Shown here: in pieces, positions 1-64,000 of the stretch | Position numbering within the stretch: position 1 is the first letter of the stretch | Layout of the letters: each line of letters opens with the position of its first letter | Origin: Orbicella franksi | Lineage: Eukaryota | DNA length: 64,000 nt | NCBI GenBank assembly: GCA_964199315.1 | Contig: OZ116705.1 | Span: 9,300,001-9,364,000, forward strand | Reading direction: 5' to 3' | Position numbers and translations under genes: made by a program | The notes under the pieces: model-generated | Told to the model about the DNA's origin: nothing | Seen by the model: the letters and a program-made list of their open reading frames with translations, nothing else | Database searches by the model: none

Positions 1-12932: not shown

Positions 12933-13629
12933 GGGTGGACATGCGCCGACAATTTCGATTCACTTGTTTCCAAGTGAAAAAGGTATTCCGCTCAATCGAA
13001 CGGTAAAAAAAATCCGGACTTATCGAATTTACATCACTAATCATACAAGATCGAAGATCAGGGAAAACATATGGTTCGTGGATCTCGTGGATGGGAAGAA
13101 GCCCGGGCTGGGGGATTATGAAGCGACTGAAGTCTACTGAAATTCACTTCCCGCCAAAAAAAAATATATGAATTTAAGAAACGTCAGTTATAAAACGTTT
13201 ATATATGGTGGTTACATAGCCCTGATTAAAGTTCAGAGGCAAAATAACATGAGGTCAGAAATATTTCTAGACCTTTACGGTGTCAGACCTTTGACTTTTT
13301 TCCAAATTTGTGCGCTACATCCGGCCTATGCACTACACGCGCCCCGCGAAATGCGCATTGTTGGAGCCACCAAAGGTGCGATTTCCTCTTAACTACAAAG
13401 TAATCTCTGAATTCCGACGGATCCTCTGGTATTCAATAAAATGTGTCAAAAAATTCAATAGTCAGAATGGTTATTTTTAGCTTAAGTATCAGAGGTGTTG
13501 ACAGAAAGTGTCAGGGAGAGAAGGCTGTATTGTCCAGCGGTTGTCCTTGACCAGTCCATTGATCAAAGGTCGAGGAAGTAGACGAAGAGCGTGACAAAAT
13601 CTCGTGATTTTCCCTGGAACGTGTTCGTC

Positions 13630-13680
13630 TATAAAAGCCCATTCTCCGCGAGTAACCGAAGGGACATACACTGCATTATA
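13630..13680 (+). promoter_or_regulatory. Putative ACSL core promoter (TATAAAAG) and short non-coding first exon
   Basis: TATAAAAG at 13630-13637, strong donor ATA/GTAAGT at 13681, and acceptor TTTCACAG ending at 13870, 27 nt before the ATG at 13898. Confidence 0.6.
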
Positions 13681-13897
13681 GTAAGTATCTACTACATTGT
13701 TAAGAGTGCGATATTCTTTGTGAAAATGAGTTAAGCTTAACTTCCATGGTTATCACACGGTTTTGTTGCTTGAATTCACAGTTTTAGCTTCACGGATTCT
13801 TGAGTTATGCGTGAAAGACCCATTTTGTCATGCTTGGTTTAAAATTGTCATTTTCTGATACGTTTCACAGGCAATCAAAGCATCATTTGAAAAAGCC

Positions 13898-16800
13898 ATG
13901 GCGGATAGTGTTGCTGATTCCGCTCTGAAATATCTCGGAGACCCTGCCATGGCTGCAGGGCTTGGAGCAGTAGCCTTGGCGTCGATGTACTACCTTGCGT
14001 CACGTCCGACGCCTCAGCCTTGTCCCGTTGATCCTCAGCAACACTCTTTTGAGTTACAGGTAACTATTCTTACCACAAGACCCACGACCATTATTCTTCT
14101 TCGCGTGTAATTTTCTCTCGTTTTATAACGAAACTATTTTAAACGTTCTTTATTCCTGTGGTATCTAGATAAGCTTACAAAGATCTTGTCTGTATCCTAG
14201 CTTTTTCCACAAGACCCTCCCCCAATATTACTTAATCCAGCTTAATCTTTTTACAAACGAAATATAAGATCTGCAATTCTCCATTTAACATGCAACTGGT
14301 TGGAATGAGGTAAGTTGTACTCATGGGCCCTGTAATTCTGGTTTATCCACATGGCCCACTCCTCCCCCAAGGAACTGAACTTTTCAATAAGATGTGCCCA
14401 AATAGGGTAAAATTACTAGTAAGCCCAGGATTTGCCATGGTGTGAAAGTGTGGTTTCAGTTTATTTTTTGGTGCAAAATTAAATAGATTTGTTGGCCTTG
14501 ATTTAGCAGCAGCAAAGTATAAAATTATCCTTGACATACAGCTGTTTTGAGAAAGGCTGTCACATGAAAGGGTCTAGCTTATGCGACACGTCCGAATGGT
14601 AGTCCGAGTTTTCATTGGAACTTTGTATATCCGTGTAGAGGAAATCCACAAATTTGTATTTTGGTAGGTGAAGTTTTGGCAAGGATACATAAGATTTTCC
14701 ACTTATAACACGGTCTGTAGCTTTTTGTTCACTGTTACATGACTTTTAGTGGAAAATTCTCCTAAAATTCAGTGTGATGAAAAGAACCTTGGTTCCACAA
14801 GTCAGAAGAAAAAGAAACCATACGAAATGATGCAATTTACCTTGTCATTATATCTGATTAAGTATTCAGCATGTGTAGCAGCTATCTACTTCTGCCCATA
14901 CTAACTTTCAGGGTTGCCTCATGCACTTTTATGCTTTAAACCCAACAATCCTTCTCAAAACAGCTGCATTCATACACTGCAGTACAACTCAGGCTCATTA
15001 CTTTTATTAGTTACGTACATTTTGGGTTGCTTTTCTTATAAATCTTTGTCAAGAGTGAAATGTGAAAATGTGTTTTTTATTCATGAGAATATTTACAGTC
15101 ATGTAAATGATGATAATTTTGCTCAAGTTTTGTTACGGCTTTGATTGATAACAGGACCTCACATGGTCGAATAATTATTTTTGTTGCAATACTTAGGACT
15201 GGCAAATCCCCATTTTGTTAATCATGTGACTATATGATTATGAACAAAACTGGACTCCCCTATACTGTAGGTAGTATCATTAGTTATTATTTGGCTTCAT
15301 GTAGCTCCATGAGCGGGCAAGATGAACCAAATCTTGCACTGTGATAGGCTACCTGAGTAAGCAAGAAGGTGCTATCTTGCTCACTTGGGGTTAGCCACTG
15401 AAAAAAAACAGGGTTTTTATTAATGTTTTCAGCAGGAGAGTAATATTGGTTTTCACAGGCAGACAAAACTATTTGATCTGAACTTCTTTGTAAAAAAAAC
15501 TGTCCACTAGATTGTCAAACCAGGTTGGCAAAATCTTCCTCACAGGCGGTCAATTTGCCCAGTGCCCAGCTCTTAATTAAACCACCTGAGAAAACAGTGT
15601 TCTTTTTCCATATAATAAATCCTTTATTGACCAAGCTTGTTTGGTCAAGACAGCTGGATATTGGCCTCATATTGTTTTTTGTGTTTTGGCCAATATCTTA
15701 ACAATAACCATAATTATTTTCAATAACCCATAATTATTTGCAAGTTAATGAAAACTTTTTTAAATTTATTTTAAAAAAATACAGGATGGTGATTATGCCA
15801 GAATGAATTCCCTAACTAGAGAACTTGTGGAAAAATTATTTGATGACGTGAACACAAGCCATGAAGCTTTCCTTCGAGGCGTGAGAATATCAGGTCAGAA
15901 ATTTTAATCTCAACAAGTTGTAATTTTAAATCGCAGTCTAATTTCTCCTTATGTTATTAATGCATTGAAAAGTAGATGGCTGATGAGAATAAAGAAAATC
16001 ATCAGCTAAAAGATGATTGTCTTGATGTACTACCAAATTCTCACAACTAGCATGGAAAGAAATGTATAGCAATCAGTATGAAGAATTAAAATATTGATCT
16101 AGAGGCTGCAAAGAACTTCAGAATTTGCCGGTACATATACTGGTAAGTAAGTAAAAGCTTTATTAATGTGTCAATGTATTTAGTTTTCGCAACTAATTGG
16201 AGACCTAACTGGCGGACCTAGATGCACACTGATGGGTGAACCATTTGACTTTTTTGGGAGGGGTGGGTGATTTTGAAAACAAATTCACACACTTTGATTG
16301 AGCTTAAAAAATTCATGTTGTATGGAGAAAAAAAAAATTCATCATGCACACATCTGGGGGAAAAAATTTCCTTGTGAGCATGAAAGGGTTGAAAAAAGCA
16401 ATTGTGCTTGTACCAAATCACCCACCCAGTCCCTCCATCAAAAGTCAAATGATCCACCCCTAAAGTATCTCACTCGAGAACACAACCAATGACCCCTGCC
16501 AGGGCTCAAATCTGGACTGCTTCAATTTAATTATCAGTGCACAAACCCTCTGGCCCCAGTTGTTCAAAGGCTGGATAACGCTATCCACTGGATAACTCGC
16601 TATCCAGTAGATAAGTGTTAACAAAACAAACCATGCTATCCACTGGATATGATTTATCCAGTGGATAACGTTATCCACCTTTCGAACAACCCAGGCCAGG
16701 CCACCATGCCTTCAACCAAAGACATCAAACTATATGTTTTTGAACTTTCTATTTTAAACTATATGTACTTTTGATGTGAATTTATAACTATTGTCTCAGG

Positions 16801-19800
16801 TGATAAACCATGTTTGGGTTACCGCAGCAGTCCTGGAGGACCTTATGCCTGGCTTACCTACAATGAGGTTGGTTGTCAGTTCTTAGATCCTAGACATAAA
16901 TCCTAACTAAAGACAAAAGTGTTGGAAAGGTTAGGAACATTGCTTTCAGAAAGATTTGAAGTAGGTAGTTAGATTATTTTGAACAAACACTTTGGTTGAA
17001 ATTGGACAACAAAGTTCTCTCTGATGGTTGTCTGAAGGAACATTATAAATAGAAAATAGAAAAAAAAAATTTTTTTTGCATGTACCCTTGGTCAGTGGCT
17101 ATAACCAAAAGCTAGTGGGACTGAGCAATTAAATTTCAGAAACAAATACTTCAGATTTGAACATAAAACCCCCCAACTCATTGAGCCAGTCACAATATTT
17201 CGTGAGAGACCAGGAACAAAATTTTCATCCCCAATCTTTCCCAACGCCTTGAATGCAGGGCTACCAAGCTTCGTGTTTACAATATGGCGGACACAGGACA
17301 TGGAAAGAGGACACGATAAAAAAGTGCTCAGGACAAGATTTTATTTCAATTACTTTACTCGTCATAGTGGCACAGATACTCAAGGTAGTCAGGAATTTAT
17401 TCCAAACTTTTCATTTAGACAGTTCGATATGTTTCAGATATGGAATGATTGTACGTGTATAACCTAAAAACTGTTCGCTGTCCTTCACTTAGTGATCAAC
17501 TGCCAAAATTCAGCTGGTGATCACCTCTTTTTCAACCAGTGAATTTTGCTGGCAGCTGACCCTTAGCGACAACCCTGCCTCTGGATGTCAAGTTTTACAC
17601 CCTCACCACTCAGTGACACTGCCTCCACTCCACGTAAATTAATGAACTTGTTTTCTTTTCCTCTGTTTAGGTCCTTGAGCGAGCTATGGACACTGGATCA
17701 GGCTTGATGGAGATTGGTAATGAGCCAGCTGACGGTGGCCATGTGTTTGTTGGTGTTTATGCTCCAAATAAAATTGAGGTGGTTGTTTGTTTGATTATTA
17801 GTGTTGATATGTTGTTATGTACACACTGTAAATTATTTAACATTTGCATTTTCTTCATTTTGCTGTTGACAAACAGGCACTTTTTGTACGACTCATCAGT
17901 CAAGTTTATCATCATCCTTATCAGATTTCCTTTTCCCTGCATAGGGAATAGGTTGAAAAGAGAAATATTGCCAAGGATCAATTACCAGCTGCTGTTTCAG
18001 GAAATGATCCCACATGGCCAGACCCGAGAGAGCGGGGGGAAATCAAACCTAAACATTGCCAGAAGCCAAAATGGCGGTCTGCTGGAATTAAACCATTTCA
18101 ATATTAATTCACTACTTTTAACTGGACTTAAAGAAAGCTTAATATATAACTATCAAACATGAAAGGCTATGTTTGGCGATATGTCAAAGCACCAGGATGA
18201 GAGTTGAAAATACCTCGTACAGCGGAGTATTTTTGATGAACTTCAAAGTGTTTGGTAAAGTGGTCAAACCAGGTCTTGAGTGTTTGATATATCTTCTCAA
18301 TCGAAATGAAAACTAAGGAGAAAATGGAGAAATAGACTGATATCGTAAAAATCTATGCTAATAAGATCAGATATCCAAGCACTGTGACTGTCACGGTCAT
18401 GATTTTCCTTGGTTAACTTGTTGATAAGCAATATTCAAAATGGAGGGTAGGTGCCAATTGACAGCAAAGCAGGCAATGAGCAAGTGTGGGCAAAATGTAA
18501 ATAAAGGGGGGTAACCATGTCAACCTCCAATGGGTCACCTCCCCCTGGCACCTGTCCCAAAGAATACCCAGTGGAGAATACGTATACTTACCAAGACACA
18601 AGGGCCCAGCATGAACCAAGAGGCGGGTGGGATGGGGAAAACCAAAGACAAAGCAACAAAGCAAGGCAGAGCAAAACCATGAGGGCAAAACTGCACAGCA
18701 AAGGCACAACTACACATGCCCTCAGCGATCATCTGCTGGCCAACAGTAGATCTCCCAGTTAACTCTGATTATTGATAATCTCATTCAAACTTGATGAATT
18801 GTTACCAGGCTTTTAGCTATATACATGTCCAGGCATCCTGTGGACGGCCACTTTCTACAGAAAATTGTCTTATTTTTCATATTTTGCCTTCTAAATTGCC
18901 CATTTGAGCAGGTCCTATAGCACATTTTGGACGGCCGCTCTTCAAATTCTGGCTAAAATCCTGATTGATACTGAGTTTGAGAAAGTTATAATTTTGGTTG
19001 GTTGGGTGCTCATTCCGTAGTTGTTATTTTTTTTCTTTTTTTCAGTGGGTGCTTGTGGAGCAAGCCTGCAACATGTATTCCATGACCATTGTTCCCTTGT
19101 ATGATACGCTTGGCCCAGAATCATGTGCCTACATCATTAACCAAGGTAACTCAGTTAGGTATTGAGCAGCTAAAACCACTCATCTGATAACTTTTCCTGA
19201 GCTGAATTATTTGACTTGAAGGATATTGTTAGCAAACTGTAGTTTTGGTGGCAACAGCAGCTATATGAGATATTGACTACTGATACAATTTTCTAAATGA
19301 TAACAAGCAAAATTGATATAGACACTTTGGACCGAAAAATGTCTGAGGATTGCAGGATTACCCCCCACCCCCACCCCCAGGGCTGTGCTCTAGAAGCACC
19401 TGGGTGCCACAGGCAACTAACTTTTCGCCTTTGGGTGACTGGAGTAACCTACTTTTTTCACATAAGCTTGAGTGCTAGGCACCCAGGATTTCATGGTTAG
19501 GAATCTTTGGGCTCTTCGTAATTTTTCTTAGACCACAGCCTTGCCCACTCCCCCCTCCCCCATTGTTTTCAGTCACCTGTGTCTTGCCCAAGAACACAAC
19601 ACGACAACCTGTAAGGGTATGAACTAGCCATTAGGCCACTGCTCTTCCCTGCTGGCGGCGTAGCAGTATTAAGTTGAAATAAGTGTTTTGTCCAGTTATA
19701 TGGCATAGGAACAGTAATGAGGCTTGATTTTTGGCCAATGAGTTTAACATTGAACTCAACAATATTGCTTGATTATGACTGGAGAGATGTCATACATGAT

Positions 19801-22800
19801 TGTGTAACTGTGCTGTTCTACTCTTTGACTATTAGCTCAAATGATGACTGTGGTGTGTGATGCAAGCAAGATGAAGGTTCTCTTGGAACAGTGCGATAAA
19901 TGCCCCAAGTTGAAAAACATAGTCAAAATAGGACCTGCAGTTACTGATGAGGAGAAAGAAGCAGGAGAGAACATTGGAGTTAAAGTTATTTCTTTTAAAG
20001 AATTAGAGGTAAGTAGAGGAAAGTCACAGTTGACCAAACATTTTTCAACCTAGAGTTCTATGCCCTGGCCATTAGTGGAGGCCACTGCTCCCCCATCAAC
20101 TGTCCAGATTACTTACTGTTAATGGTATAAATTGGGGGGGGGGGCATCCCTCTAAGTGACTGATTACTTAAAACTAGATATTAGGTTATTAATGCATTGT
20201 TTTTTCTTTCCTAAACAATAACAACACCAGGAAATTGGGAAGAAACACAGGCATGAAAAGAAGGTAAATTTTGAACTGAAATGTGTTGATATTAATTTGA
20301 TATTTGAGATGTTCATACATTTTTCACAGTTAATTTGAGCAAGGGTATCACTGGACAAGTAACCCTCCACTTAATCCTGGAATTAAATTAAAAATCATTG
20401 TTGTTAATAAAACATATGAAATACTGTAGAAATACATAAAGATGTACTTGTTGTTGCATCGCTGGGATAATTGTGGACCTGATAAGAGCAGCAGTGATAC
20501 TCTCTTAATTAATGCTAAAACAGAATGGACTAAAAATTTTAGACAAACTTGCATCTATGTTCATGCAGCAATCACCGGTCATTTTGAATTTGTGTTTGAA
20601 GAAAACTCGGGCAGGGAAATTACATGTCTAAATATTATCTTGACATCATAGTTTTTGAAAAGCTCCATTTTCAAAATATTTTCCATCCACACTAAAACAC
20701 AAAGCCAGCACTTTCCAATTTTTCCAGTTTGAAGAGCATTTTTAAAAAGCTCTGTTGTCTTGACGGATTAGTCTAACCATATAAATAAAGCTGTGTTTAC
20801 AAATGTCTACAGCATAGTGTGGATGGTACCCTGAGCCGAAAATACATCATTATTTGATACTCAATAATTTTATTAAACAAGTAAATATTAGCAATAAGAA
20901 AGACAGTTTATCTTTTTGCATTTGAACTTGAAAATGGTGTCATGATGTCACCGAAACATTGCTCTTTCTTAGTTATTTTTACTTGTTTATGCAATACCAA
21001 AACCTTTGCTTATAAATAATTTTATTGTCGTTTTTATTAGTTCTTAATGAAGATAATATCGCCTTTGTATTAATAGCTCCCTAAGCCAGATGATCTAGCT
21101 GTTGTTTGTTACACTAGTGGAACAACAGGTTAGTGATAGGGTTTTCAGTGGATCCTCCACTGACAGTGATAACAGTTTCTGCCACTGGGTACAGAGGAGT
21201 CCTATTTGACTGTATTTCCAGTTAAATGCACCATACAATTGCAGTGCGAGCCGATCTGTTGTTGATTCAAATCACTGTACGTAATCAAACTGTATAGATG
21301 TGATTGTGTTATGCGTCTAGTGAAATCCTATCCACAGGAAGTGATTTGAATCAACAGCAGATTACAACTGGAAAATATAATCAAATACTTAGGAATCATC
21401 TAATCCCTGTGTTTCTGCTTGAGTTCCATCAGTAGAATTACTCTTCATGAAAAACAAATGAAAGTTATAAAAATAGTTAAAATTAAAAACATGTCACTAA
21501 TAACATTAATTTACCAGCTGAGCATAGGTTAAGAATTGCAGGACATGTTGTCAAGCTAAGAATTGATACTTGTCAAGGTCCCCTCCTTGTTAACTTCTTG
21601 AAAGCAGCTGCAGAATTAGTTGTCTTCAAGCAGTTAGGTAAAGTATTCTGCAGTTAGGTCCAGTGTACATGAAGACAGGCATTGTGAATGTAAAGTACCT
21701 GCCAAGAACATACCTCGGTGATCTCAGCCAGCACTAATGAACCTCTAAATCTCATGTTGACACCCTTAAAAGTATCCCAGTGCGTTCCCTTGCATAGTAG
21801 CTGGTTGAATTAGTTTTTGCTTTGAACAGGGAATCCCAAAGGAGCCATGATCACTCATAAAAATGCGATTGCAATGCTGTCTGGTCTTGTGTATCTTGTT
21901 CAAGAGGTATGGTAATTACATGTACATGTACTGACAGGGTTGTGTTCAACTGATGAGACTTCATGCTTTTTAGTGCATACAACATACAATTTTTTTTTTT
22001 ATTGACACGTATTATAACCCATGAGAGCATGTTGTCCCAGAACACTTTATTGCAAGACTTTGGTTGAATGACAAGTCCAGACCTACAAGGAAAAATTTGG
22101 CTGTTATCAACTTGAAGTTCTTGAGCCCCTTAAAATGCGCATGTCGTAAGTAAGGTGAAGATATGGTTTTATGTTTTCAGGGATTTTTTTTTTATTTATG
22201 TGGTTTTTCGTGACAGCCTCTTTCCTTATTTCGTAGTGTGGAATAATTATTAGTGAAGAAGATGTTCACATATCGTATCTTCCCTTGGCTCACATGTACG
22301 AGCGACTTGCTCAGGTCAGTGAACTGTTCCGTTTGAATCTGCTATAAAATGTAGAAGAGAAGTTACCTTTTTCAGGAACCCAGGTGTTGATTTAGGTCTA
22401 TTAAAGGGGCTAGGTCATTCAGTCTTAGGCAATTTTAGAACTGATGAATTAGTCACAGAATAAACTGAAATATCACAATGACCGCTGAAAACTGTAGAAA
22501 AATCAAACGAAACAGAGAAATGACAAAGAGGGGCCTGGATGGGCAAAACTGGAGAAGATTAAACTGTCTCGGTACAGATTTTTCTGGATCATACCAAAAA
22601 TCTGATTGAAAATGCTTGGTATGGTCCAGAAAAAACTGCACCGTAAATGGATTATATTTGGAAAAACTTGAAAAACGAAGAGCCTGCTCGCAGGCTTGGA
22701 ACGATCAGGTTTTTATCATGCGATGGCCGGACATGATATCACATGATACCTGGACAGGCTTCAGTTTGGCTGATTGTGAATTTGAGTACGATTATTCAGC

Positions 22801-22870
22801 AAAACTGTTTTTGTAGTACTCTATTGTTCATGGGTGATTATGTTCCACTAAAGTAATGTGCCTTTCCCTT

Positions 22871-22902
<32 letters not shown>

Positions 22903-25768
22903 TGCTCTTCTAGTTGATGATATTCACGTATGGTGGTAAAGTAGGATTCTTTGGTGGCAATGCAAGGAACATTCTAGAAGACCTGCAAGCTCTTAAGTAA
23001 GTTTGCGCCTCATGCAGGATAACGTTACCAAGAAAACTGAACTTGTTATTGATGTTAATTGCCCTCTTATTTTTATCCTCTTTCAGACCAACTATTTTCA
23101 TCTCGGTTCCTCGAGTGTTAAACAGAGTGTATGATAGAGTGAGTTTGTTTTCTTCATATTCCAGCTTTATTTGTCTGACTTAAGCATACAGTGATTCAGT
23201 GCATTTTTAATAGTAAGAGCACTGCCCACTGAAAGTATTTCGCTTGGCATTATTTGTGTTTTACGGCAAACTGTTCCGCAATTCCTGTTCCCCCAACATG
23301 TTTCCTGAAATCCAGCTGGTTTGTTTTCGTGTGTCGTGCTGCAGGGACAACATGACCTGAATTGCCAACGTTACATCTTGTGCACAGCTCTTGCAAACCG
23401 TCTCCTGAAGCTACAACACATTTTTGTGTGTATGGCGTCAATTTATGTTTACCCAGATTTCATTTAAAGTTTATGAAGAACTTGTTTACCTACATTTGCA
23501 CACAGCTCTGGAATAGATTGTCCACAATACTGAAACTGACCAGCAATGTTGTAGCCTGCGAACAGGCTCCCGGCGAGGACAGAAAAAAATTTCGGCTAGT
23601 GCGAAACAGAAGAATTCGGAGAGCAGAGCGGTCGGGGCGGGAGCTCACCGGGAGCCTGTTCGCAGCCTGTCCCGCCCCGATGGCTTCGCTCTCCGAATTT
23701 TTCTGTTTCGCGCTCGGCGAAATTTTTTTCCGTCCTCGCCGGGAGCCTGTTCGCAGGCTAGCAATGTTGCTAGTTTTAGTAGTAAATTGAGAACTGTAGA
23801 CCTTTGACTGTATATTTACAGGCCTATCAATAATATTCAGATTTGTACTGTGCATAACTGAATGTTTATTGTTAATAGTGTTTTGATCGAGTTTAGTTAA
23901 CTCTTAGGCGCAACGTGTTAAACTAAAGTGTTGAGTGATCGATCGGTCGACCTTGGCCCCGGTTCACATGCCCACAGCACCCCCCTTACTGTGTGACGGC
24001 CTTAACGTTCTTCTTGTCATTGTTTTAGGTTATAAAACAGGTTTCATCCAGTCCGGTCAAGAATTTTCTTTTTAACATGGCCATGCGCTCCAAGAAGGCA
24101 GAACTAGACAGGTATGTTGGCCTTAGTTCCTCTCTTTTTACGTTGACTTGTCTACTAATAATTCATTAATTTCATTTCTTTGTAGAAATATTGTACGGAA
24201 GGACAGCATCTGGGATTATCTAGTGTTCAGAAAAATCCAGGTTGGTGATGACTAGGTTTTTATTAAAAGCTGAACGTTGTCAACTATAGAGCGTTTTCAC
24301 ACGAGGTTAATGACGTTCGCGCGAAAATTTTCCAGTCGATAGATTTTTTTTAGATTTTTACTACAGTCAGATAACGAGTTAAGCATAGATAAACGAAGAG
24401 CTAGAAAGAACGGAATTCGATGGTGCATGTTGCAAAAATTGAAACTTCAAATCGATAGATTTTCTTCGTTTTTTCGCTAAACGTAGAAAATCGGTAGAGG
24501 AAATGATCCATCGAAAGAAAAATAGGGTCAACGAACGTCCAAGATCGTTAAATCCAGGCAAACCTATAGCAATGGCCATCTGCCCTATCATTGTTCATTT
24601 TATTATTCAGCACGCGCATGATTCTCATTAATTTATTCATTGCTGTTTTCCTTCCCGAAAATGTCCACTGGTTGATCTCAATCTATAAATCGTTCGAGAC
24701 CCTCAGCAAGTTCAAAACTGGAATACGGGGATCATTGTTATTTTGCAGAATTCACTTGGCGGAAGGGTTCGATTCCTCATCTCTGGTTCTGCTCCACTCC
24801 GCGATGATGTTATGATCTTCCTGCGATGCGCCCTTGGTTGTCAGGTAGTTACGAAATAAAAAATCGTAAGAGTAAAACACTCAGGATTTCTAACTAAATA
24901 CATCCTATCTCTTGATCCCTCCGATATTTTGTACAGTTTCTTGTTACTAAGAAGAAGAAAAAAATGCTACAAAGAAATACATGTTGTGAACACTCTACTG
25001 TGGGTCTGAATCGCATAATTATTTTATTTCAAAAGGTCAAAATTTTCTGCTTAGCCCAGGTACAAAACCGAGGCTTCAAAATTAAAGGAGCTACGTCAAA
25101 GTTTGCGCATCGTGATAAGTTAAGCCTAAATTTTTGAAGATCGTCGTTGGTAATCTGTGTCAATCTTCTCCATCCTTAACCATCCTTGTTCCTTTATGGG
25201 TTTATTATTATCTCTTTAGTGTTTTTCTATCTTAGTAAACTATTATTTTCAGGTTTCCTTCAATTTAAAGGTAATTTTGTACGTGGTCAAAATAACTAAA
25301 AAAACCGTGACTGAGCTTCTTTAAGGGTCCCTGCTACATTTCGTTACTTTTTCAGTAAACTGATTGAAGTAAAAACAAAATTATTTGTCAACATTGCTCA
25401 ATCCATTCGTCTTTTTTCGTCAGGTGTTTGAAGGTTACGGTCAGACTGAGACCACGGCTGCTGCCACCTTGCAGATGATTGGTGATCAGACTTACGGTGA
25501 GAAAAGAAATCAATTACAAATCGAAAGTGTCGTCCTGTCCCCGTGTCAGCGCTTGCGTGAATTATCTAGAGTTTTTGATGGTTTGTTTAATCCTTGTTAG
25601 AAATTGGCGGGACATTGTTTGTATTGTTGACTCTAAGGGGGTGTTACGAGAAACAACTCGGAACGATGATTTCCCGCGTGACATTGTTGCGCGAAAAATT
25701 GAACTTCGTGTTAGGGTGATGTTACACGATCCGATTTTTAGCGGCGCAACATTGGAACTTGGGCAACC

Positions 25769-25800
<32 letters not shown>

Positions 25801-28800
25801 TTGCAACATGTTACTGCAACGAAATGTTGCGTTGAAAGTCGCCCTGAGCGCCATGTTACGCGACATCGAGTTTTAACTACTATTTGGCTCGTGTAACATC
25901 ACCGTCATGTTACTATGTTTGACTTTCTCGACGTCGCCGTAGCAACATCAGATGTTATTTATATTATCAATCTCTGTTTTTCTCCGCTCCAACTTGGCTG
26001 AAACTATGAGTCGTTGCGACCTGCGTTGCAACTCTCGCGGGGCTTCCAAAAAAGTCAACGAGATTCGATTTCATGAAAAGATTTAAGAAGTGACGTCACG
26101 GTTTGGACATCTCGAAAAGATAAGCCTAACTGTTTCATATTCGTTGTTTCTAATCCGGCCTTGTTAATCTTCTCCATCTTTAACCATCTTTGTTCCTTTC
26201 TGGTTTACTATCATCTCTTTGGTGTTTTCTACCTTAGTAAACTACTATTTTCAAGTTTCTCTCATAGTATCTCAAAATGGCGGTGACTAAGATCCCTTAG
26301 CGTGGTTCTGTTGGTTGTGCTATATTCTTTGGCCAAATGCCGCCGCCTCAGTCAATTTTCGGAAACCAGATTCCGACTGGTCACATGATTGGATAACCGT
26401 TCTACTATAGTCCTTTATTTGCCCTCTTTTTTATCATAGGTCACGTGGGTCCTCCGTTGCCATGCAACAAAATAAAACTCGTCGACGTTCCAGAGATGGA
26501 ATATTACGCCAAGGACGGAAAAGGCGAGGTGAGAAAATCACTGAATCACACGTGAAGGATTTTATTTTTATGACAATTTTGAGTCTTCTTTTTTTTTTCA
26601 CAATCAAGCTCTCTTGTTCTGATTGGCCCTTTTCTGATGTCATGCGCTAGGTGTGCTTTTACGGGCCGAATGTGTTCAAGGGATACCTGTATGACGAGGA
26701 GAAGACGAAAGAAAGCATTGACGAGGATGGCTGGCTTCACTCGGGGGACGTGGGGGAATGGCAACCAGTGAGTGTCATTGTCAAACTCTGTACTTTCACA
26801 GGGCTTACAATTCCCAAACATTCATGCAAATTTTGGTGGTAACATTTTCACAATACTTCGACAAAATCTGGGGAGCTTACACAACTTCAAGTCCGAGATT
26901 TAGAACGCGTGTAATTGCCAAAAGCTAATCCTCACATCTTACAACGACCTCCATTCGTGTTATGACCAGCATTTCCTTCCAAAAACACGTTTTGTTACAA
27001 TTAACTCTCGACCCGGCGAGGGTTAAGTCTCTGAGGTAAGAGCGTTGCGTGACAATATTAAATTAAACCACACGTCGCTTTGTCACTGTAGTTTCAAGCT
27101 AAATTTGTAGACATGTAACGACTTTGTCGTAACCCTTATAAGCAGCTGTCAATCTTGTTCTAAAAGGGTTTTTCTCTGTTGTTTCAGAATGGCACGTTGA
27201 AGGTGATAGACCGAAAGAAACATATCTTCAAACTGTCGCAGGTAAAGCTCAACATTTCTACTAGTTTTTATGAAAACCTCTATGTAAACATGGTTGTTGC
27301 GTTTTAGATTCGCGCGTATTTTTGAGAATTATTTCATAAAAGCAAGAGTACTTTTCCGTGTTTACATAGCCTCGTCTAAACACTTAAGGGAGTTGGGAGA
27401 ATTCACGAAAGTTATGCAAACCCTCGACTGCGTCTCAGTTCTGCATAACTGTCTCGAATTTTCCGAACCCCCTCGTATTTAGATGAAGCTATGTAAACAC
27501 GCAAAAAGTGCTCTATTTCTTAAATACAGGTACAAAAGCGAACAAGTAGGTATTTTCGTCTTCGAGAATTCACAGACAGCTATTTTCACAGCACTCGAAG
27601 GTTCACTTACTTAGTACTTTGTGTGTGTTTTCATATTTCTTATAGGGCGAGTATATTGCACCCGAGAAGATTGAGACAGTTTATACTCAGTGTTCTTTGG
27701 TCCACCAAGTTTATGTACACGGCGACAGTAAAAAGGTAACACGTTATCGACATTAAAATTCTGCTGGCTCTTAATCTGACTTCTTTCTTTGAGAGAATTG
27801 CTGATGGTTGTTCCGGTTCCTGTAACGTGAGTGACTAGCCCCCCCAAGATGAGATGCCAATCTATCGCCACTCATTCCCCCCCCCCCCCCCCCCCGCAGA
27901 TTTTGTTAGGTTTCCTATAACGCGGGCAGTCTTTGATACGCCTCTGGGCAAGAATACGGCACAATGTTGCTCCAATTACAGGGACAGCGGGACGTAATTT
28001 TAATCAGCGGTGTTGGGAGTAGGGGGAGCAAAAGGCTCGATTTCTGAATGGGGAGATGGAAAACTGAAGAGATGGTAAAATGGCGGTATTCTCGGAAACT
28101 GTTTTATCAGTCAATGGTTTTGTTCTTAGCCCTGCCTTGCCTGAAGTCAGTAGCTCGTGTCACTGGCAGGTTAATAACTTTCTTATCCCTTTACCAAGTT
28201 TAACATATCCCATCACGTCTTTCCACTGGTATTTTATTTTGTTACGTGCCTTTCCTGACAGCTTTATTTTTTTCTTTACCCAAGTCCTGTCTGATAGCTG
28301 TGGTCGTGCCAGAGAAGGATCCCGTTCAGAAGTGGGCGGATAAGAATGGCGTCGAAGGAGACATGGATTCATGGTGCACCAATGAGGTACTTTAAGGTGC
28401 ATTTGTTTATGGCGGTAAATGGTCGGCGGCAACCTGTGTTTTTCGGCGCGAAATATCCTCTACCTGCGCGTCTTTTTTGGCGTGAAACAACCGCTTACAC
28501 GCCCGTTGTTGTTGGCGGGAAATATTTGATAGCAACCTGTGTTTTTCGGCGGGAAATATCATCCACCTCTGTGCGTCATTTTTGGTGGGAAACAAGCAGA
28601 CTGCTAACTCACCTGCCTTTTTGGCGGAAACTGTTCGGTGGCAACCTGTGTTTTTCTGCGGGAAATATCATCCATTGTTGACGGGTTACGTCCCGCCAAT
28701 CCGTCATTTTGTAACGAGTCTGGAAAGAAGCTCTTACTTACAGTTGTATGAGATTCAGCCTTACTGATATATTTGGTTTTTATTTTATTTGTAGAAAGTA

Positions 28801-29431
28801 AATAAGGCCATTTTAGATCAGATGATCGCAGAGGGTAAGAAAGAGCAGCTCAAGTCATTTGAACAGGTAAAGCTTAGTCTCACTTTAAATATACCTTCGT
28901 TTCTGCACACTCAATTCTTCTCCTGCGAGAGTGTTAAAAAAGCTATGCAGTCACTTCCTCAATTGTTGTCACCTGATGTAGATCAATGTGAATTAAAGGA
29001 ACTTCATGTCTCATGATGAGCTGCTCACGGGTATTAAAACTAGAAAGAAGACGTATTATCTCGTCGAGAGCACTGTTTGTAATTATCCAGCACGAGTGAC
29101 ATTGCTCCATCACATTCGCAAAACAGTGAGGCGGGAGTTCATGTTAGGACACATAGAGGAGTAATTGTGACAAGCTTCCAGGGGTTTGGAAATGCGAAAA
29201 AATTGCAAGACGAGTGACACGCGTTGTCTGGAGAAGAAGATCTAACGCGCTCGGCTTTTTCAATTTTCTTTTTTGTTGTTGTTGTTTCAGGTCAAGGCGA
29301 TTTCTCTGACACCAGAGATATTCACAGTAGAAAATGGCCTTCTCACACCAACACTGAAGTTCAAGCGTCCAGCACTTAAGACACACTTTAAACAGACATT
29401 TGAGGACCTCTACAGCACAATACCAGAGTAA
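13898..29431 (+). CDS. ACSL1: Long-chain-fatty-acid--CoA ligase, ACSL1/5/6 type, 688 aa
   Basis: 23 coding exons: 13898-14059, 15785-15893, 16800-16867, 17671-17778, 19046-19145, 19836-20008, 20231-20263, 21077-21128, 21830-21906, 22237-22314, 22914-22996, 23087-23138, 24029-24111, 24186-24240, 24749-24844, 25424-25496, 26440-26528, 26651-26767, 27188-27241, 27646-27735, 28285-28386, 28795-28866, 29291-29431 (sum 2067 nt). Motifs: N-terminal membrane anchor, [81 protein letters not shown]. The symbol names the vertebrate ACSL1/5/6 clade; one-to-one orthology is not implied. Confidence 0.96.
16553..16696. mobile_element. Family A MITE
   Basis: Near-consensus copy flanked by CTG/CAG in ACSL coding intron 2. 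Confidence 0.85.
23552..23760. mobile_element. Young 209-bp palindromic MITE with 9-bp TSD (Mutator-like)
   Basis: TAGCCTGCGAACAGGCTCCCGG...CCGGGAGCCTGTTCGCAGGCTA; GCAATGTTG at 23543-23551 and 23761-23769. Related termini near 37661-37800 and 39141-39466. Confidence 0.9.
25086..25320. mobile_element. TTAA-flanked MITE (Kolobok-like)
   Basis: TTAA-AGGAGCT...AGCTTCT-TTAA; a truncated second copy at about 26080-26260. Confidence 0.75.
28425..28680. repeat. Three degenerate ~100-bp tandem units
   Basis: GCAACCTGTGTTTTTC(G/T)GCG(C/G)GAAATATC recurs at about 28429, 28530 and 28640. Confidence 0.75.
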
Positions 29432-31777
29432 ATAACACTAAATATATCCCTGCGCGACAAGACGATAAGTTAAAAGTCAGTCGTGATCCAGAAGCCCGAG
29501 CGAATGGATTGGTCTCTATGCACTTTTTTATAAAGTTGTTTTATGAATATCAGATGACACAATTTGATTTTAAATTAAAGTAGTCTCGTGAAATAAGCAT
29601 GTGGAAGGAGGGTAAATAGGTTTGATTCTAGGTTGGCAATGTAAGACATGAATCAGAATTGAACAGGAATTTTCTTATCATACGTTCACAAGGCATTTGA
29701 ATGCTTTCTTGTTTAAGAATGTGAAATTACTTTTATATATTCACCATAGTACTTTAGTGCCTACGGAAACGCTTTCCAGCTCGTCACGCGCTCAAAAAGC
29801 GTCTTTATAGCAGGCTACGTTTAGTACAGAACGGTCTTTTCTAACGACTTTTGTAAATCCAAAGTCACTGTAATCACATCACACTCGAATTGTCATGGGT
29901 CAAATACACACGTGGAAAACCTTGCAGCCTGTGAAAAGCGCGGGAAAATTCGCGAAAACAGTCACGGGTGGATTTAGTTTGTTCCTTATTGGCTAAAAAA
30001 GACAATATGTTTGTTCTGATTGGCCAGACTAGGTATAAGAGAATTTTGACAGAGTTTAGCAGGCATGGAACTGCAACAGCTCTTAAACAAGGCGGTGGGT
30101 AGAGGTTTTTTGTTCTTTTTTTTCGCACGGCTTACATTGCACTGGTTTGCAAATCGCGCGCGAAGAATTTCGCAACAGAACATTTCGTATTTGGTAACAG
30201 AACAGTTTGGTTTAACGGCGATATCATAAGTTTGATCTGGAGCTGTCTCGAGAAAGGTTATCCTATGAAAGGGTGAAAGTGCACGCTGACGTACGTGTAT
30301 CTGTAGTTTTCCATCCTTCGCGATTGTACACAGTCAACTTCGACTTATTAAGCAACGATAAACTGCTATTAGTAATAAATGCAGTTAGGTATTGTGAGGT
30401 ACCCTTAGGACAGCCTTTCTCTTTAAAGCTTAATTTACTGAAATAGTTAACAACCTATGTGTCGGTGGATAGCGGAAGATATTCAACGCGCAGTCTTGAT
30501 CTTTAGTTAGTGACTCAGTAAATTTTATACCACATCAGTGAATATTAAATATTACAAATCATTATCCACAAATCGGAAATCCATTGAGGTTTTCACAAGA
30601 CCGTTCAATTTCTCCAAACAAGAAGACAAGATTATACAATCTCAAGTTAGATGATAATAATATAGAAACCCATCAAGTAGAAATATTGAACGAAGAAATT
30701 CTAAACAAAACAATGATAGACGAGTATTGCAAACAGTGGAGAGAAATTATACTTCAAGTTTGAGTGATGAGTCAACCCGTCCCGCTCAAGGAGGGAGGGG
30801 GTGTAGTGGGATTAGGAATGTGGGGGGGGGGGGGGTTGGGGGTGGGAGATACTTAATTCCTTGTTTAGATTTTCTGAATTACGTTTTGTTAGGTAAAGTA
30901 GGCCATACTCTACAAAAGATGAGAGAGTAGTAATAATAAAAAAGTACGATTACATGAGTATTGTTGTGTGTAGTGTTGCAGAAAGTGGGCACACGTTAAA
31001 ATTGTTGCGCCAATGTTGCAGAAGTGGAAAGGGACTCTCTCCCCTACGGCAGGTTTTCGATGTCTTGAACTTAATCCCTTGCTATCAGTAGAACAAGGAA
31101 CCCCAACCACCCCATCTTATATCGGTGGGGCACCACCATTCTTCCAAGGAACTAATCATTACGACGTAACCATTATGTTTTCTCTTCATTCTGGCTGGCG
31201 ACTCAGTAAAAGATTTCAAGATCTTCAGTCCGCCTCAAAGCAAATTAGAAGATTAGAAAAATTGCGAAAGTGCGAAAATGATCGTGGTTACAAATTTACA
31301 ATGCAAATTTTTTCTTACTGATTATTATTCATCACAAGTTCACTTTACGAACACCTTCGTTGCTTCTTGTTGCATTTGTCGGTGCAGAAAGAGCAACCTT
31401 TCTACATTAAAACTGGCGATGAAAGGAGACACTGTAGTACTAGTACAGCCAAGATTTCTGTATAACTCCATATACGGCTGTTTCGACAAAGGTTGTTCGA
31501 CAAAAGCGTAAAAGCGAACGCGACAATGCCGATTGATATGCCAATTAATGGTAGTAATAGTTTGGCATTTCTTGTTTAAGCTTCAGGAAGAAAAAGTATA
31601 AATATACGTGCTTGTGCTGTGTCCCTCTGTCATGATGAAATGCCTTTAGCTTGAATCAACCGTAGGTTGCTATTACCCATAATACCTTTCGACATTGTCG
31701 CGTACGCTTCTGCACTTTCGTAGGACAACCCTTCTTGAAACAGCTGTATATTATACCTGAAGTTCATTGGTCAACCA

Positions 31778-32228
31778 AGACCCCGTCCACAGCGCGCAAG
31801 AGAAGTTTGAAAACGCAGCTTTACTTCTAGGGTAAGACCTGGCGTGCACACTAATCCATCACGAAAACGGAGCTTTTCGAAAACGCTCTTCAAACCGAAG
31901 GAATTTGAAAAGGCAGCTTTATTTCTGTTAGGCCTACCGTCCACACTAATCCGTCACGAAAACGGAGCTTTTCGAAACCGTTCTTCAAACCCGAGGAATT
32001 TGAAAACGCCGGCTTCTCGTTTTCGTGTGGACGGAAAACATTGAAAACGGAACTTTTTGAAAACGATGACGTCACGAGAATCATGTGACTTCCCTGCCCA
32101 GGCTTTTTCAAACACAAATCCAACCAGTTGATTGTTGGGTTTAGAAATTCCTCCGGGGTAGAGTGCACGGAAAACATTTGATGCGCGTTTTCAGAGTGAA
32201 ACCTCCGTTTTCGTAGTGTGGACGAGGG
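31778..32228. mobile_element. MITE with CCCCGTCCACA...TGTGGACGAGG termini and an internal ~100-bp duplication (Harbinger-like)
   Basis: TIRs visible; ACACTAATCC.TCACGAAAACGGAGCTTTTCGAAA occurs twice; a degenerate reverse copy at about 20575-20830. Confidence 0.75.
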
Positions 32229-32819
32229 TTTAAGAACAGCCGGAACAATAGATCCCCTTTGTGACTTGAATGACTATAAAACTCTTCATTGGTTTTTTCT
32301 AAGTCTCTAAATGTTGTCTTTTTTTTCTCATTTGCTCTCTGTTTACGCAATGAACAACAACCACGTGCGTATTTAGGTGAAGTGGTGACCGATCTTTGGA
32401 ATAACGAGTGCGGAATGCGCAAGCTTCTGGAGGGATCCGAGGGCATGCTCCTCCATGAAATCGTTTGGATTTAAAATCCTTTAAGTCTCCTTTCCTGGGT
32501 TTTTGAGTCATTCTGAAAAATTTCACCGTTTTCCGCAAAACGTTGGAAACCGGTATGGATCCTCGCCAGAGACAGAGACTGCTCAGTGACTATTGGCTAT
32601 TTATTGTTTAATGACAGTGTTCGAGACCGTGAAGCATTTACAAATAAACTTACATCAGTAATTTTGATATGTCTACACAATAATGACATTAGCTATATGG
32701 CAAGGTATTATGACATTTTGATTAGCAGGATAAGACGCGACTTTTGACAAAGTTTTAAAAAAATATGTACATGGAGTTCCACCTTAAAGATTTGAAAATT
32801 CTTCTACACGAGAAAAACC

Positions 32820-35683
32820 TCAAAGATTTGGGGGAGGGGGAGGAAGAGGTGGAGGAGGTTGGGGTGGGGGTGGGGACAGACCAAAACCAATATTAGTTCC
32901 CCTGGGACCTGGCATGGGGTATCTTGGAACAAATCCTGGTGGTGGACCCACTGGCCAGTGTCCCGGCACCTGCTGAGCACCAATCAAGGGCCTAGATGGT
33001 GAAAACGAGGGAATGGGTACATTTCCAATAGGACCAGGATTTGGCCCAGGGAAAGGTCCCATAGCCTGTGGTGGCATCATATTCAATGGACCTCTTGGAG
33101 GTAGCCCTCTTGGGGGCACCATGTGTCTCATCCCAAAGGGAGGCAAGTCTTGTGTTGGGTAGCTCATAAACGGGCTCTGTGGTGGAAAGGCAGGCCTCTG
33201 CACCGCATGAGGTGAGGCCTGGGGAGGTAAGGAATCCCCTGGCTGAGGAACAGGGAATCTGTAAGCTGGGTGTTGTAATGGAGGGAGATTGGTGTCAGGG
33301 ACTGCCTGATTCTGGTTCTGATTGCTTAGTTGTCCTCTCCCACGACTTTGCCAAGTTCTTTTCCTGTCACCTGTAAAAATAAATACAGTTCAACCGCTAT
33401 TAAACGGCCACCCTCAGGGAAATGGATAGTGGCCGCTTAAAAGGGGCTGGCTGCTTAACACACTGAGGTAAAAACAATAGAAAAAACCTCATTGGCACTT
33501 GGATTACTTGCCGCCTAATAGGGGTGGCCGTTCAATAGATGGCCGCTTGATAGGGGTTTAACTGTATTGCGATATTTATGACCAGACACTCAAATCAATT
33601 TATGGAGCCGGTGCGGGTGCACTGTGTTCTTGGTCAAAACACTGTTATCTCTAACCAAGTGTGCAAACTAATACAGTCACATGCTACATGTTAGAGTCAA
33701 GTGTTCCACCTTACAGCCACTTGTTCCAGCCACTGACAATGTCAGCTATCTGATCCAGCAAATTCCTGTGATTTAGTACAATATGGCTCATGTCTATTGA
33801 CCCATCGCGATAAAATTGACAAATTAACCAATTTCAAACCATTACATGTAACCTGTAAATATGCAATCATAGCATTCCATCAAGTAAGTTCCGCCACTAA
33901 AACTACGTTAGGCCCAACCTTTTTTTTTTTTACAAAAGAGTGGGCTTGCATCTCTGTGCACTTCACATCCTTGGAAGTGAAGTTGACATAGCCATTTTCA
34001 GTAATTTCTTTAATTCACTTATCTTAACAAGAAACACCATTGTTATTTACAAACCTCTGATAGGTCCCTGGCAGTCACCGTTTCCACTCTCTTTCTTAAC
34101 ATCACTTGCACACGGCTCTTTTCTAGCCATTCTGTAAATTATTAGAAAAGGTGTTTTACCCCAGTTGCCTGATCAATGAAACAAGATTTAATTTAAATTA
34201 TGTGACGCAAGCCACACGTGTTTATTTTTGACATCTTTTATAGGGGTTTCATTAACATTTTCAACAGGAGGGCAACTGGTTTTAACAGACTGGAAAAACT
34301 CTTTGAACTGAACTTCTTTATGAGAAAAACGTTCCTGTAGATGGTCAAACTAGGCGGGTAAAATCATCCTCACAGATACAGTATTCAATTTGCCCAGTGA
34401 TTGGCCCTAAATCAAACTCCTGCTTTTAACTGTGATCAACATACTGTGGTTTTTACCTTTCTTTCTTTTTACTGGCCTTCGCTTTAGATTCTTCCTCGTC
34501 ATCAGAATATTCAATGGCCTGAAATAAACATAATGGCATTTTACTGTGTGAGCGTCAGGATTTTGGTTCTTTTCTTTAGTCTCGTCATAAGGATTCCATT
34601 TTTGTGTTTTTGGCACGCAAAAATAAGTTCAATGCACAACTTCACAGCATAATTAACTTAATATGTTCATAGATAGATGCCTCTTTTCAAGTAATATTAT
34701 AACATAGATATCAAACTTAGCATATGTGAGAGTGCATCATAATCATAATTCAAAGATGTACGTCCATGATGTGAGGAAAGTAAACTTTGCTATGCGAGAG
34801 GAATTAATCTCCATTGGCAACGTTTGTTTAAAATAATTTTTGATCCACGCTTTTAGCTGTGCATCATCCAGTTATGATATGCTGAGAGCATTTGGAGAGA
34901 ACTCCAAACTTGAATGAAGTTCACATTGTGCCACAAGGTGACTGTTACTGTTCTTCTTCTCTCCAAACTTCCTGCTTGCATCAATAATGATAAGAAAAGG
35001 TAGTCATATGAATGCAAGTTCAATTAAGGATTCACACTATCAGGGTCATGGGGTGAATGGCATGAGCCTTCAGGCGAGTGTAATTTGAATAAATCAAACA
35101 CGAGAGACAGTGCTTCATCAGGATATCCAAACACCAAGAAGAGAGTTGAAAATACGGTGCACTGTGGAGTATTTTTGACGAAATTTGAGGTGTTTGGACA
35201 GCAATGAAACACAGTCTCGAGTGTTTGATATATCTTCTCAATCGAAATATTAAAACTAAGGAGTAAATGGAGAAGAAAAATCATCAAAATCTACGCTAAT
35301 TAAGAGCGGCTATCCTAATCTCCTTCACAGTTGTGATTTTCTTTTTGTTTTAACTTGATGAATTATTAAATAAATGAGTTTGAGAAAGAATTTTCAAATA
35401 TCTCGAGTAGAGCAAATCCTTAATTGACTGAGCTTTCATACAATTAATTTATACAGTTTACTGACCAAGCTTGTTCAGTCAAGATGGCTGGATATTGACC
35501 AAGTTCTTTTCTTGCAAGTTTATGGACCAAGACGGAGTCGAGGTCCATAAACTCACAAAAAAGAACAAGGCCAATATCCAGCCATCTTGACCGAACAACC
35601 TTGGTCAATAAACGATTTATTATAAGACTTTCGGGGAAATTTTTCTTGTGGGACACGGCAGGTAGTCCCGTGCGGGCAAGATA

Positions 35684-35714
<31 letters not shown>

Positions 35715-38700
35715 CAGCACAGGATTTGATTCATCTTGCCCGCTCACGGAGCTAACCATATAATAAACTAATTTACTACATGACAGAGAAAATTGCCAAT
35801 GCACGCACATTAATTTGCACTGCAATGCAAATTAAAAATTAACAATAAATTGGCCTGCTCTCAGCCAATCACAACAAGGTTATTATCTCAGTCAGATAAC
35901 AATGCATGTTAAAGCATGAATCAATTGTTCAGCTATTTTCTCTGCTAAAGACACATCACACTTTTGATTGACTAATGATCTACTGTAAAAATTTATACCG
36001 TAAAATATTGACCATCAAGAGGAAGTCTTTGGCTAAATAAATAAAATAAGAAATTTGACTGTTATTAATTTTTAGTGTCATTCACCTCTTGTGGTGGTTC
36101 TTCATCATGTTCCCAGGAAGCATCAGATCCTTTTAACCTGAAAGATGATCAAACTGAGCTATATTTAAGAATTATAATATAGATAGGACCCTATGCACAC
36201 TCTGATTGGTCAAAAACCTGTGTTTTATCAGAGTATAAAACATAGAAAAAGTGTGTTATATTGTTTTTCACCACATTTCCTCTAGTCAACATTTTTGTTA
36301 GAGATGGTGAAAAACATTTTCTTTGAAGAAATTTGTCATGGAGTTCTCTGCGAAGCAGCAGAAAGTTTTGAAGATGAGGCACGTAACACTTTAGTGGTAT
36401 TAAATTGCGTCAGTTTGTCGATCTGTGTACTTTGTTGTTTCTACTCACCACATGTAAAATCTACATCATAAAGCAAATGAAGATGCCTAAGCCATGCGGC
36501 TCGTGTTTTCTACGTTTCCCTCGTGTTCTCAAATGCTCGTTATGTTTTATCACAGTGTAATACACGGCTTAGGCTTCTCTCTTCATGTTCTCTGTGTTTC
36601 TATCAAGTTTTAGTAATTTTAATATTTTTTAGTATTTAAAAGTTCTAAGATAACTATCCATAGAGTTCCAAATACTAACCGTTCTATGATAAAAAGTACT
36701 TTGACCACTAGCAGTCTTGAAAAGCGGAATATTCAGCATCCGTGAGCTTCTTGTGGTATGCCTGCAAACAGGATGTTTAAATGCCTAACATTCTGTGTGC
36801 CAGAGTACCTTTCCTCTCAATTCATAAAGCGAGAAGAAATAAGCAGGCGTACCACAAGAAGTTCACAGATGCTCAATATTCTGCTTTTCAAGACTGCTAG
36901 TGGTTAAAGAACTTTTTATTATAGAACAGTATTTGGAACTCTATGAATAGTTATCTTAGAACTTTTAAATCAGTATCTGCTTTTAAATTTAACGTAAAAC
37001 GTAAACTGGTAAAGGATTTTATAGATTCTTAAATATTAGTGTAAATACTTTTTAGGGTAGTAGATCTTTATTGTTGCCATCTTATTTTTATTGTTGTACT
37101 TATTTAAATTTAAGTCATTGTGTTTGAAAAGCCTCTTAGGGGAAGTCAATAAAGTATGTAGGTATGTATGTATGTAAATTTTAAAAAAATTTAAATTACT
37201 GGGTCTTGGAAACTTTCAATCTGATCTCAAAATCTTGGGTGCCTTGATGATGAGTCACAAAGTGCTGTTTTTCTGTGTTTCAATAGACCATTTTACAGTC
37301 GTCTGCTCAGTGAGCTGGCCTTTGGATGGCAGCGAGGCTGGAGTTGACCTTGTTTTGATACGGACCTCACTGCTTTTGTCATGTAAATGCCCCTAGTTAG
37401 CATCAAAACAACTTGTTTTACACAACAAAAGCAGTGAGGTCTGTATCAAAACAAAGTCAACTTCAGTCTCGCTGCCATCCAAAGGCCAGGCCATTGAGCA
37501 GACAACTGTAAAATGGTCTATTGTCTAACATGGCACAAGTCTCAGTCTTAGATTTTCAAGAGAGGGTCCTGGCATCTTGAGCATTCTCAGACTTGTATCT
37601 ATGGCAACCCTCCTGGATTATCCAGGAGTCTCCCTGACACAGACTGAATCTCACTGTCTCCCAGCCTGCGTAGCTTGGCGGTTTTTAAGCAATTTGAACG
37701 AGATAAGAAAGTGGCAAAGCCACGATAATAAGTGCCAAAGCCGCATTAATGAGCTCAAATTACTTAAAAAGTGCTTAAACCACCAAGCTATGCAGGCTAC
37801 CAGTCTCCCATATGGGTCACTAAATCTCCCACACAATACAAATGAAAGTGCATAAAATACATTTTTCACATAACGTTTTGGCCAATTTTTGGCATTAATT
37901 TTTTTTTTTTGAAGGGGGGATGCTGGATATTTGATGCATTTTGCAGTCTAATTAGTGGAGTTCTACTTTGAACAACTTTTTTTAGGGTCAAACGAGGTGA
38001 AATTGGCAATCTCCCAGATTTTGAGTTTTTTAGGTTGGCATCCCTGGACTTCACTATTTGTCACTCCTAGCATTAGCCCACCCCATCCACATCTCTTAAA
38101 CTACTGACAGATGAACATACTTTTTAAGCTGGGCCACAAACACAAAGTTGGAAAACTCCATCATATCAGGAGCATAGAATACTTTGTCTCCTACATGGAC
38201 ATTTTTATCACTGATGTCTCTGTCCATGTTAAATCTGATAGAGTAAAATGGGGTCTGCACAGGTCCAAATGTCTCAAAAACCTGTCAAGAGGAAAGACAA
38301 TAAATATCATCATCACTCCTTTACAACCCCAGGGGAGCATAGGACATTAAAGTTTTACAAGTTCATTCTAATATTTGGAAGCTCAATGGTTTTTCAAATA
38401 GCATCCTTCAACCAATCCACAATTAAAAAAGTTTTGTCATAACAATGCTGCAAAATAGAGGTTCATTCAGTGAAGGTCACTAAAAAAAGGTTATAATATA
38501 CAATATCTGAACAAAGAACCCACCTAGGAAGAATTTAAAAAGTTAAGGAAGATCGATTAAGTTTAGAGCAGGATGACAATTAACAAGTAATGTGAGTTAT
38601 AACTTCATCATTATTGTCATACCAAGCCAAGACAGGATCTGTTCTCTAGGAAAAGAACACTATCTGAATCCAAAGCTGGAGTCTGCGGCAAAGCTTTTAC

Positions 38701-41700
38701 TACAACTAGAAAGAGCAAGAGCATGCTACATGATCAATTACATCAAAATCAGTTGATACTTAAACTGGAATCAGATACTTTTCTGTTTTTGTTTTTGTTT
38801 TTTTTTAATCTGGATAGATAATAAAGAGGAGGATCAAGCAATGTTGCTTTGAAAACAGTGTCCCTATAAATGGATTCTTAAAACAGACTTGCGTCATGTC
38901 TAGAGAAGTCTCTGTAGTGATACTATCTTTAGTCATTGTGCATACAATAGAAACCAGAGTTACTGATTGCTGGTTACAGGTGCATTTGGCTTGTGGGGAA
39001 GAAAAACTGTATCCCTGAAAACAACCTTCAAGTTTCTAGTACACATCCAAGGAAAAATAATCCTCAGTTATTGTGTCAGCATCTAAGTGGAACAATAGGG
39101 TGGCCAGTCTGGATATATGCACCTGGACTGTCAAGATGTTAGCCTGTGTTACACCCAACCTCTCCGAAAAAAAAAAAATAATGGGTGAGAGCATTTGTGG
39201 TTCAAGGCCAAGAGATTTTACCTGAAATGTGTAGAAAATGACCTGATTGATTTACCAACCAGTTGTGGTTTAAAAAAGTTTTCGTTGAACGCTGCTCTTT
39301 GCATTTTATCGGTTGTGCTGAACAAATATTTTGGCAGGTCAGATGTTATTACACTGAAACAGTTTTAATGCAAGAAAATTTAAGCAAGGAACACAATTTT
39401 CAGTGGCAACACACAGACGCTCTCTCCAATTTTTTTCTTTTAAGGAGGGCGACTGTAACACAGGCTACCCTCCTAAGAATGCTTGCCTCTTGACTTGCAG
39501 TTTAGTTTGCTTAAAACAACAAACCTACCAAATGACTCAACAGTACTGAACACAACACCAAGCTCCACAAGCTGAACATTTTCATCAATGGTTATATCAA
39601 GATCTGGAACTTCAGGAAGATCCTAAAACAGAATTATACATTGTAACTTTACTATTAATGTTCTCAGCAACTGAGACAAGGTGTATAACAATTGAAGGCG
39701 TGCATGGAATAAAGTTCTCAGCGACTTTTGGAAAATTTTGAGGTAGCCAGGATTGAAATAACTACCTGCAATTTTCACAGTTTACTCTGGTTTTATTTAT
39801 TGTCTAAAAGGAAATAGTAATTATCACTATTTTTTTAGACAATAAATAAAACCAGAGTAAACTGTGAAAATGTTTCATATCAAGCTATGCACTAAGAGCT
39901 GCTAAATAAGCTACAGTTTAGGGGTATACCTTAAATACAGTATAAGGTTGATACACAATTTGAAGTCGTTCATTTTCGCATTTTAAAGCAATTTCTCTCA
40001 AAATGTCTACCTCCTTCATAGCAGCTGATGTCAATTCTTAAATAAGCTGCTTAGTGGCTTTCAAATGGTATATTGTACAGAGGCAGAGTGTCTTTATTTG
40101 CCGTTTAAAGTGCCGTTCCCCTTGGGGGGCGGGGGGGGGGGGGTAAGGGGTTAAGAAGTTGTGCAATGAAGCCTGAAAAAAATTCAGGCTTGAAGGGGAT
40201 TTGAACCCATGACCTCTGCGATACCGGTGCAGTACTCTACCAACTATCAAGCCAACTGGGCGGCTGGTCAAATTGTGAATTCATAATATACCTGTAGATG
40301 GTGAAGAACACAAGTGAATAGATGAAATTTCATTTATTTGAGTGCAATGATCAATCATGTCTTCATAATAATTGAAGGCTTTCATGCAAAAAGGGCATAT
40401 ATAGCATTTCTCGAAAACAAAGTGCAAATCAACAAAAACAATTATGCAACGATTCTTTTCATATCAAAACAAACCAGTCTGCCAAAAATTAGCTTGATCC
40501 TGCAAAAAATAAAAATCGGCCCAAAATGCTTTATAAGCCCTTTTTGCACGAAAGCCTTCAATAATTATTGGTGGGAGGTATTTCAATGCTGCTTACCTCA
40601 AAGTTTTCCAAAAAGTCACTTAGGGCTATATTTTATGCACCCTTTTTATGATGGGAGTTCAAGGGAGGATGTTCATTACCATTATAAAGACAGTGTTTTT
40701 GCTCATAATATTCTAAACAAAATTTTGATGCGGCCATCACAATACTCTGCGCATGAAACAATTCCAACTGGTTTGTTGAGATAACCACCACGTTAATGGA
40801 AGCTTTATTTGTTTACACCTGTTTTTTGCATTTTCCTTACACTCTCCATCACCATTTTGATTTTGATTTTCAAAGTTTCCAACAAATGAACGAATGAACG
40901 AACAAACAAATGAACAAAAAACAAATAAGCTAGAGGATATACTATGTACCTTCACTGACAGTTCACTCCTTGTTTTCAATGGGCCTCTATGAATGTATTC
41001 TTCCTCTTTTTCAATCTCTTTTCTGATGTCCTCCAGGTCATCCCTTACAATTTTGTAGGGAAAAAAAATTATGAATCAAGAAATCAAAAAAAAAAAGATT
41101 TGATTGTGACCTAGCTATTTCCATTTATGTACATCTTAATTCACTTTGGGTTAGTCAGAAGTTCTGGCTTTATCACTCGCCTAGGGGAAAAGAAAGGAAA
41201 ATCTGAAGTTAAGTCACGGGTGAAGTAGTTGCTCATTAGTTTCTAAAGGAACTGTAGTGCTGCATCAACAGGTAAGTGAAATACTAGCTAAAATATTTAT
41301 CAACTTAAAGAGGATAATGGAAAAATTAACTGTGAGTTTGTAAAGGTGGCATTCCAAGAATTAGCCTAACTTCAAAGCAAAGTGAGGGGTAGTTAAGATA
41401 GGGAGCATCTTCGTCAGTTTAACAATTTTATGTCACCAATAATATTATAGCGCACTAAATTCTAGTCATAACACCTCTTGATAGGAAAAAACCAATATTT
41501 AGGTTGAAGGGTGTAAAACAGCATCAAGTTGTTATTGTTTCAAGGGAAAAAGTAAAACAGGTAGCCATTGAAGCTGTATATATATTTTCTCTAAACTAAG
41601 GTAACATTGAACAGCTATGGTTTTTCAGCCATTTTGGTCATAAATAGGGTATGATTTTTACACCCTAGCCTTCATATGGGTATGTTTTTAAGAAGAAGCC

Positions 41701-43766
41701 ACTTTTTCATCATTATCAAAAAGAAAATCAACAAAAACCCTTCGAAATTATGTTTACGCTAATTTAACATTGGTCTGAACTAGAGAACTAATTACAACGC
41801 GAGTCTGAAACAGGGTTTTGATTTAAGGGTCAGGTCACAAATAGGGTTTTGAATTTTTGGTCAGGTCATAAATAGGGTAGGGAATATCACAGATTTTGGT
41901 CATAAATAGGGTAAGGGTTTTGGGAAGTGGGCCGCACAACCCCACCCAATTTTTCTGGGAGTACCCCCCTCTCCCCCAGGGGTGATAATGAAGTCATAAT
42001 TAAACAATTTACTTAATCAGGGCTTGAAAAAAAAAATTCCAGCTTGCCCTTGGGACAAGTAGCCCAGAGGGAAAATTTACTTGTCCTGGACAACCGGATG
42101 GCACTTTTTTCAAGCACTGCTTAATACTTAATTTGGCATTCACTCACTCAGAACTGGATTCAGAGCTTTCACTTTCACTTGATGAGCTCTCATCATCTGA
42201 AGAACTATCACTTAAAGAGCTATCCTCAGTTCCATGCACTGTATGTTGTCCCATCTGAGAAACTTGTTCACTGTCATCAATAATATCTAGTTCTTTATCA
42301 ATACTGGTCATAGCATAGACTTGATGAGTTGTATCAGAGCATGTGGGTGTGTCTTCCTCTCTCTCTAGTTCTACAGGTGAGCATTCCTCACTTTTAGGTT
42401 CTATAAAAGAACATATTTCACCCTCTGCCTCTGTAATAAGTGTATGGTCATCATTCCCTGGCTCTGGGAGACTATGTTTGTTATTATCGGTGTTCATGAG
42501 CATATGCCCACCACTCTCACTGTTAATGAGGATGTTTCCCTCATTATCTGTCTCCATGGGTGAGTGTCCATCACTCTTAGAAATTTTAAGGGTGCACCCA
42601 TCATTAAGTGGCTCTATAAGTGCACATCCACCACTCTCACTCTTTATGAGAACGTTTCTTTCACTATCTGTCTCCATGGGTGTGTCTCCATCACTCTTTA
42701 ATTTGCTAAGGGTGTTCTCATTCCCATCATTTGGTGGTTCTATGACTGTGGGTCTACCACTTTCAACCTTTACTATGTGTCCATCATTGTCGTCCTCCAT
42801 GTTTCCATTATTCTTAGACTCTGCAAGGATACATCCATAACTTTCTTGTTGTACAGGTGTGTGTGTGTCTCGTCCTAGCTCTCTAAGTGTCCGTCTATTG
42901 GTTCCTGGCTGTGTGAGTAAATGTCCATCATTCTGAGACCCGAAAAGTGTGCATTCAGAACCCTCTGGATTTATGGGCATGCATTCATCTGTTGTAGACT
43001 GTGTGGGTGTGTGTTCAACACTCTCAGTCTCCATGACTGTGTGTCTATCACTTTTGGTCTCCATAAATAAGTGTCCATCACCCTTTGGTTCTAGGAGTAT
43101 TTGCCTATCACTCTCTGACTCCATTTGTTTGCTTCCCTCATTTATAGGTTCTATGATTGATTGTCCTTCACTCTTACTTTCTATGAGTGTGTGCCTATCA
43201 TTCTCTGTCTTCATAAGTATTTGTCTATCATTTTCCGACTCTACAAGTGTTCCTCCACCACTTTCAGGCTTCTTGAGCAGCTCTGGTACTACCATCATTG
43301 TAATCTGTGGTACAGTGTCAGCTGAGTTATTGCTATTCAAATTGTTGTTTTCCTCTTGCAAAGATGCACCTCTTTCTTGAGCAAAAATTGGATTAACACC
43401 TATACTTTGAAAGTTACTGATAACCATTTCTTTGCTGCCAGCATCTTCAGCCATTTTACTTTCATTAATTGAAGGCTCTGTAGAATTTTCTGGACATGTT
43501 TCTTCATCTGAACTTGAATACATTTCGGCGATTGCAGAGAGGCAATTTTTGGAATCGCCAGAAGTTATTGAAATACTCGACAGTTCTTTTTGTTTCTCAT
43601 GGAAGACGGTATCATTTCTAGGTTCACGCTCTTCTTCTAATTCTTCTGCTACTTTAGTTTTATTTGTAACAACTGAGTGACTAGAGTTGTCGTCTTTCTC
43701 CGACTGTTGGCCACCAAAGTTGTCAATGTTTACATCGTTTTCCAAGATGCGTTCAATTTGTTCCAT
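32820..43766 (-). CDS. NAF1: H/ACA ribonucleoprotein assembly factor NAF1, about 930 aa
   Basis: Exons 43766-42148, 41043-40950, 39622-39529, 38705-38623, 38281-38121, 36137-36086, 34518-34457, 34131-34055, 33370-32820 (sum 2793 nt). Acidic/Ser-rich N-terminus; Gar1/Naf1 domain (PLKTRSELSVKDLPEVPDL...LDSDSVLFLENR...VFETFGPVQTPFYSIRFN...KGSDASWEHDEEPPQEAIEYSDDEEE); Pro-rich C-terminus. The ORF-track start at 43799 is TTG; the first ATG in good context (aaatATGg) is 43766. Confidence 0.92.
33386..33564. mobile_element. Tc1/mariner-type MITE, TA TSD
   Basis: TA-CAGTTCAACC...GGTTTAACTG-TA. Confidence 0.8.
34241..34422. mobile_element. MITE family B copy
   Basis: CTTTTA on both flanks (6-bp TSD). 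Confidence 0.8.
35444..35764. repeat. ~320-bp interspersed repeat with internal inverted repeats
   Basis: Highly similar to 61245-61563 (GTCAAGATGGCTGGATATTG...CTTGCCCGCTC.CGGAGCT..CCATATAATAA). Fragments at about 15290-15690 and 61570-62105. Confidence 0.85.
36640..36964. mobile_element. Fold-back MITE with ~125-bp arms, TTAA-flanked
   Basis: AAGTTCTAAGATAACTATCCATAGAGTTCCAAATACT... and its reverse complement; TTAA at 36636-36639 and 36965-36968. Confidence 0.8.
37283..37522. mobile_element. Palindromic MITE
   Basis: ATAGACCATTTTACAGTCGTCTGCTCAGTG...CATTGAGCAGACAACTGTAAAATGGTCTAT. Confidence 0.8.
40150..40370 (-). repeat. Interspersed repeat containing a tRNA-like segment
   Basis: Minus strand GTTGGTAGAGTACTGCACCGGTATCGCAGAGGTCATGGGTTCAAATCCCC followed by AGCCTGAATTTTTTTCAGGCT; it does not fold as a complete tRNA. 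Confidence 0.6.
42018..42119. mobile_element. 102-bp hAT-like MITE, 6-bp TSD
   Basis: CAGGGCTTGAAAAAA...TTTTTTCAAGCACTG; CTTAAT at 42012-42017 and 42120-42125. Confidence 0.8.
42330..43270 (-). repeat. Coding 30-bp (10-aa) degenerate tandem repeat in NAF1 exon 1
   Basis: About 30 units such as TENDRHTLIE, SESDRQILLE, PKGDGHLFME, TKSDRHTVME, LKSDGDTPME, SKSDGHSPME, SESGGHMLMN. Confidence 0.85.
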
Positions 43767-44007
43767 ATTTCGCGACTTTGACAACTGACAATGCTCCAAT
43801 CGTTCTACTAGAGAAAGCTTGATACCCCTGGCTACAAAAGAAGCCTTGAATTACCACTGACAACGCAATAACACGACCACAACGACATGAGTGGAGTTGA
43901 TTCTCGCTCAAATTTGTCAACCATGTTCACACACACGTGCTATGTACAACATGATCGCATGTTCAGACGGTCGAATGCTCAAGATGCATCGCGCGCTTCA
44001 ATGTCAT

Positions 44008-44033
44008 TCTCTTCGATCACCAACAAGTTGAAA
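44008..44033 (+). promoter_or_regulatory. RPL34 TCT-type initiator and non-coding exon 1
   Basis: TCTCTTC at 44008-44014 fits the YC(+1)TYTYY motif of ribosomal-protein promoters. Donor AAA/GTACGT at 44034; acceptor CAG directly abuts the ATG at 44164. Confidence 0.7.
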
Positions 44034-44163
44034 GTACGTAGGATTTACCTTACCTATAGCAATCTGAGTTAATCTTCGGAAATCCATACATCGGACTAGT
44101 TGATGCATTTACAGATGAAATATGTAGTGTTTCTTCTTTTCATTTATGCAATTTTTGTTTCAG

Positions 44164-47100
44164 ATGGTGCAGCGACTGACCTACAGACGTCGTCTATCCT
44201 ACAACACTCGGTCCAACAGGAAAAGGATGTGAGTTAGAGTTTATGCTTTGACGATCACCTGTAGTTTCTGCTTTGGAATTTTCTTATATTTCTGTAATAT
44301 TAATCGTTTTCAACACTCTTTTTCCCTGGATGCCATATGCAGTTCCAAGACTCCTGGTAAGTTTGTCTTCAATTCAAGTTTCGATATAAAACACTGATAC
44401 GATACGATAATAACACTCATGCAAACAGTACAACTATGTAGTAATAAAACAAAATTGCTGCTGTGAAAACTTGTTCCGTTACTGGAGAAAGCAACTGGCT
44501 CCACGAAGTTTTCCTTTTGTTTCACGTCTGCACTGTTTAATTTACATGAAACCTTGATCTTTCCCGAACGACTATTAGTTGGAATTAGGAACTTGCCATT
44601 GATTTCATGTTATGAATTTGCAAAAAGTAACAGCTCTTTTTACTTTGAATCCATAGGCTACAACTTTCGTTTATGTATATCGTTTGTTTTGACAGCAACC
44701 CTAATGCTTGTGCACAATAAACATGTTAGCTAACTAGAACGTGTTGTTAACTGAGAAGATTTTGTCCATGACCTGAAGTGAAAGTGATTTAAGCGTTTGG
44801 GAACACAACTATGAATAAACCGATGCATTTTCAAATTTATTGCTATGACGGAACCCTGCCTTACGACTGCCTTGTTATTATGGCCACTTCATTATTTTGG
44901 GCGTATGTTTTGGACTAAAGAAAATTTTTATTCAGTCATCAGGGCTGTCATTAAGTCTTAATTCACCTGTAGCCTTGATCTTCACACCCATAACAAACTT
45001 GTTACTTTATGGCTGAATTGTATCAACTACAGGCCAGTTCACTTGTAACATCAAGGGTCCATCAAACATACTCAGGCGTGACAGGAACAGGTTACAGCCC
45101 ATATTGACAGCCCTGGTCATTTTCCTAATTTATGAACCTGTATGATGCACCCCCACTTCTTTGATTCCTCTAATCTGATCACATTATGGCCAAAAGGTGA
45201 TTGTAAATACAGGGTTCTGCTGTAGTTAGTACGTGTTGGTTGCCTTCCTGAAAAAAAAAACCTCATTTAAACTTTTTGTTGGTTATAGGAGGGAAGTTGG
45301 TTTACCTGTACACCAAAAAACAAGGCAAGGTTCCAAAATGTGGTGATTGCAAAGTGAAACTACAAGGGGTGAGTAGATGAATCGTTTTGGACAGTTTTTA
45401 TCGTAGTATCTTGAGGATGTTTTCAGGTTACTCCACACCTTCGTGGGGCTACTTTTTCCAAATTGTCTTTTTTCCAACCAAATTAAAGTTCGTTATTCAA
45501 GGTAACATTTTCTAAAAAATGAAAATAAGATATTGAAACACGCGCGAGTTATTGGGAAACAGAGGTTTTTTAATAAAAGTTAATAAACCGTCAAGGTGTC
45601 ATAATCCCCAAAGGGCATGGACTCCTCAGCAACCTTATCGCGGCAAACAGCTTAATCCAGAGATCTTATATCACATACTTTCAATTTGAGATTTCAAGTC
45701 CGTCAAGGGTGCCTTTTTGTAATCATGCTTCGGCAATTGTTCAGTTTCTTTTTATTTTGTTCGTTCCACATCGCTTTTCTCTGTTTTGCCCTTTATTGCT
45801 GACCACCAGCCTAAAACGTATGCACCTAAAACTTGACTGTAACACTATCGCTTTACCACAAAGTTCAACTTTCCTTACTGTGAATGCTAGGGGTTCTGTT
45901 ATTTCATTGGCTGGCGGCATTTTGAGTTAATATATCCCTCTGAGAAGGCGTGACATGTTTATTAATCTTTAGAAGGCGAAAACTTGCACTCGTTTTTTGA
46001 GAGAATCCCTCCTCTGTAAATGAATTAATAGGGTATGTAGAATCGATGGTTTTCCTTGAAATTTGGCCAGAACATTCACTGATAGATATGGAACAAAAAC
46101 GTGTTAGCGAATTCTTTAATTTCAAATACTTTTCTAGTGGCGGTCTCTAATGCAACACGTTACACAAATTTTTCCATAGTGGAACTTGACAGATCTATTA
46201 AAAAGATAACCAATAGAAATGAAAGAAAATGCTGACATGCTTTGAGAGATTGATGCTTTGTGATTAACACTGTACAGTTATTTTGCTTTAACGATCGCAT
46301 TTGATACCCGATTAATTTGCTGCCTTGGGAAAGCAGTGGGCAAAAGAGAATATAATTTTATCAAATTCTACATTTTATAACCTGTCTATTGATATATACT
46401 TTGTGGGGGTTTCCTTCAAGACAGCACGCGTACGAATTTTCTTCTGGAGGACACCCGCGAAGGTTTGAAGTAACCTTAACCAGTTGTGTCGTACATCAGT
46501 GAGTCTGTGAAACAAGTCAAATTACAGACTGACAAACAAAATATCCCAAGATGCTGCATTTGAATGGTTCATAGTGAACTGTTGGAAAAATTGCAATTAT
46601 AACATTGCTTCTACAGCTGTAGCTTCTTCATGCTACATAAACTGGCATTTGTTATTAAACTCTAGACAGGCTTTCAACTCATCATGTGTAGTGCATTTTT
46701 CAAGGAGCAGATGACAATATTTAACCAAATAAATCACTATCTGGTGGATAGCACAGTATATTTTGTCAACTCTTATGCTTTGGATTGCTATTTATCTGGC
46801 TTGGGTTGTTCAAAAGGTAGATAACACTATCCACGGGATAAATCACTATCCAGTGGATAACATGGTTTGTTTTGTCAACACTTCTCCATTGGATAGTGGT
46901 TTATCCAGTGAATAACGTTATGCAGCCTTCAAACAACTGGGGCCAGGTGGATAGCATTGTCTACCCATTGAATGATATTGCCATGTACAAGGAAGTTAGA
47001 TATTGGGAACATTCAGTGTAGATTGAGTTCATGAGTTGTCTATGTATGTGAGACAACATTCAGTCATAGATGGGTACGTGGCTTTTGCTAAATGTTAACA

Positions 47101-48309
47101 ATATGGCTAGAGGTAATAAGGTAGACATCCATATTACGCTTTTATCCGTATTTTCTTGAATGTGTTATATAGCTTCCAGCTCTTCGTCCCAAGAAGCTGA
47201 TGCACATATCCAAACCACAGAAGACTGTTAGCAGGGCATATGGTGGTTCACGCTGTGCTCGATGTGTGCGAGAAAGGTACGGTGAAACTACTGTCAAATG
47301 CAACTTAAAAGGCAAAGTCATATAAATACTGTTTGTCTTCATCATTTATATCATTTTTATTGTATAACGGGATCACATCCTTTAAAGAAAAAAATGGCCA
47401 TGATTCAGTGCAACCTACTGTAACCAGTACTGTCAAAGGTAGCTAGCTGATGGAAAAAATGACTGTCTATGATCATGGCAGGTTACTCTGCTATCTGAAG
47501 CTTTAGAAAAAAAGAATGAAAAAGATGGCAAAGTCAGCCACCTACTCCAAAACTAAAGCCGTGTTCTTCAAACCTTTTTCAGAACTCTGCTATAACACAA
47601 AATTTCTCTAATCTTCTGTTCATGATTTGGTTGTAATTGAGAATTTTATTGGAAAGTCACCCACCATGCTTGTGTTATTACCCAGTTCATGCATTATTTC
47701 TGTGTCACTGGACAATGCAAACAGTTGCATCCGAATAGGTCCTTCCCATTCAGTTGTCCTTGGATGGGTTCTCTTACGGACATTGAAAACAAACTCAGCT
47801 GCTGCTTTTTTATTAGTAGTGGTAGTATTTACCTTAATGTGGAAGTTTTTAGGACCAGTCTGTTCAAAAAACAATTAGGGATTAATTGTATGTATGAACA
47901 GATTAAACTTTTTAGTAATTTCCAAGAGTGGCTGCGACAGACCATAGGGGGTCAAAGGGCATCCTCCCCCATTAAATTTTTAAAATTGAAGTTCTTGGGA
48001 ATGAGATTTCTGGCATTCTGAGGTAAAGTCAGTGTGTTTGTGTGTGTCTTTTTTTTTTGTAATTTAGGGGGTTCAAGGGGAGCCCCTGAACCCCCTAGAT
48101 TTACCCCAGGGAACGTCCTTAGACCAGCAACCCCCTCCCATAAAAAAAAAAATCAGCCTGCTACAGAAACTTCTTCAGCTCACTCTGTTTAAACTAACCA
48201 GTGATTGTTGTCTTTTTGCAGGATAGTCAGGGCCTTCCTGATTGAGGAACAGAAGATTGTTGTGCGTGTCCTCAAAGCACAGCAGGGAAAGAAACCAGCC
48301 TCAGATTAA
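44164..48309 (+). CDS. RPL34: 60S ribosomal protein L34 (eL34), 116 aa
   Basis: Exons 44164-44228, 44343-44356, 45289-45368, 47173-47276, 48222-48309 (351 nt) translate to [122 protein letters not shown] at 48316-48321. All exons are too short to appear in the ORF track. Confidence 0.98.
44940..45115. mobile_element. hAT-like MITE (CAGGGCTGTCA...TGACAGCCCTG) with 5-bp TSD, inserted in a Tc1/mariner MITE
   Basis: GTCAT at 44935-44939 and 45116-45120; host MITE about 44845-45225. Other copies at about 63028-63208 and a fragment at about 2600-2712. Confidence 0.8.
46715..46973. mobile_element. Family A MITE nested in an older family A copy
   Basis: The host sequence TTTATCTG/GTGGATAGC is split by the insert at 46799-46943. 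Confidence 0.75.
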
Positions 48310-49760
48310 AAACGAAATAAATAAATGTTTCATTGTACATATACTGTGTATGTTTTCCTATCTATCCTTGTATTCATGGTTTTCCTTATCTGACTTGTGG
48401 ACAGCCTCACGGCTTCAGATCACACAGGCAGATAGATCGTCTGCTCGAATTTTCCCACCTGGTCCCCCTCTTCATACTGAGACGCACAATTTGTCAGAAG
48501 TTCGCCATTATACACCCAGACAGATAATTCATCTTAAGACGTGCTATAGCCAGATGCCCTTTGCGGCATGTAGAGAACATCATCTGTTCTTCTACGGAGT
48601 TTTATTATAACTCTTCGCACGTTCCATCACGAATGTCGTTCTCAGATCGGCTACGCTACTCACTCTCTATTCTGTTGTAGATAGTGAGTAACCAAGCAGT
48701 GAGAGGTTAACAAAACTGCGGCAGTTTCTTTGCGTTTTCAAAGTTTCCGTGAAGAGGATTTAGATAAAGTTTTAAGCGAGAAGTAGATTTGACAATTCGA
48801 TTATTCGTTCTCGATTTCCATGCATGATAGTTGACCTGTGTTGGGCTGCGCCCTCGTGAACTATCACGCGATAGAAATCTCGGGCTCCTAATTTAATTGT
48901 TTAATAGAAACACAAGTAGGAGTTTGGGAGAACAAGAAAATACTGTTGGAACATGAGCCACACGCAGGTGTTTCCACAGCTATTTTTAGTTATCCGGCCA
49001 GGAACTTCTACGAGTATTTCTGTAAATCCACGAATTTTGCCTTCACTACACAAACGAACACACTCAAAGGTTGAGGCATGGGCGCGTTGGTCAGCCAGGC
49101 ACAAGGTATGTTTTATTTGCGACAATAAGCTTACAACAAAGTGGATAAGAGATACATCAAGTAACGTCCTACATGCGCCAAAGCCGGACACGTAATTCCC
49201 AAAAACCTCTTGTTAGGAAAACATAGGGACCTTGTACCCCCGACCAAATGCAGTGGCGCCACCTTTGGGGTTTTAGTTGGGCTATAAACAATAGAATGAA
49301 AAAAAACAAATCATATGACGCTAATTGCACAATAAAAACAAACCTTATGGGAAAGTGCTAGTGGCTAGGCTGACCGTAGAATGTCACAAGTTTCTCAACC
49401 GTCTCTTTTTACAAACGTACTACCCATGAGCCTTCGCGTACTACGCTCGCACCCAGTTTTCCGTTCCGTGTCGGCAAAATATTAATTTATGTCAATAACG
49501 ATTATCACAAATTACATTATACAGAAACATGGAAAACGTATTTTTCTGGCTCGGCAGGGGTCAACTTAGGCTCGATTTCCAGCCGTTTAAGGAGTCCGGT
49601 TGTTTATCCGATAGGAACGCGGGCGCAAGAAATCGAATCAACTATCACCTCATAAAAGTTTCGAGTTCATAACCAATTGTTAAATAGAAGTCCGACTTTT
49701 TCTTTTTCTTATTACAAGGCGATGATTAAACACTCAACATTTGTCCAAGTTCGTCTCTAG

Positions 49761-49768
49761 TATAAAAG
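49761..49768 (+). promoter_or_regulatory. Putative TATA box of the uncharacterised membrane-protein gene
   Basis: TATAAAAG about 440 bp upstream of ATG 50209; possible 5' UTR intron acceptor near 50105. Confidence 0.4.
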
Positions 49769-50208
49769 CGAGCATTGATATAGGAGGACAACCCTTATAA
49801 CAGAGTGAAAACAAAGCAAGATGATCAATTTCTAATTTCTCCCTATAAAGCCAATACACCGCTAAGCAAACGAGTAATAAGAATAAAGATAATCATCAGC
49901 TTCTTATATTACACCGAAAAAAACAACACCAACAGAAATTGTGCGTATTAATGTCAATTGAAAGAATTACTGTCTCAAGCATGAGGCTATTTCTGCTTTC
50001 CGTGTTCAGAATTGTAAAACTTCTCTTTGTTTCTCCGGTTTGTTTTAGTATTGCTCAACACGTGTCACGTGCTACTCAAGCTATTGTTGTTATAGATTCA
50101 CACAGCTAAAAAACAACTTTTTGAGACCACCAGCTTTTATGCATGAATAATTTATTCATTAGCGAGGAAAAGTGTAATCTCATTGACCGTTCTTTTCGAT
50201 ATTCCAAA

Positions 50209-53200
50209 ATGAATCCGTCCGAAGCTAATGTGTTTAGTTCGGGCATCTCGGGTTGTCTGTCTTCGAAAAAGCGCAAGGATGTCTCTTATAGCAGACTCAA
50301 CCAAACGGAAGACGATTCTGTAGAATTTTCCAACGTTCACTTTCCGAAAGATCGCACGTCCCTTTGCGCCAAGCTCTGCTTTAGTTTGTTGGCTTTGATC
50401 TTGTTATTCGCCACTGTGGCCACGGCCGTGTTTATGATGAACTTGAAGAATTTCACGGTGGAAGTTCAATTGGAGAAAGGCAACGTACGGGTGTATAGTT
50501 TTGACCAGGAGATGACGGCAATCACTGGCAACGAGATCACCACAAGAAATACGTCCATTGTTGTCTCTATGCATGTGATTAACAGAACTGAAAGCCATTG
50601 TTGGTTTGGGATAGTTTTGAACTTTCCAGAGGACGCAAAAACTAGTCTTAAATCCAAAGATTACGTTTTTCTTACCCACGTTAGAAGCGCAGAACTTGGT
50701 TACTTTCAAGACGCTCTTCAAAACCATTTTAAAGTTTTTGGAAACCGTAAAACCAGCCACGAGCTTTCATTCTACGTTCATAACGTCTTACACCAACTTC
50801 TTCCCACTATCAAAGTCAAACTCTACGAATTTGTGCTGAGTAAAGTTTCGAGCTCTTCTAGAAAAACTGTGGTGGAAAAACATGGATTTTTGCCTGGGCG
50901 TGTTCATGTTAAACAAACGATGATTACGAAACGTGATATGGTGACTGTCACAGCCCAGGCCGGGCAGGATGACTTCGAGAATTTTTCCAACCTCGAGAAA
51001 GGAAAGTCGACCGAGAAGGCGTCGTGGAAACTAACATACGACGAAACTACTGTTGTGAATAAGGAAACTGGAATGGTAAAAAGGAGTGACATGTCTCTAT
51101 CTTGCAACCTTCCAATCGGCGCTGATTTCACACCAGAGAGCAAATCCAGCCGTCTGGGATTAACTGTGAGATTTCGAAGCGTTGTGAAGTTGCTAGATAA
51201 GTCTCACGCTAAAGTCAAAACTTGGAAGAGTGCGTCACGAGAAGAGAAAGATATCAACTACCTACTCAATCTTCCTAGTGCAAAAGACTCCTCTCTGATG
51301 TATTTTGCGCCACCAAAACACAAATCTAACGAGAGGCTTGCAGAGGAATTAAAAGAGCTTATGAAACTGAGCAAAACCTCTGTTGGCAGATCAACGAAAC
51401 TTCCTTCAATGATAAAGATTATGCATCACAATATTCCAAAGTCGGTTACTGCGCAAAAGTCGGACGCAGATGACGATGATTACGCGAACTTTTATAGTGA
51501 GGACAGTGATGATGGTGACGATAATGATAATGATGATGAAAATGATAACGATGACGATAACAATGGACAATACTGGCCCCAGCCAGATTATGCACCGTTT
51601 GGTATCGGTTATGAAGTGAAACGAAGAAGGTCTGTAGAAACGAAGGGACCACAACACACTAAGAGAAAGAAAACTGTCAGAAATTCACAAATGGAAAAGA
51701 AAACGCCTGAACTGGATGTGATTTGGGATGAACTTGCTTCTTCATCCCCAATGCCCTTGCGCGAGGCTCCCCGTATTATACAGACATCCATCTTTGGGCT
51801 GGATTTCCGGGCGGAGATTGACTACCAGGTTGAAACTAACGACGAAGATGATAATGATGATGACAATGAAGATGATAACGGTGAAGATTGGTCAATAACT
51901 ACTAGTTATCGGGTCACATTTGGACAGTATCGCATGGCGCCATTCACACGAGTTCATACCTTGAAGAAGTTACGGAACAAGTTACCACTCCAAGGAGAAC
52001 GGAAGATCAGTCGGTCGACTATCAACGCTGGAGACTTCGTAAGTCAATACTTGACATGTACTCAGTCTCTTTTTATCCGGTTGGAGGCGATTTAGCTGCA
52101 AGATTAAACGGAGGCCCCATTAGGGCATCAAGCGGGAGGGTCTTATATCCCATTTCCCGTTAATTTTTGGCCTAAATAGCCGTATCTCGTAAATGTCGCT
52201 TACAAAAGCTATCAATTTTCCTACTCGATATCCCGGGAAATCTGTTCTGGAACATCCCTTATCCCATTAATTTTTCTCACATATATCTCTGTCCCTTTAA
52301 TTTTTCACCTAAATTAAATATCCCGTATTCCAAAAACCCCTGAAAGGGCCTCTACACGGCACTAGGAGGGTTCCGGGAAGGGACGCACTCCAGACCTCTA
52401 GCCTCGGTTCGATCAGGGTGCTTCGATCACCAATCGGAAAAAAGAAAACTGGGCACAAATCAAAATCGTCGTCATATTACACGAGGAGGTTAAGAGAATT
52501 TGAAATGCGAAGCTAGTACTAAGGAAATATAGATTATAGAGCAAATTTAACTGAGAATATAACCGCTGCATTTGAAAAAGGAGCTGATTTAAATTTACGA
52601 CTCCTTCACTTTGGGTGTCGCCTTGTTTTCCTTTTTGTTTCAGGTAATGTGCGCTCCCTTGTTCTATATCCAGCGACTGTGTGCAGCCATGCGTTTAACA
52701 TTTGATGTGACAGTCACCCGCAGTTTGCCCCGACTGTCCTTTTCATACCCTGTTGAGATGACTGTCCGTATCGGACAGGCAGTCACTACCAACGCCACTT
52801 TATTCGGGCATGCCTCCACGTGGTTCCATGAGAGTGGATTCTTCACAAAAGGTGATATTTGCTGTCAATATACGCCGTCAGTTCTAATTCAGAATAACCT
52901 TTTAACTCGTTGTTTCATCAAGTGTGCGGGTTTTAAAGAACTATGTTTTTCAGTAATTATTTCTTCATAACATCCGATTTGTTTGAAAGCTGATCAACAG
53001 TGGCCAACATTTTCCACTGCGATGCGTTCATATGAAAGATTAAACACCCTTCAGATTTTTTCTTCACATGCACACATACAATCTTAAAATTGTGGCATGT
53101 TCTGCGGAAAGCCGGCACGATTTTATTTATCCCGAGAATACCAATATTCATGGCTTCCGATATCTCGAGTCCATTTTTGTAACACTTCCATTCTTCCCTT

Positions 53201-53503
53201 GCAGGAACCGTTGCCATAGCAACCCTCCCAGTCAGACTGTCATTTAAAGAGGACACAACACCAGAATGGTGCATCAAGGGTAATCTTGAACAAAAGATGG
53301 TGCGGATAAACACCATACCGCTCTCGTCGTGGAACTGCTCGCTGGATACTACCAGGCTGTCTAACACTTGCAAGGGACTACCGGCTAAAAACACATCTTT
53401 GCTGACCTTTGATCTTCAATATAGTTCAGCTGAAGGCACAATGTTTGACAACTGGCACTACCCTATCGGTTGCACGCATCGAAAGGATTTCTCCGCATAC
53501 TGA
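50209..53503 (+). CDS. Uncharacterised type II single-pass membrane glycoprotein with Asp-rich blocks, about 778 aa (800 aa if started at 50143)
   Basis: Long ORF with donor TTC/GTAAGT after 52038. Exon 2 is 52644-52851 (tttcag acceptor) and exon 3 is 53205-53503 (cccttgcag acceptor); phases are consistent and the stop is TGA at 53501-53503. One hydrophobic segment (about 50374-50439) and several N-x-S/T sequons C-terminal to it. No family recognised. Confidence 0.85.
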
Positions 53504-53859
53504 TAATACGGATCTTTGGAAACTGAAATGCGTATGCTTACATGAAGCACTAGTCTAGTTCCCTCCCCCCTCGTGGGTCACACTCGTGGGGTAGACCATT
53601 TTGTTGTGCCGCTCGGGCGTATACGGTGCGACGCTCGGTGCACTAAAATAAGCTTGTTTTGCAGAGTCTGTTGTCAACCCGCCTGTCGTTGTAGAAACAT
53701 TTCAGAGACAAAGCCTTGCCTCAAGGCAGTTAAAAGATGGCTTTGGTCACATCTTATGAAAGACTGTATGGTGCGATTTGAGCATGCACCCAAGTGGACC
53801 ACCTGGAGCACTCGCCTCAGACTTCTCACTTCTTGATCCACCAAGAGAACTCCTTTCGG

Positions 53860-54214
53860 TGTCACAGTGATTTGGGTATCCCCGTGTTTTGGGTGCCCCC
53901 GTTTTTGGGTACCCCCGTCCCCCGTACCCCCGCAGTTAAACTGCGGACTCGGATCACACAGTCTGTTATAAATTGCGACTATTTTCAGCAACTTTATGTG
54001 TTTATATCAAGATTAAGAAAGTTTTAATTTATTGAGACAAACCTTCGTAAGAAAATAAATTGTTTTTCAACAGAATTATGAATGATTTCACTTGCCCCAA
54101 TCTGTGGTATATAACGCTTTCAGTGTTTTGGGTATCCCTGCTGGGGATACCCAAACCAGTAGGGATATGGGTACGGGGTACCCAAAATACGGGGTTACCC
54201 AAATCACTGTGACA
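53860..54214. mobile_element. MITE with TGTCA...TGACA termini and 4-bp TSD (Ginger-like)
   Basis: TGTCACAGTGATTTGGGTA...TACCCAAATCACTGTGACA; TCGG at 53856-53859 and 54215-54218. Confidence 0.75.
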
Positions 54215-55857
54215 TCGGCGCTTTGCGGCACGATGGAACTTTTAACATGTACAATAATGAGTTCTTTTCTTATGTAAAAATTTTACATGAGTTACATCGC
54301 CTGACTCGATGAAAGATTCAAGTGTTGTACTTCTAATCAATTTAAAAAAGAACTAACTTCGCATTTCATTAGTCTCTATTAATCTTTACTGATATTTTGA
54401 TGGTTTATATCTATTTATTTTGTTTTGTTTTGTATATTTACTCTTGTACCAAGTTTATGATATTTATGTGTACCAACGTCTTTGTTGTGTCTCTTTCCTG
54501 ACTCTCACATTTTTAATTATTATAATTACGGCCACCCAACTAGTTTAGCTTTTTAGTTATTTTGGGTGTCCCACTACTGTATGTACTGTACTGTTTATTT
54601 ATTTATTCGTAATTATAATCTTGTAAATTCTTTTAGTTGTTTACAGTAGTAGAAATAAAATAAATCTATTGTTGTTGCCTGGGTACGTGAACAGGCCACC
54701 GTGAAAGGCTTAATCCTGTTAATCTCGAAACCAGAGTACTCAAAACGAAAAAAAAGGTTGCGTTTCCTGATAGCCGGTATTGGAAAACACGGACATGTCG
54801 ATTCTACTGGCTTCGTACGGTTAATTTATCATTAAAGGAGGGATTTAGATAATCACATTTTCATACTTTATTTCATTTTCCGAAGCTTAGAAAGTGATTT
54901 TTTTATTGAATGACAGAACAAGTACGAAATAATTTGTATTTTGGGGGTATGAAAGTTTTTTTCAGTTATTTATGATTCACCAACACCCAACCCCCACCCC
55001 TCCCCACACCAAGTACCAACTGCCCGTCACAAGCTGTCATATATAGGGAAACCACCATATTCCTTCAAGAGCATTTAATCTCCAGAAATGAATATTTTTC
55101 AAGGGGTTTAATCAGACATACCAGGCAAATGGCACCTCCGAGGCAACCAAACAAAAGAGAACGCAGTTGAGAGATCAAAGGAGCTAAGACGGTGTTACGT
55201 CATGTCACGCTCCGATGCCCATATTTGTAATCACCAACTGAGAGATGCTTGAAGGCACTGAAAATATTTCCGTTTGCATCGGCCTTCTAGCAGAACAAAG
55301 CGTTTTATTTGGAAACCTTTTGTAGGAAATAGAATCAAACAACGTAGTCCAATATATGAGGATCGAGGGACTTAATTTCAGGGACAGAAAAGCTTATTAC
55401 GTGACTCTTGAAAACTGAACTGTGGGCGCGCAAATTCCAGCAGGTTTCATTCGACAAGCTTACTCGTGAAATCTCAACATGTTTGTGTACATTTGCGTCT
55501 TGTGTTGTTATAAGGTGAGCTAACAATATCATTCTGTTACAGTTGATAGAATTGATACTTTTAAAATACAAATGTGTTATAAATGTCATTTCCAAAATAA
55601 TTTCAGTTTTCCCACCAACTGTTTTTTCCCGCGTCGCGTTTATAGCCTGTTGTCTACAATTGATCGCGGAAGATTACGTTCGGTTCGTGTGATGTTGTCC
55701 CGTCTTTGTTTTAAGCCTTTAAATTAAATTCTGAGTGTCCATTGGTTGAGGTTGACGTGCATGTACCCCCGAGCAAACCTCCCTGCGTAAACAAACACAA
55801 ATTCTTAGCAGCATGAGTTGACAAATATTACGAAGACTTTTGCCCGAAGTGTGTGTG

Positions 55858-55930
55858 TATAAAAGGCTTCAATACGCCAAGCCGATCTCACGGAATCTCA
55901 ATATATTTTCATTGTACGTTCGTTAACCAG
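55858..55930 (+). promoter_or_regulatory. Putative SLCO core promoter and non-coding first exon
   Basis: TATAAAAG at 55858-55865, donor CAG/GTACTT at 55931, candidate acceptor CCTAG ending at 56048 before ATG 56074. Confidence 0.55.
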
Positions 55931-56073
55931 GTACTTCGTGTCATTCTTTTTTTTAGAAACGATTGACATGTTTACTCAAGAAGTGATCAGCGACGTTATA
56001 GTAAATAACTTGCTTGCGGACTTGCATGATTTAAGTTAACTCGCCTAGGCCTGATTGAAGAAGACTGTGAACA

Positions 56074-59000
56074 ATGGGCGAAAACACGGTGGCGGATGGA
56101 AATCTATCAAACCATCACAGATTAACCGACGACTTGGAAGCCGAAGAACAGCCTCCTTCTTGCGGACTGGTGTCTTGGAGGCCAAGCTTTCTTCAACGTT
56201 TTGCCAAGCCAAGGTGGTTTCTTCTGTTCCAGTGCTGGTTCGTGCTTGCGCAAGGCATGATCGTATCTGGGTTTCAGGGGGTTGTTATTTCTTCGCTTGA
56301 AAGACGTTTTTCGTTGAAGACTAACGAGCTTGGGGTTGTGGTGAGCTGCTATGACATTGCTGCTGCGATCATGGCTGTTTTAGTCAGCTACTACGGCCAT
56401 CATCACAAACCAAAATGGCTCGGTATCGGCGCATTTATCTTAGGAATTGGGTGCTTTTTATTTGCCCTTCCACATCTCCTTGTAGGCCCGTACGAGCCCG
56501 GTTCAAGTGCAACAAACCTTTGTTCCATAGATTCTCTTCCAACGAACTTAATATGCCGAAGTTCTGTTTGGTATCATATATTCGTTTTTGTACTGGCGGA
56601 GTTTTTTATTGGGGTCGGAGCAACCCCTGTGTATATTTTGGGTACGGCTTACATTGACGAAAATGTTCGCCACTCTACATCAGGAATGTTTCTTGGAATC
56701 ATGTATGCTATTGCCACGTTTGGACCCGCAGTAGGATTTTTGCTTGGAGGGGAATTTCTCAAGATTTATGTGGACATTGAACAGGTAAGTATTTTCATTT
56801 ACATGCGGATAAGACTTAGGTCTTGACACGGGCACTTCGTACTATCCCCCCGTAGGACCCATGCCCGCCGGGAACTGAGAACATTGTGTCTTGTCCGAGG
56901 AACGCCTCTACTGGCAGGATGTCAAACAAAAGTCCAGTGAACAAGATCATTTCACTCATAATTTGTGACCCTGTCATGCTGTAAAATTTGACAGCTAATG
57001 CAAAATGTGACAAAGTATAGCAACTTCTGTTGCAAAATGTAACATAACTTTAAAGTAAAACGTTACAACTTGACTTAAGGTGGCACAGAGTTTTTAATAC
57101 CGTGTTTTATTCATGTTTTTCCTTTGGTTGCCAAAAATGGCAAGACGCAAGTTAACAACACAAATATTAGTTTTTTGATGGTTTAGCTGACATATCTGCC
57201 ATTGCCATGGCAACATAGATAAATATAAACAGGCCTTTAAAATTGGTTTTGTTCATTTCAGAAAATCAGATTTTCTGAAATGAGCAAAACCAATTTTAAA
57301 TTCTAGTCATTAGATTTTCTTCATCATATGCATGTGTACGCATGTGTGTGACAACAAGATTGTAACAATGTTCACGTGTTAACCCTAGATTTTTAATTAT
57401 CCTTTGTTGAAGGATAACTGGAATATCTATAATTTCCTCTGTTTATATTCATTTTTTTTTTTGATACTCCATTTACTTATTCTTCAAAGCATTTTCTTGA
57501 CAAATTTCCTGAAATCCTAATGGGTGGTTCTTGAGAAATAGACATATTTTTTGAGAAAGGTATTCACAGCATTCAATCTCAATTTTTTTTTTTGACTAAC
57601 TATGCATGTGCTGCATTTAGCTGAGTTCTTTTAGTAACAAAGAAAAATCTGAGAATCGCTGGGCTCTTTGCATGCTTTTTACTGTTGAAGATGTTATTAG
57701 ACAGTCTAGACTTGAGAAAATTGCTTAATATGCAGTCTGCAGACTTAAATCCAGTCTAATCAACCAAGAATTTATAAGGTTAAGTTTCAAGACTGTAGTG
57801 TACATCTTCTGGCCTGGCCTGTGGGCAACAGGCCTTGCAATGGGTTGCAGGCCGTGGGCTACAAACCAGCTTTTAGTAAAGCGTTAAATTTATCATAGAC
57901 CGAGATCTTTTTGGAAGGGGAGGTATCTAAATCAGAGCTTTGTTACCCTGCTAAGGGTCATTACCCAGTCTTGCTCCCAAGTTCAAGTGCAACATGGCAC
58001 AAGATTTTACTTTTAGCCACGATAATTTAAAAGTAATCAATGATTATAACTACTGTCGCCACATCTTTTGTTTCAGCCCCAGGGCGTGGAACTCACACCA
58101 GAGGACTCGAACTTCATTGGCGCCTGGTGGCTGGGTTATGTGGTTGGTGGCACGTTATCTGTGTTGGTCAGCCTTCCATTGCTTGCATTTCCCAGGGAAC
58201 TTCCAGGAACTCCTGAAATCCGCGCTGAGAAACAAGCCTGTTCAGACACTGTTGAGGACCACAATATGCCACACACATTGAAACAGTTGCTTCCATCATT
58301 AAAGGCACTTCTCACAAACAAAACTTTTGTATTTTTGTCTCTTGCTGCCGCAGCTGAAGGTTTTGCTGTTGGGGGATTCTCGACGTTCATGCCAAAATTT
58401 GTGGAGGCACAGTTTCGTATTCCAGCTGGACTGGCGAGTACATATACTGGCCTGGTAGTGGTGCCTGGAGGGTGTGGCGGCATGTTGTTTGGTGGCTATC
58501 TTATTAAAAGAATGAACTGGACATGTGATAAAATAATCAAAGCTTGTTTCATCATTGCCTCGTTGGCGACATTATGGACTGCTGGGTTTTTTCTTGGTTG
58601 CCCTAACAGAGCATATGTGGGTGTCACAGATCCATACATTAACAGGTATTCAAAACTGGTTTACCAGACAGTCATTTGTCAAACAAAAGACTTGATTTAT
58701 AACGAAGTCACTTACCGTAAATCTTTGAATTAGCGCCTCCCCTCAAATAAGCGCCCCCTTCAAATAAGTGCCCCTCTTATTGGCCAGAATTTAAAATAAG
58801 CACCTCCCCTGGAATAAGCACCCCCTCCACTCCACCCATTAAATGGAAGAGTACTGTTCAATCACAAGCAAGTGACCATCAACTCATTCAAGCATTGTGC
58901 ATTGACCATCACAACAGATGGTAGTGATGATCTGCTGATTCATTGCCTAAAGTCCAACCAACCTTGTGCAGCAGGCCTAGATTGGCTAAATGGGTTATAT

Positions 59001-61354
59001 TATGTAGTTCTTCAAGAGAGACAAGATCCTTCTGAGACTTCAGAGGAACGGACACATATGTATATTGCAAAAAACCCGATCATATCATATCTAGCTAAGT
59101 GCCTCCCTTGAATAAGCTTGCCCCGTCTTCTCTTAAATTTGAAATGAGCGCCCCGGGTGCTAATTCACATATTTACGGCAATCTTTTTTACAGACTCAGG
59201 AAGTTGATCAAATACAGTAGAACCTGATTTTTCAAACCTCCAGGTGAAATGAAAGTTGGTTTAAAAACAGGGTAGTTTGGAAAGGGGTAAACTTAGACAG
59301 AAACTGAACTGAAATCTAACCCTTCACCCCACTGCCCCCTTTGACTAAATAGGCCAAAACTTCAGTCTGGGCTGAAATTCACCATGTAATCACCCCCTAA
59401 CTAAAAGTTTGTAAAACATAAAATAGAGAAAGAAGCCTTAAAATGCCAAAATAATAACTTAAAGTGGATGGAACTCTATTGTCTCAATTTACAAACAAAA
59501 AATCTGTCGACTTAAAAAAAATGGATTTGCTGGGAAATAACTAAGGTACAATTTGGTTATCAGAGATTGCCACAAGCAGTCATAAAGAATGTACCTTTTC
59601 AGGTGTTGGTTGATGTCATTTCTCTTATTTCTAGTTCTAGTTCATCACTTGTCAACATTACTTCATCTTGTAATGCCATGTGTAACTGCGACGTCAAATA
59701 CTATTCACCAGTTTGTTCCAAAGAAGATCAGCTAACGTTCTACTCTCCCTGTTATGCGGGTTGCTCTGCAGATGATGTACTGGGTGACAAAGTAAGGGTA
59801 TTAATTTTTTGTTATTTTGGTATGATTTAATATTTTTTATTAAATTATTTAATCCTTCAAAGTTTGTTACATGTAGATATATATTCAATAATAGCCTCCA
59901 TTTGGCACAGAAATATGCTTGGATATTTGTCCACAAACATTGTTTGTTCCGAGAAGTGATCAGTTTTCTGAGAGCATAGCTCGAGGAAAACTGTAAACTT
60001 TGATTTAGATTCTGACAATATTTTAGCTTTTTGATGCAAGCGTGATAAAAATCTGTCCTGTCCTCAAATATCAATGCATTGCCAACTAGACAGGTGTTGA
60101 GAATAACAATTTCAATGGGGGACTGTTCAGGACAACTGAGATTCCTCTTGTTTAGATTATTTATAAATTGAATCTGGTAATAATCAGGCAATAAAAATGG
60201 GTAAAGGCAAGTAGATAAAGAGTCATTCTTATTGAAACCCCATGTCCCTTCTGTGTGAAGGGACATGTAAATATAAAATGTTTATAAGTTTTTATTCCAC
60301 AGCTTTATCAAAACTGCAGCTGTTTTGCGACCCTATCAAATGAAGGAGTTCAAGGTAGCGGCTGTGAACCAGAGTGTAATGCTCTTATTCCTTTCCTGAT
60401 CTGCTTGTTGTGTCTCATGATTTTTACATTTTCTAACAACATCCCTGCAACCACAGCAACACTAAGGTAATTGCTATGTACAATTTTATTGGGCTATATT
60501 GATTTCATTTATAATTTAATTGTTATTAACACTATTAGAGTAACTTCATATTGTTACTGATAGCTGATGTTCAGTAGGGGCATGGTGGTATATATGGTGA
60601 TTACTAAGTTACACTGCACTCTGAATCTTAACAGTTGTTCTGAACTATTTGAATGAAGAATTTGGAACTTCAAGATGGTGGACATTTTGAAAATTATGCG
60701 GGACAATAAATTTTTGTGTTCAGAGACATGCGCCATGTTTGATATGAGATCATGCATTGATCACTGCTTAAAAATAAACAAGTTTGGATGCTTTACACAC
60801 CATATACGATTTGATTACAATAATTAATTTAATTAATTAATTTAATTTCATAATTATTATGCAAATGTTTTTAAACTTACCAGGGGGTACAAAAGTACCC
60901 TTTCCCCCTGCTAGGCTCATGAAGAAAAAAAGGCCAAGATAAATGGGGTTGATAATCAATAATAATTAAATCAAATAATAAATTATATATATTTGAATAA
61001 TTCCTTTTGCTGTTAGGTGTGTTCCCGAGAGTCAAGGGTCTTTTGCGCTTGGTATTAACCAGCTGATTGTTCGTATTTTGGCGTTCATACCGTCACCAAT
61101 CATCTTTGGATATGTAATTGACGCAGCGTGTCGCTTACACCAAATGGATCCTTGTGACGAGGGAGCGGAGAGGAATTGTCTGGAATATGACACTGATTTG
61201 TTCAGGTAAATCAGTCGTTCCTAAACATCTTGTATTATACACTGAATATATATGGGTTATTGATCAAGTGTGAGGTCAAGATGGCTGGATATTGGCCAAG
61301 TTCTTTTTTTTGCGAGTTTATGGACCGAGACGGAGTCGAGGTCCATAAACTCGC

Positions 61355-61392
<38 letters not shown>

Positions 61393-62641
61393 GACAAGCT
61401 TGGTCAATAAAGGATTTATTATATGGCTTTCGGGGAAATTTTTCTTGCGGGACACGGCGGGTAGTCCCGAGCGGGCAAGATAGCCCCATCTTGCCCGCTC
61501 GGGTAGCCAATCACAGCGCAGGATTTGATTCATCTTGCCCGCTCGCGGAGCTTGCCATATAATAAATAATGTTATTGACCATGCAAGGTGGCTGGATATT
61601 TTTGTGAGTTTGTGGACCAAGATGGAGTCTAGGTCTGTAAACTCACCAAAAAAGAACTCAATGGCCAATATCCATTCTCATCCCCAGAGGCTGCTCTCCC
61701 TTTGGTCAGCACCAGGAATCGCAACCTCTGGGTCAGTCCAACACCAGAAGTCCGTGATTCACAGACTTTCCATCAGATCTGACAAATCTGATCGGCTGAG
61801 AATACAAAATGAATTCCCTGTGCATACTCAGAAAATCGGGTCTAGCCAAAGATCGTGATTCTTGGTGCTGACCAAAAGGAGTGCGGCCTCTGGGTACAAG
61901 AATGGCCAGTATATCCAGCCATGTTGACTGAACAAGCTTGGGCAATATAAAAGATTTATTATTAATATGGCTTTCGGGAACATTTTTCATGCAAGACACA
62001 GTGGGTAGTCCCGAGCAGACAGGATAGTGCTGTCTTGCCCACCCAGGTAGCCAATCACCATTCAGGATTTGATTCGTCTTGCCTGCTCACGGAGCTAGCC
62101 ATATAATATATAAGAGAGTTTAATAATTTACTTATCAAATAACATCATATTATTTGTGTGTTGTACCTTACCTTTTTGTTGACCATCCACCATTGATTTT
62201 CTTACCCTTGGATGACTGCAGTAAGCAAGGCCACCACAAGGTTGGTGGTGTGCTTCTTTATACTTTTTGAGACAAGGAAATGCGTTTTCTTAATAACTGA
62301 ACCATGACCATCCAATTTATGCCTTTGCAATAATTTAACTTGCATTGAATTACTGAATATTGCTGTTTTCACATAGGTATTTGATGTTCGCAGTGGGAGG
62401 TGGTTTCAAGTTATTATCTGCAGTAGCATTTTTCTTTGCTTGGAAATTTTACAAACTGCCGGTAGCTGAGTCGAGTAATGGTGACTCAAACCCAGAAACC
62501 ACATCCCAGACAACAATCATGGATGGAAGCACTCCCAAAGAACACAAGGATATGACAGAGCTTATTCCAGTTGCGCAGTTTATTAAAGTTTCCAATTCGA
62601 AGGACAGTTACAAGGAAGAGCCGAAAGTAACCACTGTATAA
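56074..62641 (+). CDS. Solute carrier organic anion transporter (OATP/SLCO, most like the SLCO4 group), 684 aa
   Basis: Exons 56074-56784, 58077-58645, 59635-59791, 60303-60466, 61017-61205, 62377-62641 (2055 nt). Motifs: VISSLERRFSL, YIDENV, GPAVGFLLGG, FIGAWWLG (OATP signature), FMPKFVEAQF, Kazal-like CNCDVKYYSPVC...FYSPCYAGC, LRCVPESQGSFALG, PSPIIFGYVIDAAC. Confidence 0.95.
58715..59178 (+). mobile_element. Internally deleted pogo-type DNA transposon retaining a transposase C-terminal fragment
   Basis: TA-CCGTAAAT...ATTTACGG termini with AATAAGCGCCC subterminal repeats. The internal frame from 58872 reads INSFKHCALTITTDGSDDLLIHCLKSNQPCAAG, resembling the SFKxCGIsnalDGSEDD tail of pogo-family transposases. 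Confidence 0.7.
61245..62105. repeat. Two adjacent copies of the ~320-bp repeat, the second interrupted by a ~240-bp MITE (about 61673-61905)
   Basis: Insert TIRs CATTCTCATCCCCAGAGGC...TTTGGTCAGCACCAGGAATC / GATTCTTGGTGCTGACCAAA...GCCTCTGGGTACAAGAATG, with an imperfect duplication of the host GCCAATATC. Confidence 0.8.
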
Positions 62642-62689
62642 ATAATTATGTTTACATTTTTTCTTTTACTTGAAATGGTTTACATTATA

Positions 62690-62872
62690 CAGTGGAACCC
62701 TGCCTTGTGACCACCTTATCATACAGCCACCTTCTTGCCACTGTATCCTGGCCCGAACAAAAGTTCAGTCAGTCATTTCCTTATTTAAAGAACCCCTTTT
62801 ATCTGGCCAGCCCATTAATACAGCCAGATTTTTGTGGCCTGTCAGTGACCAGTATAATGGGGTAATCCACTG
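62690..62872. mobile_element. Tc1/mariner-type MITE just downstream of the SLCO stop codon (probable 3' UTR)
   Basis: TA-CAGTGGAACCC...GGGTAATCCACTG-TA; same family as the host element at about 44845-45225. Confidence 0.8.
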
Positions 62873-64000
62873 TATTTAACAGTAACTATTTTGGGGTTAT
62901 AAGTGGCTTATTATGTTAGCTAGGCAAAGTTTAGGGCTTATGATTTCAGTGGCAAGAACATTTTAAGGCACACTTTGATTTGTATATCATTACGCAAATG
63001 TATGCTGATATAAAGCACAGTCGCCAATTCAGGGCTGTCGTTAAGGGCCGTAACCAGTAACACTTGTTACGGCTGAGTATGCTTGATTTTCCCTCGATGT
63101 CATGGGAGAAATTACCTGTTGTTGATAGAATTTATCCACAAAATAACGAGTTTGCTACGGGTGTGGAGAACAAGGCTACAGGTAACTCAAAACTTAATGA
63201 CAGCTCTGACAGTGGTTATTGATTCATTCCACGAGTCATTAAGGCTATTTTAGCCATTGTGTTAAATCAATAATTGAAGTCGTCCCTAATTATTAGGGAC
63301 TACTTGTTTCCAATGGACTTATTTAATAGCGAAACAATTAGTTATTGTGCATATTGCATTCAAATGTGTGCACGTGGATCTTTCTTTGTGATAGGTCCGT
63401 AATGTGTACTCAAGTAGCTAACTATCTACCATGGTTACAGCTGGCTGCTATAGCTAAATCTCTAAGTACCATGCTTTTATGTGGGAAGGTTTAGATTGAA
63501 AAAGTACAGGTGGTTGACAGAAAATTATTTTGTTATTCAATCAAATTCGAGATTATTTTTCTGATAAATTACTTTTTGATGCAATCAATTTGATTTATTT
63601 GAATGCTAATATTGTACACAAAAGTAGAATGATATTTATGCATACACAGAGACAATGCCAGTAATTGGTTGCATAATTATACTACTTTCAATGACCCTTT
63701 TTTATAACAGTTCAATTCCGTATAAAGAAAGAAGTATTAATGCAGTCAACGCCCTTTTAGCTTTTAGTGCAAAAAGTGGGCATCGCAATACTACCGGTAA
63801 CAGTTTGCAGTTTGATGCTCAAAATTCCAAGTTTTGGGAGGAGAGTAGAGATTGCTTGCAGTTTGGTATTAATACTGTATTCATACACACTGGTTTACAG
63901 TCTTCTTGATATCATAGCTGCAGATATTACACTGAGGTATTCTCCCCGGGTCACCAGAAACATGCACTTTCAAGGTCGCTACAGTGTGACAATTATCCAT

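Follow-up and report, generated by a model that had tools for sequence, protein, structure and literature searches.

A hexacorallian type II membrane glycoprotein with a predicted lipid-transfer-type ectodomain in the coral Orbicella franksi

RESULTS AND DISCUSSION

A three-exon gene next to RPL34

In the window, i.e. the 64 000 nt of Orbicella franksi contig OZ116705.1 that were analyzed here, we found a three-exon gene on the + strand that encodes a 778-aa type II membrane glycoprotein. Its features are the following:

50123..50208, + strand: 5' UTR with the approximate transcript start, taken from the starts of RNA contigs; holds an in-frame upstream ATG at 50143
50209..52038, + strand: coding exon 1, 610 codons (open reading frame, donor GDF|gtaagt, RNA joint 52038>52644); encodes the cytosolic tail, signal-anchor, barrel, acidic linker, cleavage site and the start of the C-terminal sheet
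50287..50298, + strand: YSRL, a YxxPhi adaptor-binding sorting motif in the cytosolic tail of 52-55 aa, with EDDSVE next to it
50374..50439, + strand: single transmembrane signal-anchor, N-terminus cytosolic (Kyte-Doolittle 2.57, the sole scanning window >1.5)
50485..51195, + strand: predicted 11-strand beta-barrel round one helix, N-sheet-like (AlphaFold, pLDDT mostly 70-88)
50758-50799, + strand: predicted helix of the barrel (model residues 109-122)
51424..51708, + strand: predicted disordered linker (pLDDT <50) with block 1, KRRR|SVE and TKRKK
51463-51564, + strand: Asp/Asn-rich block 1 with embedded Tyr (by composition)
51619-51630, + strand: multibasic site KRRR|SVE, predicted cut after 51630
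51658-51672, + strand: basic stretch TKRKK within the linker
51757..53251, + strand: predicted C-terminal sheet of long antiparallel strands, running across both introns (model residues 444-618, pLDDT 65-82)
51838-51888, + strand: Asp-rich block 2, in a hairpin loop of the predicted C-terminal sheet
52644..52851, + strand: coding exon 2, ending in phase 1 (81% identity to residues 611-679 of orthologue P0012)
53205..53503, + strand: coding exon 3 with stop codon 53501-53503 (80% identity to P0012)
53252..53500, + strand: Cys-containing tail (pLDDT <40)

The gene is real and expressed and not a chance open reading frame, as seen from its conservation in corals and from a polyA RNA depth of 100-425 in the exons versus 0-25 in the introns. 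Coding exon 1 is backed by the full-length orthologues P0012, P0031 and P0037, and both GT..AG joints, 52038>52644 and 52851>53205, are present in RNA contigs (runs X1 and X8 show the latter, given there as 52849>53203, cut +2), which bears out the exon structure implied by the initial annotation. The 3' UTR extends beyond 53800. RNA contigs start at 50161 (polyA run X1, with adapter letters before it), 50145 (X2) and 50123 (X8). The upstream ATG at 50143, from which the gene had originally been drawn, is probably unused, since the polyA contig begins only at 50161 and all orthologues start with the conserved MNPSEA (ATG 50209). The first exon had also been described as long and CpG-rich; indeed, coding exon 1 has a CpG o/e of 1.07 compared to 0.63 for the whole window. 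We also considered whether the tandem E-boxes that precede the gene are TFEB/CLEAR-like elements and rejected this, since at seven orthologous loci the 500 bp before the gene contain no such boxes.

Layout of the protein

The sequence elements listed by the initial annotation (YSRL, the lone transmembrane helix, at least seven luminal sequons, acidic blocks 1 and 2, KRRR/S and TKRKK) were all recovered, and the type II topology with a glycosylated luminal domain is supported. There is no N-terminal signal peptide in the sequence, and the N-terminal flank of the anchor is the richer one in basic residues. Seven N-x-S/T sequons lie beyond the anchor; an eighth, NQT, lies in the cytosolic tail. 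YSRL is kept at the equivalent tail position in all 15 coral orthologues and in both orthologues of a sister lineage, and the tails of the anemone orthologues carry an acidic di-leucine motif in its place. The C-terminal part was correctly noted to contain cysteines: six of them, two from exon 2, are conserved from corals to Nematostella, and it is the two further exons that encode this Cys-containing part. The whole protein has a pI of 7.6 and an Asp content of 7.1%.

The multibasic column reads KRRR|S in the window protein, KRKR, RRKR, RKKR or RKRR in its orthologues and RSRR or RTRR in the coral skeletal protein USOMP-1 (see below); the site is aligned in every one of them, conforms to (K/R)-X-(K/R)-R and lies in a segment with pLDDT <50. 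As for its proposed furin type, the conserved multibasic character and the position between two acidic blocks hold; P4 is Lys rather than Arg, so it is better described as a multibasic convertase site than as a strict furin R-X-K/R-R motif. Cleavage there had been thought to shed an acidic C-terminal product. However, the predicted C-terminal fragment is neutral (pI 7.0), and block 1 falls on the predicted membrane-anchored chain. A complex prediction of the two post-cleavage chains, in which the alignment went unused and the partner fold reached a pLDDT of only 28-30, is evidence neither way.

A family conserved in stony corals and sea anemones

The protein had been called an orphan, but it belongs to a hexacorallian family. 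Among corals we found 36 homologous sequences with 48-97% identity. An exhaustive profile search of 1.84 billion representatives returned just 46 matches, among them Nematostella XP_032232782.2 (E 6.5e-34) and Actinostola (E 1.5e-53), both with the same architecture; a second, word-indexed homologue search with a broad alignment added no further lineage. Orthologues thus occur in stony corals, in one sister lineage and in the sea anemones Nematostella and Actinostola, which do not calcify. In the anemone copies the blocks are just as acidic (16 Asp per 30 residues here, 14 in Nematostella and 15 in Actinostola), and the cleavage site and the RPL34 neighbour are shared as well. The gene order NAF1-RPL34-gene-SLCO is shared by the window and other corals, and in Actinostola the annotated gene model includes a fused RPL34 exon. 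Pfam gave only low-complexity noise on the three exon products and the 59 family members, and none of the papers searched for the orthologue accession numbers, those of Stylophora included, mentions them. Judging by the homologous sequences, conservation of the family across Hexacorallia, stony corals and sea anemones included, is well supported.

In the gene tree the anemones branch first, followed by the sister lineage together with the corals. At the sister-lineage locus (L010), the exon of the neighbouring SLCO gene is 74% identical to a coral copy and 65% to that of Exaiptasia. The tree position suggests that this lineage may be a sister group of stony corals.

The predicted fold resembles large lipid transfer proteins

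The AlphaFold model was obtained without templates for a 76%-identical orthologue, using a 59-sequence alignment. Its mean pLDDT is 61 and its pTM 0.54, with a core at 70-88 and the last 80 residues unmodelled; a first run on a shallow alignment of 20 coral-only sequences reached a pLDDT of 35 and was unusable. When the model was searched against the PDB with Foldseek, the top seven hits were microsomal triglyceride transfer protein (MTP), lipovitellin, apoB100 and bee vitellogenin (E 1.4e-9 to 3.9e-5), all of them large lipid transfer proteins (LLTPs). A Foldseek-independent scan of 48 161 chains gave Z-scores of 17.2 for lipovitellin (254 residues aligned, rmsd 3.9), 17.2 for bee vitellogenin, 15.5 for MTP and 13.8 for apoB; the four LLTP representatives in this library took ranks 1-4, and the next fold followed at 9.3, i.e. 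4.5 to 8 Z units lower. Matching clusters of the AlphaFold database were named 'Lipid transport family protein', MTTP and vitellogenin (E down to 5.6e-13), and a language-model sequence search run before any structure model had weakly placed a Vitellogenin_N cluster at rank 2 (0.77). In an ESM-Atlas structure search all matching clusters were unnamed or bacterial (TM 0.24-0.39); two of them carry Vitellogenin_N. The TM-scores of the model against LLTPs are low (0.24-0.38) because the LLTP targets are larger.

The LLTP alignments take in the two halves of the model in the correct order. They begin near model residue 5, end at about 600-620 and, on the LLTP side, extend to residue 822 of the MTP chain, 884 of lipovitellin and 1016 of bee vitellogenin, i.e. 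the C-sheet and the start of the A-sheet. A barrel wrapped on a helix, as in the LLTP N-sheet, is present in the predicted model and is followed, as in LLTPs, by long strands that align to the C-sheet and the A-sheet start. The alpha-helical domain expected between barrel and sheet is absent from the model, which has three short helices and ~100 disordered acidic residues there; with this domain missing, the lipid cavity may not exist. The window protein further differs from LLTPs in lacking vWD and DUF1943/1944, in having about 700 luminal residues behind an N-terminal transmembrane anchor whereas LLTPs are secreted, and in showing no detectable sequence similarity to them. Indeed, Pfam Vitellogenin_N (PF01347) matched neither the window protein nor the 59 family members at E<=1, and a PDB sequence-profile search found no LLTP. 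In a PF01347 scan of the O. franksi genome, loci on C14 and C1 were matched and the window gene was not; canonical LLTP genes thus occur elsewhere in this genome, where the vitellogenin exons are short and scattered. In the literature searched we found no description of membrane-bound LLTPs in cnidarians, nor of an anchored LLTP module devoid of the helical domain.

Furin-type cleavage in or beside the LLT module is common in the LLTP superfamily, and apoLp-II/I, apoCr and insect vitellogenin are known furin substrates (PMC1783640). Bee vitellogenin carries, directly after its N-sheet, a disordered, phosphorylated and negatively charged polyserine linker with protease sites (PMC12214520). The acidic linker of the window protein occupies the same post-N-sheet position, its charged residues being poly-Asp/Asn rather than polyserine. 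That the first ectodomain recalls lipid-binding beta-sheet folds, as the initial annotation had loosely remarked, agrees with our finding that strong structural matches were limited to vitellogenin, lipovitellin, MTP and apoB. We regard the predicted LLTP-type fold of the ectodomain as well supported.

A remote paralogue of the skeletal protein USOMP-1

USOMP-1 has been detected by MS in Acropora skeletons (PMC4890752, PMC4043741) and described as coral-specific and similar to nothing known (PMC4890752). We found it to be homologous to the window protein (hmmsearch profile E 4.3e-10; hhalign probability 99.5%, E 3.7e-23 over 155 columns), the homologous region being the barrel. Both proteins have a short cytosolic tail, a signal-anchor, the barrel, an aligned dibasic site (LSRSRR|A in USOMP-1) and a beta-rich C-terminal part. 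USOMP-1 differs in having neither Asp-rich blocks nor a YxxPhi or di-leucine motif in its tail, and the window gene differs from it in having 1:1 orthologues in anemones. In a maximum likelihood tree the USOMP-1-like clade has 100/100 support, and the window orthologues and the anemones group in another clade, likewise with 100/100. On sequence comparison, then, the window gene is a remote paralogue of USOMP-1 that lies outside the USOMP-1 clade. Further paralogous exons were found in the O. franksi genome at C1:3.88 Mb, C12:17.24 Mb and C11:26.26 Mb; Pfam detected nothing significant in these three.

Proposed mechanism and competing explanations

The reading we lean towards, and hold to be somewhat probable, is that of a convertase-processed, endosome/TGN-sorted, lipid-binding type II membrane protein with a cut-down LLTP module; lipid binding, cleavage at KRRR|S and sorting or localisation are what we infer here. 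The luminal or extracellular part would form this module, with the 11-stranded barrel round its helix followed by the long-strand sheet, and the disordered Asp-rich linker would stand in for the usual alpha-helical domain. A furin-type proprotein convertase would most likely cut the conserved multibasic site in the trans-Golgi, yielding an anchored chain of about 474 aa that contains the barrel and a neutral one of about 304 aa, the latter probably with three disulfides. The two chains may remain paired as a lipid-binding unit, like apolipophorin-II/I and insect vitellogenins, or partly separate. The adaptor-type signals of the cytosolic tail, YxxPhi in corals and acidic di-leucine in anemones, would let the protein cycle between TGN, surface and endosomes/lysosomes, and lipid would be bound or transferred on the luminal face. 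The acidic, Tyr-containing blocks would then serve as flexible charged spacers around the cut site, much like the phosphorylated polyserine stretch behind the N-sheet of insect vitellogenin, and not as mineral-binding modules. Furin-processed type II precursors, e.g. BRI2/ITM2B and ectodysplasin, likewise combine a signal-anchor with a multibasic site on the luminal side and a C-terminal part that is released or kept as a second chain, but these release small ligands or peptides and not a lipid-transfer-like sheet. We know of no sequence or fold relation between them and the window protein.

The fold match itself could be an artefact of a medium-confidence model, so that the gene would encode a lineage-specific beta-rich membrane protein of undescribed fold. 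The modest pLDDT and pTM, the failure of the shallow-alignment run and the missing sequence-profile link to LLTPs speak for this, as do generic barrels (autotransporters, LolA, porins) that match the N-terminal part at Z 6-9. Yet LLTPs took the first four ranks with a template-free model and a clear Z gap, the alignments extend over the two model halves in the correct order, the PDB and AFDB searches with Foldseek agree, and the sequence-embedding search had pointed the same way before any model existed, making an artefact quite improbable in our view. The same fold evidence would apply to a vitellogenin-like barrel and sheet that bind something other than lipid. The protein would then act at the cell surface as a receptor, in adhesion or in pattern recognition, much as the barrel of apoB binds LDLR and vitellogenin attaches to the surfaces of microbes; convertase cleavage would serve to mature it, and the acidic linkers would be charged spacers or tracts that bind the ligand. 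The barrel is the best conserved and best modelled part of the protein and corresponds to the LDLR-binding element in apoB100 (PDB 9bd8), the protein lacks the helical domain that contributes to the lipid cavity, and endocytic tail motifs would suit a cycling receptor. However, the conserved C-terminal sheet that aligns to the LLTP C-sheet/A-sheet is more easily explained by a retained lipid-facing surface, no ligand candidate is known, and Pfam detects no known protein-binding domain. We consider such a receptor-like function rather unlikely.

A role in calcification, as originally proposed, would require a membrane-tethered precursor of the calicoblastic cells that is cut by furin and whose Asp-rich fragment binds Ca2+ and joins the skeletal matrix. 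Asp-rich blocks with 16 Asp in 30 residues do flank a conserved multibasic site, the gene is remotely paralogous to a protein identified in Acropora skeletons, membrane proteins with ectodomains that are assumed to be shed are numerous in the skeletal matrix (PMC4043741), and the high CpG o/e suggests that expression is restricted to certain tissues and that this is no housekeeping gene. Consecutive-Asp blocks are shared with the coral acidic skeletal proteins CARP4/5, SAARP1/2 and SAPs. In such proteins and in USOMPs, a 2022 structure-prediction survey noted 'Asp tongues' that sit on a barrel-like beta region without annotation (PMC9673494). The acidic skeletal proteins, however, are secreted, strongly acidic overall and recovered from skeleton; the window protein has a signal-anchor, the near-neutral pI and Asp content given above and acidic blocks shared with anemones, and thus neither the secretion nor the strong acidity nor the calcifier-specific acidic region of a CARP or SAARP. 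The initial annotation had itself named equal presence of the acidic blocks in non-calcifying taxa as grounds for refutation, and this is what we observed: Nematostella and Actinostola carry them, with the RPL34 adjacency preserved, so that they do not mark calcifiers. The window protein is therefore probably not skeleton-building. Further arguments against are that the skeleton-resident USOMP-1 does without acidic blocks and tail sorting motifs, that block 1 would stay on the anchored chain and the released chain would be neutral, that the window gene falls outside the fully supported USOMP-1 clade, and that the 60 proteins of a Stylophora skeletal proteome (Table 1 of PMC7115838) do not include the orthologue from this coral (PFX32886.1 / XP_022809219.1). 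Taken together, a calcification function appears very improbable. The remaining link of the window gene to the skeleton is solely its paralogy with USOMP-1; given this remote relation to a true skeletal protein, an extracellular-matrix role in corals is possible.

Implications for lipid handling and skeletal matrix

Beyond the cut-down LLTP module proposed for the protein itself, one may tentatively suppose that the window gene and USOMP-1 represent an unrecognised, hexacoral-specific and membrane-anchored branch of the LLTPs that lost the helical domain, acting as a luminal lipid mover, with USOMP-1 co-opted into the skeleton. The conserved member would then move lipid at endosomal, lysosomal or possibly symbiosome membranes, and in stony corals a duplicate of the gene would have lost the sorting signals and the acidic linkers, its lipid-binding module being recruited to the matrix of the skeleton. 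An LLTP module that is membrane-anchored and devoid of the helical domain would extend the known range of a superfamily that is central to lipid transport in animals.

A tempting false lead is removed in any case: as sea anemones retain the same blocks, Asp-rich stretches beside a furin site in a coral gene are on their own no mark of calcification. The tail sorting signals make the protein, speculatively, a candidate for endolysosomal lipid handling, including that in symbiont-housing compartments. USOMP-1, for its part, gains an older, anemone-shared relative and a predicted lipid-transfer-type fold, which makes a role of lipid in the skeletal matrix testable.

Gene structure and expression

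An open frame runs from 50143 to 52095 on the forward strand. The initial annotation had started the protein at 50143, and the frame does extend there, but the true start is most likely the ATG at 50209, since a polyA RNA contig begins at 50161 and all orthologues begin with MNPSEA. Read from the DNA, the three exons splice to an in-frame product of 778 aa (88 kDa):

Exon boundaries of the window gene (window positions)
52038/52039, + strand: donor of exon 1 (GDF|gtaagt)
52644-52851, + strand: exon 2, 208 nt, acceptor before 52644, ending in phase 1
53205-53503, + strand: last exon, with the stop codon at 53501-53503

The product matches full-length NCBI models end to end, i.e. P0012 from Oculina patagonica (778 aa), P0031 from Montipora capricornis and P0037 from Stylophora pistillata. 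Both joints carry GT..AG in RNA-seq contigs (52038>52644 and 52851>53205, the latter reported as 52849>53203 with the cut shifted by +2), and depth in the polyA library is 100–425 on exons versus 0–25 on introns. Intron 1 (52039-52643) has an RNA contig depth of about 25 in the polyA run, compared to 100–425 for exon 1, and in a random-primed run one unspliced contig of 950 nt extends from exon 1 through intron 1 into exon 2; a retained intron, pre-mRNA or DNA carry-over could each account for this coverage. GC-rich repeated motifs (GGGTACCCCCGT-like), with ORFs that overlap on the two strands, occur in the 3' flank or UTR (53560-54030). In the polyA run X1 the RNA word depth climbs to 174 at 53699-53800, pointing to a dispersed repeat that is transcribed at many sites. 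About 60–100 bp upstream of the transcript start, at 50059-50071, lie two overlapping CACGTG E-boxes (one being GTCACGTG); seven orthologous loci lack them within 500 bp upstream, so that a conserved element is improbable.

Every motif listed in the initial annotation was recovered in its place, and the CpG richness of exon 1 was likewise borne out (CpG o/e 1.07, versus 0.63 for the window):

Features of the window protein read from the sequence (window positions)
50287-50298, + strand: YSRL
50374-50439, + strand: single hydrophobic span
+ strand: seven luminal sequons
51463-51564, + strand: acidic block 1
51619-51630, + strand: KRRR
51658-51672, + strand: TKRKK
51838-51888, + strand: acidic block 2

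The protein lacks a signal peptide, the N-terminal flank of its one hydrophobic span is the more basic, and the conserved cysteines and sequons all lie C-terminal to the span, which indicates the proposed type II orientation.

Orthologues, synteny and relationship to USOMP-1

The window gene had been considered an orphan, a description that did not survive the searches. A word-indexed search returned 36 homologues with 48–97% identity, the named ones all from stony corals. In NCBI the gene carries only the labels 'uncharacterized' or 'hypothetical'. An exhaustive search of 1.84 billion cluster representatives with a profile of 20 homologues matched only 46 proteins. Among them are orthologue-type proteins of the anemones Nematostella vectensis (XP_032232782.2, 998 aa, E 6.5e-34) and Actinostola sp. 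(1007 aa, E 1.5e-53), two further anemone-like sequences and, as a second group, a divergent lineage (P0042, P0043, P0090). The anemone proteins share one order of parts, i.e. tail, signal-anchor, beta-rich domain, acidic linker, multibasic site ([RK]RK[KR]R|SLE) and beta-rich C-terminus; their linker is longer than the coral one, and the same six cysteines occur in the C-terminal part. Synteny supports orthology with the anemone genes. The window gene follows NAF1 (- strand, 42387-43766) and an RPL34 exon (+ strand, 45288-45374) and precedes an SLCO/OATP gene (+ strand, 56074-58649), a neighbour seen again at other coral loci of the gene; the NCBI model of the Actinostola gene opens with a fused RPL34 exon (Pfam Ribosomal_L34e), which is likely an annotation error and also shows RPL34 adjacency in an anemone. 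In a maximum-likelihood tree the anemones branch first, followed by the divergent lineage and the stony corals as sisters, with 100% support for each group. One locus of this sister lineage (L010; 7908-9899, 10256-10900) lacks intron 2, its last two exons being fused in one open frame, and has an acidic block 2 made of poly-Glu/Asp.

In the same tree, sequences resembling USOMP-1, a coral skeletal protein, stand apart in a clade of their own on a long branch. Profile–profile comparison of the orthologue and USOMP-1 groups gave a probability of 99.5% and an E value of 3.7e-23 over 155 columns, which take in the central helix and the latter half of the barrel described below. A joint alignment extends the homology across a dibasic site (in A. 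millepora, LSRSRR|A) and into the C-terminal sheet. USOMP-1 was found by mass spectrometry in Acropora skeletons (PMC4043741, PMC4890752), where it was among proteins without significant similarity to public-database entries (PMC4890752); a 2022 survey remarked that acidic SOMPs and USOMPs have 'barrel-like' regions lacking annotation, and left the fold unnamed (PMC9673494). With the window gene, USOMP-1 gains an older relative common to anemones, a family and a predicted fold. The window's own genome holds four USOMP-1-like exons:

USOMP-1-like exons in the genome of the window
C1:3882944-3883591: exon L002
C12:17243748-17244203: exon L003
C12:17251906-17252253: exon L006
C11:26262939-26263334: exon L004

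Each carries a dibasic site (RHRSRR, KRRNRR, LQRSRR), and sequons are numerous; the C12 pair, separated by 8 kb, is in opposite orientation, and one of the two has an internal stop.

Predicted fold

Pfam finds no domain in the window protein, and an initial AlphaFold model of the Oculina orthologue, made from an alignment restricted to corals, was unusable (pLDDT 35). For the second model (P0012 residues 78-778; P0012 is 76.4% identical to the window protein) a 59-row alignment was built from seven orthologous loci, with the last two exons placed by tblastn, together with anemone and USOMP-1-like sequences. Mean pLDDT was 61 and pTM 0.54, with 302 residues at 70 or above.

Parts of the AlphaFold model, in order (model residues)
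16-254: barrel of eleven strands and one helix
after the barrel: stretch with three short helices
next: about 100 disordered residues with acidic block 1 and the multibasic site, then a helix
444-618: sheet of very long strands, one hairpin loop of which contains acidic block 2
after the sheet: Cys-containing tail, no resolved fold in the model

The first seven places of a Foldseek search against the PDB were taken by large lipid transfer proteins (LLTPs): MTP (6i7s, E 1.4e-9), lipovitellin (1lsh), apoB100 (9bd8, 9bd1) and honey-bee vitellogenin (9ens, 9enr), all remaining matches having E >6e-4. In a structural alignment made without Foldseek, the four LLTP representatives took ranks 1–4 among 48,161 representative chains, i.e. 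lipovitellin (Z 17.2; rmsd 3.9 over 254 residues; model 9-599 aligned with chain 17-884), bee vitellogenin (Z 17.2), MTP (Z 15.5; 344 residues; model 14-620 aligned with chain 31-822) and apoB (Z 13.8), with the next fold at Z 9.3. Matching clusters of the AlphaFold database were 'Lipid transport family protein', MTTP and vitellogenin (E down to 5.6e-13), and a language-model feature search made before the model had ranked a Vitellogenin_N cluster second, weakly (0.77). The model is matched in both halves and in LLTP order, N-sheet followed by C-sheet and start of the A-sheet, whereas the helical domain of about 300 residues found in LLTPs has no counterpart. At the sequence level, Pfam shows no Vitellogenin_N match in any family member, a profile search of PDB sequences was empty, and a PF01347 scan of the genome recovered canonical LLTP genes on C14 and C1 and did not match the window locus. 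Since the structural matches come without sequence-level support, we regard the protein as LLTP-like in its predicted fold, probably a very divergent and reduced relative rather than a demonstrated member. The canonical loci lie at 19.89, 20.71 and 22.40 Mb of C14 and at 23.59 Mb of C1, three of the four thus within 2.5 Mb of one contig.

Acidity and competing interpretations

The acidic blocks had been read as possible signs of a calcification protein, and their equal presence in non-calcifying taxa had been named beforehand as a result that would count against this claim. As a measure we counted Asp in the best 30-residue window of each protein:

Asp residues per best 30-residue window
Window gene: 16
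Oculina orthologue: 17
Actinostola orthologue: 15
Nematostella orthologue: 14
Second anemone-like sequence: 16
USOMP-1, skeleton-resident paralogue: 5

The blocks of the non-calcifying anemones are thus as Asp-rich as those here, so that the calcification reading does not pass the test set for it, and USOMP-1 has no window reaching at least 50% Asp+Glu. Nor would cleavage shed an acidic C-terminal protein, as had been proposed: the predicted site sits between the two blocks, so that block 1 would remain on the anchored chain, and the pI is 7.0 for the releasable chain (residues 475-778) and 7.6 for the whole protein, unlike CARPs and SAARPs. The Stylophora orthologue accessions are not among the 60 skeletal proteins tabulated in PMC7115838, nor in the full texts searched, which points against a role in calcification to a limited extent. 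The window gene is probably not the proposed biomineralisation precursor, yet it is more than a case of ordinary annotation; a calcification protein is the least probable of the readings considered.

The most economical reading of the modelled fold would be that the protein binds or transfers lipid at its luminal or extracellular face, and we prefer it, with slightly better than even confidence, to its three rivals. A receptor or adhesion protein putting the same fold to non-lipid use would share the structural matches, and seems unlikely. That the model is an artefact hiding an unknown fold, for which its modest pLDDT might speak, appears quite improbable, as the structure searches agree with one another. 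Searches of the literature collection used here returned no paper on the window gene or on membrane-anchored LLTP-like proteins in cnidarians. The finding is that of a reduced, membrane-tethered and, by prediction, convertase-cleavable LLTP-like module.

Predicted sorting and cleavage

All 15 coral and both sister-lineage orthologues compared have a YxxPhi motif at one and the same place in the tail, and all four anemone orthologues have an acidic di-leucine instead (EELKLL, EEERLL, EEKLL); neither signal occurs in the tails of three USOMP-1 sequences. Two different adaptor-binding signals, kept in orthologues and lost in the skeletal paralogue, argue for traffic of the window protein via endocytic, TGN or lysosomal routes.

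The multibasic site is the sole short motif aligned family-wide, in a segment disordered in the model. LLTPs are well-known convertase substrates: furin cleaves apolipophorin-II/I at RX(K/R)R, an aligned site is cleaved in crustacean apoCr, and most insect vitellogenins carry a convertase-type site early in the module, within an extended region (PMC1783640). In bee vitellogenin the N-sheet is directly followed by a polyserine linker that is disordered and phosphorylated and contains protease sites (PMC12214520); the Asp/Asn-rich linker of the window protein takes the same topological place. The acidic blocks would then serve as charged, flexible spacers flanking the predicted cut; they may be Tyr-sulfated, as Tyr recurs within them in corals and anemones. 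The two predicted chains are not linked by any pair of conserved Cys, so any association between them would be non-covalent.

At 51619-51639 the predicted cut is followed by S-V-E, and S-[VLM]-E occurs in all coral and anemone orthologues. The site takes the forms KRRR|SVE, RRKR|SME and RKKR|SLV/SLE in orthologues and differs in USOMP-1 (RSRR|AVS). An S-x-E at P1' is a motif of the Golgi-kinase (Fam20C) type, and KRRR|SVE resembles the RHTR|SAE arrangement of FGF23, in which phosphorylation tunes furin cleavage.
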